Source: a virus (taxonomy: Duplodnaviria > Caudoviricetes). Taken from it: 64,000 bases of DNA. The notes beneath the pieces were generated by a model. It was given only the letters and a program-made list of their open reading frames with translations, had not been told where the DNA came from and ran no database searches. The position numbers and the translations under genes were made by a program. The stretch's first letter is position 1; each line of letters opens with the position of its first letter. Below, piece after piece: positions 1 through 64,000 of this stretch. The stretch is from positions 57,661-121,660 of IMG/VR virus record IMGVR_UViG_3300011008_000067. One strand, 5' to 3'.

Positions 1-877
1 CAAGTCCTCCCTATCACAATTTGCGCATCTACTCGAACGATCCACATGATCTTTCAAACTGTGAAAGCTATGAAGAATATTACTACTTGCTCGGTCTTGT
101 TATTACAGAGTGTGAGCGTGTTCTTAAACCGGGTGGCAAGTTTGTGATGCAGTTTGAGGATTATAATTAAGGATTATGCTTGACAATCATTTTCAGTTAT
201 GGACTAAGGCATTCTGGCGCAAGTATTCAGCGCAGAGAGCAATGCTTGCACAGGGAAATCTTTATTATAGAAATATGAAAGCAAGAGATACAATCCTCGC
301 TGCTAATGTTGGATTTGTTTACGTATATAAGAAGTCCGGCGATTGCGACTTGATTAAAGCATCAGATATTACACTCGCTGAATGGGCAGAATGGGCAGAC
401 GGTGTATGGAATATTGGTAATTCAGGCATTGGACATACAACACCTTTTGCAGAAGAACTTGTCAAAAGATGTATTAAGTTATGGTCTTGCCCTAATGATA
501 CAATTCTTGATCCGTTCGCTGGAGCAGGAACAGTAAACAAAGTTGCTATCGAGTGTGGAAGAAATGCAATAGGTATTGAACTTCTTAAAGAATTTTATGA
601 TTTGGCAGTAAGCGAAAGATTCAGTAAGTGGGATGATAGCGTTTTTGAATCTGATGATAGCATTGAAAAGATGAAAGAAAGATTTACGGAGCAGCTTGAA
701 ATCGGAAAGATTCAAAGTGAAAACGCAAAGAAAGCCAAAGAAGAACAGAAAGCCTTACAGCAGAGAAAGAAAGATATTCGCGCTGAAATCAAAGAATTAG
801 AATCGCAGTTAAAAGCATTAGGATTAAAAGCAAAAGAGATTAAAGAAATTAAGGATAGTGCTATTACAGGTAATTAA
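1..877 (+). pseudogene. Beta-class DNA amino-methyltransferase (N4-C/N6-A), 5' end outside window, interrupted at ~168-176
   Basis: Frame from nt 3 reads SPPYHNLR...ECERVLKPGG...EDYN then TAA (168-170). The rest (HTTPF, ILDPFAGAGT SAM motif, coiled-coil tail) is in another frame from 176. Confidence 0.8.
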
Positions 878-879
878 TA

Positions 880-1616
880 ATGCAAAATAATTATGAAAGT
901 GTTACTTTGTGGGGGGGGGGGATTGCTTAGTCCTAATGAGCAATATCCAAGACAAAAGTATAGACATGATTCTTTGTGATTTACCTTTTGCATCAACAAG
1001 AAATAAGTGGGATTGTTTAATCCCATTTGAAGAATTGTGGAAACATTATGAACGAATTATAAAAGATAACGGCGCGATTGTTTTGTTTTGTGATGGCATG
1101 TTTACAGCTAAACTACTCATATCAAATCCTAAACTATGGAGATATAACCTTGTATGGGATAAACAAAGAGGATGCGATTTCTTAAATGCAAATGTTAAAC
1201 CATTAAAATCACATGAAGACATAGCCGTATTTTATAAAAAGAAACCTACATATAATAAACAGTATTGGTACTCAACTCCATATAAACGCACAAAGAATGG
1301 AAGTCTATCAACAAATTATGGATTCAGAAACGAAGCATTTTCAGAAAGCGAAGATGGAAGAAGAAATCCTTTAAGTATCTTGTCATTTCCGCGCGATAGC
1401 GACAGATCACATCCGACACAAAAGCCTGTTGCATTACTCGAATGGCTGATAAAAACATACACAAATGAAGGCGATATGGTATTAGACAACTGTTGCGGTT
1501 CTGGAAGTACAGGTGTTGCATGTGTAAACACAAATAGAAAGTTTATCGGTATGGAACTTGACGAAAAATATTTGCAAATTGCAAAAGAAAGGTTAGGTGT
1601 AAGCGATGCAGTATAA
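880..1616 (+). CDS. Beta-class DNA N6-adenine methyltransferase with out-of-frame poly-G tract near its start
   Basis: GDCL..IDMILCDLPF, HPTQKP and VLDNCCGSGSTG motifs. ATG880 reads MQNNYESVTLW and is thrown out of frame by G11 at 911-921. Confidence 0.88.
911..921 (+). repeat. G11 homopolymer (candidate phase-variation switch)
   Basis: Longest G run in an AT-rich window; lies in codons 11-14 of a methyltransferase. Confidence 0.9.
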
Positions 1617-1947
1617 GTTGGTCAAAATCACAGACTTGAATGGAAATGACAAAACAGATAATGGATCATTAGGTCGTATCGGAAGAATATTCGGAATGAC
1701 AAAAGAAGAAGTCGTGATAGGCAAACAGCTATTTATGACATGCGATTATCCCGGATATGAAAAATCTGTAGTTACTTCAATCGTTACTGATTTGATTGTT
1801 GCTGATGATGGTCTGATTATTAAAACAGAACATTCATATTACTATCTTGTCGAAAAAGAAATTGCTGACTGGTATGAAGAACAAGAATATCAAATGAATG
1901 TTGAAATGGCATCACACTTTGATATGAATGGTGATCCAATATCATGA
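1606..1947 (+). CDS. hypothetical phage protein
   Basis: 113-aa ORF coupled to neighbours. Confidence 0.65.
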   Translation: MQYKLVKITDLNGNDKTDNGSLGRIGRIFGMTKEEVVIGKQLFMTCDYPGYEKSVVTSIVTDLIVADDGLIIKTEHSYYYLVEKEIADWYEEQEYQMNVEMASHFDMNGDPIS

Positions 1948-2141
1948 GTCTTAACAAAGCAATCGAACACGGTAAAGAACATCGAAAGCAATATACAGGA
2001 TCGAAAGCAATAGACAAGACATGTAGAAATCATGGCGGTTGTGAGTGGTGTGAAGAGAACAGAAAACATAAATATATAGTGAAAGATATAGCTATAAAGG
2101 AAAGGATGAAAGAATTTGATCGAACTGACAATCCCTGTTGA
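1944..2141 (+). CDS. small Cys-containing phage protein
   Basis: 65 aa, CRNHGGCEWC; ATGA overlap with upstream gene. Confidence 0.65.
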   Translation: MSLNKAIEHGKEHRKQYTGSKAIDKTCRNHGGCEWCEENRKHKYIVKDIAIKERMKEFDRTDNPC

Positions 2142-3609
2142 ACAGATACCATACATAAGAACAATAGAAGGTCGCAAGTTTAAAGATGGTAAATGGATTT
2201 TTCCTGACCATGCACTTCCAACACTTCAGAAATATGGACTTGTGGCAGAAAATGTAAGTATTGAAAAACCGAAAAAAATCGAATACGAACTTTCATCTTT
2301 TCTTCGTGGCTATCAGAAAGACATTGTTAACAATGCGCTGAATGCAGGATGCTATGGGATTTTCGCTGACACAGGAACAGGAAAGACAGTGATGGGATTA
2401 GAGATTGCATCACGTTATAAAAAGACTCTTGTGCTGTGTCCGCTAAGTGTAATTGAAACAGCATGGGTTGATGACTGTAATAAGTTCTATCCTGAAAAAA
2501 TCATTGTAAACTGTTGGTCAAATTCTCGTGATGGGCGCATTAACGCATTGAACGAAGATGCCGACATTTATGTTATGAATTATGAAAGCTACAAAATCCT
2601 AAAGAACGAAATTCGTTCTGCTGGTTTTGACTGCATGATTGTTGACGAAAGCTCTTGCATGAAGAATATGACAAGCCAGATCACAAGTATGATACTTGAA
2701 ATGATTAACGTCATTCCGCATCGGTTTGTTCTTTCTGGATGTCCTACTCCCAATCACAATAGCGAAATCTTTCCGCAGATGAAATTTGTAAATAATGAAG
2801 TATTCGGGAATAACTATTATGGTTTTTTGGCAAGATACTTTCATCAGGACATGGCTAATCCGCATATATGGTTTCAGACAGACGAAGATAAAGAAAGATA
2901 TAATCTGCGACTTGGCGAACAATCCGTGTTCTTGAAAAAAGAAGATTGTGTTGATTTGCCGGATAAGATTTTCCAGATTAGAAAATTTGAATTATCAACC
3001 GATCAGCGCAAAGTTTATGACGATATGATTAACGATATTCATTCACACATTAATGAATGGTCGAAATTTGAGTTTACAGCAAAACTTATGAAACTGCGCG
3101 AGGTATCTTCTGGATTTGTCTACCATAAAGATAAAGAAATTGAAACAATGCAATCAAATAAGACTGCTATTCTTCAAGAAGTATTAAACGAAATTGGTGA
3201 TAAACAGGTGATTATTTGGTGTCAATTTCAACATGAAATAGATTCTCTTTCTAAACAATTTGGCGGTATCGGATTAACGTCAAAAACAAAAGATAGAGAT
3301 ACGATAATTCGAGACTTTAAGGGTGGGAAAATAAAATACCTTTTTACACACCCTCAGTTACTTGGCAAGGGATTGACATTCGTTAATTGTACGTATAATG
3401 TTTATTATTCTTTATCTTTCAGTTATGAAGAATTTAAGCAAAGCCAAGATAGAATACATAGAATCGGACAGAAAAATAAATGTACCTATATAATATTGCA
3501 AGCAAGAAATACGATTGATGAAAAGATATATGATTGTTTGCAAAGAAAGAAAAACACAGTAGATGAACTTTATAATGAAATAGGATTAGATATAAATAAT
3601 CCAAAATAA
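2116..3609 (+). CDS. SNF2-family (SF2) helicase
   Basis: DTGTGKT Walker A, VDES Walker B, LSGCP motif III, QSQDRIHRIGQ motif VI. Confidence 0.92.
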   Translation: MIELTIPVEQIPYIRTIEGRKFKDGKWIFPDHALPTLQKYGLVAENVSIEKPKKIEYELSSFLRGYQKDIVNNALNAGCYGIFADTGTGKTVMGLEIASRYKKTLVLCPLSVIETAWVDDCNKFYPEKIIVNCWSNSRDGRINALNEDADIYVMNYESYKILKNEIRSAGFDCMIVDESSCMKNMTSQITSMILEMINVIPHRFVLSGCPTPNHNSEIFPQMKFVNNEVFGNNYYGFLARYFHQDMANPHIWFQTDEDKERYNLRLGEQSVFLKKEDCVDLPDKIFQIRKFELSTDQRKVYDDMINDIHSHINEWSKFEFTAKLMKLREVSSGFVYHKDKEIETMQSNKTAILQEVLNEIGDKQVIIWCQFQHEIDSLSKQFGGIGLTSKTKDRDTIIRDFKGGKIKYLFTHPQLLGKGLTFVNCTYNVYYSLSFSYEEFKQSQDRIHRIGQKNKCTYIILQARNTIDEKIYDCLQRKKNTVDELYNEIGLDINNPK

Positions 3610-3612
3610 TAG

Positions 3613-3963
3613 ATGATAGCATATAAATTAGTTAGAAAAACATGTGATAAAAAGTTATACCCTTTGTTTATAGACAGAAATCATGAATATAAATTAGGTG
3701 AACCGAGGCAAGCAGAGTTTATCCCGACAAAAGGATTTGCTCCAAGGTTAGGATTTCATTGCTGCTTCACACCTTATGCACCACATCTTAAAACACATTT
3801 AAAAAGTGGAGAAGAGCGTGTATAGGTAGAATGCGAAATTGATGATTATAAAACTTATGATCGTCCAGAATCGCAAGGTGGTAAATGGATTTTGGCACAA
3901 AAGATAATTGTAAACAAAGAGATAACTTTTGATGAAGTAAATAGGATTTTAAGTAATGTATGA
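3613..3963 (+). pseudogene. phage hypothetical protein with internal in-frame TAG
   Basis: ORF continues in frame past TAG 3823-3825 (ERV*VECEI...RPESQGGKWILAQK) to TGA 3961-3963. Confidence 0.65.
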
Positions 3964-4105
3964 TAATCGAAAGAAAACATTATTAGAAACAATACAAGAA
4001 TTGTTAGGGGAAAATAAATCTGTCTATGCAATCTTTAATCAAGATGATGTAGTTGCAAATACGAACCGATTGAAAAGGAAGGAAAGGCAAAATAGGCAAT
4101 GAGGA

Positions 4106-4345
4106 ATGAATATGTTTAAAAGGTTATTCAAAGAATTAGGTTATATAAGCAAGAATGATTTGATCGAAAAAGCAGTAACGATATATCTTAATCACAGTGG
4201 CGCAACTAATGACGAGAAAGAATTTTACTATGATTGTGGGAATTGCAATGCTCTGAATATTCTTTTTACAGAACTTGGAATCAATCTGACAGATTATGTT
4301 AAGCGTGAAAACATTAAACGTGTTTACGGAGGACATGAAATATGA
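4106..4345 (+). CDS. hypothetical protein
   Basis: 79-aa ORF in a compact operon. Confidence 0.55.
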   Translation: MNMFKRLFKELGYISKNDLIEKAVTIYLNHSGATNDEKEFYYDCGNCNALNILFTELGINLTDYVKRENIKRVYGGHEI

Positions 4346-4719
4346 CACTTGAAGAAGCGATTAAACACGCCGAGGAAGTAGCACAAGAAAAGCGATATGA
4401 GTATCAAGAATGTTTAGCTGTGCATGATATGGAAGATGCAATGGATTGTGGAAAATGCGGAGAAGAACACGAACAGATTGCGGAATGGCTGAAGGAACTG
4501 TCGAGAGCAAGGACACTCTTGAAAGCAACACATGAGTTGCTTGAATCCGCACAGCCAGAGCGGAAGAAGGGGAATATGTGGCTTATTCATAAATGGGGTG
4601 ATGATGCTAAGTGTTCCAACTGTGGAAAACATTTTGATAATGTATATGACATGGAAACCCATGATAGATTCTGTCGGTTTTGTGGCGCAAAAATGATAGG
4701 AATTAAAGGTATTAAATGA
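4342..4719 (+). CDS. phage protein with C-terminal zinc ribbon
   Basis: MTLEEAIKHAEE..EHEQIAEWLKEL N-terminus; CSNCG...FCRFCGAKM. Confidence 0.7.
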   Translation: MTLEEAIKHAEEVAQEKRYEYQECLAVHDMEDAMDCGKCGEEHEQIAEWLKELSRARTLLKATHELLESAQPERKKGNMWLIHKWGDDAKCSNCGKHFDNVYDMETHDRFCRFCGAKMIGIKGIK

Positions 4720-4753
4720 TTTAAGAACAAGCAAATAATGCGGAGGGATAGAA

Positions 4754-4957
4754 ATGACATTTTTGCAGAACGTAGCAATCATTACATTAGTTGTTATTTT
4801 TGAGGCTATAGTTGTTTTTTTAAGTATCTTTTTCACATGCGAATTAAACAAACCATATAGATATGTATCAACTGCTGTATTGGTATCTTTAAATCTTATT
4901 GCATTAGGAATAGTAGTTATTGCGTGGGCGAATGGTTTTGTTTTTCCTTTAAATTGA
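4754..4957 (+). CDS. small two-TM membrane protein
   Basis: Two hydrophobic helices; GGAGG RBS. Confidence 0.6.
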   Translation: MTFLQNVAIITLVVIFEAIVVFLSIFFTCELNKPYRYVSTAVLVSLNLIALGIVVIAWANGFVFPLN

Positions 4958-4966
4958 GGTAATAAA

Positions 4967-5272
4967 ATGATAATTGATAAAGTGATTAGTGATTTTAAAG
5001 AAAACGCGAAATCGTTTAGCAATATTGGTTATCCTGAACATTCAATGAAATATCAGCAAGCAGCAGAATGGCTTGAAGATTATAAACGTCTACTAAAGAA
5101 AAAAATTAATCGTCCAGTTGAGTTATATGCTATAGAAGAGATTTCAAGTGGGAAAATAATATTTAATGCCAGAGGTGGCGCATATAAAGATAAAGAACTT
5201 GCAATAAGAAAACTAAACGAATTGGGTTCTTGTAGTCATAGATTGGTTATATATAAACTATTGGAGAACTAA
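4967..5272 (+). CDS. hypothetical phage protein
   Basis: GAGGT RBS; QAAEWLEDY segment resembles that of 4342-4719. Confidence 0.6.
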   Translation: MIIDKVISDFKENAKSFSNIGYPEHSMKYQQAAEWLEDYKRLLKKKINRPVELYAIEEISSGKIIFNARGGAYKDKELAIRKLNELGSCSHRLVIYKLLEN

Positions 5273-5274
5273 AA

Positions 5275-5697
5275 TTGAGAGGATATCCGAACTTAGAATT
5301 AATTGAATACAAATGCAAAGAAAACGCGATGGAAAAATATTCAGATGTTTTGCAAAATGCATTATTTTTGATGTGTAAAATGGATGTTTTTATGCAAACA
5401 TGGGCTAATACTGCTACTGGATTTGATCTTAAATCCTATGCTTCAGGACAAGCATTTACAGATGAATATACGACAGTATGCGAATTGTCATGGTGTAAGA
5501 GAAGTGATGATAAGTATAGACTTATAGACGTAGAAGATAGAATATACTGTGTGTTTTTCGGAAATGAAGTGGCATACATTGTTATAAATCCATCAGAGCA
5601 ATTTTTTGATGATTTGAAAAACCGAAAAATGAAATCGCAAAGAGAAGCGTTAAAAGAGTATAAGGAAGGATATATGGTAAAAAAAGATGACTGCTAA
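5275..5697 (+). CDS. hypothetical phage protein
   Basis: 140 aa, GGAG RBS, TTG start. Confidence 0.6.
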   Translation: MRGYPNLELIEYKCKENAMEKYSDVLQNALFLMCKMDVFMQTWANTATGFDLKSYASGQAFTDEYTTVCELSWCKRSDDKYRLIDVEDRIYCVFFGNEVAYIVINPSEQFFDDLKNRKMKSQREALKEYKEGYMVKKDDC

Positions 5698-5878
5698 ATT
5701 ATGTTGTAAATGCGGTTCACTTCCTACCGAAGAACTGTATTTTGATTATAACAAAAATAAAATGGTGTTTAGATTTTATTGTCCTCAATGCGGAATCACG
5801 GGAAATACACTTAATGATAAAGAAGAAGCATTAAAGGACTGGAATGAAATAAATAGTATTTTTAAAGGAGCGTGTTAA
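5687..5878 (+). CDS. Lar-like zinc-finger protein
   Basis: CCKCG...CPQCG...EEALKDWN pattern. Confidence 0.55.
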   Translation: MTAKLCCKCGSLPTEELYFDYNKNKMVFRFYCPQCGITGNTLNDKEEALKDWNEINSIFKGAC

Positions 5879-6672
5879 TGCAGTATCAAGGCGGTAAATA
5901 TATTATATCTTCTGATGTAGCAAGAATTATAGGGGGGGGGTACAAACCAATTTGAGATATCAAGGTGGAAAATCAAGAATAGCGAACGAATTAGCGCAAG
6001 CCATGAGGGGGGCATAATCGCAATGTTCTCGTTTCATTGTTTTGCGGTGCATGTAATGTAGAAGCAAAGGTCAAAGGATATGACGAGATAATTTGTAATG
6101 ATAATCAGCCGTATTTGATAGCATTGTTCAAGGCTTTGCAAGACGGGTATGAATTGCCTGAAATAATCACTGAAGAAGATTATCATTATGTTAAAGATCA
6201 TAAAGAAGAAAATCCGGCTTTAACTGGATTTGTCGGATTCGCTTGTAGTTTTGGCGGTAAATGGTTTGGCGGTTATGCAAGGGATAAGGCGCAAGTAAAT
6301 TATGCTTTACGTGGTAAGAAATCATTAGCACAAAAGATGAAAGGTCTTATGGATGCAAAGTTTACTTGTCTTGATTATCGAGATGTTGAATTACCAGATG
6401 GCTGCGTTATTTACGCTGATCCACCTTACGCAAATACAACAAAATATGCTAATCAAGATTTTGATACAGAATCATTTTGGGAATATATGAGAAAGATAAG
6501 TAAAAATCATATTGTTTATATATCTGAGTTAAATGCGCCGGATGATTTTGTTGCGATTTGGCAGAAAGAAATTAGAAGAATATTAGATGTAAACAAGAAT
6601 AACCAATTTAAATCAACGGAGAGGCTATTCGTTCATAGAGATAATTTAGAAATAATACAAAATAATGCTTGA
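5878..6672 (+). CDS. Dam/D12-class (alpha) DNA adenine methyltransferase with duplicated N-terminus and two G tracts, currently out of frame
   Basis: YQGGK motif X occurs twice (ATG5878, TTG5952); SLFCGAC motif I, CND, SFGGKWFGGYAR, IYADPPY. G9 at 5932-5940 and G6 at 6007-6012. Confidence 0.87.
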
Positions 6673-6696
6673 TTATTTGTGAAAAAGTGCTATACT
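6669..6696 (+). promoter_or_regulatory. sigma70/sigA-type promoter
   Basis: TTGATT-N16-TATACT with extended TG. Confidence 0.6.
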
Positions 6697-6717
6697 ATTC
6701 TTATGGAGGTAAGCACG

Positions 6718-6981
6718 ATGAATTGTCCGAAATGCCATAATGTAATGAAACATGTGCTTAGATTCACAAAAGAAAGAAATTGTGAATTATATGTTTGTGA
6801 TAAATGTTATTTTGAAACAAAACCTAAAAGAATAATATATAACAGTTTAGAAATAATACAAAATAATACAGGAAACAATGCAAAAGATTGTAACAATAAA
6901 CTAACTGTAAAGCGAAAAGAATCAAGCAAGAAAAAGAGGAAGAAAAAGAATGTACAAAATAGAAATAAAACAAGTAGGTAA
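6718..6981 (+). CDS. zinc-ribbon protein with basic tail
   Basis: GGAGGT RBS before ATG6718; CPKC...CDKC. Confidence 0.6.
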   Translation: MNCPKCHNVMKHVLRFTKERNCELYVCDKCYFETKPKRIIYNSLEIIQNNTGNNAKDCNNKLTVKRKESSKKKRKKKNVQNRNKTSR

Positions 6982-7135
6982 GTATACCGAAACTGTGACT
7001 GGCACTGTGCTTAATTTAGAAGATTTGCTTAATACTATACCAGTGTTATCTAAGGTTTTTCATGATTGCAAAATAACGTTCTATGAGTATACAGAGTCAG
7101 ATGCTAAAGAAACAAAAGAAACAAATGATGAGTAA
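6950..7135 (+). CDS. hypothetical protein
   Basis: 61 aa, GAGGA RBS. Confidence 0.5.
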   Translation: MYKIEIKQVGKYTETVTGTVLNLEDLLNTIPVLSKVFHDCKITFYEYTESDAKETKETNDE

Positions 7136-7158
7136 ATTCATCAAGAAAGGAGATTTGA

Positions 7159-8529
7159 TTGTATTCAGCATATATAACTACATTGAAAGAATTAACAAAA
7201 CATCCTAATGCCGACAGGTTACAAATCGGCATTGTATTTGGAAACAATGTAATCGTTGATTTGTCATATTCAGAAGGACAAAAGGTTGTTTATTTTCCTG
7301 TCGATGGACAGTTAAGCGAGGAATTTGCGACAGATAATAACCTTGTAAAGAAATATGTTCCTGTTTCTGAATTGAATGAAGATCAGATTGCTGGTAAACA
7401 GATAATTCAAAAAGACGGAATTGACTGTATTAATGTTGGCGGTTACATGGATGCAGAAAAACGCAATATAACGGCACTTAAATTACGTGGCGAAAAGTCG
7501 GATGGTCTTATTCTTCCTATTGAAACACTTTCTAAATATGTAGATATTACTACATTGAAAGATGGCGATCAGATTACAGTCATTGATGGTCATGAAATTT
7601 GTAGAAAATACATACCAAAGAGAAGAAGAAACAATTCACAAGGTACGAGCAATAAAACTAAAAATAAGAAAGAACTGAAAGAAACAGTATCCTATCCGCT
7701 TTTTATTGAACATATCGACACACAACAGTTGGCTTTCAATCAGAGCGCATTTAGAGAAGGAGATATTTGCTACATCACATTGAAGATGCATGGCACAAGC
7801 CAAAGAACAGCGAATACCATTCAGGTTACAACTAAGAAAAGAAATATTATTCTGAAAAAGTTATTTAAAATGCGCGACAAAAAAATAACGAAATATCAGT
7901 TCATCACAGGAACAAGAAGAACAACGCTTCGTGAATACGAAGGTGGCTATTACGGAAGTAACAAGTTCAGACAGAAATATCATGATTTCTTTAAAGATAA
8001 ACTACCAAAAGGAATGGAAGTATTTTATGAGGTAGTTGGTTACACAGAAGGTAATCAAACAATCATGGGTAGATGCTCTAATAAACTTGTTAAGGATAAG
8101 AACTTCCAGAAACAATATGGCGATGAAACAGTTTTCTCGTATGGTTGTGATGTCGGTGAAAACGATGCGTATGTTTATCGCATGATTATGATGAACGAAG
8201 ATGGCGTTATGGTTGAACTTCCGTGGGAACAGGTTCAGGTTTTTGCGGAGAGAATGGGCGCGAAATGTGTTCCTACATTTGAAAAGTTTATTTATACAAC
8301 GTGGGATGATTTGATGTCGAGGGTTGAAAAATACTATGATGGTGCAGACCCAATAGGCAAAACACATATCAGAGAAGGGGTTGTTGTAAGGATAGATAAT
8401 AGACCGAAGTTTGTAGCATATAAACACAAGAATTTCTATTTCAAATGCCTTGAGGGAATTATTAAAGATACATCTGATGCTCCAGACATGGAAGAAGCTG
8501 AAGAACTAATTGTAGAGGACGCTGTATGA
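7159..8529 (+). CDS. RNA ligase (Rnl2/DRB0094-like)
   Basis: N-terminal HPNADRL; nucleotidyltransferase motifs KMHGTS, FYEVVG, EGVVVR, YKHKN. Confidence 0.8.
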   Translation: MYSAYITTLKELTKHPNADRLQIGIVFGNNVIVDLSYSEGQKVVYFPVDGQLSEEFATDNNLVKKYVPVSELNEDQIAGKQIIQKDGIDCINVGGYMDAEKRNITALKLRGEKSDGLILPIETLSKYVDITTLKDGDQITVIDGHEICRKYIPKRRRNNSQGTSNKTKNKKELKETVSYPLFIEHIDTQQLAFNQSAFREGDICYITLKMHGTSQRTANTIQVTTKKRNIILKKLFKMRDKKITKYQFITGTRRTTLREYEGGYYGSNKFRQKYHDFFKDKLPKGMEVFYEVVGYTEGNQTIMGRCSNKLVKDKNFQKQYGDETVFSYGCDVGENDAYVYRMIMMNEDGVMVELPWEQVQVFAERMGAKCVPTFEKFIYTTWDDLMSRVEKYYDGADPIGKTHIREGVVVRIDNRPKFVAYKHKNFYFKCLEGIIKDTSDAPDMEEAEELIVEDAV

Positions 8530-9464
8530 GTAAGCCTAAATTAATAATGTTGGTTGGACTTGCCGGAAGTGGTAAGTCCACATACGCAAAAACATTAAGT
8601 AATGAGTATAATATTCATTCTTCTGATTCGTTGCGCGAAGAAATGTTTGGCGATGTGAATGAAAATTCAAAAGAGTGCAATGAAAAATTATTTGTTGAAT
8701 TACATAGACGGATAAAGAGTGATCTTAGAAACGGAAATAATGTTATATACGATGCAACAAATTTAAACAGAAAAAGAAGGATTGCATTTCTTAGAGAATT
8801 AAAGAATATAAACTGTTTTAAAACATGCACACTTATCTTAGCACCATACTATGTTTGTATCGATAACAATAGCGCAAGAGATAGAAAAGTTCCCGATGAT
8901 GTGATTAAAAGAATGTATATGAATTTTCAGCCTCCGCATAAAAGCGAAGGTTGGGATGATATAGAAATAATTTTTAGCTTCGATACATCTAATTTTTCGG
9001 ATTATAAACTTTCTGTTCTATATAATCACGCAACAGGAATTGATTTTATGAATCAGGGTAATGAGCATCATTCACTTACATTAGGTGAACATTGCAGGAA
9101 AGCAGCGAGTTATATACTCGAACATTATCCAGAAAAAGAATTGCTTTATTTATCAGCACTTTTACATGATGAAGGAAAAGTATTCACAATGACAGCAGTA
9201 AATAGTAAAGGTGAAAGAGATGGAAATTGCCATTACTATCAGCATCATTGTGTAGGTTCTTATGATTCTATTTTTTATATGTATAATATGGGGTATCGTG
9301 TAGAAGATTTGTTGTATGTAGCTAATTTAGTTTATTATCATATGAGTCCATATAGAGAATGGAAGAACAATGAACGACTTGAAAATAAAATGAAAAGTCT
9401 TCTTGGTGATAATTTATATAGTGATATCATTGCTTTACATGATGCGGATAAATACGCGCATTAG
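8526..9464 (+). CDS. polynucleotide-kinase-like P-loop domain fused to HD phosphohydrolase
   Basis: GLAGSGKST, YDATN, then EH...LLHDEGK...H...YHM...D HD motifs. Confidence 0.85.
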   Translation: MSKPKLIMLVGLAGSGKSTYAKTLSNEYNIHSSDSLREEMFGDVNENSKECNEKLFVELHRRIKSDLRNGNNVIYDATNLNRKRRIAFLRELKNINCFKTCTLILAPYYVCIDNNSARDRKVPDDVIKRMYMNFQPPHKSEGWDDIEIIFSFDTSNFSDYKLSVLYNHATGIDFMNQGNEHHSLTLGEHCRKAASYILEHYPEKELLYLSALLHDEGKVFTMTAVNSKGERDGNCHYYQHHCVGSYDSIFYMYNMGYRVEDLLYVANLVYYHMSPYREWKNNERLENKMKSLLGDNLYSDIIALHDADKYAH

Positions 9465-9473
9465 GAGTAACAA

Positions 9474-9686
9474 ATGACGAAAGAACAAGAAAATATTATA
9501 TCTAAACAGATACACGATGAAATGATGAAAGTCAGAAACGATGCAATGGTTACTGGTATGAAATCGGCAATCAGCGTTGTTTTGGATATATGTAACAAGG
9601 AAATAACAGATACAGAGAAACTCGAAAAGATTAGAACATTTTGTGAAAAAGGATTATACAATGGCGAACGAAAACAAACTTCCTGA
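9474..9686 (+). CDS. hypothetical protein
   Basis: 70 aa, AGGAG RBS. Confidence 0.55.
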   Translation: MTKEQENIISKQIHDEMMKVRNDAMVTGMKSAISVVLDICNKEITDTEKLEKIRTFCEKGLYNGERKQTS

Positions 9687-10197
9687 TATTCCACGCATGA
9701 CAAAAACTGAGTTTATGGCGCAGTATGAAAAGTATAAAGATTCAGAGAATCTTGCGCTGAATCTTTCAATTCATATGCCAGATGACAGCATTGAAATTAT
9801 ATTTAACTCAAAAGGTCATAATAAAGTTAAATATATTAATGAAACCTATGATGAAAATCTTGCGCATAAAAATAGTAAAGAGATTTTTATTGTTGATGCT
9901 CAATTTTTCAATGATAAAATTCACGAGTTCAATTTTTCAAATGCTGTTCAACTTTTGAAACACGGCAAGAGGCTTTCACGCAGAGGATGGAACGGTAAAG
10001 ATCAGTTCATTTACTTTGTTCCTAAAGGTTGCTACGAACCGCAGACTAAAGCTGCCGGAAAGTATTGCCGAAATGATGATGGTTTAGTTCCATATCGTGA
10101 GTATATCGCTATTAAAACTACAGATGGCACAGTTGTACCTTGGGTAGCAAGCCAAACTGATATTCTTGCGGATGATTGGTATACTGTTTATAATTAA
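9661..10197 (+). CDS. DUF2829 (Tad2-like) domain protein with extra N-terminal domain
   Basis: FNFSNAVQLLKHGKRLSRRGWNGK...VPWVASQTDILADDW matches the DUF2829 signature. Confidence 0.8.
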   Translation: MANENKLPDIPRMTKTEFMAQYEKYKDSENLALNLSIHMPDDSIEIIFNSKGHNKVKYINETYDENLAHKNSKEIFIVDAQFFNDKIHEFNFSNAVQLLKHGKRLSRRGWNGKDQFIYFVPKGCYEPQTKAAGKYCRNDDGLVPYREYIAIKTTDGTVVPWVASQTDILADDWYTVYN

Positions 10198-10246
10198 TAA
10201 TACAAAATAAATTATGGTTATCTAACAAAATAACCGAAGGAGAAAA

Positions 10247-10876
10247 ATGGGAGATAAAAAGAAAGGTATTTTTTCTACATTAAGCGCAATTAATACGGCA
10301 GATAAAGTAAAAGAAAAAAATGGATTAAAGTATCTGCCGTGGAGTTCAGCGATCCAGATCGTAAAAGGCGCATATCCAAATACTACTTTTAAAATTATTC
10401 CTCAGATCATGGATGACAAAGGGAATACAAGACCTTGGCATGATGATGGGCGAACTGGATGGGTAGAAGTTTCTGTAAGAATTGAAGCAGATGATGGTGA
10501 GGTTTGCGAAACACAAGAAATGCTTGCCATTATGGATTTCAAAAATAGAGCTATTCCATGCGACCAAATTACATCAGTTGATGCAAATAAGAGTATAAAG
10601 CGTTGTTTAGTTAAGGCATTGGCAATAGCCACAGGAATTTCGCTATATATTTATTCTGGTGAAGAACTTCCAGATGAACTTGCAAACGTAGTTAAACTAC
10701 AGAATGAATGCATGGAACTTATTAAAAAGAAATGTAATTTATCTGACAAAGCAAAAGAAAAAGTTGGTGAAATCTGCAAGGCTGCGGATGAGTCTGCAAA
10801 CGGCGATCCGAGACTTATCGAGGATGTTGACGTTCTAACAGAATTAAAGAAACAGCTTATGGCGGTAAGAAAGTAA
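10247..10876 (+). CDS. Sak-type single-strand annealing protein (DUF1071-like)
   Basis: LKYLPWSSA, IMDFKNRAI, DANKSIKRCLVKALA..G.SLYIYSGEELP. Confidence 0.8.
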   Translation: MGDKKKGIFSTLSAINTADKVKEKNGLKYLPWSSAIQIVKGAYPNTTFKIIPQIMDDKGNTRPWHDDGRTGWVEVSVRIEADDGEVCETQEMLAIMDFKNRAIPCDQITSVDANKSIKRCLVKALAIATGISLYIYSGEELPDELANVVKLQNECMELIKKKCNLSDKAKEKVGEICKAADESANGDPRLIEDVDVLTELKKQLMAVRK

Positions 10877-10877
10877 A

Positions 10878-11927
10878 TTGACAGACTTTATTATAAACGA
10901 TGTTGTTTATATAAATAACAAAAAGCATTATAACTGCACTTGTGGAGTGTGCGGAAATAAGAAAACAGTAAGAGCAAACAGATATGATAATTCAAAATGT
11001 ATTTGTATAGCTCATCAAAGCCCTGATTTAATTAAATATCTTTATAACGAAGAAGATAAATATAAATTTTCGTCATCGTCTACTAAAAACGTAAAATGGA
11101 AATGTGATAATTGCGGAAATATATTTGAAAAGAAACCGCGAGATGCTAAAAAGAATGGAGTTATATGCCCTGTTTGTTCCGACAAAATCTCTTATCCAAA
11201 TAGATTTATGTTTTCTTTCCTATCTTATTATGGCGTGGATTTTGAAAATGAGAAAAGTTTTAATTGGAGTAATCGTAGAAGATATGATTTCTATATTCCT
11301 TTATGGAATATGATTATAGAGATGAATGGTGAACAACATTATACCGTAAAAGATAATTCAATATTCTGTAAAGATATTGAAAAGATAGACAAGGTTAAAA
11401 AGGAAAACGCATTAAAAAATGGCATCAATTACTATATTGAAATAAATAGTTCAAAATCTGAAGCGGTTTATATTTTCAATAATATAAAAAATAGTAAGCT
11501 GTCTGAATTTATAGACATTAAGGATGAATCATGTTTTCATATTCAAAAACAAACAGAAAATAAGTTGTTTAATGAAGTTATAAAGTTGAGGAACGAAGGT
11601 TTATATACAACTACCATCGCAGAACGTTTAAAAAAGTCAGTTGATACAATTGCGAATATTATAAAGGTAGGCAAAGAATTGAGCTTGTGCGAGTATGATG
11701 CAGATGTTGAACAAAAAAAGTTTATATATGCAGCACATGAAACAAACAAGAAGCCAGTTATTTGCATCACAACTGGAAAAGAATTTGAATCTATTAATGA
11801 AGCTTCTAAATTCTACGGATTAAACCCGAAGGCATTGTCGAATTGTTTGGTTGGTAGAAGTAAAAGCTCTGGTATAGATAAAGAAACAAATCAAAAATTA
11901 TATTGGAAATTCAGAAAGGAAAATTAA
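10878..11927 (+). CDS. free-standing homing endonuclease (zinc ribbons + Vsr-like PD-(D/E)xK + NUMOD1-type tail)
   Basis: CxxC repeats, RYDFYIP..IIEMNGEQHY, KPVICITTGKEFESINEA. Confidence 0.78.
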   Translation: MTDFIINDVVYINNKKHYNCTCGVCGNKKTVRANRYDNSKCICIAHQSPDLIKYLYNEEDKYKFSSSSTKNVKWKCDNCGNIFEKKPRDAKKNGVICPVCSDKISYPNRFMFSFLSYYGVDFENEKSFNWSNRRRYDFYIPLWNMIIEMNGEQHYTVKDNSIFCKDIEKIDKVKKENALKNGINYYIEINSSKSEAVYIFNNIKNSKLSEFIDIKDESCFHIQKQTENKLFNEVIKLRNEGLYTTTIAERLKKSVDTIANIIKVGKELSLCEYDADVEQKKFIYAAHETNKKPVICITTGKEFESINEASKFYGLNPKALSNCLVGRSKSSGIDKETNQKLYWKFRKEN

Positions 11928-11929
11928 AA

Positions 11930-12427
11930 ATGGGATTTGCAAATTACAGGTATAATACAAAAAAAATTGCAGAAGCCATTGGTGTGTCTGAAAGTGCATT
12001 GATTAATGCAATGAACGAAAACACTTATGGCGGTTATGCAAGAGTATGGTCGGTTGAAGATAAAGGAAATTATTCTACCGCCAGAATTACAATTAGCCAC
12101 AAGGACAAAAACACAGATGCTTATGTTCCAGATTTTCAAGATGGATATGTAAGACTTGTTGGACAGGCGCACACGGCACTTCAGGGAGTACATATTGAAG
12201 AAAAGAAAGGTATATCTATTAAGATTTCTTCATGCGATGTAACAAATGTATATACTTCACCAAATGGGAAAGTTTCTTACACACCGCACTATACAATTTT
12301 CGGACTTGAGATTCAGGACGGAAGTTCAAATAACAAAGGGAATAATGCCAATTCCAATACTAATTTTGGCTCGGACGGATTTATGAATGTCCCTGATGGC
12401 ATTGATGAAGAGTTACCATTTTCATAA
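11930..12427 (+). CDS. ssb: single-stranded DNA-binding protein
   Basis: Acidic tail DGFMNVPDGIDEELPFS after an Asn-rich linker; downstream of Sak. Confidence 0.7.
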   Translation: MGFANYRYNTKKIAEAIGVSESALINAMNENTYGGYARVWSVEDKGNYSTARITISHKDKNTDAYVPDFQDGYVRLVGQAHTALQGVHIEEKKGISIKISSCDVTNVYTSPNGKVSYTPHYTIFGLEIQDGSSNNKGNNANSNTNFGSDGFMNVPDGIDEELPFS

Positions 12428-12435
12428 AATCAGTA

Positions 12436-12482
12436 ACACAATATATAGTGACGTTTAATTGAAATATCACTATATATTGTGG
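12436..12482. promoter_or_regulatory. tandem NrdR-box-like palindromes
   Basis: acacaatatatagtga and tcactatatattgtgg, starts 31 bp apart, fit acaCwAtATaTwGtg. Confidence 0.6.
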
Positions 12483-12536
12483 TTAGCATTACAATAAAAG
12501 CAACATTTTATTGGTATATATTTTGAAAGGATAGAT

Positions 12537-13187
12537 ATGGTAGAAAATTCTTATGTAGTTAAATTTGAAGAGTTACTTGGCGAAATAGAGCGAGAAGGTA
12601 TTGAAAACCTTCTCGGCTTTATAAGAAAGTCAGATTTCTATACTGCACCAGCAAGCACAAGATTTCATCTTGCTGAAGAAGGTGGATTGCTAAAACATAG
12701 TCTCCATGTATATGAGTGCCTTAATGCAAAATTATCTGCGCCAATTTGGAAAGATGTTTTAAAAAATGTTACAAGAGAAACTATTTTAATCGTTTCATTA
12801 TTACATGATCTTTGCAAAACATATTACTACGTTGGTGATTACAAAAATCAAAAAACGTATGATGTAGATAAAGTGAACGCTGCAAGCCCTCGTGAAGTTA
12901 AACATGATGCAAAAGGTAATTATATTTGGGAAACAGTTCCATGTTATACAGTAGACAATAAATATCCACTTGGACATGGAAGTAAAAGTGTTGTATTTAT
13001 CTTACAGTATATGAAACTGTCAATGGAAGAGATTACGGCTATTACATATCATATGGGTGCATATTGTGATAGTTCTCAATGGAATGAATTAGGGCAAGCA
13101 TATGAAAAATATCCATTAGCACTTGCTCTCCATCAAGCAGATATGGAGGCTACTCATATTTTAGAGGTCGAAAATGGCAAAAGCTAA
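12537..13187 (+). CDS. HD-domain hydrolase
   Basis: APASTRFH..EGGLLKHS, LLHDLCK, GHG, YHMG, HQAD. Confidence 0.85.
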   Translation: MVENSYVVKFEELLGEIEREGIENLLGFIRKSDFYTAPASTRFHLAEEGGLLKHSLHVYECLNAKLSAPIWKDVLKNVTRETILIVSLLHDLCKTYYYVGDYKNQKTYDVDKVNAASPREVKHDAKGNYIWETVPCYTVDNKYPLGHGSKSVVFILQYMKLSMEEITAITYHMGAYCDSSQWNELGQAYEKYPLALALHQADMEATHILEVENGKS

Positions 13188-13653
13188 TATAAAAAAATGC
13201 GCATACAATCATTGCAAACATGAACATAAAGAAATTGATATAAAAACTGAACAATACGTAGAAGATAAAAATAGATATTATCATCCAGAGTGCAAACATG
13301 AAAAAGATACGTTAGCAGAAATTAATGATTATTGGTATAGATTCATAGATAAGGATGTTATCTTTAATCAGCTTGTACGTATAGTGAACAGACTCGTTTA
13401 TCAAGATGGGATGGATGCAGACTATGTACTATTTGCATTGAAAAAGAAAGCAAAGTTTCTAAATCATCCCCCCGGACTTATTTATGCTGTTAAAGATAAA
13501 ACAGTTAAAAGAGAATGGGAAACTGCAAAAAAGATTAAGGAGTATGAAGCAAACAAGGGGAAAGCAGAGATTCAAAACAATGATGAACCATCATTTGTGT
13601 ATAAAGAAAGCGAGGTAAAAAAGAAATTCGGAGATATTTTTGGAGGACAGTAA
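13174..13653 (+). CDS. replication-associated protein upstream of helicase
   Basis: N-terminal Cys/His cluster; coupled to dnaB-like gene. Confidence 0.6.
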   Translation: MAKANIKKCAYNHCKHEHKEIDIKTEQYVEDKNRYYHPECKHEKDTLAEINDYWYRFIDKDVIFNQLVRIVNRLVYQDGMDADYVLFALKKKAKFLNHPPGLIYAVKDKTVKREWETAKKIKEYEANKGKAEIQNNDEPSFVYKESEVKKKFGDIFGGQ

Positions 13654-15000
13654 ATGGACATAGCGGAATTATCAGATATTCAATCTGAAAGCGGTGTTAT
13701 TGGTACATTAATATTCCATCCTGAATATATTCTTCACTCTGATACTTTCCTTAAAGCAGGACATTTTTATAATGTAGAAAACGGGTGTGTTTATTGGGCG
13801 ATTCAAGAATTGATAAAAGAGGGCATTAATAACATTGATGCTCTTAATTTATCTAATAAACTCAATAGTAACACTGGTGTTAAAAACACAATAGAAAAAT
13901 ATAATCTCCCTTCTGTTCAAGAATTTGTTGAACTATATAAAGAACTTGCAAGGCACTCACTTGAAGAGTATATGATGCTTGCAAAAAATATCACAGAATT
14001 TGCTTTCAAGCGCGACTTGTATAAAAAACTAATTGGACTTTCAGGAAAATGTTTTGACAAAAATATTTCTCTTGATGAACTAAGCGGTGAAGTATATGGC
14101 GAATTAGATAATGTTACAGCAGATTTCATATGCGGTTCAGACGTTAAATTATTAGGTGATGAAATTGACGATATATGGCACGAGATAGAAAGCAGAAGAA
14201 CTAATGATGGGATGTATGGCATACCATCTAAGTTTAAATCATTTAATCATCACTTTACATATGAGACTGGCGAATTAGTTGTGATCCAAGCAAAATATAA
14301 AGAAGGTAAATCTATCATTCTTATGAATGAAGTCGTACATAAATTAAAAAACGGCGTTCCTGTTTTAGTTGTAGATACTGAAATGCAAACACGTTTATAT
14401 GTAGAACGACTTTTAGCGCATCTTTCATGTGTGGATATTGAAAAAGTAAAGAACGGCAAATATAACGAAGAAGAAGAGAGAAGAATAAAACAAAGCATAG
14501 CGTGGATAAAGAAGCAAAAATTTAAACATATATATAAACCAGAAATGTCTGATAATGAATTATATACGACTTGTAAGCTATGGATAAATAAAATGGGGAT
14601 TAAGTTTCTCGTGTTTGATTATCTAAAAAGCAACGAATCAGAAACGGGTACAAACTATAATGTTTTAGGTGCAAAATGTGACTTCTTAAAAAATAAAATA
14701 GCCGGAGAATTAAATCTCGCTGTGCTTGCAGCTTGCCAACTTAATAGACAAGGCGAGGTTGCAGATAGCATTAAAATTAATCGTTATCTTTCTGTAGGCA
14801 TAAAATATGGTCAGAAAACACAAGAGCAAATGGTAAAAGACGGGGCAGAATGTGGAAATGCCTATGCGAAAATATATGTTAATAGATTAGGTAAACAAAT
14901 GCGAGAAGATGACGAAAATGAATATATTGACTTATATTTTGACGGAGATAAAATGACAATTTCTGAAGTCAAACAGCATGATAAACAAAAGAACTTTTAG
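13654..15000 (+). CDS. dnaB: replicative DNA helicase DnaB-like
   Basis: DIQSESGVIG N-domain, QAKYKEGKS P-loop, DTEM, VFDYLK, CQLNR. Confidence 0.88.
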   Translation: MDIAELSDIQSESGVIGTLIFHPEYILHSDTFLKAGHFYNVENGCVYWAIQELIKEGINNIDALNLSNKLNSNTGVKNTIEKYNLPSVQEFVELYKELARHSLEEYMMLAKNITEFAFKRDLYKKLIGLSGKCFDKNISLDELSGEVYGELDNVTADFICGSDVKLLGDEIDDIWHEIESRRTNDGMYGIPSKFKSFNHHFTYETGELVVIQAKYKEGKSIILMNEVVHKLKNGVPVLVVDTEMQTRLYVERLLAHLSCVDIEKVKNGKYNEEEERRIKQSIAWIKKQKFKHIYKPEMSDNELYTTCKLWINKMGIKFLVFDYLKSNESETGTNYNVLGAKCDFLKNKIAGELNLAVLAACQLNRQGEVADSIKINRYLSVGIKYGQKTQEQMVKDGAECGNAYAKIYVNRLGKQMREDDENEYIDLYFDGDKMTISEVKQHDKQKNF

Positions 15001-15009
15001 GAGGTAGGC

Positions 15010-16011
15010 ATGACATACGATGATGATATGCTTCAAGAAATTAATGCAAGCGTTGATTTATATGAGTATGTTAGTCAGTCTATTGATTTAGAAAAAAGAG
15101 GGAAAGATTATTTCGGTCACTGTCCATTACATGTCGATAAAACGCCCTCTTTTTCTATTACTCCAAGTAAAAATTCATATTATTGTTTTTCTTGTGGACG
15201 TTCTGGAGGAATCATTGGGTTTTTAATGGACTATGAACATTTGAAATTTGATGATGCTGTCAGTAAAGCAGCAAAATTAGCAAATATGGATTTATCAAAA
15301 ATGTGTAGATCGCAGACAATAGCGTTTTTGAAAAATACAAGAAATGCTTTACAAGAAAAACAAATTATAGATCATACCATATTTCCCCCAAGCGAATTGA
15401 ATAAGTACAGTAAATCAAAGATATCAGAGTGGTTAGATGAAGGGATAGAACAAGATGTTTTAGATTTGTTTGGTGTAAAAATTAATAACAGAGACAATAG
15501 AATTGTATATCCTGTATACGATATAAATGGAAATCTTATAAATATAAAAGGTCGTACAAGATATAAAAACTATAAAGAACTAAGGATACCAAAATATATA
15601 AATTATTATCCTGTTGGAACTATGGATTATTTTCAAGGTTTGAATATCACACTCCCTTACATAAAGCAACAGAACGAAATTATAATATTTGAATCTATAA
15701 AGTCCGTAATGAAGATATTTGGATGGGGTTATAAAAACAGTGCATCAGCAGAGAAGCATACTTTGACAGATGAACAACTTAAACTGTTGGTGAAACTTCG
15801 AGTAAATATCGTATTCGCATATGATTCAGATGTAAGCTATGCACAAGAAAAAGTTAAAATGAATATAGACGTTCTAAAACGCTTAACAAATGTATATGTA
15901 ATATATGATGATAAAGGATTGCTTGGCGGTAAAGTGGCTAAAAACGCACCAGCAGATTTAACTAAGGGAATATGGGAAGAATTGTATTTCAGTAAAACAA
16001 AGGTAACATAA
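15010..16011 (+). CDS. dnaG: DNA primase (CHC2 zinc finger + TOPRIM)
   Basis: CPLHVDKTPSF..CFSC; FES and AYDSD TOPRIM motifs. Confidence 0.88.
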   Translation: MTYDDDMLQEINASVDLYEYVSQSIDLEKRGKDYFGHCPLHVDKTPSFSITPSKNSYYCFSCGRSGGIIGFLMDYEHLKFDDAVSKAAKLANMDLSKMCRSQTIAFLKNTRNALQEKQIIDHTIFPPSELNKYSKSKISEWLDEGIEQDVLDLFGVKINNRDNRIVYPVYDINGNLINIKGRTRYKNYKELRIPKYINYYPVGTMDYFQGLNITLPYIKQQNEIIIFESIKSVMKIFGWGYKNSASAEKHTLTDEQLKLLVKLRVNIVFAYDSDVSYAQEKVKMNIDVLKRLTNVYVIYDDKGLLGGKVAKNAPADLTKGIWEELYFSKTKVT

Positions 16012-16811
16012 TGAATGATTATAAAGAAAATTTAGATAATATGCGTTGGTCGTATTCAAGAGTTACTTGTTACGATCATTGCCCATATAGTTTCTACTTA
16101 AAATATATTATCGATGATGATTCTCAATATCTTGCGGAAGGTAATTTCTACGCTGAAATTGGCAGTTATGTACATTCTATTTTAGAAAAGATATTTAATG
16201 GCGAATTAACCGTTGATGATGCTCCGCAATACTATATGGAACATTATGATGATAATGTGTTTTACACAACAAGGCAGAGTGCTATGGATAAGGCATATGA
16301 ATCTTGCGCTGATTATTTTGCATCCGTAGATTTTGAATGGTTGAAAGATTTTGAAATACTTGGTGTAGAAAAAGAAATAAATATAAGTATAAACGGTTAT
16401 CATTTCATAGGATATATTGATTTGCTTTTACGGCATAATGAAACTAAAGATATATATATAGTAGATCATAAAAGTTCTGCATATCCATTTAAAAAAGATG
16501 GCAAATCCGTTCTTAAAAAATCAGAAAATGATTTTAAAAAATATCGTAGACAGATGTATTTGTACTGTAAGGCGATTTATGATGAATACGGTGAGTACCC
16601 AAAATGGATAGTGTGGAATCACTTTAAAGACCAGAAAATTGCAAAAATACCTTTCATTGAAGAAGAATACTATGAAGCGTTGCAATGGTTTATAGAAACT
16701 ATAAGCAGAATAGAATCCGATACTAATTTTGAAGCTAACGTGGAGTTTTTCTACTGTACGCAGCTTTGTGAATTTCGTTCAAACTGTGAATATATAAATC
16801 AGGAAGAATAA
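16011..16811 (+). CDS. PD-(D/E)XK RecB/Cas4-like exonuclease
   Basis: SYSR..CP, GSYVH, GYIDLL..VDHKS, QMYLY, C-terminal CxxxCxxxxxC. Confidence 0.85.
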   Translation: MNDYKENLDNMRWSYSRVTCYDHCPYSFYLKYIIDDDSQYLAEGNFYAEIGSYVHSILEKIFNGELTVDDAPQYYMEHYDDNVFYTTRQSAMDKAYESCADYFASVDFEWLKDFEILGVEKEINISINGYHFIGYIDLLLRHNETKDIYIVDHKSSAYPFKKDGKSVLKKSENDFKKYRRQMYLYCKAIYDEYGEYPKWIVWNHFKDQKIAKIPFIEEEYYEALQWFIETISRIESDTNFEANVEFFYCTQLCEFRSNCEYINQEE

Positions 16812-19800
16812 ATGAGATATAATAATTATCATAAACATGACCATAAAGGTAATCCGTGGAGTCTCGATGTGATAGTTAAAGAAGAAGACTATTGCAAAAG
16901 AGCAGTTGAGTTAGGTCATACAACTGTTTTTACTACAAATCATGGCGTTCAAGGCGATATCTTTACATGGCTTGACTGTTCTAAGAGATATGGATTGAAA
17001 ATGATTTATGGAACAGAAGCATATTATGTTCATAATCGTTTTGCAGATGCAGAAGGCAACAGAGATAGAAGCAATAAACATATTATTATTATAGCAAGGA
17101 ATAATAATGGTGTAATGCAGCTAAACGATATAATGTCAGAAGCACATGATACAGGGTTTTACTACAGACCAAGAATAGATGATGAATTATTGTTTTCTTT
17201 AAATCCCAATGATTTTATAGTTACATCTGCATGTGTAGCCGGAATATGGCAAGATAGAGAATTGCTATTAGCATTAAATCGACATTTTGGAAAACATTTC
17301 TTTATTGAGATGCAAGCACATAATACTGATTTTCAAAAACGTGTAAATAATGAAATGTTTGAATTTAGTAAGATTTCTGGCATCTATATGATTCATGCGA
17401 ATGATAGTCATTATATTTTGCCTGAAGATGGGATATACAGAGAAATCTTCTTAAAAGGAAAGGATAGACATTATCCAGAAGAAGATGGGATGATTTTGGA
17501 TTATCCAGATAGCGACACTATTATTAAACGATACATAAAACAAGGAATATTTGATCGAAAAAAAGCTGAAGAACTTTTATACAATACATTAGTATTTGAT
17601 GATTGTTCTGAAATTACATTAATTAATGACGATATTAAACTTCCTTCTGTTTCACAAAACCCAATAGCGGAATTAAAAGACATAATAAATCAAAAATGGA
17701 TAGAAGAAAGAAAAAACATTCCAAGGAGCGAATGGGGAAAATATCTTGAAGCTATTCGATATGAAGTAGAAATTGTTGAAAAAACCAACATGGCAAACTA
17801 TTTCTTAATTGATTACAATGTTGTTAAAAATGGTCAAGAGAAATATGGCGGTAAACTCACAAACACTGGGAGAGGATCAGCACCAAGTTTTTATATAACA
17901 AAAATGCTTGGACTTACTGATATTGATAGGGTTAATGCGCCGATTACTTTATTTCCAACAAGATTTATGTCTGTCGAAAGAATTTTAGGAACTCGTTCGT
18001 TACCTGATATTGATTTAAACACAGCAGATAGAATACCTTTTATAAAAGCAACAGAAGATTTGCTTGGCGCAGAAAATTGCGCATGGATGATTGCTTGGAA
18101 ACCTTTACAAGATTCATCTGCTTTTAGGGTATATTGTAAAGGTATAGGTAAAAATATATCAGAGTATGATGATGTTGCCAAAGATTTAGATGCTTATCGA
18201 GATAGCCCAAAATGGAAGAAGTTAATTGAAGATAGTAAGAGATTCGTAGGTGTAGTAGAAAGCATATCAGAATCCCCATGCTCTATGGTTTTATATGATA
18301 AACCAGTTAGAAGAGAACTTGGGTTAATTCATACGAAAGAAAAGATGTGCTGCTTACTTGATGGCTATAACTGTGATAAGTACAAATATCTAAAAAATGA
18401 TTATTTATCTGTTACTGTTTGGGCGATTATAAAAGATACTTGTGAACTTGCGAAAATAAAAATTCCTACTATCAGAGAATTAGATAGTCTTCTTGATGAT
18501 AAAACATTCAAGATATACGAAGAAGGATTGACTTGTACTATAAATCAAGCTGATAGTGATTTCGCAACTGACATTGTGAAAAAATATAAACCTAAAAGTG
18601 TATCTGAAATGTCTGCGTTTGTCGCAATCATACGTCCGGGGTGTGCAAGTTTACTGGATGATTTCATTAATAGAAAACCGTACACTACAGGTGTTGACGA
18701 ACTTGATAACATTCTTGTTGAAGGAAAACATAGGATGATTTATCAAGAATTAATCATGAAGTACCTGATTTGGCTTGGAATTGAGGAAACTGGATCATAT
18801 GACATAATTAAGAAAATTGCAAAGAAAAAATTCAAAGAAGCTGAATTAGCGGAATTAAAAGAAAAGCTGATAGCTGGATGGCGAGAACGTGTAGGAACTG
18901 ATAAAGGTTTCATAGAAACGTGGACAGTAGTTGAACAAGCAGCAAGATATTCATTTAACGCTTCACATTCTTTATCATATGCTTATGATAGTCTATATGG
19001 TGCATATCTCAAATCACATTATCCTCTTGAATACTATACAACGGTTTTCAATTATTATTCAGATGATGAGAAAAGAACGCTTAAATTAACTAATGAATTA
19101 AAGTATTTTGGAATTACATTAAAACCTATTAAGTTTAGACATTCTGTTTCTAATTATAGTTTTGATAAAGACACCAATGAAATATTCAAAGGTATAGCAT
19201 CTATCAAATACATGAACGCACAAATAGCAGATGAATTATATAGATTAAGAGATAACAAATATAATTCGTTTATAGAACTACTATATGATATTAAAGAAAA
19301 GACAACCATAAATGCAAGACAGTTAAAAATACTTATTGAGTTGGATTTTTTTGATGAGTTTGGTGACGCAAATTCTTTAATGAAAGATTGTGAAATATTT
19401 GATATATTCAACGGCAGATCGCAAATACGAAAAGATACTATTACAACATACGGCATCGATGAAAATATGATTAAACAATGCGCCGGAAAGGAATCACCAA
19501 AGATGTACACACATCTTGATAGTAGAAAGTTACTACTCCTTATATCTGGTAAATTACCTTATAACAAAAGAACTTTATCAGATAAGATAAAAGCACAGAT
19601 TGAATATCTTGGATATGTAGATATTATTGGTGATGAGTATTCTGGATTGGCTTGTGTAGTATATGTTGATACTAAATATGCGCCAAAGTTAAAGATGTAT
19701 TCCTTGAAAAATGGAACTACTCTTGATTGCAAGATAGATAAAAAAACATTTAACAAGAATAAACTGATAGAAGGAGACATCGTTATGATAAATGGTACTC

Positions 19801-19901
19801 GATACAAACCAAAAATGAAAAGAAATAATGATGGTGCATTTATTCCAGTAGAGGGTAGTAACGAATTGTGGATCGTGAATTATAAAAAAATTAACATATA
19901 A
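16812..19901 (+). CDS. dnaE: DNA polymerase III alpha subunit
   Basis: PHP domain (HKHDH, TNHG, NDSHY), GRGSA, LPDIDL, KNDYL, YSFNASH. Confidence 0.93.
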   Translation: MRYNNYHKHDHKGNPWSLDVIVKEEDYCKRAVELGHTTVFTTNHGVQGDIFTWLDCSKRYGLKMIYGTEAYYVHNRFADAEGNRDRSNKHIIIIARNNNGVMQLNDIMSEAHDTGFYYRPRIDDELLFSLNPNDFIVTSACVAGIWQDRELLLALNRHFGKHFFIEMQAHNTDFQKRVNNEMFEFSKISGIYMIHANDSHYILPEDGIYREIFLKGKDRHYPEEDGMILDYPDSDTIIKRYIKQGIFDRKKAEELLYNTLVFDDCSEITLINDDIKLPSVSQNPIAELKDIINQKWIEERKNIPRSEWGKYLEAIRYEVEIVEKTNMANYFLIDYNVVKNGQEKYGGKLTNTGRGSAPSFYITKMLGLTDIDRVNAPITLFPTRFMSVERILGTRSLPDIDLNTADRIPFIKATEDLLGAENCAWMIAWKPLQDSSAFRVYCKGIGKNISEYDDVAKDLDAYRDSPKWKKLIEDSKRFVGVVESISESPCSMVLYDKPVRRELGLIHTKEKMCCLLDGYNCDKYKYLKNDYLSVTVWAIIKDTCELAKIKIPTIRELDSLLDDKTFKIYEEGLTCTINQADSDFATDIVKKYKPKSVSEMSAFVAIIRPGCASLLDDFINRKPYTTGVDELDNILVEGKHRMIYQELIMKYLIWLGIEETGSYDIIKKIAKKKFKEAELAELKEKLIAGWRERVGTDKGFIETWTVVEQAARYSFNASHSLSYAYDSLYGAYLKSHYPLEYYTTVFNYYSDDEKRTLKLTNELKYFGITLKPIKFRHSVSNYSFDKDTNEIFKGIASIKYMNAQIADELYRLRDNKYNSFIELLYDIKEKTTINARQLKILIELDFFDEFGDANSLMKDCEIFDIFNGRSQIRKDTITTYGIDENMIKQCAGKESPKMYTHLDSRKLLLLISGKLPYNKRTLSDKIKAQIEYLGYVDIIGDEYSGLACVVYVDTKYAPKLKMYSLKNGTTLDCKIDKKTFNKNKLIEGDIVMINGTRYKPKMKRNNDGAFIPVEGSNELWIVNYKKINI

Positions 19902-19942
19902 GTAGGTATATAGTAGAATTAATAGATAAATCAAAATAATAA

Positions 19943-19971
19943 TTGACTATATTGGTATAAGATGTTATAAT
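19943..19971 (+). promoter_or_regulatory. sigma70/sigA-type promoter for nucleotide-metabolism operon
   Basis: TTGACT-N17-TATAAT with extended TG. Confidence 0.75.
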
Positions 19972-20046
19972 AATTATGTGGTAATTCGTGCGAATTGCCA
20001 CATTGATAATGAATAATAGATAATACAAAATAATTAAGGAGGGAAG

Positions 20047-20844
20047 ATGAAAGTCAAAATTCTCAATGAAGAAGTATTAAAAAATCTATACAAAAATCAT
20101 GGCGTATTTGCATGTACTTGTTATAACACACCTGAAAAATATGCAGAACGTGTAGGAAAGTCTTGTGAAAAAGATGGACATATGAGTGGTAGCAGATGTG
20201 AATACATTAAGTTTAGAATTGACGATATTGATCGCGGAACGTCTGAACAATGTATGAGACATGAAATTGGAGTTTCTTTTCCTTTTGAGGACATGGATAA
20301 TTACACATTTGATTCATATTCCGAGAAAGTAATTGATGTAAGTCCAGACCAGATCATCAAGAATCTTGCAAGTTTCAGATATATCAATAAAGAAGGTTTT
20401 ACATATACAACACCACAAGAAATTCAAATGTGTCATACAGCCGATGTTATTTATAAAAAAGCAATGAGTGACATTGAAAATGCACGTAAGCAAATCAAAA
20501 AAGCATTAGAGGAATTTGGCGTAAAAGAGAAAAGAGCAAATGAATGTGCTAATTTCGTTCTTCCGAGAGCAACAGAAACTTCTTTGACAATCGGGTTTAC
20601 TCCAGAAGCATTGATTCATTTCATGCATAAAAGATTGTGTAATCGTGCGCAGCCTGAGATTAAAAAACTTGCGTTACTTATAAAAGAAGCTGTTGGAAAT
20701 GTAAACCCTGAATTTGCATCTGAATTAGTTCCTCATTGTCAACATCTTCTTTGGTGTCCAGAAGGAGAAAAAATGACATGTGGCGCATATCCTACTAAAG
20801 ACAATTTAAAAAGTATCATGGAAAGGAGCAAAAACAATGAATAA
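20047..20844 (+). CDS. thyX: FAD-dependent thymidylate synthase
   Basis: GHMS..E, R..SEQ.MRH...SFRY, RLCNRAQPEI, C-terminal CPE...CG. Confidence 0.8.
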   Translation: MKVKILNEEVLKNLYKNHGVFACTCYNTPEKYAERVGKSCEKDGHMSGSRCEYIKFRIDDIDRGTSEQCMRHEIGVSFPFEDMDNYTFDSYSEKVIDVSPDQIIKNLASFRYINKEGFTYTTPQEIQMCHTADVIYKKAMSDIENARKQIKKALEEFGVKEKRANECANFVLPRATETSLTIGFTPEALIHFMHKRLCNRAQPEIKKLALLIKEAVGNVNPEFASELVPHCQHLLWCPEGEKMTCGAYPTKDNLKSIMERSKNNE

Positions 20845-21244
20845 TTACAATATCGTAATGTGTTATATGTATAACGGAAAAGTGCTTAATAATTCAAAAA
20901 GATATGCTTTTAAAGCATATGAAGAGATTACAAGTGACTTAATTCTTGTTGATACTTGTTGCGGTTTCCAAGTTGCGAAAGTCATCGAAGTATTATCTGT
21001 AGAAGAATACAAAGAACATTATAAAGCAGATGTTCAAAAAGAAATGGTTTGCAATATTAATATTTGCGCTTATACAGACCGTCAGTATAAAAAGAAGCGA
21101 ATAAAAGAATTAAAGAAACAAATGGATAGTATGATAACACAATTTGCAGAAATTGAAAAATATCAGTATTTTGCAAATGCCAACAAGAATCCTGAGTTTA
21201 ATGGACTTTTTGAAGAATATAAATCAATTACAAGTGGGAATTAA
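20837..21244 (+). CDS. hypothetical protein
   Basis: 135 aa, AGGAG RBS. Confidence 0.6.
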   Translation: MNNYNIVMCYMYNGKVLNNSKRYAFKAYEEITSDLILVDTCCGFQVAKVIEVLSVEEYKEHYKADVQKEMVCNINICAYTDRQYKKKRIKELKKQMDSMITQFAEIEKYQYFANANKNPEFNGLFEEYKSITSGN

Positions 21245-21246
21245 AT

Positions 21247-21786
21247 ATGATAGTAATTATAGGAGAAAGCGCAAGCGGTAAAAGCACTGTTGCTGATTTT
21301 TTAGAAAAACAGTATCAGTATAAAAAGATAATTACATATACGACAAGACCAAAAAGAGAATATGAGAAAGATGGAGTTGATTATCATTTTCTAACGGATA
21401 GTCAATTTAACGAGTTAAACGAAAGAGGCTTCTTTGCAGAGACAGCAATCTATAATAATTGGCAATATGGAAGTGCTAAAAAGGACTATTTACGGAATAA
21501 CTCAATCGCTGTTCTGACACCAAAAGGGTTAAGACAAATTAGACAAAATGGCTTAAAAAATATTTATTCTGTATATCTTACTGTTCCAAGAAGAGACAGA
21601 TTAATAGCTTGTCTTAATCGTGGTGATGATATCGAAGAAGCGTATCGGAGAAATCTTTCCGATGTCGGTCAATTTGATGGCGTAGACATAGAGGTGGATT
21701 ATGTTTTAAATAATCCGGCATATATATATCACCCATCAAAGATAGCGGAAATGATAATGGAGAATAAAGTTAATGAAGGAAATTAA
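21247..21786 (+). CDS. gmk: guanylate kinase-like protein
   Basis: GESASGKST, YTTRPKREYEKDGVDYHF. Confidence 0.88.
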   Translation: MIVIIGESASGKSTVADFLEKQYQYKKIITYTTRPKREYEKDGVDYHFLTDSQFNELNERGFFAETAIYNNWQYGSAKKDYLRNNSIAVLTPKGLRQIRQNGLKNIYSVYLTVPRRDRLIACLNRGDDIEEAYRRNLSDVGQFDGVDIEVDYVLNNPAYIYHPSKIAEMIMENKVNEGN

Positions 21787-22216
21787 AATCTACACTTGCG
21801 GTAAAATGAGTGGAATTTCTTTTGATGCGCAAATGAGTTGGCGCAGATTTTTACAGTCAGAAGTAGAAAAACAATACGATGGGATTAACAAAATTACATT
21901 TATACATCCCCCTTTGTTCTACAATTACGAGAATAAGTTGCATAAATCAGAAAGAGAAATTCTTGATTGGGAAATGAAACAAGTGCATGATTGCGACATT
22001 GTTGTTGTCGATTTACATGATATAGAAACAACTGTCGGTAGCCATATGGAATTAGGAGAAATACAAGGCATCAATCGTTTTGGTGATAAGTACATATTTA
22101 TTATTGGTATAGGATCAGAACACGGACTCCATCCTTGGATTAAAGAATCATGCCATAGAATAGAATTTGATTATTATGATGCAGCAAAATATATCGTTGA
22201 ATATTTACTTATTTAA
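21773..22216 (+). CDS. nucleoside 2-deoxyribosyltransferase-like protein
   Basis: IYTCGKM...CDIVVV...GSHMELG. Confidence 0.75.
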   Translation: MKEIKIYTCGKMSGISFDAQMSWRRFLQSEVEKQYDGINKITFIHPPLFYNYENKLHKSEREILDWEMKQVHDCDIVVVDLHDIETTVGSHMELGEIQGINRFGDKYIFIIGIGSEHGLHPWIKESCHRIEFDYYDAAKYIVEYLLI

Positions 22217-22227
22217 AGGAGATTTAT

Positions 22228-22437
22228 ATGGAAGTAATTTTTTATAGTACAAATTGTCCACGATGCAACGTGCTGAAAAAGAAATTATCATCTTCAGGCA
22301 TCGAGTATACATTAGTTACTGACATAAACGAAATGAAAGAAAAAGGATTTATGTCTGCCCCCATGTTAGAAGTTGATGGCGAGATAATGGATTTTAAGAA
22401 AGCTGTTGAATGGGTGAAAGGTGTGGGAGAGAAATGA
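22228..22437 (+). CDS. glutaredoxin/NrdH-like redoxin
   Basis: CPRC active site, SAPML, VDG. Confidence 0.85.
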   Translation: MEVIFYSTNCPRCNVLKKKLSSSGIEYTLVTDINEMKEKGFMSAPMLEVDGEIMDFKKAVEWVKGVGEK

Positions 22438-22440
22438 TGC

Positions 22441-24393
22441 ATGAAGATTGATATTAGACTAATTAAAAATTTTGTATCTCAATATAACAAACTTCAATCG
22501 GAGTTTGGAACAGAAATAGCGAGTCTTAATGGTTTTGATGATAACCAGTTAAGCTATACTGATTTCATTGATAATTTCGTTGATAAAGACGTTGTAGCAG
22601 ATTCGAGCATTGACGGTAACTCAAATGTAAGTCATAAGGATATTGTTACTCTTGAAAGAGAAATGCCGAAACCACATTCAAAACTTCTCGCATTTAACAA
22701 AATCTATTATGAGATTTCAAAGAAGTTTGGATTTAAAGTCGCAAATGACTGGCTTAGATTTGAATGGATGGGATTGTTGTATATGCATGATGCACCTTCA
22801 AGTACATTTAGATCATATTGCTTTGCATATGATTTAAAGGACTTAGCAGAAAAAGGACTTTATTTCATTGAAGGTCAAAATCCTGAGCCAGCGAAACATC
22901 TTACTACATTTGTTGATTTCGTGAAAGAGTATGTAAGTTTTACATGTAATCGCACAAGTGGCGCAGTAGGACTTCCTAATATAATTCCTTATATGTTTTA
23001 TTTTTGGAAGAAAGATGTTGACAATGATTATCTTGGAATTAAAACGACACACAATGAAGAATACTATGCTCGTCAAAATTTCCAGAGATTCATATATGCC
23101 GTTAATCAACCATATGTAAGAGATGGTTCGCAAAGCGCATTTACAAACACATCTGTATACGATCATGAGTATTTTGAAGCATTGTTTGGTGGATCAGAAT
23201 TTCCAGATGGTTCATTTATGATTGACTATGAGGAAGAAATCATTTTGTTCCAAAAATGGTATATGGATGTAATGGCAGAAATTAGACATACAAATATGTT
23301 CACATTCCCTGTTAGCACAATTTCATTGTTAAGACAGAATAAAAAGTTTGTCGATGAAGATTTTGCTATATGGGCGGTTAAACATAATATGCAATGGTCT
23401 GATAGTAATTTATTTGTTGACAGTACAGTAAATTCACTTAGTAATTGTTGTAGGCTTAAAAGCAATATTGAAGAACTTGGATATTTTAATTCGATTGGTG
23501 GCACAGCACTAAAGGTTGGTTCTGTTAAAGTAAATACAATTAATCTTGCAAGGATAGCTTTAGATTCTAAGAACGAAGATGAATATTTAGAAAATCTCAA
23601 ATATAGAGTTTATGTTTGTCTTTGTGCGCTTGATGCAGTAAGACATATTATAAAAAGGAATGTTGAAAAAGATATACTTCCAAATTTCAAATATGGCTTA
23701 ATTGATTTTGAGCATTTGTACAACACTATAGGCTTTATCGGCATTTATGAAACAATGAAAAAGTTTGGTTATGTTACCGTAGATGAATTTGGAAATACTT
23801 TTTATACAGAAAAGGCATCAGAGTTTGGAAGAAAGATATTTGAAGTTATGAGAAGCGAAGCGGATTCGTTTATCAAAGAACATAATTGTGATTATCAAAT
23901 TAATACAGAACAAATACCGGGGGAAAGCGCAGCAGCAAAATTAATGAAGAAAGATAAATTCTTCTATCCTAAAGCTAAAATTTATGATCTTCCTCTTTAC
24001 GGTAATCAGTTCGTTCCGCTCGGCATTCAAACTACACTTCAAGAGCGCATAAGAATACAAGCGATGTTTGATGGTTATTGCAACGGAGGCTCAATTCTTC
24101 ATGCTAATATTGACGCACCTTTTGATAGTTTTGAAAAAGCATGGAAAATGACAGAATACATTGCCGATCAAGGAGTTACGTATTTCGCATTTAATACAAA
24201 GATTCAGGCTTGCGAAGAAAACCATGCGTTTTATGGTAGTGTTTGCCCGAAATGCGGAAAGCATGTCAATACAGAATTTACAAGAATTGTAGGCTTTTAT
24301 ACACCAATTAAAACTTGGTCAACAGAAAGAACCAATGAATATAAAATGCGTAAATGGGAAAAAATTAATCAAACAACAGAGGAAATTCAATGA
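22441..24393 (+). CDS. nrdD: anaerobic (class III) ribonucleotide reductase
   Basis: YMHD..SYCFAY, NCCRL, EQIPGE, GGSILH, CPKCG, TRIVGFY glycyl-radical motif; no N-terminal ATP cone. Confidence 0.93.
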   Translation: MKIDIRLIKNFVSQYNKLQSEFGTEIASLNGFDDNQLSYTDFIDNFVDKDVVADSSIDGNSNVSHKDIVTLEREMPKPHSKLLAFNKIYYEISKKFGFKVANDWLRFEWMGLLYMHDAPSSTFRSYCFAYDLKDLAEKGLYFIEGQNPEPAKHLTTFVDFVKEYVSFTCNRTSGAVGLPNIIPYMFYFWKKDVDNDYLGIKTTHNEEYYARQNFQRFIYAVNQPYVRDGSQSAFTNTSVYDHEYFEALFGGSEFPDGSFMIDYEEEIILFQKWYMDVMAEIRHTNMFTFPVSTISLLRQNKKFVDEDFAIWAVKHNMQWSDSNLFVDSTVNSLSNCCRLKSNIEELGYFNSIGGTALKVGSVKVNTINLARIALDSKNEDEYLENLKYRVYVCLCALDAVRHIIKRNVEKDILPNFKYGLIDFEHLYNTIGFIGIYETMKKFGYVTVDEFGNTFYTEKASEFGRKIFEVMRSEADSFIKEHNCDYQINTEQIPGESAAAKLMKKDKFFYPKAKIYDLPLYGNQFVPLGIQTTLQERIRIQAMFDGYCNGGSILHANIDAPFDSFEKAWKMTEYIADQGVTYFAFNTKIQACEENHAFYGSVCPKCGKHVNTEFTRIVGFYTPIKTWSTERTNEYKMRKWEKINQTTEEIQ

Positions 24394-24902
24394 GCGAAAC
24401 TATAACGCAAATATCTGAGTATGTTGTAGTAAAAGGAATAGTGGATGAGGACTTTGTGAATTACAAAGTTCCATCCATGACCATCATGTTTCCAAAATGT
24501 ACATTTAAATGTGAAGTAGATGGTAGTAATTACTGTCATAATTCTTCGCTCGTAAAGGAACAAGATATAAAAATATCTGTTAGTGATTTGTATAATAGGT
24601 ACTCACATAATCCAATATCAGAATCCGTTGTTTGTCAAGGACTCGAACCTTTTGATTCTTGGCGTGAATTAAATGGTTTGCTATTTCATTTTAGAATACA
24701 TGAATCATGCTTTGATACATTCGTTATATATACTGGCTATACGGAAGAAGAAATTGCTGACAAGATTATATACATACAAAGAATGTATAGCAATGTGATT
24801 GTGAAATTTGGGAGATTCATTCCAAATCAAGAAAGCCACTTAGATGAAATTCTTGGTGTTGCGCTTACATCCGATAATCAGTATGCAAAGAAAATCTCAT
24901 AA
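24390..24902 (+). CDS. nrdG: class III RNR activase (radical SAM)
   Basis: CTFKC...CHN cluster motif, GLEPF, IYTGY, SDNQ. Confidence 0.85.
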   Translation: MSETITQISEYVVVKGIVDEDFVNYKVPSMTIMFPKCTFKCEVDGSNYCHNSSLVKEQDIKISVSDLYNRYSHNPISESVVCQGLEPFDSWRELNGLLFHFRIHESCFDTFVIYTGYTEEEIADKIIYIQRMYSNVIVKFGRFIPNQESHLDEILGVALTSDNQYAKKIS

Positions 24903-24912
24903 TGTATAGGGA

Positions 24913-25146
24913 ATGTTTATGGAAAACGAAAATGTGTTAAAAAAATGTCCTTTTTGTGGTGGAAATGCGAAGGTTATTACGGACAGCAGATTTGATAACA
25001 AATCGTATAATTTCCCAAAATGGTTTATCAAATGCCAACAATGCGGAATACAAACTGAAACAGCAAAAATTGAGTATGTCGTTAAAAGATGGAATAGCAG
25101 GATTAAAACTGATTTTGAGATGAAGATGGAAGATGATGGTAAATAA
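24913..25146 (+). CDS. Lar-family restriction alleviation-like protein
   Basis: LKKCPFCGG...CQQCG...WNSR. Confidence 0.7.
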   Translation: MFMENENVLKKCPFCGGNAKVITDSRFDNKSYNFPKWFIKCQQCGIQTETAKIEYVVKRWNSRIKTDFEMKMEDDGK

Positions 25147-25157
25147 GGAGTTGTCTA

Positions 25158-25343
25158 ATGCGTTTTAAAATATCTGATGATAAGAAACTTGTAAAAGGTA
25201 TTAGAGATAAAATTAAAGAAAATGGCGGTTATTGCCCTTGCAAAATTGAAAAGAATGAAGATACAAAATGTATATGTAAAGAATTTCTAACACAAGATAA
25301 ATTAGGTGCATGTCATTGTGGTTTATATATTAAAACAGAGTGA
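25158..25343 (+). CDS. ferredoxin-thioredoxin reductase catalytic-subunit-like protein
   Basis: YCPC...CIC...CHCGLY six-Cys FTR signature. Confidence 0.8.
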   Translation: MRFKISDDKKLVKGIRDKIKENGGYCPCKIEKNEDTKCICKEFLTQDKLGACHCGLYIKTE

Positions 25344-25351
25344 GGTTATAA

Positions 25352-25885
25352 ATGGATCGAATAGCAAAGTTTGAAAAAGTATCGTTCGATGAATATAAAA
25401 ATTCTGTACTAAGTCTTATTGATAACAGAGTCTCAATAGGATCAGAATTGGATTTGATGATTAAATCAATTTATGACGGAATTAAAATTCCGAAACGTGC
25501 AACCGTTGGAAGTGCAGGATATGATTTCTTTGCACCATTAGACATTGAAATAAAAAGCGGAGAAACTATTAAAATTCCAACAGGGATACGTGCAAAAATT
25601 AATGATGGATGGGTATTACAGTGTTATCCCCGTTCTGGTCTTGGTTTTAAATATCGTATGCAATTAGACAATACAGTTGGAATCATAGATAGTGATTATT
25701 ACAACAGTGACAATGAAGGACATATTTTTGCTAAGTTCACTAATGATAGTAGAGAGGGTAAAACAATAAGTATTAAAAAGGGACAAGGATATATGCAAGG
25801 TGTCTTTGTACCGTATGGAATAACCACCGATGATGATGCAGACGGAATAAGAAACGGTGGTTTAGGCAGTACGACAAAATCATGA
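25352..25885 (+). CDS. dut: dUTPase (trimeric)
   Basis: SAGYDF, PRSGLG, GIIDSDY, QG, RNGGLGST. Confidence 0.92.
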   Translation: MDRIAKFEKVSFDEYKNSVLSLIDNRVSIGSELDLMIKSIYDGIKIPKRATVGSAGYDFFAPLDIEIKSGETIKIPTGIRAKINDGWVLQCYPRSGLGFKYRMQLDNTVGIIDSDYYNSDNEGHIFAKFTNDSREGKTISIKKGQGYMQGVFVPYGITTDDDADGIRNGGLGSTTKS

Positions 25886-26256
25886 GAAGAGCCTTAGAAA
25901 ATATATATAAAAGAATAGAAGTATGCCAAATTGGTGAACAAACAGAATGGAAAGAAGGATTTGTCGAAGGATTAAAAGAAGCAGTTAAGTATATTCAAGA
26001 TGGAATAGTTGATTTAACTGTTTCTGGCAATAATTACTATGTTATATGTTATCAAGATGGTGATAAACATTTTCCGTATGTTGAAGAAATGAGATTGTAT
26101 TTCATAAAAAGAAATGATCCCAAAAGAGGAGATCATTATTATTTTAGCAAAAATACAGACCCTTATTACAGAGGAAAACCAGATTTGATTCTGACAAAAA
26201 AAGGTATCCAGAAAAGAGTATTCTTTTTAAAAGAAGATGCTGAGAATGCGATATGA
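25882..26256 (+). CDS. hypothetical protein
   Basis: 124 aa, overlaps dut stop. Confidence 0.55.
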   Translation: MRRALENIYKRIEVCQIGEQTEWKEGFVEGLKEAVKYIQDGIVDLTVSGNNYYVICYQDGDKHFPYVEEMRLYFIKRNDPKRGDHYYFSKNTDPYYRGKPDLILTKKGIQKRVFFLKEDAENAI

Positions 26257-26399
26257 TAAAATTCCAAGGGCAATCATATTTACTATATAAGTCACAATAA
26301 AAGATAATAATGATCTATAAATAATACACAATAATAATTGAAATAACAATTAACATATGATTGCTCTTGTTAATATACATTTATTTGAGGTTTTTAGAT

Positions 26400-26591
26400 A
26401 TGGAAGATATAGTTACACAAGCAGAGCCGGACACATTTGCGGTTGACGTATTAAGAAACAGGCTTGTTAAATCCTCCTTCGAGACTATAGAATACTATAC
26501 AGTGATGGATGCCTGTGTGAGAAATAAAGATAGTAAGCCATATAACAGCAGCCCTATTCTACCGAAAGAACTGATAGCCCCAAGTTGTTAA
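26400..26591 (+). CDS. hypothetical protein
   Basis: GAGGT RBS before ATG26400. Confidence 0.4.
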   Translation: MEDIVTQAEPDTFAVDVLRNRLVKSSFETIEYYTVMDACVRNKDSKPYNSSPILPKELIAPSC

Positions 26592-26648
26592 AGTGTCTTA
26601 TTGTTTATAATGTTAAGTTATACAAAACAATCAATAGGGAGTTGACTA

Positions 26649-26837
26649 TTGTTGAAAAATAAATCAGCAACGCAAACAGAATATATTATGCTTAAAATTA
26701 TGGAAGTGTTATGTAGGCAAGGAAATATATCAAAAAAAACATTTTGTAGTATCTTGAAAGACTATAAAGATAAAATTGATTATTCTGATTTCTCATGTTA
26801 TAATGATAGCAACAAACGGAATAATGTGATAGCATAA
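26649..26837 (+). CDS. small protein preceding serine recombinase
   Basis: GGGAG RBS; short helical ORF immediately upstream of integrase. Confidence 0.5.
   Translation: MLKNKSATQTEYIMLKIMEVLCRQGNISKKTFCSILKDYKDKIDYSDFSCYNDSNKRNNVIA
26776..26804 (+). promoter_or_regulatory. sigma70/sigA-type promoter for integrase
   Basis: TTGATT-N17-TATAAT with extended TG, about 40 nt before the start codon. Confidence 0.6.
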
Positions 26838-26845
26838 GGTGTAAT

Positions 26846-28651
26846 ATGAGAACGGATGACAGCAAGAAAAGGAATATTGTAATTTATGCAAGAGTCTCGA
26901 CAGAACACGAGGCTCAAATTTATGCTTTGGATAATCAAATGGATTGGTATGATATAATTCTTCAATCACATCCAAATTGGAATATTGTTGCTAAATATAT
27001 TGACCGAGGAATAACGGGAACATCTGCAACGAAAAGACCGCAATTTATGAAAATGATTGAAGAGTCAACAGATGGTACCTTTGATTTAATTATTACAAGA
27101 GAAGTTTCACGTTTTGCAAGAAACACGGTAGATACTTTACAATACACAAGGCAATTAAAAAAAGTAGGTGTTGAGGTTTTTTTTGTTGAAGATAATATTT
27201 GGACGTTTGATCCTGATGGCGAACTACGTTTAACTATTATGGCTACGCTTGCACAAGATGAAAGTAGAAAAACATCTATTCGTGTTAAAGCCGGACAAAG
27301 AGCAAGTATGGAAAAAGGCGTGTTTTTCCAGAACGGCAGCATACTTGGATATGATAAAGCCGGAAATGATATGGTAATCAATGAGGAACAAGCCGAAACT
27401 GTACGGATGATATATAGACTATATAACTCTGGTATGGGAATTAGAAAAATCCAGTTTGAGTTAGAAAAAGCAAAAAGAAAAACAGCAATGGGTAAATATA
27501 ACTGGTCTTGTTCGGTGATAAGTAGAATTTTGAAAAATAAGTTTTATGCAGGATATATCATTTGGTATAAACAATATGTGCCTGATTATCTTGAACAAAA
27601 GAAAGTAAATAATCACGGACAGAAAGAACAGTTTGAAACAGTAGGAACACATGAACCTATTGTATCTCTCGAAGAGTGGGAGATGGCGCAGAAAAGATTA
27701 GCAAGTTCAAGAGTAGAAAATGGCGGTCAATCGAATGTCAAACAAGGCGTAGACATATGGTGTAGAAAATTAAAATGTATTTGTGGTCATTCTTTCAATA
27801 GAAGACAGTGGCATAAAGACAGTAACAATGGAAAGAAGTATTACGGTTATCAGTGTTATAGTAGCGTACAAACAGGAACGGTAAAGACAAGACTAAATAA
27901 AGGACTTCCGATAGAAGACATTTGCACAACTCCAACAGTTTCAGGATGGAAACTTGAAGCTATGGCAACTATGATTTTTAAAAACTTAGTTGTTAATAAA
28001 GATGGCATTGTTGAACTTGCTGTTAATGAACTTAATAAACATCTTAAATGTGATGAGGAACATAAAGATGTAATACTTAGTTTAAGGAACAATCTTGACA
28101 AGTATAACAAGAAATTAGATAATTTGATTGAGATGAGGATGGATGGTGAAATATCCAAACAGATATTTGCTGAGAAAAAACATGCAATAGAATTAGAAAT
28201 AGCAAACATTGAAAGTCAGATAAGTGAAATAGATAATACGGATGAAGATACATTAAGTATATCAGATCGTATTGATTTATTAAAAACATGCATAGAAGAA
28301 TTACTTGACTATGACATAGAAGATAAAGTACCAGACTTTATTATAGACTCGATGGTAGAGTGCATAATAGTTGATGATACAACTTTTAAGTGGAAGTTAA
28401 GATATATTCCAGATCAAATAACTACTACGATTAATGGAACACGAAAGAATCACGAAATCCATCTGATTCAGCCTAATAATTCTCCGTATTTTGCTAATGG
28501 CAACACAGGCAGCAATACGCAAAGCGCGGTAAACAGTATTAAGATTGCAGATATTTTGTTCACCAAAGAACTTGCCATGAAGTACATGAATAAACGACCA
28601 CAAGACAGGATTCATAGGTGGCAGAATCTATCGGTACAGATTTATATTTAA
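26846..28651 (+). CDS. large serine recombinase (integrase)
   Basis: YARVST catalytic Ser, DRGITG, SRFARN, recombinase domain, CICG zinc ribbon, coiled coil. Confidence 0.93.
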   Translation: MRTDDSKKRNIVIYARVSTEHEAQIYALDNQMDWYDIILQSHPNWNIVAKYIDRGITGTSATKRPQFMKMIEESTDGTFDLIITREVSRFARNTVDTLQYTRQLKKVGVEVFFVEDNIWTFDPDGELRLTIMATLAQDESRKTSIRVKAGQRASMEKGVFFQNGSILGYDKAGNDMVINEEQAETVRMIYRLYNSGMGIRKIQFELEKAKRKTAMGKYNWSCSVISRILKNKFYAGYIIWYKQYVPDYLEQKKVNNHGQKEQFETVGTHEPIVSLEEWEMAQKRLASSRVENGGQSNVKQGVDIWCRKLKCICGHSFNRRQWHKDSNNGKKYYGYQCYSSVQTGTVKTRLNKGLPIEDICTTPTVSGWKLEAMATMIFKNLVVNKDGIVELAVNELNKHLKCDEEHKDVILSLRNNLDKYNKKLDNLIEMRMDGEISKQIFAEKKHAIELEIANIESQISEIDNTDEDTLSISDRIDLLKTCIEELLDYDIEDKVPDFIIDSMVECIIVDDTTFKWKLRYIPDQITTTINGTRKNHEIHLIQPNNSPYFANGNTGSNTQSAVNSIKIADILFTKELAMKYMNKRPQDRIHRWQNLSVQIYI

Positions 28652-28658
28652 AAAAGGA

Positions 28659-28690
28659 AAGGGTATAAGATTCTTATTTCTTATACCCTT
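28659..28690. terminator. hairpin between convergent gene blocks
   Basis: aagggtataaga / tcttataccctt 12-bp stem. Confidence 0.75.
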
Positions 28691-28694
28691 CCAA

Positions 28695-29159
28695 TTATTC
28701 ACAACGAATACTGAACATTGCTGTTCCTGTATACTGTCCGGCTTGTTTCCCTGTTGTATCTGATACATATGTTGAGAATGATTTACTAATACCATTATCT
28801 CCATAACCAAATGAAACAAGATTCATATTTGTAGGCTCTAAATTATTTCCATCATGATTTAAGAAATAGACATCTAATGATTCTGATAAATTGTTTTCGT
28901 TGTAAATAGTAATGTAAGTATTTGGATCGCCAATTAAATCTACATATACTGTTTTTGTCGGTGATATATTAATATCAACTGCGGTAACAGGACACTCATC
29001 GCCAACAACAATGTTTGATGGTATTTGTATATAGAAATAATCGTCACAGTAATATGATACATTCGCAGAAACAATTTCTTCACTTGCATATACAGGAGTT
29101 GCTAAAACAACAACCAATGATAAGAACGCACAAATTATTTTTTTAATATCAAAATTCAT
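28695..29159 (-). CDS. secreted beta-rich protein
   Basis: Signal peptide (KKIICAFLSLVVVLATPVYA); C-terminal AGQYTGTAMF. Confidence 0.7.
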   Translation of the reverse strand: MNFDIKKIICAFLSLVVVLATPVYASEEIVSANVSYYCDDYFYIQIPSNIVVGDECPVTAVDINISPTKTVYVDLIGDPNTYITIYNENNLSESLDVYFLNHDGNNLEPTNMNLVSFGYGDNGISKSFSTYVSDTTGKQAGQYTGTAMFSIRCE

Positions 29160-29163
29160 TTCT

Positions 29164-29631
29164 TTACCTCACATATAATGTTACATTCATTGCAGCACCA
29201 TTTAATTTTGAATCGTCATTCATAGAATAACAATTTATGTTAAAGGTGCAGTTTTCATAAATTCCATTTTTTAATGTTTTTAAAAACTCAACTTTTTTGA
29301 TGACATATCTTGGCTCGATTCTTTTTACCTCGAACAACTTTGTGCCATCAGGAAGAAGAAATTCTATATCCATATAACAATTATTGTCTTTTGGATTGCA
29401 AAAAGTGAACTCTTGAGTAACTTCATCAGATTTCGCATGAAATTCAGAAAACCCTTGTATAGTTATTGGCTTTAATTGTATGTTTTCTCGACCTTCATCT
29501 GTCAATAAAATTCCACTTTTATTTGTTTCTTTTAAGTCAAGCAATATCATTGCTCCAAGACATATTATGGCGGTCAATAGAACAACGATAATTGCAATCA
29601 TTACTTTCTTTATTCTCTGTTCATCATTCAT
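29164..29631 (-). CDS. membrane-anchored extracellular protein
   Basis: AAGGAGG RBS, single N-terminal TM helix. Confidence 0.7.
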   Translation of the reverse strand: MNDEQRIKKVMIAIIVVLLTAIICLGAMILLDLKETNKSGILLTDEGRENIQLKPITIQGFSEFHAKSDEVTQEFTFCNPKDNNCYMDIEFLLPDGTKLFEVKRIEPRYVIKKVEFLKTLKNGIYENCTFNINCYSMNDDSKLNGAAMNVTLYVR

Positions 29632-29654
29632 TTCATTATTATTCCTCCTTGGGA

Positions 29655-30059
29655 TCACATTTCTTTCCACCCCGTAGGATAAGCGTCAGGCGACCACACA
29701 TTATTATCAATTAGCGACTCATAAGTCTTGCCGTTGAACGTGACCTTATCGCCTTTCATATATGGATTGGTGCTGTCAGGCTGTTCCCACTCAGGGATAA
29801 CATCTGGATTTGGAATCAGGACTTTTGCCCACAGAGATGAGGCATCCACCGGAATCCAATCAACCTGTGCGTCATGTGCCTGTAAGCATTTGTAAAGCGT
29901 GCCATTGTATTGCACTTTGGTTCCGACTGCGTATGATTCTCCAGCTTGCCATTTCGGAAACAGTTCAGAATTTGCGACCGCTTCTGTATCCGTCAGGTTG
30001 TCAGCCAATTGTTCGATAACCTTGCGCAGTTGTACTGCTTTCTCAATAATATTACTCAT
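29655..30059 (-). CDS. CBM5/12-like carbohydrate-binding tail-associated protein
   Basis: Two repeats of W..G..Y..G.KV.YNG..Y...W. Confidence 0.75.
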   Translation of the reverse strand: MSNIIEKAVQLRKVIEQLADNLTDTEAVANSELFPKWQAGESYAVGTKVQYNGTLYKCLQAHDAQVDWIPVDASSLWAKVLIPNPDVIPEWEQPDSTNPYMKGDKVTFNGKTYESLIDNNVWSPDAYPTGWKEM

Positions 30060-30288
30060 CTTGTACCCCCATCAAAATGCGACCGACCTGTGCGTACTCT
30101 TCATTCGAGATATTTTCTGTTGGAATATCGTCACCTTCCTCATAGGTATGTGGCGTATCCTCAACATCAATTGCATCTTCGTAAATGTCGCCTGTATCTG
30201 TCTGGATTAGATATTTATTGGCGTCACTATACGTCCTATACAGTTTGACACCATCTGTTCTTGTTCGGAAATATTCTCTAACTATCAT
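30052..30288 (-). CDS. small tail-fibre-associated protein
   Basis: AAGGAG RBS; acidic protein downstream of adhesin genes. Confidence 0.55.
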   Translation of the reverse strand: MIVREYFRTRTDGVKLYRTYSDANKYLIQTDTGDIYEDAIDVEDTPHTYEEGDDIPTENISNEEYAQVGRILMGVQDE

Positions 30289-30524
30289 TTGTGTCTCCTT
30301 TCTAAGCGGTTCCATTCCGCTTTTTGTGAACGATTCCATTTCACTTTATAATTCTTTATTGGATATCCATATGCGTTTACTTTTCCTGTTGGCATAACTT
30401 CAATCAGGTCTGAGTTTTCAAATCTATTGAGTTCATCCTCTGTATCTGGAGTTTTGTAAAAAGGTAATTTTACCACATTTGACTCAGGAACGTTGAATTC
30501 CTTCGCGATAAGTTTTTTTGTCAT
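30285..30524 (-). CDS. hypothetical protein
   Basis: Translationally coupled to neighbours. Confidence 0.5.
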   Translation of the reverse strand: MTKKLIAKEFNVPESNVVKLPFYKTPDTEDELNRFENSDLIEVMPTGKVNAYGYPIKNYKVKWNRSQKAEWNRLERRHK

Positions 30525-30880
30525 GCTTTAATCCTCTCGCCGTTTTTCAGATAATAGATATCACCAAACTGCACACGATATCGCCTATTTTTGGTAGAGA
30601 TAGATACAAATCCTTTTTCGAACAGGTATTTAAAATATGAATCAGAATTTGCTAGACGGTATTCAAATTCCTCATCATCCGTCATTCCGCTAGGTTGTTC
30701 CTGAGACATTTTGTCGAATGATAAATTATCGTAATCTTTGAAAAGTGCGGCATTTGTGCTTGTGATGAATTCCCAATCTGGTTCGTGTTTCGTTTTGACC
30801 GTATTCTCTTGTTGTAGCGGTCTATAAAAATAATATCTGTAATCCTTCTTCAAATAATCTTTGGATGTTATGAAACTCAT
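30521..30880 (-). CDS. hypothetical protein
   Basis: GAGGTG RBS, 119 aa. Confidence 0.55.
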   Translation of the reverse strand: MSFITSKDYLKKDYRYYFYRPLQQENTVKTKHEPDWEFITSTNAALFKDYDNLSFDKMSQEQPSGMTDDEEFEYRLANSDSYFKYLFEKGFVSISTKNRRYRVQFGDIYYLKNGERIKA

Positions 30881-30898
30881 ATATTCACCTCACAAAAC

Positions 30899-30928
30899 GG
30901 AATCGGGGACAAATCGCCCCCTGATTCC
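30899..30928 (-). promoter_or_regulatory. GC-rich hairpin downstream of VR2 (DGR target-recognition element and/or terminator)
   Basis: ggaatcaggggg cgatttgt ccccgattcc; homologous to the hairpin after VR1. Confidence 0.7.
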
Positions 30929-30941
30929 TTAAATTATTAGA

Positions 30942-32336
30942 TTAGGTGCAGAAGCCGAGGACAACTCCATTCGCGTTGCCCGCGCCGTTGCGGTTCGCGC
31001 CACCGTTGTTATTCACGCACCGGAAGCCGTTCGTACTGTAAGCGGAACGGAGCCACCAGCTGTACGCGGAGCCGTTTAAGCCGTATTTCTTAATGCGAGA
31101 TGTAGCATCTGTGAATACTCCAGTATATAATGTACCGCTGTTTTCGTATGAAGTTGTTCCGAAAATTTCATATTCAGATGGAATCCAAACAGTATCAGAT
31201 ATTGTGAGTCTGCTACTTGTTTTTGCATCGTAATAATTTTTCGTTACAGCAACAATTCGATTTCTTATAGTGGAGTCGATCATCGGATAGATGGTTTCTC
31301 TCAGCCATGCACGCATATTAGAAGATGCCCAACCACCTGTTGTATCACCAGTTGGATTCATGTTATGTGTGTCCAAAATACTCTTGCACACCCAAGATAT
31401 CTTCGAAGTATCTTCATCAAACGCTACGATCTGCATCGGCATCGGCGTGCCATTAAGGTACATGTACTTGATATCACCAAGAGAATAAACCGTCTTGTAA
31501 GTCCCATTATCCTCATTCGCGAAAATCGTACTCCACGAATCTGAAATAGTCTCATCCTGCAACGCCTTTGGATACTCCGAAATATCAACAATCTGACTTG
31601 CGTAATTTGACCAGTTGCTTGCCGCCTTATACGTTGCAACTAAATCCGTGGGGACATATATCCATCCGATTCCTGCGGCAATCGCTGTGCCAGTCAGCGC
31701 ATTAGTTGTCAGCGTACACATTGTCGTGCTTCTGAGAATCAAGTGACAAAGTGAATTCGCGCCATTGAATCTGTTGCTTGAAAGATCGACAGTCTTGTGT
31801 TGGTCAACAACTCCTGTGCGATATCCCTGACACAGATATGTGCCGAGCGATGTTGCATCAGGGATGACAAGCGTGCCGATACCTGTACCGCTAAATGCAT
31901 AGTTACCGATATTGGTCACACCATCAAGATCAATAGATGTCAGGTCTTTGCAATTCTGAAATGCATACTGGTTGATTCGCGTTGCATTCGGAATTGATAC
32001 ACTTGACAGTGCTGAACATCCTGCAAACATATAGTTGCTCACCGTAGCCAGTTGCGGCATGGAGATTGACTCTAATGATGTGCAGTTGTTGAATGCGTAT
32101 GTACCAGATGTTGCAAGTTTCGGAACCAGAGCAGTCTGCAAGGCAGAGCATCCTGCCATCGCATACTCGCCAATTGATGTCGCATTGGGGAAGTTTACAG
32201 ACGTAAGCGCAGTATTGTTGTACAACGCACGATCCCCGATGATGCCAATGCCATCTTCTTCCAGTGATGTAAGCGTATGATTGACAAGTCCATCGACTGT
32301 AGCTTGATCGCCAATTGTGTCTCTTGTATTTGCCAT
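30942..32336 (-). CDS. DGR target 2: BspA-type LRR protein with C-terminal variable (CLec-like) domain
   Basis: xxIGxYAFxxCxxL repeats; C-terminal WWLRS...GVVLGFC containing VR2. Confidence 0.9.
   Translation of the reverse strand: MANTRDTIGDQATVDGLVNHTLTSLEEDGIGIIGDRALYNNTALTSVNFPNATSIGEYAMAGCSALQTALVPKLATSGTYAFNNCTSLESISMPQLATVSNYMFAGCSALSSVSIPNATRINQYAFQNCKDLTSIDLDGVTNIGNYAFSGTGIGTLVIPDATSLGTYLCQGYRTGVVDQHKTVDLSSNRFNGANSLCHLILRSTTMCTLTTNALTGTAIAAGIGWIYVPTDLVATYKAASNWSNYASQIVDISEYPKALQDETISDSWSTIFANEDNGTYKTVYSLGDIKYMYLNGTPMPMQIVAFDEDTSKISWVCKSILDTHNMNPTGDTTGGWASSNMRAWLRETIYPMIDSTIRNRIVAVTKNYYDAKTSSRLTISDTVWIPSEYEIFGTTSYENSGTLYTGVFTDATSRIKKYGLNGSAYSWWLRSAYSTNGFRCVNNNGGANRNGAGNANGVVLGFCT
30951..31073 (-). 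repeat. DGR variable repeat VR2
   Basis: 123-nt match to TR with 15 differences, all at TR adenines. Confidence 0.96.
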
Positions 32337-32340
32337 ATAT

Positions 32341-33534
32341 TTAAACCTCTCTAGTCGCACACAACGATGCGTATGCCAATACCTTGTGTCTTCTGCATTT
32401 AGTCTTTGGCGGTTTGTATTCCGTGTTGAACAACTGATCGAAGTATCGAATCATGTTGACCCATACATGGAACGGTTTGCCTCGCTTCTGAGATAACAAC
32501 CATGAGTGGAAGTTGTAGTATATTTCCTCAAATGGCATCAATCCCATGCTCATAAAGTTCTTAAACTTGCGAAGCCTGTGCCGTTCCTTCTTGACAGCCA
32601 TCCTTCCGATGCGTCTGACAACCTTGCCCGATTCCGTAATAAAGAACCTTGTCTTTAGGAATATAAACTGCTTTGTCAGCTTGATGATTTGACATTTCTT
32701 TCGGTTCAGAATAATTCCGAGTTCATCACATTTCTGTTCGAACATTCTGACAATCTCTTTCAACCTGTCGATATCCTCACAAATGATATAGCCATCATCC
32801 ATATATCTGGCGTATCCATGAATCCCAAGCTGATCTTTTACAAAGTGGTCAATCTTATTTGGATAGAATACTGCCGATATCTGTGATACTTGGCTGCCAA
32901 GCCCAAGTCCTGTTTCGCCAAATGCATAGACAAACTGCTTGAACATCTTCATGATGGATTCGTTAATGACCTTCTGCGCAACATGTTCAACAAGCGGTGC
33001 TGTCTGTATGTTAGAAAAGTATCCGCTGAAATCATAGAAGTAGATCGCACCTTTGCGTCCATGTTTTCTGTAATGGTCGTGCAGATGTTTTGTAAATCTG
33101 TTCAGTGCGAAATCCGTTCCTTTACCTTGCAGACTCGCGCCGTTGTCATATATCAGATGCGGTCGCAGGATAGGAATCAGACTGTTGTTGCACAGAGAAT
33201 TTTGAATACCTTTTTCGGAGATATGTACGCTCTGTATCTTTCGCCATTTGCCACGTTCTTTGATTTCAAAATTATTGAATCCACGACTTTTCCATTTACC
33301 GTTAGCCAGTTTGATTTGCTCTTTTCTTGCGTTGGTCACAAGACTGTTCATCCATATCTGAGTTGCAGTCCTTTTATTTGATGCTTTCGCGCAGGACTTG
33401 TAACCGTCAATCAATGGTGCAAGACCAAATGTATCGTCCCATCGTGTGTACTTATTTGCTCTTTCGATTTCTACTTTTTGGCGTTTGGCTTTACGTCTTT
33501 GATAACGCGCCTCGTGCCGTTCTTTGCTAGTCAA
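32341..33534 (-). CDS. DGR reverse transcriptase
   Basis: ERGKWRKI, GKGT, DFSGYFSNI, GLGLGSQVSQ (DGR-type GxxxSQ), YARYMDD; no group II maturase/endonuclease extension. Confidence 0.96.
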   Translation of the reverse strand: MTSKERHEARYQRRKAKRQKVEIERANKYTRWDDTFGLAPLIDGYKSCAKASNKRTATQIWMNSLVTNARKEQIKLANGKWKSRGFNNFEIKERGKWRKIQSVHISEKGIQNSLCNNSLIPILRPHLIYDNGASLQGKGTDFALNRFTKHLHDHYRKHGRKGAIYFYDFSGYFSNIQTAPLVEHVAQKVINESIMKMFKQFVYAFGETGLGLGSQVSQISAVFYPNKIDHFVKDQLGIHGYARYMDDGYIICEDIDRLKEIVRMFEQKCDELGIILNRKKCQIIKLTKQFIFLKTRFFITESGKVVRRIGRMAVKKERHRLRKFKNFMSMGLMPFEEIYYNFHSWLLSQKRGKPFHVWVNMIRYFDQLFNTEYKPPKTKCRRHKVLAYASLCATREV

Positions 33535-33758
33535 TATTAATTACCTCTTTTTTTCTTCATCCTGTACAGTATTATTCTCTGGAATATCGTTCTAACTGCG
33601 TAACAAGTGACCATGAAATTGATATGACATTCAGTTCTCAACCATGCAAGAAGCGTCCGCTCACTTGTATCAGGGTGATTATTTACCATATCGGAAGGTT
33701 ATCGGCTCCTTCTGCGTGATACTGATTTCAACCGAAGGTTACTTTGATTCACCACGCC

Positions 33759-33881
33759 GAATCCGAGGACAACTCCATTCGCGTTGTTCGCGTTGTTGTT
33801 GTTCGCGTTACCGTTGTTATTCACGTACCGGAAGTTGTTCGTACTGTTAGCGGAACGGAGCCACCAGTTGTTCGCGGAGCC
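33759..33881 (-). ncRNA. DGR template repeat (TR)
   Basis: Intergenic between avd and RT; 14 AAC + 2 AAT codons in the target frame; matches two VRs. Confidence 0.96.
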
Positions 33882-33899
33882 ACCCCTGTAGTCGATAAC

Positions 33900-34337
33900 C
33901 TATTTGCTTCTTTCGATTTCTAATTGCTTGGTTATAAGTGCCGTTTCCTGATTAATGAGATCTGCAATTTCTCCTAACTCATTCAGCGTAACACCTTTTG
34001 TCTTACCAGTTGCGGAGTCTTTATATGTCAGCGTATCTGGCATCTCAAGAAAATCATCCAATCCACTCGCCAACGCTTGTAGTTCCGCTCTTGCGCGAAT
34101 CCAATAGTCGATACGAATCTGTTTCTCATGGTCATTTGTCGCAAATACCGAGTTGCCCATCTTGGCATTGTCCCTGACCTGTCGTGCATGATTTAAAAAC
34201 TCCTGTAATACTAAGTACGTATATCTCTTTGGCATCTTCATGGATATTTGCAAAACTTTGCGAAATAACCTATTCGCGGTATCGACTGGAGCAAACGGAC
34301 GCTTTTCTTCTCGTAGCACTGATTTTGGTGCTGGCAT
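33900..34337 (-). CDS. avd: DGR accessory variability determinant (Avd-like four-helix bundle)
   Basis: 145-aa helical protein (MPKRYTY..GNS) directly upstream of TR; AAGGAGG RBS. Confidence 0.85.
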   Translation of the reverse strand: MPAPKSVLREEKRPFAPVDTANRLFRKVLQISMKMPKRYTYLVLQEFLNHARQVRDNAKMGNSVFATNDHEKQIRIDYWIRARAELQALASGLDDFLEMPDTLTYKDSATGKTKGVTLNELGEIADLINQETALITKQLEIERSK

Positions 34338-34367
34338 ATATATTCCTCCTTTTCTTAATTTAAAAAG

Positions 34368-34397
34368 GGGAATCGGGACAAATTGTCCCTGATTCCC
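34368..34397 (-). promoter_or_regulatory. GC-rich hairpin downstream of VR1
   Basis: gggaatcagggaca att tgtcccgattccc. Confidence 0.72.
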
Positions 34398-34413
34398 TAG
34401 ATTGATAGATTAG

Positions 34414-37400
34414 TTAAATACAGAAGCCGAGGACAACTCCATACGCGCTGACCGCGCTGCTGACGTTCGCGCCACCGTTGCCATTCACGCCCCGGAAGTT
34501 GCTCGCACTGCTAGCGGAACGGAGCCACCAGTTGTTCGCGGAGCCAGTGGCAGGATTGTACTTGATGCGCTTTGCGGCAGTATCAAACTTAGAATACTGC
34601 GCTCCTGTATTTTCATATGTTGTTGTTCCGAATATTTCATATTCAGATGGAATCCACAACGATTCTGTGGTTGATTGACCGTTGACAACAACCGCGCTAT
34701 TTTCGTATGTACCTGAAATCTTTGTGACAGGTACAATTGCATTCTTGATTTCGCTTTGCAGTTGTGGCAGGACATCGCTTGTAAGCCAAGATTTCATGTT
34801 AGATGCATCATAACCGCCTGTGGTAGTGTTACTTGTATTCATAACATGTGTAGTCAGGAAGTTTTTGTTCATCCATGTCATCCTAGCCTTGCCGCCACTT
34901 GCCTTAGTGTCTTCATCCATTGCAACGAGTTCGAAGTAGTGTTTGCCAAACGTGCCAAGATCAACGAGTTTCGTGTCTCCAACAGTGTAAGCTGTCGCAT
35001 AATTGTTATTCGCAATAATCGTTGACCAACTATCCGTAATTGTACTGAGGTCAGTTATCGGATAATCATTGATATCTGCAATATTGTAATTAGACCAATT
35101 GGTGTTTGCCTTGTACGTTGCTACCAGACTTGTTGGTACATATACCACACCTTCACCATAAGCAAATTTCGTGCCTGTAAAAGCATTTGTACTACTCAGC
35201 GTTGCCATCGTACTGCTTCTGATGATTACATGTTGCAGATTCGTGCATCCGCTGAACGCATTGCTCGCAATCGTAACCGCACCAGATGTAGCAGACAGAT
35301 CCACAACCTCAAGATTCGTATCATTTGCGAACGCATATTCAGCTACCGATGTCACAGGTGCTTTCGCGCTCGTCAGCTTCGTTGCATAGCCAAGTCCATA
35401 TGCCGCAAATGTCGTATTGCTACTGGACTCATACTCAGCAATATTACGCGACAGATACTGAATCGTAACTGCTCTGTTGTCTTGGAACTGTGCAACATAT
35501 GTTGTGTTGGCATAGATCGGCGCGAGTGCAGGACTCCAACCTGTGAATGTGAACTCTGTCGAATCGCCCTGTGCTGTTGTCGGTGTTTCGCCACTATATA
35601 CAGGTGTGCTACCTTCATCGAACTTCGGACTTGCCAGTGTGTACTGACTTCCTGTCGGACTGTCAACTGCCGCCAATACGAATGTAGCAGTGTACTGCGG
35701 AACGTATTTTGCGTTGATTGTCGTGTTTCCTGTGATACCGACATTGAGATCGTAATCCCAACCTGTTGCGGTCTGTCCACCGCTTGATGGCATTGCCTGT
35801 CCCCATACAGGTTTGGTTCCCCATTCGACATCTGTATCTGTCCTGATAGTCGTGCCGTTGTTTCTCCATGTGATGGTGTACTTGCGAACGTTTGCTGTGT
35901 AGCAAGCGTAAACATTTCTGTCTGCCGTTACGTTTGTTCTTGCATCTGCATCGACCGTGTTGTCATCGTCTTTTGACCATCCCGCAAATGTATAACTGTA
36001 ATGACCATCACTGCTGTTCGCTTTTGTAGGAGTGCCAGTGTATACACCATTTGCACCGTCTGTGATTGACTCTGTATAGTACAATGTTTCTCCGTTGTAA
36101 TAGAAGAGGTTGGATGTGATGTGGTTATATGTAATGTCGATGTATGGGTACTTTGCTTTCATCTGTGCAAGCCATGCACCTGTCAGCGTGTCAATGCCTG
36201 TGATTATGCCTTGAACCTGTGCAGTGGCTACGTTGTTACCGTATTCGTCAAGTCCGCGCATTGTGTCAAGATATGCGTAGAACTCTTCGATATCTGTCTT
36301 TTTCGCCGCATCAGATGCACCACTTGCTGTTGTCGTGAAGCCAATAATACGAACACGACTACCCTGTTTAATATCGTCAAGAATATCCATAACAGGGATA
36401 ACGGAACTACAATTCTCAATGCGGAGTGTTTCTATGTTGCTATAGTCGTTGTTCGTGACAGAGAATGTGGTCAACTGAGATTGATTTTGCACAACAAGAC
36501 CTGTGATGGTGCTTGGCAAACTGAGGACTTTTAAGACACCGCCATTCGGAAGCGTAAGTCCTTTGATGTTTGTTCCATCAAAATAGACTTCCTCGATGAC
36601 TTCGCACCCAGAGATATCAACGGTGGTTTGTGTGTGACCTTCTATGTTGGTGTTTCCAAGACCTGCGCAATTTCTCACATCAATTTTCTTGAGCAATCTA
36701 TTACTACCGAAACTTAATTGATACAGCCAGTCGTTATTGTAACTGCTACTTGAATCACCGAGTTTTACTTCCTGCAAGTTGATTGCACCGCTGAAATCTG
36801 CCAATCCCACTTTAAGTGGCGACAAATCTCCAACACTTGCAATCTGTTGAGCGGAGTAAATATAAATCTCAGTGTCGTAAAACGTAGTTACTTCTGGTGG
36901 ACAAACAAGCGTTGTTGCCTGACCGTGTGTCGATCTTTGCGTGACTATAGGAGTACCATATCTGACGGTTGCATAAATATCAAAATACGGTGTGACCGTG
37001 ATATTGCCTTTAGAGTATGCTCTTAACTGAATCGGAGAAAGCAATGCATCTCCGCAATGCCATCTTGAATCCTGATAACGGAATCTGTTTGAGAGCCACC
37101 ATTTTCTCTGCTGTTCCTTTGAGCCTTGCATCATCGGCAGATACATGGATGTTGGCTGTTTACCTGCGTCTGGATTAATAAGCGGATCAATATACTTGAA
37201 CCACGAATCCTCAAGCCAAATTGCTTCTGACCATATGCTTTGATGTTCTTCGAATCGTGTTTCAACAGTGTCAAACGACAGGATGCCTTGGTTTCTGAGT
37301 GACTGATACATTTGTACGATTTCCGTATTGAACGCATCACGAATATTTTCCCAAAGTACAGATCCTTCACCTGTATACACACCGCCGTAATCCGCATCTT

Positions 37401-40400
37401 CTACATTATAGCTATTAACAAGAGAACCCTCGTTGTTTGTTCCAATTGCGGTATCCATATCATATGGCTGCGCAGTTGCTTTTCTGGTTGCTTTTCTACC
37501 GCTTACTGTAACAGGCGATCCGTTAAAACCAATGAAAAGGTTCTTCGCGCGAGAGTCTACCATCAGGAACTGCTCAGTAAAGATATAGTAGAAAATAAAG
37601 CTGTCAAGTTCCGCATATGTCGGGAATTCATTTTTGAATTTCGCAAGCCTATAATCGGCATTATCGGTTGTATATGTTACTCCGCCATATGTTACAGAAG
37701 TAGGAAGTGCAGTATTCGGCGCATTCTGTCTCCATGTTGAATAAACAAATGTCTGGAATTCTTGCAGGATGCTGATGTCTGTCCATTCATCAGACGGAAA
37801 ACGTGCTTCATAGTCAAACCGCCATGCTTCTTTTGTTTCGCCTGTATCCGGATCAGTTCTCATTTCCATATTGAAGTAATCCGACTGGAACAACATAAGC
37901 GCATCACGGTTGTTCTGGAACTCCCATGATTCCATTGTTCCATCTTCTGAATAACCATACGGAGCAGGAGCGCGTTTTGGTAAGTTGAAGTTGTATTTGC
38001 CTAAGAATTTTACTGTGCCTGTTGCTGTATCGTTCCAGAAAACTACAATCGGAAATCCGTCAATACCCCACCGAACTCTCGAATCTTCGACCATTTCTGG
38101 AGTTTTATACGGACAAGCGTCATTATATAGGCGAACCAATTCCACGTTGTTTGCACCTTCAGAAGATGCCACATCTGCTTTTAAAACGAATCTATTAAAC
38201 GGAATTGCGCCTGTTCGAAGGGCATACTGATTTGCATGACCAGATGTCAGTTCAAATCCGTTCTTGAACTGCATATCGTAGTTCTTTCTCGCATACGGTG
38301 CAGACGAAGTACCCTGTACATTAATCTGGCATCCAGTAAACGTAAATGATTTAGAGGGATACATCGGGTCTGTATATGTTCCGGTAATCGTCTTCTTGTC
38401 ACCCTTGTACTGCGGAAGTTCATCGGCATCAAGGATGAAATACGGAATGTAACTCGGAAGATTCGCAATCGTAATATTGCCGTATGCATCATAGACATTG
38501 TTTCTGGAATATCTATCGAGCATTTCTGAACCATCTGTTGTGTCTGCGATCCAGTTGTCAAGGACTTGGTGCCGTGTCAGATTGTTGTCATACACTCTGA
38601 TACAATACAGATCGATTGTTGCATCATTTGAGCCAATAGCGATATTAACAGGCGAGATTTGTGAGAAGTCATCGTTGGTCGGGTACTCAATTACTCCCGA
38701 TGGAATTGAATTGATAAATACAAATACCAGTCTGTTTTCAGCACGCTTCTCTACGACAAACGTGACTCTGATATGTTCATTTTCTTTGTACTGAACACTG
38801 ATTTCAGATTGTTCTGATTTCAATGTTGCCTTTTGTGGTGTAAGTTCCAGACCTCTGCCACCACTTATACATGAAAGAATTGTCGCATCATAATCAAGTA
38901 CGTTTCTGGTTGCGAACTCCAATTCAATCGTCTTACCTGTTGTACGGAAGTCTTGTGCAAACGGCTTGTATGGAATCGTAACTCTGGCATTTCCAGAAAC
39001 ACGAAGCAATGTTGTATTGTCATCATCTGTCTGCCAACCGTCAGATACCCAGTTAAATCCGCTAAGTGTACAAGCGATCTGACTGGCTCCATCGCCATAC
39101 GTCCAAACATTACGAGTTGATTCCGCGTTGCTTCTGCCCTGCGAAGAAAGATACAGTGCTAAGTCTTCTGTTTCGGCTTTAACATCAATTTCAGACTCTG
39201 TAATTGTCAGAGATATAGTCTTCGACACATTACCTGTAGAAATTACAAACGTAAGCGTTCCATATTGATTTGCCTTATATGAGAACGATTGCTCCGTCCT
39301 GTCTACCGTCTGCGTTGAAACAACTGTTCCGTTTACGCTAATCGTAACATTCGATGTGAGAGTCGCAGGTGTATACACAAGAAACGGAAGTGCAATGGTC
39401 GAATACTGTGGCATTGATTTTGTATTAAACGAAGATGCAATAATCGGTGCTGTGGTTAGTGAATCCACAAACAGGAATTCATAATACAACTCATTACTTC
39501 GTACTGTTTCGTTATTAATTGTGGATTCAAAATACACTCTTAATGAGTGCGCTCCGTGAATCTGTGAAGGAATCGTATATGACATCTGTCTGTTTGATAC
39601 CTGAGTTGTCTGCGTACCAATTGTCTGACCGTCAAGAATGAAATACACTGTTTTTTCGACCGCACCAACAGGAGTGTACGGAAAACTTATTGCACCGCTG
39701 TAAACCGTAGACGAATCAAACGTACTTGTAATTGACAGCGCAATCGAAGTAATGTTAAACGTGATTGTTTTGCCCTGATCGTATGTATCGGAAATACGCA
39801 CTTTCACCTTGTTTGTACCTGTTGCAAGGTATGGGGCAAGATTGACAAACACGTTTCCCTGAGAAATTTGATAAGTTGTTCTAACGACATCGTTAACTGA
39901 AATGCGGATGTTACCATCACCTGTAGGCATACCATCTTCCGTTGAAGACCATACAAGTGAAATATCACAATCAGAACCAGAAGCGATAGTTTTTGAGAGC
40001 CACCCTGTTGTATTAGTAACATTGAGTATGGCAGAGATGACATCTCCACCGCCGCTGCCACCACCGCCTGATGACGCAAGCGGAATACCGTTTTCTGAAC
40101 GGATACCTTTGTATGTCGGATACACATAGTAGGTATCCTCATCCTGTTCCAAACCAAGATCATCAGCATCGATTGAAATGTTTAACATTGCCTCTTGAAG
40201 TTCTGCTATTTGCGATTCAAGCATGCTAATGTAAGCTTCGTTATTGTTCAATCTCGCACCGACCATTGATGAATCTGCTGGCATTCCAGCGACAGACAAA
40301 CTTGCATCTGTCTGCACAGTAACAGCATTATAAACACCACCAGCAAGCCATTCAGACCCATCATAATAATACCAATAACCGTTATTATATCCAGTTTCGT

Positions 40401-40803
40401 TACCAGTATATACATAAATTCGCGATGTATCAGTCATTTCATCTGCTGTGGATGCAGACAAAGGCGTAGATATTGATTGTTGGACAATACTTACAAGTTG
40501 ATCGTATAAACTCCTTGTAATCTCTGTGCTATGGGCATCTTGTATAAGGATGTTTTCATCAACAGTTAATGTTAAATAGTTGGTCGTGGCGATAGTATTT
40601 TCCCCACTACCATAAAGCATCATTGTCACCGTTCCTGCACCAATTTCTGATGGGAGATATGCGGAGTTTTCGGAGTCTAATAATTGATTATATGCAACCC
40701 CATCTTGGATAAACTGCGCAAAGACTGTAAGCCCATCCCAATCACCAGTTAGGTTATAGACAAATCGGATGAACTCTTGTGTGCCTGCTACAAGGTTTTT
40801 CAG
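34414..40803 (-). CDS. DGR target 1: giant tail adhesin/receptor-binding protein (CotH-like region, LRRs, B-repeats, variable C-terminal domain); true start uncertain
   Basis: >2070 aa; frame open about 60 codons upstream of GTG40629; ends in VR1 (WWLRS...GVVLGFCI). Confidence 0.88.
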   Translation of the reverse strand: MKNLVAGTQEFIRFVYNLTGDWDGLTVFAQFIQDGVAYNQLLDSENSAYLPSEIGAGTVTMMLYGSGENTIATTNYLTLTVDENILIQDAHSTEITRSLYDQLVSIVQQSISTPLSASTADEMTDTSRIYVYTGNETGYNNGYWYYYDGSEWLAGGVYNAVTVQTDASLSVAGMPADSSMVGARLNNNEAYISMLESQIAELQEAMLNISIDADDLGLEQDEDTYYVYPTYKGIRSENGIPLASSGGGGSGGGDVISAILNVTNTTGWLSKTIASGSDCDISLVWSSTEDGMPTGDGNIRISVNDVVRTTYQISQGNVFVNLAPYLATGTNKVKVRISDTYDQGKTITFNITSIALSITSTFDSSTVYSGAISFPYTPVGAVEKTVYFILDGQTIGTQTTQVSNRQMSYTIPSQIHGAHSLRVYFESTINNETVRSNELYYEFLFVDSLTTAPIIASSFNTKSMPQYSTIALPFLVYTPATLTSNVTISVNGTVVSTQTVDRTEQSFSYKANQYGTLTFVISTGNVSKTISLTITESEIDVKAETEDLALYLSSQGRSNAESTRNVWTYGDGASQIACTLSGFNWVSDGWQTDDDNTTLLRVSGNARVTIPYKPFAQDFRTTGKTIELEFATRNVLDYDATILSCISGGRGLELTPQKATLKSEQSEISVQYKENEHIRVTFVVEKRAENRLVFVFINSIPSGVIEYPTNDDFSQISPVNIAIGSNDATIDLYCIRVYDNNLTRHQVLDNWIADTTDGSEMLDRYSRNNVYDAYGNITIANLPSYIPYFILDADELPQYKGDKKTITGTYTDPMYPSKSFTFTGCQINVQGTSSAPYARKNYDMQFKNGFELTSGHANQYALRTGAIPFNRFVLKADVASSEGANNVELVRLYNDACPYKTPEMVEDSRVRWGIDGFPIVVFWNDTATGTVKFLGKYNFNLPKRAPAPYGYSEDGTMESWEFQNNRDALMLFQSDYFNMEMRTDPDTGETKEAWRFDYEARFPSDEWTDISILQEFQTFVYSTWRQNAPNTALPTSVTYGGVTYTTDNADYRLAKFKNEFPTYAELDSFIFYYIFTEQFLMVDSRAKNLFIGFNGSPVTVSGRKATRKATAQPYDMDTAIGTNNEGSLVNSYNVEDADYGGVYTGEGSVLWENIRDAFNTEIVQMYQSLRNQGILSFDTVETRFEEHQSIWSEAIWLEDSWFKYIDPLINPDAGKQPTSMYLPMMQGSKEQQRKWWLSNRFRYQDSRWHCGDALLSPIQLRAYSKGNITVTPYFDIYATVRYGTPIVTQRSTHGQATTLVCPPEVTTFYDTEIYIYSAQQIASVGDLSPLKVGLADFSGAINLQEVKLGDSSSSYNNDWLYQLSFGSNRLLKKIDVRNCAGLGNTNIEGHTQTTVDISGCEVIEEVYFDGTNIKGLTLPNGGVLKVLSLPSTITGLVVQNQSQLTTFSVTNNDYSNIETLRIENCSSVIPVMDILDDIKQGSRVRIIGFTTTASGASDAAKKTDIEEFYAYLDTMRGLDEYGNNVATAQVQGIITGIDTLTGAWLAQMKAKYPYIDITYNHITSNLFYYNGETLYYTESITDGANGVYTGTPTKANSSDGHYSYTFAGWSKDDDNTVDADARTNVTADRNVYACYTANVRKYTITWRNNGTTIRTDTDVEWGTKPVWGQAMPSSGGQTATGWDYDLNVGITGNTTINAKYVPQYTATFVLAAVDSPTGSQYTLASPKFDEGSTPVYSGETPTTAQGDSTEFTFTGWSPALAPIYANTTYVAQFQDNRAVTIQYLSRNIAEYESSSNTTFAAYGLGYATKLTSAKAPVTSVAEYAFANDTNLEVVDLSATSGAVTIASNAFSGCTNLQHVIIRSSTMATLSSTNAFTGTKFAYGEGVVYVPTSLVATYKANTNWSNYNIADINDYPITDLSTITDSWSTIIANNNYATAYTVGDTKLVDLGTFGKHYFELVAMDEDTKASGGKARMTWMNKNFLTTHVMNTSNTTTGGYDASNMKSWLTSDVLPQLQSEIKNAIVPVTKISGTYENSAVVVNGQSTTESLWIPSEYEIFGTTTYENTGAQYSKFDTAAKRIKYNPATGSANNWWLRSASSASNFRGVNGNGGANVSSAVSAYGVVLGFCI
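34423..34545 (-). repeat. DGR variable repeat VR1
   Basis: 123-nt match to TR with 18 differences, 17 at TR adenines. Confidence 0.96.
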
Positions 40804-40838
40804 ATTTGCCGCTTCTCCTATTAAACTACAATTTTACA

Positions 40839-40885
40839 CTACAATATATAGTGTATATTGTGCTTTATTGCACCATATATTGTGT
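40839..40885. promoter_or_regulatory. second tandem NrdR-box-like element
   Basis: ctacaatatatagtgt and gcaccatatattgtgt, starts 31 bp apart. Confidence 0.5.
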
Positions 40886-40978
40886 TCATCATCACAATAA
40901 AATGATAGTTTTATTTAGTTGTTGTTAAATTGTAAAAATAAGAGTGATTGCATATTGCAACCACTCTCTTAAACTATA

Positions 40979-41455
40979 TCATTCTTCTATATCATCGTCA
41001 TTTTCATCAAGTTTGCCTATTACTGGCAGATTTCTTACTTTCAGCATTAGAGTTGCAACATATCCATTACCATGTCTTTCTTGGTATTCTTCATACATTT
41101 CTTCTAATGCCCGTAATTGTCTTATTGTTATTTGTCCTTTGGAAACATATTCTTCACCAGCACGAACAATAGCATAGCGTAAACTTTTTAAGTCAGATTC
41201 ATCTTGCTTATCTAATTGTTTTTGAATGTGCGATAATTTGTCACTGATGGACTTTAATTGTTCATCATGGCTCTGAATCATTTTCTTAAATTCAATACTT
41301 TCTTCCCTTATCTCATGTGTCTTTTCAAATGCTTTATATAACTTGATAGTAAATGTAATGATAGTTGTTACAATTCCAGCTAAAACAACAAGCCAAGCAA
41401 CTATCGTGCCTATTGGGATTAAAGATAATTCATGAATTATCGTGCTTGTTTCCAT
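40979..41455 (-). CDS. holin-associated membrane protein
   Basis: N-terminal TM, coiled coil, EEMYEEY...GNG motif common next to lysis genes. Confidence 0.6.
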   Translation of the reverse strand: METSTIIHELSLIPIGTIVAWLVVLAGIVTTIITFTIKLYKAFEKTHEIREESIEFKKMIQSHDEQLKSISDKLSHIQKQLDKQDESDLKSLRYAIVRAGEEYVSKGQITIRQLRALEEMYEEYQERHGNGYVATLMLKVRNLPVIGKLDENDDDIEE

Positions 41456-41477
41456 GATTAATTTACCTCATACGATT

Positions 41478-41858
41478 TTACTCAACTTTATTGTTTTCTA
41501 CTACTTCTTTTAATGTCTTTAAAGATTCGTTAATTTCCATATCAATCCATGCGATTAAATCACTCTGATTAACTGCTTTTGAAAGAATCGGGTATTTCTC
41601 ATAAATCATACCAATTACTTGAGACCGCTTGATTGATCCTGCTTTATTCCAATCATTAAAATCTAACTCTGCATCAAGAATCATCTTTAAGATAGTTTCC
41701 TTAATCTGTTGCTTTGCAATCATAATTCTCTCTTCATTAGTGTGACTTGCAAAGTCAATTACCTTTTTAGCAATAGTAAGGCACAGTCCAATGATTACAG
41801 CGATAGTAGTCCAGTTTTCATTAACAAATTCTAAAAAATTCTGTATTCCTTTAAGCAT
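41478..41858 (-). CDS. holin-like protein
   Basis: One N-terminal TM; AE...G.IKRSQV pattern like LL-H-type holins. Confidence 0.6.
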   Translation of the reverse strand: MLKGIQNFLEFVNENWTTIAVIIGLCLTIAKKVIDFASHTNEERIMIAKQQIKETILKMILDAELDFNDWNKAGSIKRSQVIGMIYEKYPILSKAVNQSDLIAWIDMEINESLKTLKEVVENNKVE

Positions 41859-41906
41859 AGTTCACTTCTCCATATGTTTAAAATAATGTTTATAAGTTAC
41901 ATGTAA

Positions 41907-41940
41907 ATAGCTGCCACCAATATAAATTGATAGCAGCTAT
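41907..41940 (-). terminator. hairpin, probable intrinsic terminator
   Basis: atagctgctatcaat / attggtggcagctat stem with G.U pairs on the - strand. Confidence 0.6.
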
Positions 41941-41944
41941 AATA

Positions 41945-42367
41945 TCACTTGCTATAAGATGAATCACATAATACGCTTTGTAAGCTGATTATATCCTCTG
42001 CTGAAAGAGAATCATATTTATCATTATCATCATAATCAAATACAGAAATATCAATCTTATATAGATCAACATCGATTTCAATATTAAGTAATTCACCTAT
42101 TTCATTTCCGTAAGTCGATACGTGTTCTTTATCAACAATGGGTATTCCCTGATTATTGTATTTTATGTTGCCATTTTCATCTTTAACAAAATATTCTTTA
42201 TACTTATCAAAAATGTTTTCTAATGATTTTGAGTAACATTCAATATCTTTTGCTAACAAAATCATGTTCCTTGTAATTGCAAAACTAATTCTTTGTGGCA
42301 ATTTCTTTTTTGAATAGTATTCAAGAACACGAACCATACCTATTAAATCAATATTTTTTACTTTCAT
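41945..42367 (-). CDS. tail-associated hypothetical protein
   Basis: Coupled to tail spike gene. Confidence 0.6.
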   Translation of the reverse strand: MKVKNIDLIGMVRVLEYYSKKKLPQRISFAITRNMILLAKDIECYSKSLENIFDKYKEYFVKDENGNIKYNNQGIPIVDKEHVSTYGNEIGELLNIEIDVDLYKIDISVFDYDDNDKYDSLSAEDIISLQSVLCDSSYSK

Positions 42368-45300
42368 TTATTTCCCTCTTTTATCATTTCATACAATTCC
42401 TGTATTGCTTTTACAATATAACCAAGCATATAGAAATCATTTACACTTTTAACATTCATAGTTCCATCTTTGTTATAGCCACCACCGATTGATAATTTAT
42501 CATCTATCTTTTCAAGTTCATCTGCGATAAAACCTATTTTTTGATGACCTTTTCCGTCTTTCCAATCGAAAGATCGCAATGATATCTCATTAAGAACATC
42601 TATTGCAGATTTTATTTCCGTTTGTGCTATATTCTTTTTTAATCGTATATCGGATGATGGAACAGATAAATATTTTGTTGAAAAATTAGATGTTTCCCAT
42701 TGACCTATTAGAATAAGACCGTTTGAATTTGAGCCTATACAAGCCATTCTCTTTGTATCTGTCGTAGCTGAAGCCAATGGCTTTCTTACTGTTCCACTCC
42801 AATCTTTAAAGTAGAAGTGTGATGCGTTTGCTACAGAAATAGAATCATTATCATCTGTATATAAAAATATCGCTTTATTAGCAATAGCATTAAAAATACC
42901 GAATGCAGTTCTTGATGAAGCATTACCACCATAAATAAACATATCATGCGCATAAGTGCCATTAGAATTTGCAGAAGAAATCCTTAAACGTCTTTCAGTT
43001 CCTACGGTGGAACGACCAAGCCACGTTGTTTTATTATTCAAAGAAACCTGTCCATCGAAATCAATATATCCATTTGATGTGTTGGCTTTAAAGGAAGTAC
43101 ATATTAATGATTTCGGAATCCTTGTATTTCCGTCTTTATCTAATAGCTGAAGCGTTCTTTCATAACAATGATTTGATATATAATTATATTGTTTTATGCG
43201 AATTGGTATGTAATGACGATCATTATCTAAACTATCATTTGTGTATGACGTAGATATTTCAAGGTATCCATTTTCATCTGTTGCGTTACCGCTTATGCTC
43301 CAAAAAGTTATATCATCATCTTTTTTACAACTGATACTATTAATTACTATGATGTCGTTATTCACTTTTATATTGTCAACTTCAATATCTTTAACAACAA
43401 CATTGCCATCTTCAATACGAAATGATTCACCGTATTTAAAGTAGTCACTTCCGATATGCGTATATTGATTAAATTGAGCAAAACTACGACCATACCTTAC
43501 AAATGCAAAAACATCAAGAATTGTAATATCAGTAAGAGGATAGTTGCTCCCAAGATTCGCATCATTGTTTATTACAAGATTTTTGATGTATGTATCCATG
43601 TCGTTTTCATGGAAATCATGCTCGTACTTGTAATGTACATTGTTTGTTGGGTAGGTAATAACTACTTCATTTGAAACATCTACTTCTGAATATAGAATAG
43701 GAACAGTTATATAGTTTGTTCTCGTAACAGTATTTGTGGTTGTTGTAGTAGTTCCACTTGAAGAACTTCCTACTAATTGCTCATCTTCATCTGAATCATC
43801 ATACAATTCTAAATCGTCAATAATAACGATATCATCATCTGTTTCTTCTGTCTCATATGAATACATTATATTTAGACTTATATACAACAATTTTAATGAA
43901 GTGTTGTCATTGTCGTTCTCAGGGTCTTTTTGTCTTTCATATGAAATAGTAAACGTATCATATTCGTCATTTGCATTTGGGAATATTCTTTCATTTTGCT
44001 GATAAATTTTATATTCGCCGGATGTGGCAGTGTAATATCCGTCAAATCCATTATCTGAAATATTAAATGGATTCACACTGCCTATAGTGCCACTTTTAGC
44101 ATTTATATTACCAGTAAGATTTAAATCACCATCTGTATTGATATTAAATATGGATGAATTACCTTTTAATATTTCAACGATGGATGATGCGCTTGGATTT
44201 ACAATAAAAGAATTGTTTGTATTTGAGACAGATAAACCGTTTTCATCAAAGGTCAACGAACCTGTTTCATTATATAAGCCAAGTGTTTCTCCGATAATCA
44301 TTTTTCCCACGATTGTTTCACCGTTTATACCATATGCGGTTTCCATTTCTTCTGTTACAGGATTAATGTAATGAAACCTTCCTATGGCTGTTTTTGTAGT
44401 ACGCCAGTTATCAGTAGTAATAGCAATGGTAGAGTTAATGAGTTTCATTTGCTCATCTTCATAATCTTCCGTGATAGGATCGAATTTTCTTAAAAGCAGA
44501 CCATGTTCATCAAATGACATATCTTGTCCTATCGCAGAATTGACAATCTTTGTAAGCGTTGCGTCTAAACCATCTTCAAACCATGAGTTTACAATTTCCG
44601 TTGTTTCTTCACTTTTTGATGCTTGACGTTCAATAGATTGATAAGACGTTGCCATACTACTTGCTTGATCTATGATGCTTTTTAAATCTGATACATCATT
44701 ACCACTATTTATTACATCTGAAAATTCAACAGATAATGAATCTATATCGTCAAAATTTACGGTATACCCTATCAATCTCAGCTTATATATTTCACCGTCA
44801 ATTTTTACTCTTATCCAATTACCGACACAGAAATAATCTAATATCGGTTCAAATCCTTTAATTGCCAAAAGGTTTTTTAATGTAGCATCAATGCTATGTT
44901 GAAGAGTAGCGGATTTAATAAGTTCTTTATTTGCAACGTCTATAAATTCTCTCGCTCTTTCTAATAGCTGTGGATTTGTTAATCCATCAGATATATAATT
45001 TCGATTTGAATAAATTGCTTCACGCCGATAAGAACAAAATTCCTTCCATAAATCATCACCGATAAATTCTTTGAAGTCTAAACTCTTTTGAATTAATGAT
45101 CTTATCTCAGACGCTTCGTTATATACTGATTCTATTATTTCGATTTCGTCTTGTCGTAAAGCTATTTCGCATTCGATTGCTTTTAATTTTGTATAGTAAT
45201 CTTCGTAAAATGTTTCATATAGATTTGTTTCTGCGTTGAGCCAAGTTTCATTATCAGATATTCCTTGTTCGACAAGGATATCTAAGCACGACTGACAATT

Positions 45301-46935
45301 TTCATGGAATGACTGTAATTGGTTCAAACAGTATTTTTTTAATTCGTCTACAAATTCTCCTGAATATGTAGCATGTGAATAAACACACGCTTTACTAAAC
45401 AAAACCAATACATCACATTCATCAGTTTTTTCTTTATTTAGCACATATTCAATTTTCTGTCTTATGAAGGATGAATAATCATCGTCTATCTCAATCATTA
45501 TTTCTTCTGATTCAGCGGTATCATCCTCATCTGAGTAATTAGTTACTGAAAATTTTCCGCGCCAAATGTACAGCGTTGAATCATATGATGACTCTTTTAT
45601 TTTTACTTGATAAGTAGAACGTACAATAGCTTTTGCTAAAGACAATACATTTAAATCTACTGTTGAACTTGAAGCAGAATGCAAATTCGCAATAGAGATA
45701 GAAGATAGAGATTCGCTATTAAGCAACTCTACTTGTTCTGATGCGTTTGTATCTGACATTTCTACTGTTGGCAATAATCCACTTTTTAAATATATTTGAA
45801 AATCTAATGCACTATATAAAATATCAATAAGAGAACTGAAACCTTGTTCATTGCTTAATGCATTTATTGTCTCATCGTAATCTTGATATTTCTCCACAAC
45901 AGAATTGTATTGGCTTAATAAATCCTCATCTATCAACACAGGATATTCATTTTGATAATACGCATATAACTCATCATAATTATTAAGTACATCTTTTAAT
46001 TCATCTGACATATCATCTTTAATATTGTCTGGTATGTACCACAAATATTCTGTTCCGTTTGGATTACTTAACATAACTGATGCAGTCATTAAATCGTCAC
46101 CAGTATCTAATTTAAAACAAGTATTTACTTGATTTGTATCAGAAGATAGCTTGATATTATCTGCAAGATTTTCGCTTGATACAAACACGGTAGTATCTTC
46201 TCCATAACCACTTGTTATGTTTGCACTTCCACATTTAGGACATATGCCATTATTAAAATCTCCGCGATATCCACATTCATTACAATAGTTTTGCAAATCA
46301 TAAACATATATCCCTCTTTCTGGATAACCGTTTTCATCAGACTTTTGCGAAATCACAAATAAACATCCTATTTCCTCTGATATTTCCTGAAATGCATCAT
46401 ATATAGAAGTGTTGTCAAAAGTAAATACTCTCTGTATATCTTTTATTGTAGAGTCAACATGCTTAATCGTGTAATGTGGTGCTTTTTCTGTAATTCGATT
46501 CAGCAAAGATGCCTTTGGATTTTCATCGTCATATAATTTAGTTGGAACATAATCATCCAATTCTATATCATCTTCTGTATTTATTTGTATATCAAATAGT
46601 TTGATTGCTGATAGTTCAGCTTCACCGATGGAACGAGCGTTTATGATTTTAACAAGTTCATTTGATTCATCAATTTCTACGGTTATCTCAAACCAAGCAT
46701 CCCATTCCTTACACCACACTAATTTAAAATCTATAATTTCATCCCATAAGTTAGTAGGCACATTTCCATACATCTTTGATACATTGAAACTAAGTGAATT
46801 ATAAGAATTAAAATTATCAGTAAAATGTATTTCGGTTGAAGGTATAACACCTATTTTTTTGCCACTTCTTTTAGAAAGAACAATAGTGGGAGATTTTACA
46901 TTTTTAGCTGAATCAAATTCAAGTTTTATCGCCAT
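42364..46935 (-). CDS. tail spike/Tal-like protein with C-terminal S74 intramolecular chaperone
   Basis: Follows Dit; SDIRLKKNI...IGFIADEL...KAIQEL. Confidence 0.85.
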   Translation of the reverse strand: MAIKLEFDSAKNVKSPTIVLSKRSGKKIGVIPSTEIHFTDNFNSYNSLSFNVSKMYGNVPTNLWDEIIDFKLVWCKEWDAWFEITVEIDESNELVKIINARSIGEAELSAIKLFDIQINTEDDIELDDYVPTKLYDDENPKASLLNRITEKAPHYTIKHVDSTIKDIQRVFTFDNTSIYDAFQEISEEIGCLFVISQKSDENGYPERGIYVYDLQNYCNECGYRGDFNNGICPKCGSANITSGYGEDTTVFVSSENLADNIKLSSDTNQVNTCFKLDTGDDLMTASVMLSNPNGTEYLWYIPDNIKDDMSDELKDVLNNYDELYAYYQNEYPVLIDEDLLSQYNSVVEKYQDYDETINALSNEQGFSSLIDILYSALDFQIYLKSGLLPTVEMSDTNASEQVELLNSESLSSISIANLHSASSSTVDLNVLSLAKAIVRSTYQVKIKESSYDSTLYIWRGKFSVTNYSDEDDTAESEEIMIEIDDDYSSFIRQKIEYVLNKEKTDECDVLVLFSKACVYSHATYSGEFVDELKKYCLNQLQSFHENCQSCLDILVEQGISDNETWLNAETNLYETFYEDYYTKLKAIECEIALRQDEIEIIESVYNEASEIRSLIQKSLDFKEFIGDDLWKEFCSYRREAIYSNRNYISDGLTNPQLLERAREFIDVANKELIKSATLQHSIDATLKNLLAIKGFEPILDYFCVGNWIRVKIDGEIYKLRLIGYTVNFDDIDSLSVEFSDVINSGNDVSDLKSIIDQASSMATSYQSIERQASKSEETTEIVNSWFEDGLDATLTKIVNSAIGQDMSFDEHGLLLRKFDPITEDYEDEQMKLINSTIAITTDNWRTTKTAIGRFHYINPVTEEMETAYGINGETIVGKMIIGETLGLYNETGSLTFDENGLSVSNTNNSFIVNPSASSIVEILKGNSSIFNINTDGDLNLTGNINAKSGTIGSVNPFNISDNGFDGYYTATSGEYKIYQQNERIFPNANDEYDTFTISYERQKDPENDNDNTSLKLLYISLNIMYSYETEETDDDIVIIDDLELYDDSDEDEQLVGSSSSGTTTTTTNTVTRTNYITVPILYSEVDVSNEVVITYPTNNVHYKYEHDFHENDMDTYIKNLVINNDANLGSNYPLTDITILDVFAFVRYGRSFAQFNQYTHIGSDYFKYGESFRIEDGNVVVKDIEVDNIKVNNDIIVINSISCKKDDDITFWSISGNATDENGYLEISTSYTNDSLDNDRHYIPIRIKQYNYISNHCYERTLQLLDKDGNTRIPKSLICTSFKANTSNGYIDFDGQVSLNNKTTWLGRSTVGTERRLRISSANSNGTYAHDMFIYGGNASSRTAFGIFNAIANKAIFLYTDDNDSISVANASHFYFKDWSGTVRKPLASATTDTKRMACIGSNSNGLILIGQWETSNFSTKYLSVPSSDIRLKKNIAQTEIKSAIDVLNEISLRSFDWKDGKGHQKIGFIADELEKIDDKLSIGGGYNKDGTMNVKSVNDFYMLGYIVKAIQELYEMIKEGNK

Positions 46936-46948
46936 AATAAAACCTCCT

Positions 46949-47758
46949 TTAAGGAATATCTTTAATAATTGGCGTGTATATTATTTCTAATGTGCAAGGC
47001 AGAGATGCAGTTATTGTATTGCGCCTATTATCATATGTATTCCCAATGCAGAAAAATTCATAATTAAAATCCTCACTAATTTTATGTGATTCAATAGATG
47101 AAGATATTATTTGTGTTTCTGCATTCATTGTAAGAACTTCGCCATTTGTGCAATTTTTAACTCGCATAGTTGTATTGCATAAATCATTGCTGATTTCTAA
47201 ATCACCACTATCTTTACATGTGACTACAATGGAAGGATATATGAATCCAATTTCGTCAGACATATCATTAAAAACATATGAGGGTTTTATTTCGCTAAAA
47301 TCCCACTTCATGCGTTGTTCAAGTCCATATCCAAAAGGCTTATCAGTTTCCATTGTTAAGCGAAGTCCATATAGTTTCTCGGCTACTTTAATTTTTTCGA
47401 TATTAAAACTTGCGTTATAATAGCAAGTATCATAGTCTAAATCAGGATCGCTGATTCTGAACTTTAAAAATTCTTTGCGATTAAGCCATCTCATTAAGTC
47501 TCTAAACTCGTCATTTGAGATTTCTAAATCATCATATACATCAGGGTCTTTACAAATATCAAATACTGCCTCGATACATTCTTCATATTGTGTACTTGTC
47601 AGAGAATGAATATTACCTCCATATCTTGATACTTTTTTAAAAGATATATTTGAACCAGCAGATGTAATATTTGTTCCAGATGTATCATTGAAATCGCAAA
47701 TAATAAAGCCAAAATCGTTAAGATACTGACCATCATATTCAAAATCTACAGCGTTCAT
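46949..47758 (-). CDS. distal tail protein (Dit)-like
   Basis: DFEYDGQYL.DFG, RWLNR, TDKPFGY; position after TMP. Confidence 0.75.
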   Translation of the reverse strand: MNAVDFEYDGQYLNDFGFIICDFNDTSGTNITSAGSNISFKKVSRYGGNIHSLTSTQYEECIEAVFDICKDPDVYDDLEISNDEFRDLMRWLNRKEFLKFRISDPDLDYDTCYYNASFNIEKIKVAEKLYGLRLTMETDKPFGYGLEQRMKWDFSEIKPSYVFNDMSDEIGFIYPSIVVTCKDSGDLEISNDLCNTTMRVKNCTNGEVLTMNAETQIISSSIESHKISEDFNYEFFCIGNTYDNRRNTITASLPCTLEIIYTPIIKDIP

Positions 47759-47958
47759 GATTGATCCTCTTTTAAGTTAGTTTTATTTAGTTCCAATGTT
47801 AATATTCGTATTAGTGAATCATAGTTGTTTTTTGCTGCTTTAGCTTCTTCAATCCTTTCTTCCCATTCAGTCTTTAGCTGACTGCATTCTATTAACATTT
47901 GGTTTGCCCTTTCTATTTTTTCTTCAAGAGTTCTTTTTAATTCTTGTTCTTCGTCCAT
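47755..47958 (-). CDS. small coiled-coil protein
   Basis: 67 aa, GGAG RBS. Confidence 0.5.
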   Translation of the reverse strand: MDEEQELKRTLEEKIERANQMLIECSQLKTEWEERIEEAKAAKNNYDSLIRILTLELNKTNLKEDQS

Positions 47959-47975
47959 TTTCTCTCCAATAATAA

Positions 47976-48001
47976 ACGAGGGTGATTAATTTCACCCTCG
48001 T
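47976..48001 (-). terminator. hairpin after tape-measure gene
   Basis: acgagggtga / tcaccctcgt 10-bp stem. Confidence 0.6.
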
Positions 48002-48003
48002 AC

Positions 48004-51000
48004 TTATTTAAATCTTAATCGATATTTCATATCAGATGATTTACCATTAAGTTGCCCTAAAGTCATAGCTTGAACTAATTTCTCAAAATTCTTATCCTGT
48101 TGCATTTGCGAAACAAGTTCATTGTAATTTCTTACATTAGGCATAACAAAACTTATATTATCAAAGTTCTGTTCAACCTTTGTTCCGTTATGGATACCAC
48201 TAATAGATGATGTATTTAAACCTGATAAATTATTTGCTATGAAATTAGCAGGATTATTTGCAGCTTGCCACAAGTTTTCACTTGCCATAGCGTTATAAAT
48301 CCTATCGTCTGCACCAACACGAGTAAGTACAGCATGGTCAGAAGCACGTAAATACACTTCATTCGCGCCTTCTTGCGTCCATGCATAACCAGTAGTTCCA
48401 ACACGTTTTGCGCCTGTCGCATAACTTTTCCTGTTTTCGTGTTGACCATATTGTAACCAGTGTTTATAGTATTCTTTTGTGTTCTTTCCAAAAGCCTTCG
48501 CAACATCTTTATTGTTGCTCTTGTACTTGCTGAAGTTAAAATTCTTATTTGGTGAACGACCTTCATTGATTCCATATGACATAAAATGTTTGTAGTATTC
48601 AGCAAGGTTATTACCGAACGCCTTCTGTAAATCTTTATATTGATTCTTGTAATAATGTACATTAAATAATGCGTTGCCTTGTCTACCTTCTTTCATACCA
48701 TATTGTTTAAAGTGTTCAAAGTATTTCTCTTCATCATTTCCAAAAGCCTGTTGTAAATCTTTGTTGTGTGAACGGTAGAAGTTATAATCATAAACATACG
48801 CCCAATCACCGTATTTAGCAAATTGCTTTTGAGAATTTTGTTTAGCAAGTTCCGTTTGATACTTCTTTTCAGAAGTTTTCATTATATCACCTATGGAAGT
48901 TGTAGCCTTAGATGCGTTGCTTGCTTTTGCCTTTGTGCTTTTTGCTTTTTTCGCTGCATCAGCCTCTTGTTTTTTCTTATTGCTTGACTCAGCACCGATA
49001 GCAGAGGAGTCAGATTTAGCAACCGCATCGGCTTGTTGCCATAATCCATAAACAGCATCACGAACACTAAGAATAGTTTGATTGATAGTTGTTAATGCTG
49101 ATAAATGTCTATCGCCATAGACGTTCAACACAGTATCAAGACTTCCATCCCAAATATCTTTTAATTCTGAACTTAACGTCAACCCAACAGAATCAGCTTT
49201 TTCTTTAATTGTTTCAGAAATAGAAGATGCATTTTCGTTTGAAGAATCTATTACGTTTTCTATAAGCGTATCAATGTTATCCAATCTCTTGTTTAATGCT
49301 TCTTGATAATCGTCATAGAAATTATCAAGCATTTTCTTTGAATCGGACACCATGCGATCATACTCTGTTTCTTCTAACTTATCTTGTTTCTCTTTTAACT
49401 CGACACTAATCTTTTGAATCTTTGCGCGAGTTTCTTCTGTAACGTCATTAGCATACGCCGATAACTGTTTCTGGAGCGAAGATATTTCAGATGTTTGCTT
49501 TTGAATGTTCTTTTGATAATCATAAAGGTCTTTTTGATTATCTAATGCATCTTTGTACTTTTCTATGATATCATCAAGATAATCTAATTCCTGTTTAAAC
49601 CCATCCGATATAAGGGATTTAATAGAATGTTTCTCATCCTCGGCAGCTTTAATAGATTCTCTTTGCGCTTTTAGTAATTCCTTTCTCCGTTCTAACAAAT
49701 CAGAATTAGAACTATCATTTGCAATTTCACTATTAAGTCTGATAATTTCATTCGCGTATCTGTCTGCTTGGTTCATTGCCACATCATAATTCATAGCATG
49801 TAAACCAAGAATAGCTTTTCCATTATCGTTGATTGCGCCATTATCTTCAAATATTACACTATCTTCAAATAAGTCAATTAGGAACTCCGCTTCTTCACGT
49901 ATATCAGAGATTGAATTTTGTAGATAATCGAATTTATCCCATTTGATTTCTCTTACTTTATTAGCATATTCTTGAGCCTTCTTGATAGCTTCTTGTTCTG
50001 CTTCTACGGCATCATTGATTCTTTCAGTCATTTCGTACCATGCTTCTGAACCACGCCTAATTTCGCCAGTACCTACTGCTTTTGTTAATTGCTTTTGAAG
50101 GTCTTTTGCTAATTGTGAAGCATTTTTAGCATTGCTTTCCGCTATACTTTTTAGCTTTGAATAATAAACGCTACTTGTTTTTAACCCCTTTGCTTCTGCA
50201 ATGTCGAGATAATTATTATATTCTTTTGATAAATGTTCTGACAGAGACAATTTATTTTTGTATTCATCATAGATACTATTGAATACTTTTACATATTCTT
50301 TAGAAATGCTATTTGAAACTTTAATAATATCTTCGTTTAAGTCATTTATCTCATCCTCGACTTCTTGAATATCCTTTAATAATTTATAGTATTCTTCAGA
50401 ACCTTTTGCTACAATGCCTTTTGTTGTTCCGCTTGCAAGTTTATCTGTAAGTTTCGCAAGTTCACTTTTCCGTTTTGATCTTTGGTCTGAAAGATTATTT
50501 ATTAAAGCAAGATAAGATTTGATATTTGCATTTGACGCATCTCTGCTGAGTGACATTTGTACATAATCACTCGCAAAATCTTCTCTTCTTGTTATTAATG
50601 ATTTTACTTTGTCAGCGGTTTGTTCTAAATTTTGAAGCGCATTTTCCCATGTTGTAATGATGTTCTTGAATTGACTTGAATACAAATCTTTTAATTCAAG
50701 TTTAAGATCACGAATTGCTTCTTGACACTTGACTGCGTTTTCATACCACTTTTTATATTGTTCTATGTTTTTACGTGTTTCATCGTCATATTCATTAATA
50801 TCAATCGTTCCGGCTATGACTTTATCACGTAAATCTTGCGCGAGTGGTACGGAATTTGCTTGACCTATATATCTTTGATATGCTTGACCTTGTAAATCTA
50901 TTTCTTCTGTTGTTTTCTGAATTTGACGTACAAGATTATCATTACGAGTAGACCATTTTGCGAAAGTGTCTTTTGATGCTTTATCGAGTGTTTTTATTTC

Positions 51001-54000
51001 TTCCTCGACACGCTTCAATTTAATTTCTATCCAGTCAATGTAATCAGCTTTAGAATCTTTAGCTTTAGAAGAAGATGATGATGAATTTCCACCTCCACCA
51101 CCGCCTGAACTTCCACCGCCAGAGCCTCCAGAACCTCCAGAGCCACCGCCACTATTTGAACTTCCTCCAGACGATGAAGAACCACCAGAGCCAAGTCTAA
51201 AAGCTGTACCTTCAGCTAATGCTCGTCCTCTGCGATTGCCGTGTGTTATTTTCCCTTTTTCAAATATCTGTTTTGTTTGTTCCGCATTGAAGATTATATC
51301 GTCCTTCTTATACGCGAACATTTCTGCACCAGTATCGCCAATAGTAAAGAATTTGCCATCCCTTACAACTAACTCGCGTCCAAGTTCACCACCAAGCGCA
51401 ATACCGCTTGATTTAGTTCCCCAATCACCTCTTGCATACGCTGTACCTCTTGCATGTGCCGTTCCGTCAACAGCAGGAGGTGAACCAACTGTAACAATAT
51501 GATATGTAACAGTTCTACTAATATTAGGATATGACGGTGGAGAAGGCGCATTGATGTGATAGTTTACCGCCGGATTTTGGTCTGGATAAACTGGTGCTGC
51601 TGGTGCATTAATTCCATACGCTACTTGCGGAGATTGATCCTCGTATTGTGGTGCTTCTGGTGCATCTACATTTACACTGACATTTATAGCTTGACCGCTT
51701 AATCCACTAATCGCGCCACTTGCAGCGGAAGTATCGGCATTAACAGTTGCAGTAACGGATTGACCTTCTAAAGAACTTAATGCGCCATCTGCACCAGATG
51801 TATCAACATTCATATCAACATCTACTTGTTGACCTTGAAGTGATTCTGCTGCGCCTTCTGCCTGTGACGTATCAACATTCATGGAGACATCTATTTGTTG
51901 ATTTGACAGAGAACTTATTTCGCCTTCTGCTTGTGATGCATCTGCGTTAAGTGTTGCTTCAATCTCTTGCCCTGATAATGATCCTATTGAATCTTCTACG
52001 GTTGCTGTGTTTACATTAGCATCTAATTCAATAGCATCGCCTTCTGGTGCTTCAATTTCAGATGCTTGAATTTTTCCACCTTCGATAGTTGCTTCTTCGC
52101 CACTAAGACCATCTGTATCCAATTCATTTGCTTTGACTTTAGCTTCTATTTCAAGTTCAGATGAACCAGATAATTCTTGCATGTCGGATTGGAATTGAGC
52201 GAGCATATCGGGGTCTAATGCAGCATTCTTTAGTGAAGCAGTAGACATTGGTTGTATACCGCTTTCTTCTGCTAATTGCTCTTGTGCGTTTTTAGAAGAT
52301 TCTTTTTGAATATTTGAAACTTCTTCAGATGATTTTTGTGCGCCCTCTACATGACCTTCTTCAGCACCTTTTGAAACAGCGTCTTTAACTTCGTTCTGCA
52401 AAGCAGTAGTGTCTTGTTGATTGAGTGTATCAATTACCGCTTGTTGTGCTTGGATAAGTTGTTCTTGTGCTTGTTGCCTTGCGCCTTCGGAAGTCGCATT
52501 AGCTAAATTTTGTTTAAATTGATCGACTGCTCCGAGTTGGTCTTTTAAAGTTACTGGTATTTCAACGCCTTCAGAAGTCAATCCTTGCATTTCCATTGAT
52601 TTCTGAATGTAAGAACCTTGTTGTGCAATTAACTGCGCATTTGTTTCTCTCGTTCCGACAGAACCATTTCCGTTACTTCCTTCACCTTCACGCTGTCTTT
52701 GCAACTGATCCATTTGGTTCTGAATTTCAGCCAAATCATACTCGAACTTAATATGAACTACTTGTTCTTCAGTAAGCCCTGATAAATCTTCTTCAAAAGA
52801 ACTATATTCTTGGTCGAAACCTTCTATGATGTCTTTTACTCTATCTTTGCCTTTTCCGCTTTCCATATCATCGTAAACGGATTTAAGACCAGCGAGTGAG
52901 TCAGAAAACTCGTTAAGCATATCGCCTGACTTTTCAACACCATCAAATTCATAACCATATGCTTCAAGTGCGCTTAATACTGTTTCGACAGCACCAACAC
53001 TAACTCCTAATTTATCTGCTGCTTCTGCTGTGGAATTAAATTGTGATTCTATATCCCACAATCCTTTATCGTCTGATTTGTTTACGTTAAATAATCCGGC
53101 ATCTGCGAAATCGTCTACTGCATTCATCATAGACTGCGTTTCATCTTCACCAAACCATCTTTCAGCTTTTGCTAATCCTTGTTCAAACGCCTCTTGATAA
53201 ACATCGGCAGCATAGCCTCCGGCTTCTTTTGCTTCTTTAGCTTGTTTCTTTAAATTCTTAGGACTTAGGAACTGCGCGATAGATTGGAAATCGTCTGTTC
53301 CTGTTTTTCCTTCTTCGAGAAGTTCTTTTCCTTTCTTTACGGCTGATTGAATTGTAGACCAACCAGCGTCTTGGTCTGCGGATTTAGACGCTTCTTCTAC
53401 GTCCTCGACAGATACTCTAAAACTATCAAGTTTATTTGTAGCACCATCGATTTCTTCTGAGGCATCTTTAAAGTAATCTCTTAATTGTTTATAATTACTT
53501 ATGCCTAAGTCATCCATAGTCAAACCGACTTCGCCTAAAGCCTGTTTTAGATTCTTACCCTCTTTGACGGAATCTCGCAAATAATCTTTAATTGCCCCTT
53601 TTCCTTTGCCATCAAAAAAGTTTTCAAGATTATCTAATGCTTTTTCAGCAGGGGTCATGTCAATTTGTCTGAATCCTTTTGCAATATCATTTACATCTTC
53701 AATGTATTTCTTTGCGTAATCAGAATCAGCACCATATTTCAACATGGTATCAGCTTGGTCTTGAATGATGTCAAGATAACCAGCCGTTTCAGCGGTAGCT
53801 TGTGAAATCTTAGAGTTTAAATCTTCCCTTTGTTTAATTTCTTGATCTGTTAAATTACCTGATTTCTTTGCTAATTTTTCATCTAAACGACTTGATTCTT
53901 CTTTTAACGAATTGAGACTTTCAAGAGATTTTCTGGCAAGGTCGATGTTTGTTGTACCACCTTCTTCCCAAAGGTCTTTTTCATCTTTTCCAGTGTATCT

Positions 54001-54901
54001 TCCGTTTTCATCATAAACAGCTTTTTGGCTTGTAATATAATCCCAAACAGAAGCAATACTGCCGAACACGCCTTCGCCGTGTTGTCCTCTAATATGCTCC
54101 CAATAAGACTTTTCCGCTTTTGAAGCCTGTTCTGTATCTACTAAAGCGGTTTTCTTTTTCGATTCAGCAATCTTTTCTTGAATTTTAATTTGATTCTCAA
54201 GTTCTGCACTTGCCTCTGATAATCTTGAAAGTTCTGCTTCATCCACAAAGTTTAGAGTTGTATCACTCGCTTCAACTTTATTTATTATATCATCAACAGT
54301 ATCAGCACCTTCTACTTCGATATTGTATTTAAGTGCTATACCTTTTGCTTGCTCAAAGTTTTCACCTTGTTTGCCTTGAAGAGATTCAAGTTTAGACTGT
54401 GCATCTTCGTATTCTTGAACCGAAACTTCTGCTTGATCTTGCGCTCTTGTCCAACCAGAATTAAGATAGTCAAATCCTTTATAAGCACCAAAAGCAACTG
54501 CTGCTGCTATTAGCGGAGCAGCCATTGTAGCCATACTTGCTAAACCGCTACCAAACGCTCCTATCCATGTCGCACCATCTTTAAAAGCAGAAACCACGCC
54601 CATAATGCCCTTGGCAAGCGTACCACCAACAAGTAAAGTTCCGACTAAACCTATCTTGTCTGTTATTGCATCAAATACTCCAAGTATACCAGTGAGTCCA
54701 TCTAAGACTGCACCCATGTCACTACGTTGGAATAGATTTTGCCAAATGCCTGTACCTGTTTCTTTAAGAGCATTTAGTTTGTATGATATTGAATTTGTTA
54801 TGATTTCCATTTCTGCGTCTGCTGCGCCAGCAGAAGTGGACATCTTTTTTATTGCTTCTTCGGCTTGTGAAAAATTGGAAATTACGGCAGCACCAATTTG
54901 T
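48004..54901 (-). CDS. tape measure protein, exon 4
   Basis: Frame open upstream of ATG54843 (QIGAAVISNF...); long Ala/Ser/Lys helical protein upstream of Dit. Confidence 0.9.
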
Positions 54902-56502
54902 CATTACATTCAGAAAGGTCATAACTCTTTCCAGTTTAATCTAAAATTTACTATGCTGTATTGATATAAAAACCATTTTTATAATCTTCTTCGAATCTTT
55001 CCCATTGTTCTTGTGTATTATTATATCTTCCATATATACTATGAAATAAATCATGTATGTCTTTTCTTATACATACACCTAATGGGTACTTATTATGTTC
55101 ATCAATAAATGCTGATGTTATCTCAGCTAATTCTTTTTGCGTGTAATCATTAAAATCTTTAATAATATAATTAGAACTATTAAAAAAATCTGAAACTATA
55201 TGGTTGAAACTATATAGATGATGAATATGAAATTTTTTTGATCCTGTAAGCACACACTGATAATCACAATTACGCATAGAATCTGTTTTCCATGTTTGTA
55301 ATTGACCTCTAAGGTATTTGCTAATATCCGAATATTTCAAATTATCTTTGTCAACCCTCATTAATCCTAATCTATGTCTACGTTCAGATATTGATAACTT
55401 CGGTTTCCTTATTAAATTAGATAATTCATCATCAGACATATTCTCCCAATTATTCAGAAGTAAATTATCTTGCTCTTCATTCCAATATGTTTGGTTGTAA
55501 AAGAACGAAAACAGATTCAAAATACGTGCGTGACTTATAATAGCATTTCTACTTCTTGCCGGAATTAGGTTACATACTTCATCTATCGGCTTAGTTGGAT
55601 AATGTATTTTTAATAGTTTATTTTCTTCTTCACTCCAATCATCATCTGTTGAATATCCAAAATATCTAAATGCTTTTGTCTGTATCGCATCCTTTGAATA
55701 TTTATAGCCATAATGAGATTCAAGTTCATCAAGTGTGTAATTAAAATAATTATGTTTTAGAAATTCTAATTCAGATTCATTCCAGAAGAAATACTCTGCT
55801 GTTATTCCCAATTTATGCGCCTGTGAAATAATTGATTGTTTCGTTGAATTAGGAAATCTTTTCATAATAGCATCCCAATTACCAATAGGATATTCCCTCT
55901 TTATAAATTCTATATCTTCATCTGAATAATGATTTTTTGAAAATTCATATACTCCCAATCGTTTTAACTTATTTATAATACTTGATGAATTTCGTTTATA
56001 CTTTTCTGCCAACTTATATGGTTTCATTCCAGATTTATAATCTTCAATTATCATTTCTAATTCTTCTTTCGTAAATTGTCTTGCCATGCTTCTCCTATGC
56101 ATAGCTTTTAGATTAAACATCCTATACTTTCATATAGGTTTTGACTATTTCTTCACCCTCGCCGTTATGTGTTAGGGGCATACCTTTTCCATTTAAGAGG
56201 TTTTCACTCACGCCTAAATTTGCGCCGTACTTCTATTGATATGACTATTCAGGATTTCCACCTTTATTTGATTGTCATATCCCTTATGGGGAATAGTCGA
56301 TGAACATTTACCCTCGACTTAATTAACATATGGTCTATGTATGACGTTAGGGTACTTTGCTACATGAACATCCATTGTTGCATCCTTGCGTTGTCAAACC
56401 TTCATAACGTGCTTTCGCCGTTATTGTGGTGCAAGGCTTTAGGAATTACCTGTAATTAAATATGTTCTTTGCATGTATTTCTACATGTTAGGGCAACTTT
56501 CT
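54902..56502 (-). mobile_element. group I intron 3 in tape-measure gene
   Basis: P1 AGGGCA/UGCCCU, P2 CAUGUA-GAAA-UACAUG, R UUCAUCGACUA, S AAGAAAUAGUC, terminal G; splicing restores GKTRA-QIGAA. Confidence 0.9.
54951..56087 (-). CDS. intron-encoded HNH endonuclease with W..EE..L helical repeats
   Basis: CVLTG..HIHHLYSF...GVCI...HDLFH; AGGAG RBS. Confidence 0.8.
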   Translation of the reverse strand: MARQFTKEELEMIIEDYKSGMKPYKLAEKYKRNSSSIINKLKRLGVYEFSKNHYSDEDIEFIKREYPIGNWDAIMKRFPNSTKQSIISQAHKLGITAEYFFWNESELEFLKHNYFNYTLDELESHYGYKYSKDAIQTKAFRYFGYSTDDDWSEEENKLLKIHYPTKPIDEVCNLIPARSRNAIISHARILNLFSFFYNQTYWNEEQDNLLLNNWENMSDDELSNLIRKPKLSISERRHRLGLMRVDKDNLKYSDISKYLRGQLQTWKTDSMRNCDYQCVLTGSKKFHIHHLYSFNHIVSDFFNSSNYIIKDFNDYTQKELAEITSAFIDEHNKYPLGVCIRKDIHDLFHSIYGRYNNTQEQWERFEEDYKNGFYINTA

Positions 56503-56736
56503 GCCCTCGTCTTGCCGAATAACTCATCGAGAAGTTGGGCTTGGTTTTTATCCGATAAATCATCCCAAACTGCCGAAATTTCCTTCAGAACTTGATAGGT
56601 AGATTTGTATGTATCCTCATCTTCCATGATCGAAACTTTCCCACCTGTCAACTCGTAAACATCACCTTTAATATTCACAAGATTGTCATCAAGTTCCTCG
56701 GTTTCCTCATTCATGCCTCGTATACGCATCGAGATT
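56503..56736 (-). CDS. tape measure protein, exon 3
   Basis: ISMRIRG...YKSTYQVLKEIS.VWDDL...LFGKTRA, typical TMP segment. Confidence 0.88.
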
Positions 56737-58167
56737 CTTTATATTTATGTTAGTCGCAAGCTAACACGCATTGTTTGTTTTCTCCTTCAGTTCATTTATT
56801 TTAGATAATAAAAAATATTCCATATTATCTCTTTCCCAATACGGAATTTCGATAATTGGAATATTGTTTTCTTTACAATAATTAAGTTTGATTCTATCTC
56901 TAATCTGTATTATTTCAAGCTGTTGTTCAGCCCATTCTTTTCCTTTTCCCGAAAAATTAATAGGCATATAATGTTGTTCGCCTTGATATTCAAATAAAGC
57001 GTTCAACTCATTAACATAAGCATCAAACTTCAGAGGATATTTGTATCTGCAATCATCATAAGAATATTGTCTTTCTACTGTATAACCGAATGAATTAAGT
57101 AATTCTAATAATTTCCTTTCACCTTTTGATTGATTACAACTTGGACAAGATGAATCACCGCTTAATATGTGACAAACAGGTGAATCCCATTCTGTGTCAT
57201 CAATCAAACACTTACATTTAATGTAATTGTGATAACCAGTATATTTTCCTATTACTTTTATATTCGGATTTTTATTTTGTATTCTTCTGACAATATCTTC
57301 TTCATTCGCCATCTCAGCTAAGTTTGCTTTCTTCCTTCCACATTTGGGGCAACCGCCTCCGTACAATATTACAGAAGGTCTTGCTTCCCATTCGTTGTCG
57401 CAAACCTTACACCGACATTTTACTTTATCAAACCATTTTTTATATTCAGATAAAACTTCAATATCTGGATTTGCGATTCTAACACGATCACGAAAAACAT
57501 CTTTTAACTTTCCACCATTACAATATTGGCATACATGATTATATCTCTTAAAGTTATAGACTGTACTTTCTTGTAAACCAAAATCTCTATGTTTATTGCA
57601 AACAAACTGAATAAATCTTTCACGCTTGTTATTTTTTATTTTTGATTCAACACCAATATATTCAACATCGTGTTTATCGCATAATTCTCTTAATTTATTT
57701 TCATCATATATCAATAACAATATTAAACAAAACAATGCCTCATACCTTCGTATGAGAATAGACTATATTTCAACCACACTCAAAGAGTAGCAGTAATACC
57801 TTTTCCATTTAAGGGGTTTTCACCCACGCCATTTGCGATTGCGCCGTACTTCTAATGATTTGGATATTCAGGATTCCACCTTTATTCTTATTCCAAATCC
57901 CTATAAAGGGAATAGTCGTTGAGCGTTTACCCTCGCCTTATCTATTCTTTTGGTAAGAATTACGTTAGGGTACTTCGTTGCTGAACTGTGATTTTCTTCA
58001 AGTAGAAGAGTAGCACTTAGGTTTTTAGCCTTATGCTATCCTTATGTTGTTTCTGCTTTCGCACCATCATAACGTGCTTTCGCCGTTATTGTGGTATAAG
58101 GCTTTACACTTTACCAGCAATTAAATATTTACTTTATGCACATTTCTGTACATACGCACAATATCCT
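56737..58167 (-). mobile_element. group I intron 2 in tape-measure gene
   Basis: P1 CGCACA/UGUGCG, P AAUUGCUGG, Q UUCAGCAAC, R CUCAACGACUA, S AAAUAUAGUC, terminal G; splicing restores GNGLRT-ISMR. Confidence 0.9.
56761..57735 (-). CDS. intron-encoded endonuclease (zinc ribbons + Vsr-like PD-(D/E)xK)
   Basis: CPKC/CPSC repeats, SKGE, LKFDAY..EYQGEQHY; start uncertain. Confidence 0.8.
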   Translation of the reverse strand: MFCLILLLIYDENKLRELCDKHDVEYIGVESKIKNNKRERFIQFVCNKHRDFGLQESTVYNFKRYNHVCQYCNGGKLKDVFRDRVRIANPDIEVLSEYKKWFDKVKCRCKVCDNEWEARPSVILYGGGCPKCGRKKANLAEMANEEDIVRRIQNKNPNIKVIGKYTGYHNYIKCKCLIDDTEWDSPVCHILSGDSSCPSCNQSKGERKLLELLNSFGYTVERQYSYDDCRYKYPLKFDAYVNELNALFEYQGEQHYMPINFSGKGKEWAEQQLEIIQIRDRIKLNYCKENNIPIIEIPYWERDNMEYFLLSKINELKEKTNNAC

Positions 58168-58517
58168 GTGCGGAGTCCATTACCTACTTTGGACGCATCT
58201 TGCACAATTTCAGTACCAGCAGTAATTAAAGCAATAGTTTCATCAAGTGAGTTATTCGCTACTGCCATAGCACTTGATGAATTTTTAAGAGCAGTCATAA
58301 CGTCTGCATTTGACAATGCAAAACTGTTACCGACTTTATTAACTTTAGACATTACACCGTCAAGAACATCATCAGCTTCAATTCCGAATGCCTTCATCGT
58401 ACTGACAAGACTTGAAGTGCTTTCTTCAACACTCATCCCCGGACTTATCGCTGCAAACTGCGATGATAATTTGCTCATCGTTTTTGCATCTGACAGGTTA
58501 TATCCAAGACGAGACCA
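58168..58517 (-). CDS. tape measure protein, exon 2
   Basis: WSRLGY...STMKAFGI...NKVGNSFA...GTEIVQDASKVGNGLR, TP901-type TMP core. Confidence 0.9.
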
Positions 58518-59723
58518 CCTTTTGTTACTCTCTTCAAAATAGAAGAGGAGTAGGTCATTTCTGCCTACTTCTGCAATTTCATTTTTAGATTATATTTGCA
58601 GAGCAGAGTACATCTTCACCATGCGCAAAATGCGTTTAGGTGTTCAGCGTGTAAACATACATTACTGCATGTAAAACTTACTCGTTACGGGTTCAAAACA
58701 TTTAATATCAATTTTTCTATATTTTCTATTGTTTCTCCATATTGTATTTCTAATAATACTATATCATTATCTTTGCAGTACCTTCTCTTAATAGAATCGT
58801 TTCTTTTTCTATCCTCGAATCCTTGCACACCGCCAAAATAATCGACTACTTGATAATGCTGTTTTCCTTGATATTCAATACATACATTGTTTTCAGGCAA
58901 ATAAAAATCGAACGGCAATCGCCGTTCGTGTTTGCAATCATCAAATCTATATTGATTTATAAAAGAAATGTTATGGTTTTGCAGTATTTCTTGAATGATA
59001 TATTCTCCTTTACTTCTTCCCATACATCCACACGATGTAGTATGTCCAGTAGTCAAAGAAGAACCATCCACAATGCAAATGTTTCCACAATCACATTCAC
59101 ATGAGTATGTTCTTCTATCGTATTGGCTTCGATCTAATTCTTTTATAGCTGTTAATAATCCAAATTTTTTACCTATTATATTGTTCTTTAATGAATTTAT
59201 GTAATCTAATTTATTGCATCCGCATGATTGTTTATGCCCTCGTTTTAAATTTGAAGACTCACAATAGGTTATATTACCACAATCACACTTGCATTCCCAT
59301 ATAACTGAACCGTTTGCACTTCTATTACCTGAATCTTTAATAACTGTTAGTTTCCCAAACCGTTTCCCAATTATATCTGTCTGTGCATGATTACGATTAT
59401 ATCTTGATTCTTTTTCATAACATCCACATGATTTAGATTTTCCTTTTATTACGTTGTAGAAATTCATTTCTTTCTTATTTCCACATTGACATTTACAAAA
59501 TGCTTTTCTTTGTTTTCCAATTTTATAAATATCAAGAATTGTTAATAGGTTGTATTCGTTTCCAATATATTCATCATAATTTTTCTTTTTTATCAAATTA
59601 CCACATCCAATGATATGATATTAAATGTTTTGTCTTGCCCTCGGAATTGTCCTTCTCAGGATTTTTCCCGATAAAAGCTGAATGTAAACTTATATGTTTC
59701 CATATAAGAGGACTTATAGGTTA
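58518..59723 (-). mobile_element. group I intron 1 in tape-measure gene
   Basis: P1 GGAU/GUCC with U.G, P2 CUUAUAUG-GAAA-CAUAUAAG, P3 UUCAGC/GCUGAA, P7 GAGUA/UACUC, terminal G; splicing restores GAAD-WSRLG. Confidence 0.9.
58685..59596 (-). CDS. intron-encoded endonuclease (FG.LTV...CxCDCGN repeats + Vsr-like PD-(D/E)xK)
   Basis: Three CxCxCG/SCGC repeats, SKGE, LPFDFYL..IEYQGKQHY. Confidence 0.82.
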   Translation of the reverse strand: MIKKKNYDEYIGNEYNLLTILDIYKIGKQRKAFCKCQCGNKKEMNFYNVIKGKSKSCGCYEKESRYNRNHAQTDIIGKRFGKLTVIKDSGNRSANGSVIWECKCDCGNITYCESSNLKRGHKQSCGCNKLDYINSLKNNIIGKKFGLLTAIKELDRSQYDRRTYSCECDCGNICIVDGSSLTTGHTTSCGCMGRSKGEYIIQEILQNHNISFINQYRFDDCKHERRLPFDFYLPENNVCIEYQGKQHYQVVDYFGGVQGFEDRKRNDSIKRRYCKDNDIVLLEIQYGETIENIEKLILNVLNP

Positions 59724-60740
59724 ATCCGCAGCACCTTGGATAATCTGCTGTGTTGTTGTTCCGTATTCTTTTGCAATGTCATTAGCTTCTTTGTAAAAAC
59801 TATTTAATTGTTTTGGTGTCGCAGTAGAAGTCTTTTGTAAATCAACTAATGCAGTATCAAGATCGGCAACAGTTTTAATGCCATTTTTCAAAGTATTTAT
59901 CATTCGATAAATACTCATGTAAGACGCAACAAATTTACCAACCGTTGAAAACGCAGAACCAAAAGATTCAGAAAACGTCTTCCCTATATTTCCAGTTGCT
60001 TTCGCATCAGATTGTAAATATCTAAATTCATCGCGTAGTTGTTTTATGGCATCAACATCTTTATTAGCAATCGCTGTTTTTAATCTTGCTTGTAAATCAT
60101 CTAATTGATCCCCATAGGCAGCAACAGCTTTTGAATTATTTTTAGCCCAAGTTGTCATTTGATTTCCAAATGTTTTAGCTTGTAATTCATTAAACTGTTT
60201 TACTTTTCCGGCTGCATTAGATACACCGCTCGACATGTCTTTAAAAGATTGTGAAAAAGTCTTTGTTGTATTTTGAACTTTTCCAGTCTCTTTATCAAAC
60301 TCTCTTACTATTTGAACGGCTCTACCAAGTTGGTCAGTACCAGTAATTTTCATACTGATATTTCCATTTGATTTTTGAGTAGTTGAAATTTTGCTAATTG
60401 ATAATGTAAGTTTGTCTAATTCATTTGTTACTTGATGTATAGAATTTTTATTAAATCCTGCACCCATTAACATATTTTGAATGTTGCCTATACCACCATT
60501 TCTTAAATCAATCTTATTTAAACTACTCGAAAATGCGTTCGCAAAACTCTGACCAGCACTTGCCCCTTGGTTTGAAAATTGGTTAGCTAATGATGCTAAC
60601 TGTTGCCCTAATTGATTAGACTGAAAATCAACTTTTATTTGTATTGGCTTAGAAGTCATATTAGAAACCAAACTATTAAACTTGGCTTCAGCTTCAGAAG
60701 CATCTAATATGGCTTTTATCGTAGCCTGAAAATCAGCCAT
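59724..60740 (-). CDS. tape measure protein, exon 1
   Basis: AAGGAGG RBS; ends LDTALVDLQKT...GTTTQQIIQGAAD, the start of the TMP core. Confidence 0.88.
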
Positions 60741-60757
60741 CACCTCACCTCCTTATA

Positions 60758-61816
60758 TTAATCAAGTTCGGTTAATGATGCCTGTTTCACATCCTTAATC
60801 CCGTCTGCTCCGAAATACTTGTCGAGTTTCTTATCAGTAGAACTATCGACATATACACTAACCATTTCGCTTGACTCCCAACCTATGATGTCTTGAATAA
60901 CGGTTTCAGGTAAGTTATACTCGGCTAACCTTGTGGTAAAGAAATGACGTAAACTATGCCAATAAAAAGGTTTGTTCATCATTTTTGTGAATTTTTGCGC
61001 CCAATAATCTATCGTTTCAATCTTAATAGGCTTATTAACATATTTTCCGTTTTCTAATCTTGGAAATAAATAATCACTTCTTATCTTTAATCGTTCACGT
61101 TCAGCTAACCATAAATCAAGATATGGTTGAAAAGGTTTCGCAAGGGTGTATACGTCAAGAAGTTTACCGCGAGTGCCACGACCTTTAGTTACCATTTTCT
61201 CAGGTGTTTTATATAAAGCACCCTCACATATTAAATTTTTCTTACTGAAATAACTAACTTTGAATCTTGGGATTTCCGCTTTACGTCTGCCGTTATTCAT
61301 AACCAATGAGATCATACATGCTTTCATGTATTCGCCATCAAATACAAGTTGGTCAAGCAGTTTTTGAAGTTCGGTTAATGTGAATACAGATTTTTCTCTT
61401 ACTGCCGTGTTAGCAGGAGATTGAATTTTGTTTACGATTGGTTTGTATCCCTCGTATTCATCGTCTAAAATATCTTCTATATAGTTGCTAAGTGACGAGA
61501 TGGTTGCTTTAAAAGTTCTCACACGTTTCGGAGACCATCCCCACTCGTTAATTGCATGATTTTGAAATTTGCTAAATTCCCTCTTCTTCAAATCGACAAA
61601 GAATTTATTTTTGTTATAATCTAAATTCCACACCCAAAATATATGTAAATTATGTTCATACTGATATATAGTTGTTTTGGCTCTGTCAATAGAAGCAAGA
61701 TATTCCAAATAATCTTTTTCTAATTCTAAATTGTCTGGATTGACTTGTGACAGTTTTTCGGGAGAAGTAATGTCGTTGTAAACTGTACTTCTTCCTTTGC
61801 CTTTTTTTACCGACAT
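60758..61816 (-). CDS. tyrosine recombinase family protein
   Basis: GRRKAE, TKG, HSLRH, GW...VY catalytic residues. Confidence 0.88.
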   Translation of the reverse strand: MSVKKGKGRSTVYNDITSPEKLSQVNPDNLELEKDYLEYLASIDRAKTTIYQYEHNLHIFWVWNLDYNKNKFFVDLKKREFSKFQNHAINEWGWSPKRVRTFKATISSLSNYIEDILDDEYEGYKPIVNKIQSPANTAVREKSVFTLTELQKLLDQLVFDGEYMKACMISLVMNNGRRKAEIPRFKVSYFSKKNLICEGALYKTPEKMVTKGRGTRGKLLDVYTLAKPFQPYLDLWLAERERLKIRSDYLFPRLENGKYVNKPIKIETIDYWAQKFTKMMNKPFYWHSLRHFFTTRLAEYNLPETVIQDIIGWESSEMVSVYVDSSTDKKLDKYFGADGIKDVKQASLTELD

Positions 61817-61827
61817 TATTTACCTCC

Positions 61828-62250
61828 TTAATGAAAATAGCTTGCAAGGATACTCTGTGCATCATGTATTGTTTTTTGGTTTGCTCTATTCCAAAACCCC
61901 GGTCTTCCTTTGACATGTGCGAAATGGTACTCGGCAGCGTTCAATGCTTGTAATCCACTAAAATAACTTGCAAATCCTCTTGATGTAAATGCCGGATTTG
62001 GAACGGCATAGCTTGGAATTTGTAAATACATTTTAACAGAATAAGAATTTCCACCACCTTGTACTCCAGATGTCCTTGGTGAACTTCCGAGTTGACCTGT
62101 ACGTGAATATATTGTTGGACTTCCACCAGAATAGAATCCTTGCGTTTCTTGTTGCATGTTAGACATTGCTTTTGCGTTTATTTGACTCATAGCAGATTGC
62201 ATTCGCTGTCTTATCTGTTCTAAAGCAGCGTCAAGTCCTCCACCAGCCAT
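61828..62250 (-). CDS. putative tail/neck morphogenesis protein
   Basis: Y.RTGQL and GRPGFW motifs; position in tail operon. Confidence 0.55.
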   Translation of the reverse strand: MAGGGLDAALEQIRQRMQSAMSQINAKAMSNMQQETQGFYSGGSPTIYSRTGQLGSSPRTSGVQGGGNSYSVKMYLQIPSYAVPNPAFTSRGFASYFSGLQALNAAEYHFAHVKGRPGFWNRANQKTIHDAQSILASYFH

Positions 62251-62266
62251 AAGATCACCTCACGAA

Positions 62267-62845
62267 TTATGTCTGGGGTGGAAGTGCAATAGTAGCATTT
62301 CCCTCATTTAATAAAGCAGTATTAGCTTTAAATCTATCAGAATTACCATATGCTTCTACAATAGCTTCTTCTGACAATTTACCATCTTTAATCTGCTGTG
62401 CAATTTCCGCAAACTTCCTAATATCACTTTCAGAGAAAGTTTCTCTAAAGGATTTCAATACAGCATCAATGGACGCACTAATAGCGGTTGCATAAGAATT
62501 GGCATCATTCTTTTTAAATTCAACAATGTCCATAGCTTTATTATATGCGTTCCCAAATGTTAAACTTGGAACAATATTATTAACACAACCAACTTCATCC
62601 ATAAAATGATTCATAAAATCTTCATTGTCATATAGATGTTGCACTTCTAAAATATTGTCAATAGGATGCGTTTTGATCGTATCTGAATCTTCAAGTTCAA
62701 CGCAGTTGTTAAAATATGCGCATAATGCAAACGCCTCACCAAATTGAGGTGCATATTCAAAAGTATCTTTATCGAAGTATTCATCTACAATATCGTGAAT
62801 AACTTGAAAATAATCGTTCAGATTTAACTTATTATTATATTTCAT
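62267..62845 (-). CDS. hypothetical protein (possible tail assembly chaperone)
   Basis: 192-aa acidic ORF upstream of TMP. Confidence 0.55.
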   Translation of the reverse strand: MKYNNKLNLNDYFQVIHDIVDEYFDKDTFEYAPQFGEAFALCAYFNNCVELEDSDTIKTHPIDNILEVQHLYDNEDFMNHFMDEVGCVNNIVPSLTFGNAYNKAMDIVEFKKNDANSYATAISASIDAVLKSFRETFSESDIRKFAEIAQQIKDGKLSEEAIVEAYGNSDRFKANTALLNEGNATIALPPQT

Positions 62846-62851
62846 TCTGAT

Positions 62852-63385
62852 TTACCCCTTTATATCGTTATGTAAAGCTGTCTGCTCTAAAAAAGAATTT
62901 ATGTCATAACGATAATGTGTTTTTAATAATGTTTGACTAATAGTAATGTAATTAACATCGTAAATAGACAGGTCTTTAAAATTAAAACTTTTCTTCGGTA
63001 TCACGTTTTGTAATTTCAAAAACTCTTTAATAGGAAGGAATATGGTTGTTTCAAGTTCACGGAACTCAATTACAAATCCACACACACATTCTCCGATTTT
63101 TTCAAAATTATCTAAACCTGTAATTTGATGATAATGGATTTCACCGTTCTCATCTTTTGTGCGCTCAAAAGATATAGATTTACCTTTTACTGTTTTTAAT
63201 TCAAGCGCATAGAGTGTTAGTGTTTTAGGATTCCATAACAAAAAGTCGTATGGATTTTTATTACTAAATCTTAAATTTGAACTTCTAAAAAATGACTGCG
63301 CTGCATCTGGTAAACGAATTACACCTAAATAATCAGGTGCGCTTTTCGTAAAATCACGTTCAAATTGTTTGCCGACACTTGCCAT
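62852..63385 (-). CDS. RecU-like Holliday junction resolvase
   Basis: GKQFE, NPYDF, ALELKT, HQ motifs. Confidence 0.75.
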   Translation of the reverse strand: MASVGKQFERDFTKSAPDYLGVIRLPDAAQSFFRSSNLRFSNKNPYDFLLWNPKTLTLYALELKTVKGKSISFERTKDENGEIHYHQITGLDNFEKIGECVCGFVIEFRELETTIFLPIKEFLKLQNVIPKKSFNFKDLSIYDVNYITISQTLLKTHYRYDINSFLEQTALHNDIKG

Positions 63386-63387
63386 AT

Positions 63388-63624
63388 TTATTTGTTATGC
63401 GGATAAGTGTTGAGCCATTTTTGGTATATGTACGCAGTTTCATTTTTTAAAAACCAAAATGTGATTTTGTTCGGGCATCTTTCTTTCTCCCAAACAAATC
63501 TCGGCTGGCAACCATGTTTAATATAAAATATTGCTTGTTTTAGATTGTCGATTGGAATTAGGTTTTCTCGTCCATAACAATCAATAGCTTCTTCTAAAGA
63601 TTCAAAATTTATTGTTGTTCGCAT
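63388..63624 (-). CDS. hypothetical protein
   Basis: AGAGGT RBS before ATG63624. Confidence 0.55.
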   Translation of the reverse strand: MRTTINFESLEEAIDCYGRENLIPIDNLKQAIFYIKHGCQPRFVWEKERCPNKITFWFLKNETAYIYQKWLNTYPHNK

Positions 63625-63645
63625 TCGTTTTCTTACCTCTACTCT

Positions 63646-63692
63646 AAAAAAAGAAAAGGGTAACACGATGCGATTGCAAAGTATTACCCTTT
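63646..63692 (-). terminator. intrinsic terminator
   Basis: aaagggtaatac / gtgttacccttt stem followed by a U-run on the - strand. Confidence 0.65.
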
Positions 63693-63713
63693 ATTTAAAC
63701 TACAATACAATCC

Positions 63714-63974
63714 TTACTCGACAATAGTTTCATGCTTCTTCTTGATTGTTTTCTTATTTTTATCATTATTGTTTTGTTCTGTATATACAGATTCTTTGAC
63801 ATCAGAATTTATTTCTTCTTTATCATCTGTGATAGAGTATTTACCATTCTCAAATTTGACATTCAAAAATTTAATATTCTCCTGACCAACAGAAGGAAAC
63901 TGAATGTCAATGCCATTAAATCTGACAACAGTAACAGCATCGTTATTTTCAATGACTGGACATTCTTTAATCAT
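63714..63974 (-). CDS. hypothetical protein
   Basis: AAGGAG RBS, 86 aa. Confidence 0.55.
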   Translation of the reverse strand: MIKECPVIENNDAVTVVRFNGIDIQFPSVGQENIKFLNVKFENGKYSITDDKEEINSDVKESVYTEQNNNDKNKKTIKKKHETIVE

Positions 63975-64000
63975 GCTACATTCTCCTTGATATTGAAAAA

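Follow-up and report, generated by a model that had tools for sequence, protein, structure and literature searches.

The DNA analyzed here (hereafter referred to as the window) is the final 64 kb of a 121,660-bp IMG/VR viral contig that was assembled from a metagenome (34% GC; estimated completeness of 78%). It carries a gene predicted to encode a D12-class, Dam-like N6-adenine DNA methyltransferase, the catalytic body of which is preceded by two alternative N-terminal modules (A and B), each followed by its own G tract (Table 1). The motif YQGGK is found in module A and module B alike.

Table 1. Features of the methyltransferase locus, with positions numbered from the first nucleotide of the window
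Feature	Position	Strand	Remarks
Shine-Dalgarno sequence AAGGAG for module A	5865..5870	+	7 nt upstream of ATG5878; sequence read directly
Module A, first alternative N-terminus MQYQGGKYIISSDVARII	5878..5931	+	Gln-type head, with Q at position 2; start codon ATG5878
Tract 1, G9	5932..5940	+	Determines the frame in which A meets B
Dual-coded segment (spacer and module B)	5941..6006	+	B frame, LRYQGGKSRIANELAQAM; -1 frame of B, TNQFEISRWKIKNSERISASHE, predicted linker for A
Module B LRYQGGKSRIANELAQAM	5952-6005	+	Arg-type head; start codon TTG at 5952
Tract 2, G6	6007..6012	+	Connects either head to the catalytic body
Catalytic body, D12-class (Dam-like) N6-adenine DNA methyltransferase (predicted)	6013..6672	+	PF02086 match; stop codon included
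Motif I, LFCGAC	6037-6054	+	In the methyltransferase body
DPPY	6418-6429	+	Catalytic motif in the body; ADPPY at 6415-6429

As assembled, the A frame reads YKPI past G9 and then stops at TGA (5953-5955), and the B frame stops past G6 at TAA (6015-6017), so that neither start reaches the body. The body itself is intact over 219 codons, from CAT at 6013 to the stop codon at 6670-6672, and lies in the same frame as A. The stop codon of A overlaps the start codon of B (TTG, 5952-5954) in the tetranucleotide TTGA, an arrangement that may provide translational coupling of A and B in this G9 phase. The two start codons are 74 nt apart (i.e., 2 mod 3) with G9 and 1 mod 3 apart with G8, and tract 1 lies 4 to 11 nt upstream of the start of B, both in the window and in its clade. 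Upon re-reading the sequence and recomputing all frames, we found that the layout of 5865-6060 in the original prediction was correct in its coordinates, modules, tracts, and frame arithmetic; i.e., B meets the body at G5 or G8, A meets B at G7 or G10, and A shares the frame of the body, with 72 nt between the tract ends (5941-6012). A scan of 4000-7500 for sigma-70 promoters and terminators detected nothing exceeding shuffled sequences, and the one terminator-like hairpin in that region (6008-6030) was inside chance expectation.

We computed the predicted products for tract 1 lengths of G7 to G11 combined with tract 2 lengths of G5 to G8. At tract 1, G9 makes A end at TGA 5953, G8 or G11 lets A read through module B in the -1 frame of B, and G7 or G10 fuses A in frame to B. 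At tract 2, G5 or G8 brings B in frame with the body, G7 brings the -1-frame read-through from A in frame, and G6 gives no enzyme (OFF). Among the nine frame combinations in the window, three yield a B-headed enzyme (one of these also makes an A-B fusion), one yields an A-headed enzyme, and five yield none. The assembled allele, G9/G6, is OFF, it being understood that homopolymer lengths in consensus contigs may be off by one base. From this allele, a single slip in tract 2 would give the B-headed state (B-ON), and one slip in each tract (G8/G7) would give the A-headed state (A-ON), the A-headed enzyme of G8/G7 or G11/G7 having a predicted length of 264 to 265 aa. The repeat tracts are inside the reading frame and their lengths set the frame, as in a contingency locus. 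As a separate observation, module B of the window starts with TTG, and tract 2, a run of just G6, mutates less readily than tracts of at least G8; owing to this TTG start and short tract, the window allele could be drifting toward inactivity.

The tracts are far beyond chance. The window (34.7% GC) contains 127 runs of G3, 23 of G4, and 1 of G5, followed by one each of G6, G9, and G11. In the whole 121.7-kb contig, there are six runs of at least 6 Gs, all of which have G on the plus (coding) strand and fall inside one 15.6-kb stretch of DNA-modification genes. Several further methylase genes of this phage, together with a PAPS-reductase-like gene, also hold repeats. Moreover, the phage is plainly under restriction pressure, as judged from site avoidance: GGCC occurs 0 times versus 95 expected, CTAG occurs 7 times versus 146 expected, and the observed/expected ratio for GATC is 0.53.

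The most closely related locus, L123, is on a metagenome contig (Ga0326512_10001136) and encodes an enzyme 99% identical to that of the window. Over 378 nt (5638-6015), we found 0 mismatches between the two, with one G fewer in each tract of the relative (G8/G5 versus G9/G6), and the flanking 3.6 kb differ at 124 positions. With G5, module B of this relative is continuous with the body, giving an intact 239-aa ORF from TTG, i.e., the B-ON state. Two other members of the window's clade are likewise B-ON with tracts of G8/G8, namely, L089 (body identity of 83%; 245 aa) and L128 (80%), and two more with a body identity of 84% are OFF (G8/G6 in L125 and G5/G9 in L126). A second two-tract clade (alignment A2) comprises ten near-identical loci from different samples, which are almost invariant over about 215 nt; their differences are almost confined to the two tracts, each of which ranges from G7 to G10, and together these loci realize B-ON, A-ON, the A-B fusion, and OFF. 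Tract length thus differs between identical or near-identical sequences, in both ON and OFF phases, as is characteristic of contingency loci. Within the window's own clade, one relative (L131) has a single module, a layout that may be ancestral or may have arisen by deletion. A megablast search with 5000-8600 among 50,697 GenBank phage records gave no match, so the locus has no cultured relative among them.

These comparisons bear on the original prediction in two ways. It had named a lack of length variation among relatives as part of what would speak against a switch, and the tract lengths do vary, both between the window and its 99% identical relative and among the ten loci of the second clade. 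It had further proposed a combinatorial switch, of which the OFF, B-ON, and A+B-ON states occur among near-identical loci that differ almost only in tract length. In contrast, the A-only enzyme that was expected from a 72-nt deletion fusing A to the body was seen in none of the 150 distinct loci in which we looked for it; A instead reaches the body through the -1 frame of B.

Since the window belongs to a metagenome-assembled contig, G runs are error-prone, and the nearest relative is one G different at both tracts, the tracts might have been miscalled, such that the real allele is in frame (e.g., G8/G5); the locus would then still be a switch, and the state of the window would be uninformative. 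We regard such a miscall as unlikely, as independent assemblies and collections frequently contain OFF alleles, the same lengths recur in several assemblies (e.g., six loci with G7), tract lengths vary from 5 to 13, which is more than a one-base error, and the non-homopolymer repeats (GA)n and (TA)n behave alike.

Using the body as a query in IMG/VR, GTDB genomes, and metagenomes, we retrieved 194 related loci (150 distinct) from human-gut, rumen, and other metagenomes. Where records have titles, most are MAGs of gut and rumen Clostridia (Ruminococcus, Oscillospiraceae, Lachnospiraceae, and Acutalibacter). Two tandem M-x-Y-x-G-G-K modules are present in 106 of the 150 distinct loci. The architecture, which had been presented in the original prediction as undescribed, is not unique to this phage; it is shared by a large family of loci found in phages and prophages of the gut and rumen. 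The repeat is located where the modules meet the body; in all cases, it falls within the loop connecting the first helix to the first beta strand. At this position of the protein, we found poly-G (G5-G13), (GA)n of 8 to 35 nt, which translates as Arg-Glu repeats, (TA)n, and, once, poly-C. On a tree of the bodies, the kind of repeat switches about 20 times and the two-tract layout has at least three origins; only one module, without a repeat, is present in the distant outgroups (Streptomyces, Flavobacteriaceae, and others).

Among the 81 distinct loci with two modules and one tract, 29 are B-ON, 12 are A-ON, and 40 are OFF, and the distinct loci with two modules and two tracts comprise 6 B-ON, 6 A-ON, 3 A-B fusion, and 4 OFF alleles. 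The gene is intact in 26 of 29 single-module loci that are free of simple sequence repeats. Taking both layouts together, 18 distinct natural loci are full length from A via the -1 frame and 3 are full length as in-frame A-B fusions; where computed, the ORFs started from A are about 250 to 296 aa long. As in licA-type switches, start codons in different frames precede the repeat, and full-length ORFs from either start are found in nature, as judged by sequence. We also note that OFF is the commonest state among the one-tract relatives (40/81), a frequency that also fits frequent loss of function.

The spacing of the two heads is 1 mod 3 in 80 of the 81 one-tract loci, so translation from the first start crosses module B in the -1 frame of B. 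In that frame, the stretch encoding MRYQGGKSRI reads N-E-I-P-R-W-K-I-K-N-S, and at the right tract length this A-ON route would give an enzyme about 20 to 30 residues longer. We grouped the two-module loci into 29 lineages (>15% different in module B) and derived the expectation from synonymous codon resampling. All 29 lineages have a -1 frame free of stops throughout module B, compared with 7.7 expected, and in the +1 frame every lineage has 1 to 5 stops. In single-module controls, the same -1 frame is open in 5 of 17 cases (3.8 expected), i.e., at chance level. The -1 frame of module B is also open in the window. This pattern across lineages indicates that the open -1 frame is kept by selection. 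Likewise, the family-wide pN/pS over the first 14 codons is 0.26 for module A and 0.25 for module B (pS of about 0.8, near saturation), indicating that A and B are under equal purifying selection (pN/pS of about 0.25). In L089, the unusual A sequence of the window (KYIISSDV) is found again, differing by 6 synonymous and 2 conservative changes. Gene conversion was considered as a cause of the conservation of A and was rejected, because the A-B DNA identity within loci (60%) is lower than the A-A identity between loci (65%).

The same data bear on whether the gene is a decayed tandem duplication, i.e., a pseudogene in which module A and the G tracts are debris. Features of the window that invite such a reading are that the body, as assembled, is reached from neither start, that B has a weak TTG start, and that A departs from the family consensus past GGK. 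However, A is as constrained as B (pN/pS of 0.26 versus 0.25), L089 has preserved its variant sequence with changes that are mostly synonymous, all 219 codons of the body are intact, the body is in frame in the 99% identical relative, and the layout is kept in 106 loci with the -1 frame selected open. We therefore consider decay largely refuted and extremely improbable.

Alternatively, module A might act solely as a leader ORF, providing B with a ribosome-binding site and translational coupling without ever being incorporated into the enzyme. A Shine-Dalgarno-like word is present ahead of the first start in 54 of the 106 two-module loci and ahead of the second start in 88 of them. In many one-tract loci, GGAGG lies within the last codons of A (S-E-V-I-N), 6 nt ahead of the second ATG; in the window, ATT-TGA overlaps TTG-AGA (5950-5957); and B-ON is commoner than A-ON. 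All three features would suit a leader. A leader, on the other hand, has no need for Y-x-G-G-K and the helix to be conserved as protein through saturated synonymous change, for the -1 frame of B to stay open as far as the tract in all 29 lineages, or for a position-2 residue that is always unlike that of B (see below), nor does it account for the 18 distinct loci that are full length from A via the -1 frame and the 3 that are A-B fusions. Although the two roles can coexist, a leader function as the sole role of A appears hardly probable.

We further considered recoding at the level of expression, whereby RNA polymerase slippage or ribosomal frameshifting would produce full-length enzyme from any allele and the DNA length would matter little. 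Long homopolymers can cause transcriptional slippage, and relatives of the window have tracts of 9 to 13 Gs. Nevertheless, otherwise identical loci differ in the DNA length of their tracts, dinucleotide repeats of 8 to 35 nt occupy the same site, tracts of G5 to G6 are short for slippage, and a second head in a second frame would be needless if all frames were decoded. In light of these observations, we deem recoding as the main explanation very unlikely. At the level of the sequences compared here, our data demonstrate tract-length polymorphism, the natural occurrence of all four states, and selection acting on each of the two modules as well as on the openness of the -1 frame.

With regard to the identity of the enzyme, the body of the window matches Pfam PF02086 (MethyltransfD12) with an E-value of 2.7e-13 and 50.7 bits (gathering cut-off of 22), and intact relatives score 59.5 bits (L089, which matches from profile position 1) and 50.4 bits (L105). 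Residues Y3, G5, K7, F, and G, as well as DPPY, are invariant in our alignments (A3 and A4). The trusted cut-off of TIGR00571 (dam; 114.85) was missed, with scores of 45.4 and 54.6 bits, so the enzyme is a distant member of the Dam family rather than a Dam equivalog. For structural comparison, we used models of natural in-frame relatives and not the broken gene of the window. AlphaFold models of L105 (A-ON) and L089 (B-ON) had pLDDT values of 83 and 87, respectively. In VIA-align, the L105 model matched EcoDam (2g1p_A; Z of 17.7, rmsd of 2.7 over 204 residues), T4 Dam (1yfl_A; Z of 16.6), and Mcbe1 (Z of 17.8), with an rmsd of 2.7 to 3.0 over about 205 residues across the solved enzymes. Foldseek searches with both models ranked EcoDam and T4 Dam chains at the top (E-values of about 1e-10). 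The models thus indicate that this enzyme family has a Dam fold. Like EcoDam, T4 Dam, DpnM, and Mcbe1, it combines this modeled fold with an N-terminal x-aromatic-x-G-G-K, an FxGxG-like motif I, and DPPY; unlike it, those solved enzymes, with which it shares only about 20% sequence identity, have a single N-terminus and no repeats. In the L105 model, the helix of the head is confident (pLDDT of 94 for residues 11 to 20), and the -1-frame linker (residues 25 to 51) has a pLDDT below 50, consistent with a tolerated disordered loop. Given this model and the conservation described above, the A-ON and fusion forms are predicted to be active.

Residues 2 and 3 of the L105 model align with EcoDam residues 9 and 10, such that position 2 of the head is the residue matching EcoDam K9. 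In EcoDam, K9 and Y138 recognize the first base pair, and this contact is not conserved in the Dam family (PMC4417163, 2015). Among the 106 distinct two-headed loci, the pair of position-2 residues (A, B) is (Q, R) in 82 and (R, Q) in 15, so that 97 of 106 combine Arg and Gln, and not one of the 106 has the same residue in both heads. The heads of the window have Q in A and R in B. Single-module relatives have R (17), Q (17), L (4), H (3), or K (2) at this position. On the tree of bodies, the Q/R and R/Q orders have flipped at least 6 times with complementarity kept, and Arg is encoded by AGA, AGG, and CGN codons, which places the pattern at the amino-acid level. The Arg/Gln complementarity speaks for the difference in specificity suggested in the original prediction and may mean that the heads read the first base pair differently, which we present as a lead, not a result. 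It is possible, though we hold it only tentatively, that slippage makes one orphan methyltransferase alternate between two different site specificities, or between strict and relaxed recognition, with a double-headed form and OFF as further states. If so, frameshifting would switch the specificity of a Type II-like enzyme, a new way for a methyltransferase to change specificity; combined with the other repeat-bearing methylase genes of this phage, it would generate combinatorial methylomes in the progeny.

In our view, it is highly probable that the locus is a hypermutable contingency locus controlling an orphan, phage-borne adenine methyltransferase of the Dam family with two alternative heads. 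Under this model, the essential N-terminal segment (the M-x-Y-x-G-G-K loop and the first helix) is present in two diverged copies, each having its own start codon and each followed by a G tract in the loop ahead of the first beta strand. Replication slippage in phage DNA would alter the tract lengths, as the polymorphism suggests. Tract 2 would then select the frame that enters the catalytic body, and tract 1 would select the fate of A, i.e., a stop at the start of B, passage through the -1 frame of B, or fusion to B. The predicted outcomes are a short enzyme with an Arg-type head (B-ON); a long enzyme with a Gln-type head, in which module B is read in the -1 frame as a disordered linker (A-ON); a two-headed A-B fusion; and OFF. 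Switching would presumably occur at a high rate within phage populations, and its benefit is probably bet-hedging, in that some progeny would be methylated, some differently methylated, and some unmethylated, suiting them to hosts with methylation-sensitive or methylation-dependent restriction.

Repeat-driven phase variation of methylases is textbook knowledge for the Type I and Type III systems of bacterial pathogens. In bacterial phasevarions (Type III mod and Type I hsdM/hsdS), as at this locus, a repeat in the coding region slips a methyltransferase in and out of frame. The locus differs from phasevarions in that the enzyme is an orphan of the D12/Dam type and phage-borne, with the repeat behind an essential N-terminal segment; moreover, this segment is duplicated in a second frame, so that enzyme can be produced from two of the three frames, and a second tract adds further states. 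A closer parallel for the starts is licA (lic1) of Haemophilus influenzae, in which a slippery (CAAT)n repeat is closely preceded by alternative start codons. The work of Weiser et al. in 1989 is reported to have found that the licA starts are in different frames, so that product can be made in more than one repeat phase, and that expression is graded. The alternative starts of licA add only a few residues, whereas each start here comes with a separate copy of a functional motif, of which the downstream one is coded in two frames, as head or linker, and the two heads are unlike at a residue expected to contact DNA.

Phase-variable methyltransferases are usually tied to Type I and III loci (FEMS review PMC13076061), and phage contingency loci have been described for the A-runs of T2 agt and the poly-G tracts of Fletchervirus receptor-binding genes (Gomez, Barrick and Waters, bioRxiv 10.1101/2025.10.21.683753). 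The sole mention of a methyltransferase in that preprint is a poly-G tract previously seen in the methylase gene of Bordetella BPP-1 (bioRxiv 10.1101/2025.10.21.683753). T2 agt, which resembles the present locus in being a phage DNA-modification gene toggled by homopolymer slippage, provides the experimental escape logic of modification-dependent versus modification-sensitive host defense (bioRxiv 10.1101/2025.10.21.683753). The tracts of T2 agt, Fletchervirus, and BPP-1 differ from those described here in being plain ON/OFF tracts; none comes with duplicated N-termini, a second overlapping frame, or a tract paired with another. In the open-access literature that we searched, no paper reports heads that are duplicated and offset in frame for a methylase of the Dam type or of a phage. 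The locus is more elaborate than textbook ON/OFF switching of methylases by repeats.

Contingency loci have only recently been proposed as a general strategy of phages. In the family described here, a slippery repeat would choose between two enzyme heads or none, and a second repeat in some lineages would multiply the states. Genes of this kind are routinely called fragments or pseudogenes in annotation, and they should not be. If the heads differ in site recognition, the arrangement would explain how a gut phage can hedge between hosts that cut unmethylated DNA and hosts that cut methylated DNA.

Every long G tract of the phage lies in a DNA-modification gene. The second methylase of the window (PF01555, 909-1616) carries its G11 behind two ATGs (880 and 893), which are spaced 13 nt apart and therefore lie in different frames. 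The arrangement of the two starts is less elaborate here than at the Dam-like locus, and no motif is duplicated. Another PF01555 methylase appears to be divided by a TAA (168-170) that has no repeat close to it; this TAA may be a true stop, or the enzyme may be two-part.

Repeat-bearing genes also occur upstream of the window, in L088 (genome 44000-58500; own numbering). The PAPS-reductase-like gene there is split and contains both a (GACA) repeat and a G8 tract. The ORF adjoining the L088 PF01555 methylase has a weak, sub-threshold PF01555 match and methylase-like motifs, and it terminates just past its G7.

Coordinates of methylase genes, repeats and motif copies
Feature	Region	Position
(GACA) repeat, ~10 units, PAPS-reductase-like gene	L088	3949-3990
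G8, PAPS-reductase-like gene	L088	4067-4074
In-frame G11 inside one PF01555 methylase	L088	7497-7507
G7, near end of ORF adjoining PF01555 methylase	L088	8483-8489
PF01555 methylase, apparently split into two ORFs	Window	3-170 and 176-877
Second methylase, PF01555	Window	909-1616
G11 of the second methylase	Window	911-921
AAATAATACAAAATAAT motif copy	Window	6646-6666
AAATAATACAAAATAAT motif copy	Window	6847-6867

Across the whole contig, a 17-21-nt motif with the consensus AAATAATACAAAATAAT recurs in ~31 copies on the + strand (genome 5.6-84 kb), versus 2 sites on the - strand. Because it is often directly followed 3' by TTGACA, then ~17 nt and a TATAAT-like box, the motif has the appearance of an upstream element shared by a class of phage promoters. 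Coding sequence is overlapped by two of the copies, which encode the peptide LEIIQNN, one at the C-terminal end of the Dam-like methylase and the other within the next ORF; the enzyme of L089, a relative of the Dam-like locus, likewise terminates in LEIIQNN.

Some 4-bp palindromes are extremely under-represented in the whole contig (121,660 bp), namely GGCC (95 expected, 0 observed), CTAG (146 expected, 7 observed) and GATC (498 expected, 263 observed), an avoidance that is consistent with heavy restriction pressure on the phage.

Follow-up and report, generated by a model that had tools for sequence, protein, structure and literature searches.

TMP-IVS1 and TMP-IVS2 are group I introns of subgroup IA2 that interrupt tape-measure genes in prophages of the Bacillus cereus group (Tourasse and Kolsto 2008, PMC2504315). 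The same study states that a U in a U-G pair precedes virtually all group I introns, with no exception reported there. Elsewhere, the G:U pair is counted among the few strict requirements of the group I 5' site (PMC6155759). Natural C.G 5' splice sites have been reported for two cox1 introns of fungal mitochondria (Hur and Waring 1995, Nucleic Acids Res 23:4466).

In the gut phage IMGVR_UViG_3300011008_000067, the tape-measure gene, which lies on the minus strand, is interrupted by all three of the introns considered here (introns 1-3). They are contained in the window, the whole stretch of 64,000 nt that was analysed. Group I splicing is held to obey a single strict sequence rule, the U.G wobble at the 5' splice site, which limits both the sites at which these introns can insert and the targets of engineered trans-splicing ribozymes. 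An earlier note on this DNA proposed that introns 2 and 3 use a C-G pair instead of the wobble and that they belong to a distinct subfamily with altered splice-site recognition. Here we report the junctions and core of these introns and compare their splice-site pair with that of their relatives.

Results

Exon junctions in the tape-measure gene

Junctions were placed by comparing the translations of 58517-58170, 56738-56505 and 54900 onward with 79 uninterrupted tape-measure homologues (Table 1). At both joins exactly one residue separates the exon blocks in 79/79 homologues (R-T-I and R-A-Q), which puts the junctions of introns 2 and 3 where the earlier note had them. The joining residue is T, or S/N/A, between exons 2 and 3, and A, or G/S/Y, between exons 3 and 4. 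Introns 2 and 3 sit between codon positions 2 and 3 of the conserved Thr codon and the conserved Ala codon, respectively, with C58168 and C56503 at position 2. The third base of the codon is free to vary in intron-less alleles and is A in intron-bearing alleles. Two other ends of intron 2, at G56730 (which would give an A-U pair) and at G56725, were ruled out because the homologues need I-S-M after the Thr.

Each intron has two equivalent nucleotide readings, an ambiguity of one base that had been pointed out before. In one, the cut follows C58168 or C56503 and the intron ends in G56737 or G54902; in the other, both cuts fall one base later, which gives an A-U splice-site pair and a terminal A. 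With the terminal G, the C-G splice-site pairs previously proposed are real. In P1 of intron 2, C58168-G58159 is followed by A58167-U58160 and G58166.U58161, and in P1 of intron 3, C56503-G56494 is followed by A56502-U56495 and G56501.U56496. Both P1 helices have five exon-guide pairs and one or two intron pairs. The first base of the P2 loop comes 13 nt after G58159, and the same distance separates G56494 from its own P2 loop downstream. Neither intron has the U.G wobble at its 5' splice site, and no U is found within five bases upstream of either cut. The cut of intron 1 follows U59724, paired to G59713 in the normal U.G wobble, as had been stated.

Table 1. Exons, introns, helices and open reading frames of the interrupted tape-measure gene, in window coordinates.
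Feature	Position	Strand	Basis or remark
Intron 1	58518..59723	(-)	Smaller, different group I intron; terminal G58518; join AAD|WSR
Intron 1 ORF	59596-58685	(-)	PHROG search
Exon 2, tape-measure gene	58168..58517	(-)	Pfam PF10145 match; final base C58168; alignment to 79 uninterrupted homologues
Intron 2, group I, IA type, 1431 nt	56737..58167	(-)	A58167 to G56737; homologue-guided junction and covarying core helices
P1 of intron 2	58155..58172	(-)	Exon strand 58172-58168, guide strand 58159-58155; read from sequence
P2 of intron 2, 8 bp	58135..58154	(-)	GAAA loop 58146-58143; sequence and covariation
Catalytic core of intron 2, P3 to P9	57739..58128	(-)	Pair counts in 45 relatives
P3 of intron 2	58128-58123 with 57801-57796	(-)	
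P4 of intron 2	58119-58116 with 57982-57979	(-)	
P7 of intron 2	57917-57912 with 57766-57761	(-)	
P9 of intron 2	57756-57739	(-)	
Intron 2 ORF, 324 aa, putative homing endonuclease	56761..57735	(-)	After P9; PHROG 559, 9084; Pfam CapR and DUF4379 zinc-finger domains
Exon 3	56503..56736	(-)	First base A56736, final base C56503; homologue alignment
Intron 3, paralogue of intron 2, 1601 nt	54902..56502	(-)	A56502 to G54902; homologue-guided junction
P1 of intron 3	56490..56507	(-)	Exon 56507-56503 with guide 56490-56494
P2 of intron 3, 6 bp	56472..56487	(-)	GAAA loop 56481-56478
P7 of intron 3	56143..56298	(-)	56298-56293 with 56148-56143; encloses P7.1, P7.2, P3 3' strand and P8
Intron 3 ORF, 389 aa, putative HNH-type endonuclease with Myb-like repeats	54951..56120	(-)	PHROG 1891, 323; weak Pfam Myb match
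Exon 4	48004..54901	(-)	First base A54901; homologue alignment

Core structure and open reading frames of introns 2 and 3

The fold on 45 relatives contained 102 pairs in 22 helices, and 87.6% of the cells were paired compared to 35-42% when the partners were slid. Changes on both sides were observed at 66 pairs, and the observed values were reached by 0 of 500 shuffles. Covariation supports P2-P9: P3, P4, P5, P5a and P9 all covary, and P2 (helix 1) was 96.9% paired with double changes at 6 pairs. The P7 guanosine-site pair was G-C in 45/45 relatives (alignment columns 306/522); in the window it is G57917-C57761 in intron 2 and G56298-C56143 in intron 3. A terminal G is present in both introns, with the one-base ambiguity resolved indirectly (see Discussion). 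Pairwise alignment also recovered the large peripheral blocks that had been noticed in both introns. In subgroup IA (IA2-like), the segment that runs from the 5' strand of P7 to the 3' strand of P3 carries the extra hairpins P7.1 and P7.2. Both hairpins are present (57910-57899 and 57898-57858); their apical part covaries (helix 17), and two further hairpins follow (helices 18 and 19).

A scan of the window with Rfam RF00028 gave no match at the gathering score (50 bits) and none up to E 10. RF00028 positions 1-253 aligned end to end with an ORF-less relative (L033:1217-1617) at 36.3 bits (E 1e-7), below the threshold. A similar score, 33.7 bits, was obtained for a staphylococcal phage lysin-gene intron known from the literature. 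Since the ORF-less relative does match, the lack of a match in the window is attributed to the ORF insertions and the search space. In the RF00028 alignment, two consensus A's of J5/4 are replaced by U-U in the family of introns 2 and 3. Collectively, the covarying fold, the invariant P7 pair and the RF00028 alignment identify introns 2 and 3 as genuine members of group I, type IA.

Both introns contain an endonuclease-type ORF downstream of P9 (Table 1), and intron-less alleles of both sites were found in related phages. These two features mark introns 2 and 3 as probable homing-endonuclease-bearing mobile introns. In two RNA and two DNA runs, no joint across intron 2 or 3 was found; the sole match was a 311-nt metatranscriptome contig inside the intron 3 core (56174-56484), which could be DNA carry-over.

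The splice-site pair varies among relatives

Relatives of introns 2 and 3 occur mostly in tape-measure genes, at at least ten sites, and their P1 was located by anchoring on P2. Pairs were counted in 58 distinct relatives (distinct P1 helices) and positional pairing was measured in 59 relatives with different P1 sequences; low-scoring junction calls (L041, L058, L125, L127, L150, L164 and others) were left uncounted. A tabulation of the P1 pair, as the earlier note had proposed, gave C-G in 36, U-A in 13 and U.G in 9 of the 58, and one further type (L017) has a G-C pair. The wobble is missing from about 85% of the family. It is tolerated rather than excluded, since U.G members exist. ORF-less members (L001, L021, L033 and L053) share the same splice-site habit. 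This comparison indicates that a variable splice-site pair (C-G, U-A, G-C or U.G) is a property of the whole intron family. The proposed subfamily is distinct, and it is a large phage subfamily, but C-G is not its replacement for U.G, as the pair varies. It would be more accurate to say of the family that the wobble is not required, and we infer from sequence comparison that its splice-site recognition may be altered.

Two simpler patterns did not hold. An early rule that a U before the cut always pairs with A (5/5) failed in the wider sample, with 13 U-A against 9 U.G. L017 was ruled out as a canonical U.G member. A conserved phosphatase motif in its protein (G|H-N-H) places the cut behind a G-C pair at the 13-nt distance from the loop, one base earlier than the available U.G; Pfam gave only a weak purple-acid-phosphatase match for this gene. 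The 3' exon of L017 starts with C, with a guide G opposite.

In 55/58 relatives, the P2 tetraloop follows at 13 nt from the guide base that faces the last exon base; the P1 loop ranges from 5 to 17 nt. The position 13 nt before the P2 loop was paired in 98% of the 59 relatives, compared to about 37% expected at random. With the site set by the 13-nt spacing alone, positions -5 to +1 were paired in 85-98% of the same relatives. The most conserved pair of P1 is the A-U pair of the first intron base (52/59). With protein homology as a guide, about 30 junctions ending in a terminal G could be placed, and every placed relative but one has a terminal-G, frame-restoring junction; for L022, no terminal-G junction compatible with its homologue was found. 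The first P10 pair is absent from L091. A scan of genome contigs with an 18-base pattern gave 32 matches, only about 9 of which are real introns, the others arising by chance. Hominimerdicola aceti and Clostridium cuniculi were among the genomes matched.

Discussion

On this comparative evidence, we consider it about 75% probable that introns 2 and 3 are mobile IA group I introns that are cut after the C of a C-G pair, a pair that varies throughout the family around a constant geometry. Their removal would most likely follow the ordinary two-step guanosine mechanism, with a canonical P7 guanosine pocket and a terminal G. The geometry consists of about five exon-guide pairs and then the nearly invariant A-U pair from the first intron base. 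The guide strand continues straight into an 8-bp P2 with a GNRA loop, and this direct junction places the partner of the cut site 13 nt from the loop. P10 would form once the first step is complete, when the guide base released from the first intron base pairs with the first base of the 3' exon.

Since the pair varies across a large phage family, the cut site may be set by position in the helix. We infer that the introns are spliced and that P1, stacked on an anchored P2, probably acts as a ruler that places the scissile phosphate in the active site, which would make the wobble unnecessary. A stronger form of this idea is tentative, and we give it somewhat less than an even chance: a P1-P2 stack of constant 13-nt length, held in place by the GNRA loop of P2, would choose the 5' cut, and neither U.G nor its receptor would play a part, so that any base could precede the cut. 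The 13-nt spacing could be inherited, not selected.

It is unlikely, in our view, that the C-G introns are instead weak self-splicers in need of a helper, either an intron-encoded protein or a host factor, with the pair a tolerated defect forced by the codon. C-G lowers the activity of the Tetrahymena ribozyme, and the C of introns 2 and 3 is at a codon position of Thr or Ala where U would change the residue. Hur and Waring (1995) raised the same idea for the two fungal introns. The family does not, however, restore the wobble when it could: among relatives whose upstream exon ends in a U at an unconstrained third codon position, 13 have A as the guide base and only 9 have G. Moreover, the ORF-less members have the same habit, and the Thr codon can accept a U at position 2, since Ile or Val takes the place of Thr in some intron-less alleles.

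A shift of both cuts one base 3' is less probable still. The splice pairs would then be A58167-U58160 and A56502-U56495, and the introns would end in A56736 and A54901, after the G. The ligated exons are the same in both registers, so RNA-seq of the mRNA could not tell them apart. The conservation of the A-U pair above all others in P1 recalls that of U.G in ordinary introns, and one intron of a Coxiella 23S rRNA gene is reported to end naturally in A. Several observations nevertheless make the A-U/terminal-A register disfavoured. The pocket pair in P7 is always G-C, the pair found in guanosine-specific introns, and with a single exception the placed junctions all have G before the A. Compensatory changes in the first P10 pair were found in two relatives, L014 and L017. 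L014 (intron 6445-6969) occupies the same site as intron 3, and it has G as the first base of its 3' exon and C as the neighbouring guide base, in place of the A and U of the others; in the shifted register a U would face a C. In L017, the shift would break the G-H-N-H motif. Finally, U.G members such as L137, and the staphylococcal relative L004, have the same register and spacing, with the wobble at the 13-nt position and not at 12. The weakest alternative is that a canonical cut after U is hidden in another P1, or that there is no splicing and the gene is either inactive or yields its protein as separate pieces; this is very improbable, although RF00028 scores stay below the gathering score. 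A cut after the nearest upstream U (58174) would remove two residues present in 79/79 homologues, and no alternative guide sequence was seen for it. Frame-restoring terminal-G junctions recur in about 30 relatives at ten or more sites, and strong purifying selection, with compensatory changes, acts on the core. Tailed phages, moreover, cannot do without a tape-measure protein.

A large natural family with a standard core, in which C-G, U-A and G-C appear to be allowed, offers a direct test of the wobble against helix position. Freedom from the wobble would explain how these introns colonise codon positions that are unable to hold U, and it may be part of the reason why they have spread to at least ten sites in a single essential phage gene. 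If the cut is indeed set by geometry, the family would show how wobble recognition can be replaced and could let trans-splicing ribozymes act on target sites that lack a U. It also supplies small ORF-less candidate ribozymes of 410-470 nt for biochemistry.

By their description, TMP-IVS1 and TMP-IVS2 resemble introns 2 and 3 in their host gene, their IA type and their occurrence at several sites per gene, and they too are paralogues with a conserved core and a P1 re-fitted to each site. The Twort-like staphylococcal lysin-gene intron (L004, OP913463) and the related matches in Bacillus phages AR9 and PBS1 share the 3' core block with introns 2 and 3 (about 73% identity). They also share the layout of P1 and P2, in which the first intron base is an A paired to U and a GNRA-capped P2 follows at the 13-nt spacing. 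In contrast to introns 2 and 3, L004 has the canonical U.G at the cut, carries its endonuclease ORF inside the core rather than after P9 and lacks the P5 extension block. The Tetrahymena, Azoarcus and Twort ribozymes share with introns 2 and 3 the P3-P9 core, the P3/P7 pseudoknot, the P7 G-C pocket, the terminal G, P10 and the GNRA loops on P2 and P9. These canonical ribozymes have G:U at the cut, whereas the great majority of the present family does not. The fungal cox1 introns are alike in having a natural C-G for U.G in a group I intron of a protein-coding gene. They are two isolated organellar introns, whereas here the departure from U.G appears to extend through a whole phage lineage and to include U-A and G-C.

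Related group I introns in a phage tape-measure gene

The tail tape-measure gene is broken by three inserts, introns 1 to 3, each with an endonuclease-type ORF; introns 2 and 3 are related. The window is the final 64 kb of an IMG/VR virus record of 121,660 bases (~78% complete), and the DNA runs containing it came from goat, sheep and cattle gut metagenomes. It also holds an RT-2 RNA, an RNA linked with diversity-generating retroelements.

Features of the window discussed in the text
Feature	Position	Strand	Basis or remark
Tail tape-measure gene		minus	Pfam PF10145
Intron 1	59723-58518	minus	Cut-site pair normal U.G
ORF of intron 1	59596-58685	minus	
Intron 2, C-G/terminal-G register	58167-56737	minus	Homologue-guided junction
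ORF of intron 2	57735-56761	minus	
Intron 3, C-G/terminal-G register	56502-54902	minus	Homologue-guided junction
RT-2 RNA	33537-33756	minus	Rfam match, full length, 121.6 bits

An Rfam search of the window gave no match to the introns. Relatives were gathered with a conserved 18-base block, which retrieved 64 viral loci, and with a second conserved block, which retrieved more than 115 viral loci in a further search; about nine genome matches were real, from gut bacteria of Clostridia type plus a few metagenome-assembled genomes. An ORF-less relative aligned with the whole of the model RF00028 (36.3 bits, E 1e-7), a score on par with that of a staphylococcal phage lysin-gene intron, an intron already known from the literature. 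The fold was drawn on intron 2 by coordinates and then counted over 45 distinct relatives. Paired cells amounted to 87.6%, compared to 35-42% with the partners slid, both sides had changed at 66 pairs, and none of 500 shuffles matched the observed pairing values. Covariation was seen in P2, P3, P4, the 3-bp P5, P5a, P5c, P6a and P9. P7 was invariant, with its G-C pocket pair in 45/45 relatives. The introns resemble subgroup IA in having two hairpins between P7 and the P3 3' strand. The endonuclease ORF lies downstream of P9. At the 3' end, a short tail containing a small hairpin finishes with an A/U-rich stretch and the terminal G. In alignment A2 of the family, the bases flanking P5 (58110, just before its 5' side, and 57987, just after its 3' strand) have matching letters across the two strands and change in concert (A/A or U/U), a like-with-like covariation unexplained by standard pairing.

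Several further arrangements were observed. The tape-measure gene of a related phage (L001:2700-6200) has four introns in ~3.5 kb: the first lies five codons downstream of the intron 1 site, family members occupy 3827-4297 and 4520-4939, and a fourth, different intron follows a ~22-nt micro-exon. The family member within a large phosphatase-like gene with the motif G-H-N-H (L017:4061-5569, minus strand, also L057, L059, L060 and L080) carries its endonuclease ORF within the P6 region instead of after P9. Introns 1 and 2 have unrelated ribozymes, yet their ORFs fall into common PHROG families (559, 9084, 7140), which suggests that endonuclease genes may have been exchanged between introns. One RNA-library contig from a bovine gut metatranscriptome (run X20) was identical to 56174-56484. 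This 311-nt contig lies wholly within the structured intron 3 core, with nothing from the flanking exons, and may stem from an excised intron that is stable or from DNA carry-over.

Exon junctions and splice-site register

A search with exon 2 retrieved 675 relatives; among the 120 matches listed, 79 were uninterrupted across both insertion points. In 79/79, exactly one residue lies between the exon 2 end block and the exon 3 start block, and likewise between the exon 3 and exon 4 blocks, bearing out the joins R-T-I and R-A-Q of the earlier note. The Thr and Ala codons at these joins end in A, which can be assigned either to the first intron base or to the base after the terminal G, so two registers remain, indistinguishable from spliced mRNA: a C-G cut-site pair (last exon base and guide base) with terminal G, or, one base later, an A-U pair with terminal A. 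The latter had also been foreseen in the earlier note, as had the normal U.G pair of intron 1. A cut after U58174 would remove two residues kept by all homologues, and sequence inspection with homologue alignment placed no U within reach of the 5' cut in intron 2 or 3.

Four lines of sequence evidence favour the cut before A, giving C-G and a terminal G. The pocket pair, G-C, is of the guanosine type. A G precedes the ambiguous A in all placed junctions except one. Two relatives resolve the one-base ambiguity: in L014, at the intron 3 site, a 3' exon beginning with G is matched by C as the neighbouring guide base (A and U in the others), a compensatory change of the first P10 pair; in L017, the cut is placed after a G paired with C by the conserved motif G|H-N-H, and the 3' exon begins with C facing guide G, with a U.G pair on offer one position further. 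Finally, the wobble of nine U.G members and of the canonical staphylococcal relative falls at the position of the C-G pairs. The cut-site C occupies the second codon position of Thr (intron 2) or Ala (intron 3). In related phages, alleles lacking the intron have any base at codon position 3, and in some cases Ile or Val; alleles with the intron have A there, consistent with its pairing to the guide sequence.

The cut-site pair varies across the family

P1 lies immediately 5' of a GNRA-capped P2 in all family members. Tabulated over 58 distinct P1 helices, as the earlier note had proposed, the cut-site pair was C-G in 36, U-A in 13 and U.G in 9, and an additional type in the phosphatase-like gene had G-C. 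The first intron base was A paired with U in 52/59. About 30 junctions, at ≥10 different sites mostly within tape-measure genes, were set independently by protein homology and had the terminal G at the expected position. The C-G observation is confirmed at introns 2 and 3, and its interpretation is partly supported: across the family the pair is variable rather than switched to C-G. The exon side of P1 has a strong consensus (position -3 is G in 51/59, -2 a purine in 57/59, -1 a pyrimidine; the 3' exon starts with A), which may reflect an endonuclease target or a ribozyme preference.

The distance from the partner of the last exon base to the first P2 loop base was 13 nt in 55/58 members and 14 nt in the three others, while the P1 loop spanned 5-17 nt in the same 58. 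It is 13 in intron 2 (58159 to 58146) and intron 3 (56494 to 56481), and, counted by hand, in L017 and the staphylococcal intron. Defining the site solely by this spacing gave pairing at positions -5 to +1 in 85-98% of members. This suggests, short of proof, that the cut site may be set by a fixed-length P1-P2 stack anchored via the P2 tetraloop.

Comparison with known group I introns

In solved ribozymes, the wobble receptor is formed by adenines of J4/5 and J5/4. Aligned to RF00028, the intron family has U-U in place of the two adenines of the J5/4 consensus, and G-U-U-C at J5/4 and G-G-U-A in J4/5 are invariant; a changed wobble receptor would fit this alteration. Our literature search turned up no phage lineage described as having a variable or non-wobble cut-site pair. 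U precedes virtually all group I introns (PMC2504315), and little other than a G:U pair is strictly required at the 5' site (PMC6155759). A precedent is provided by two fungal mitochondrial introns with C.G at the 5' splice site (Hur and Waring 1995).
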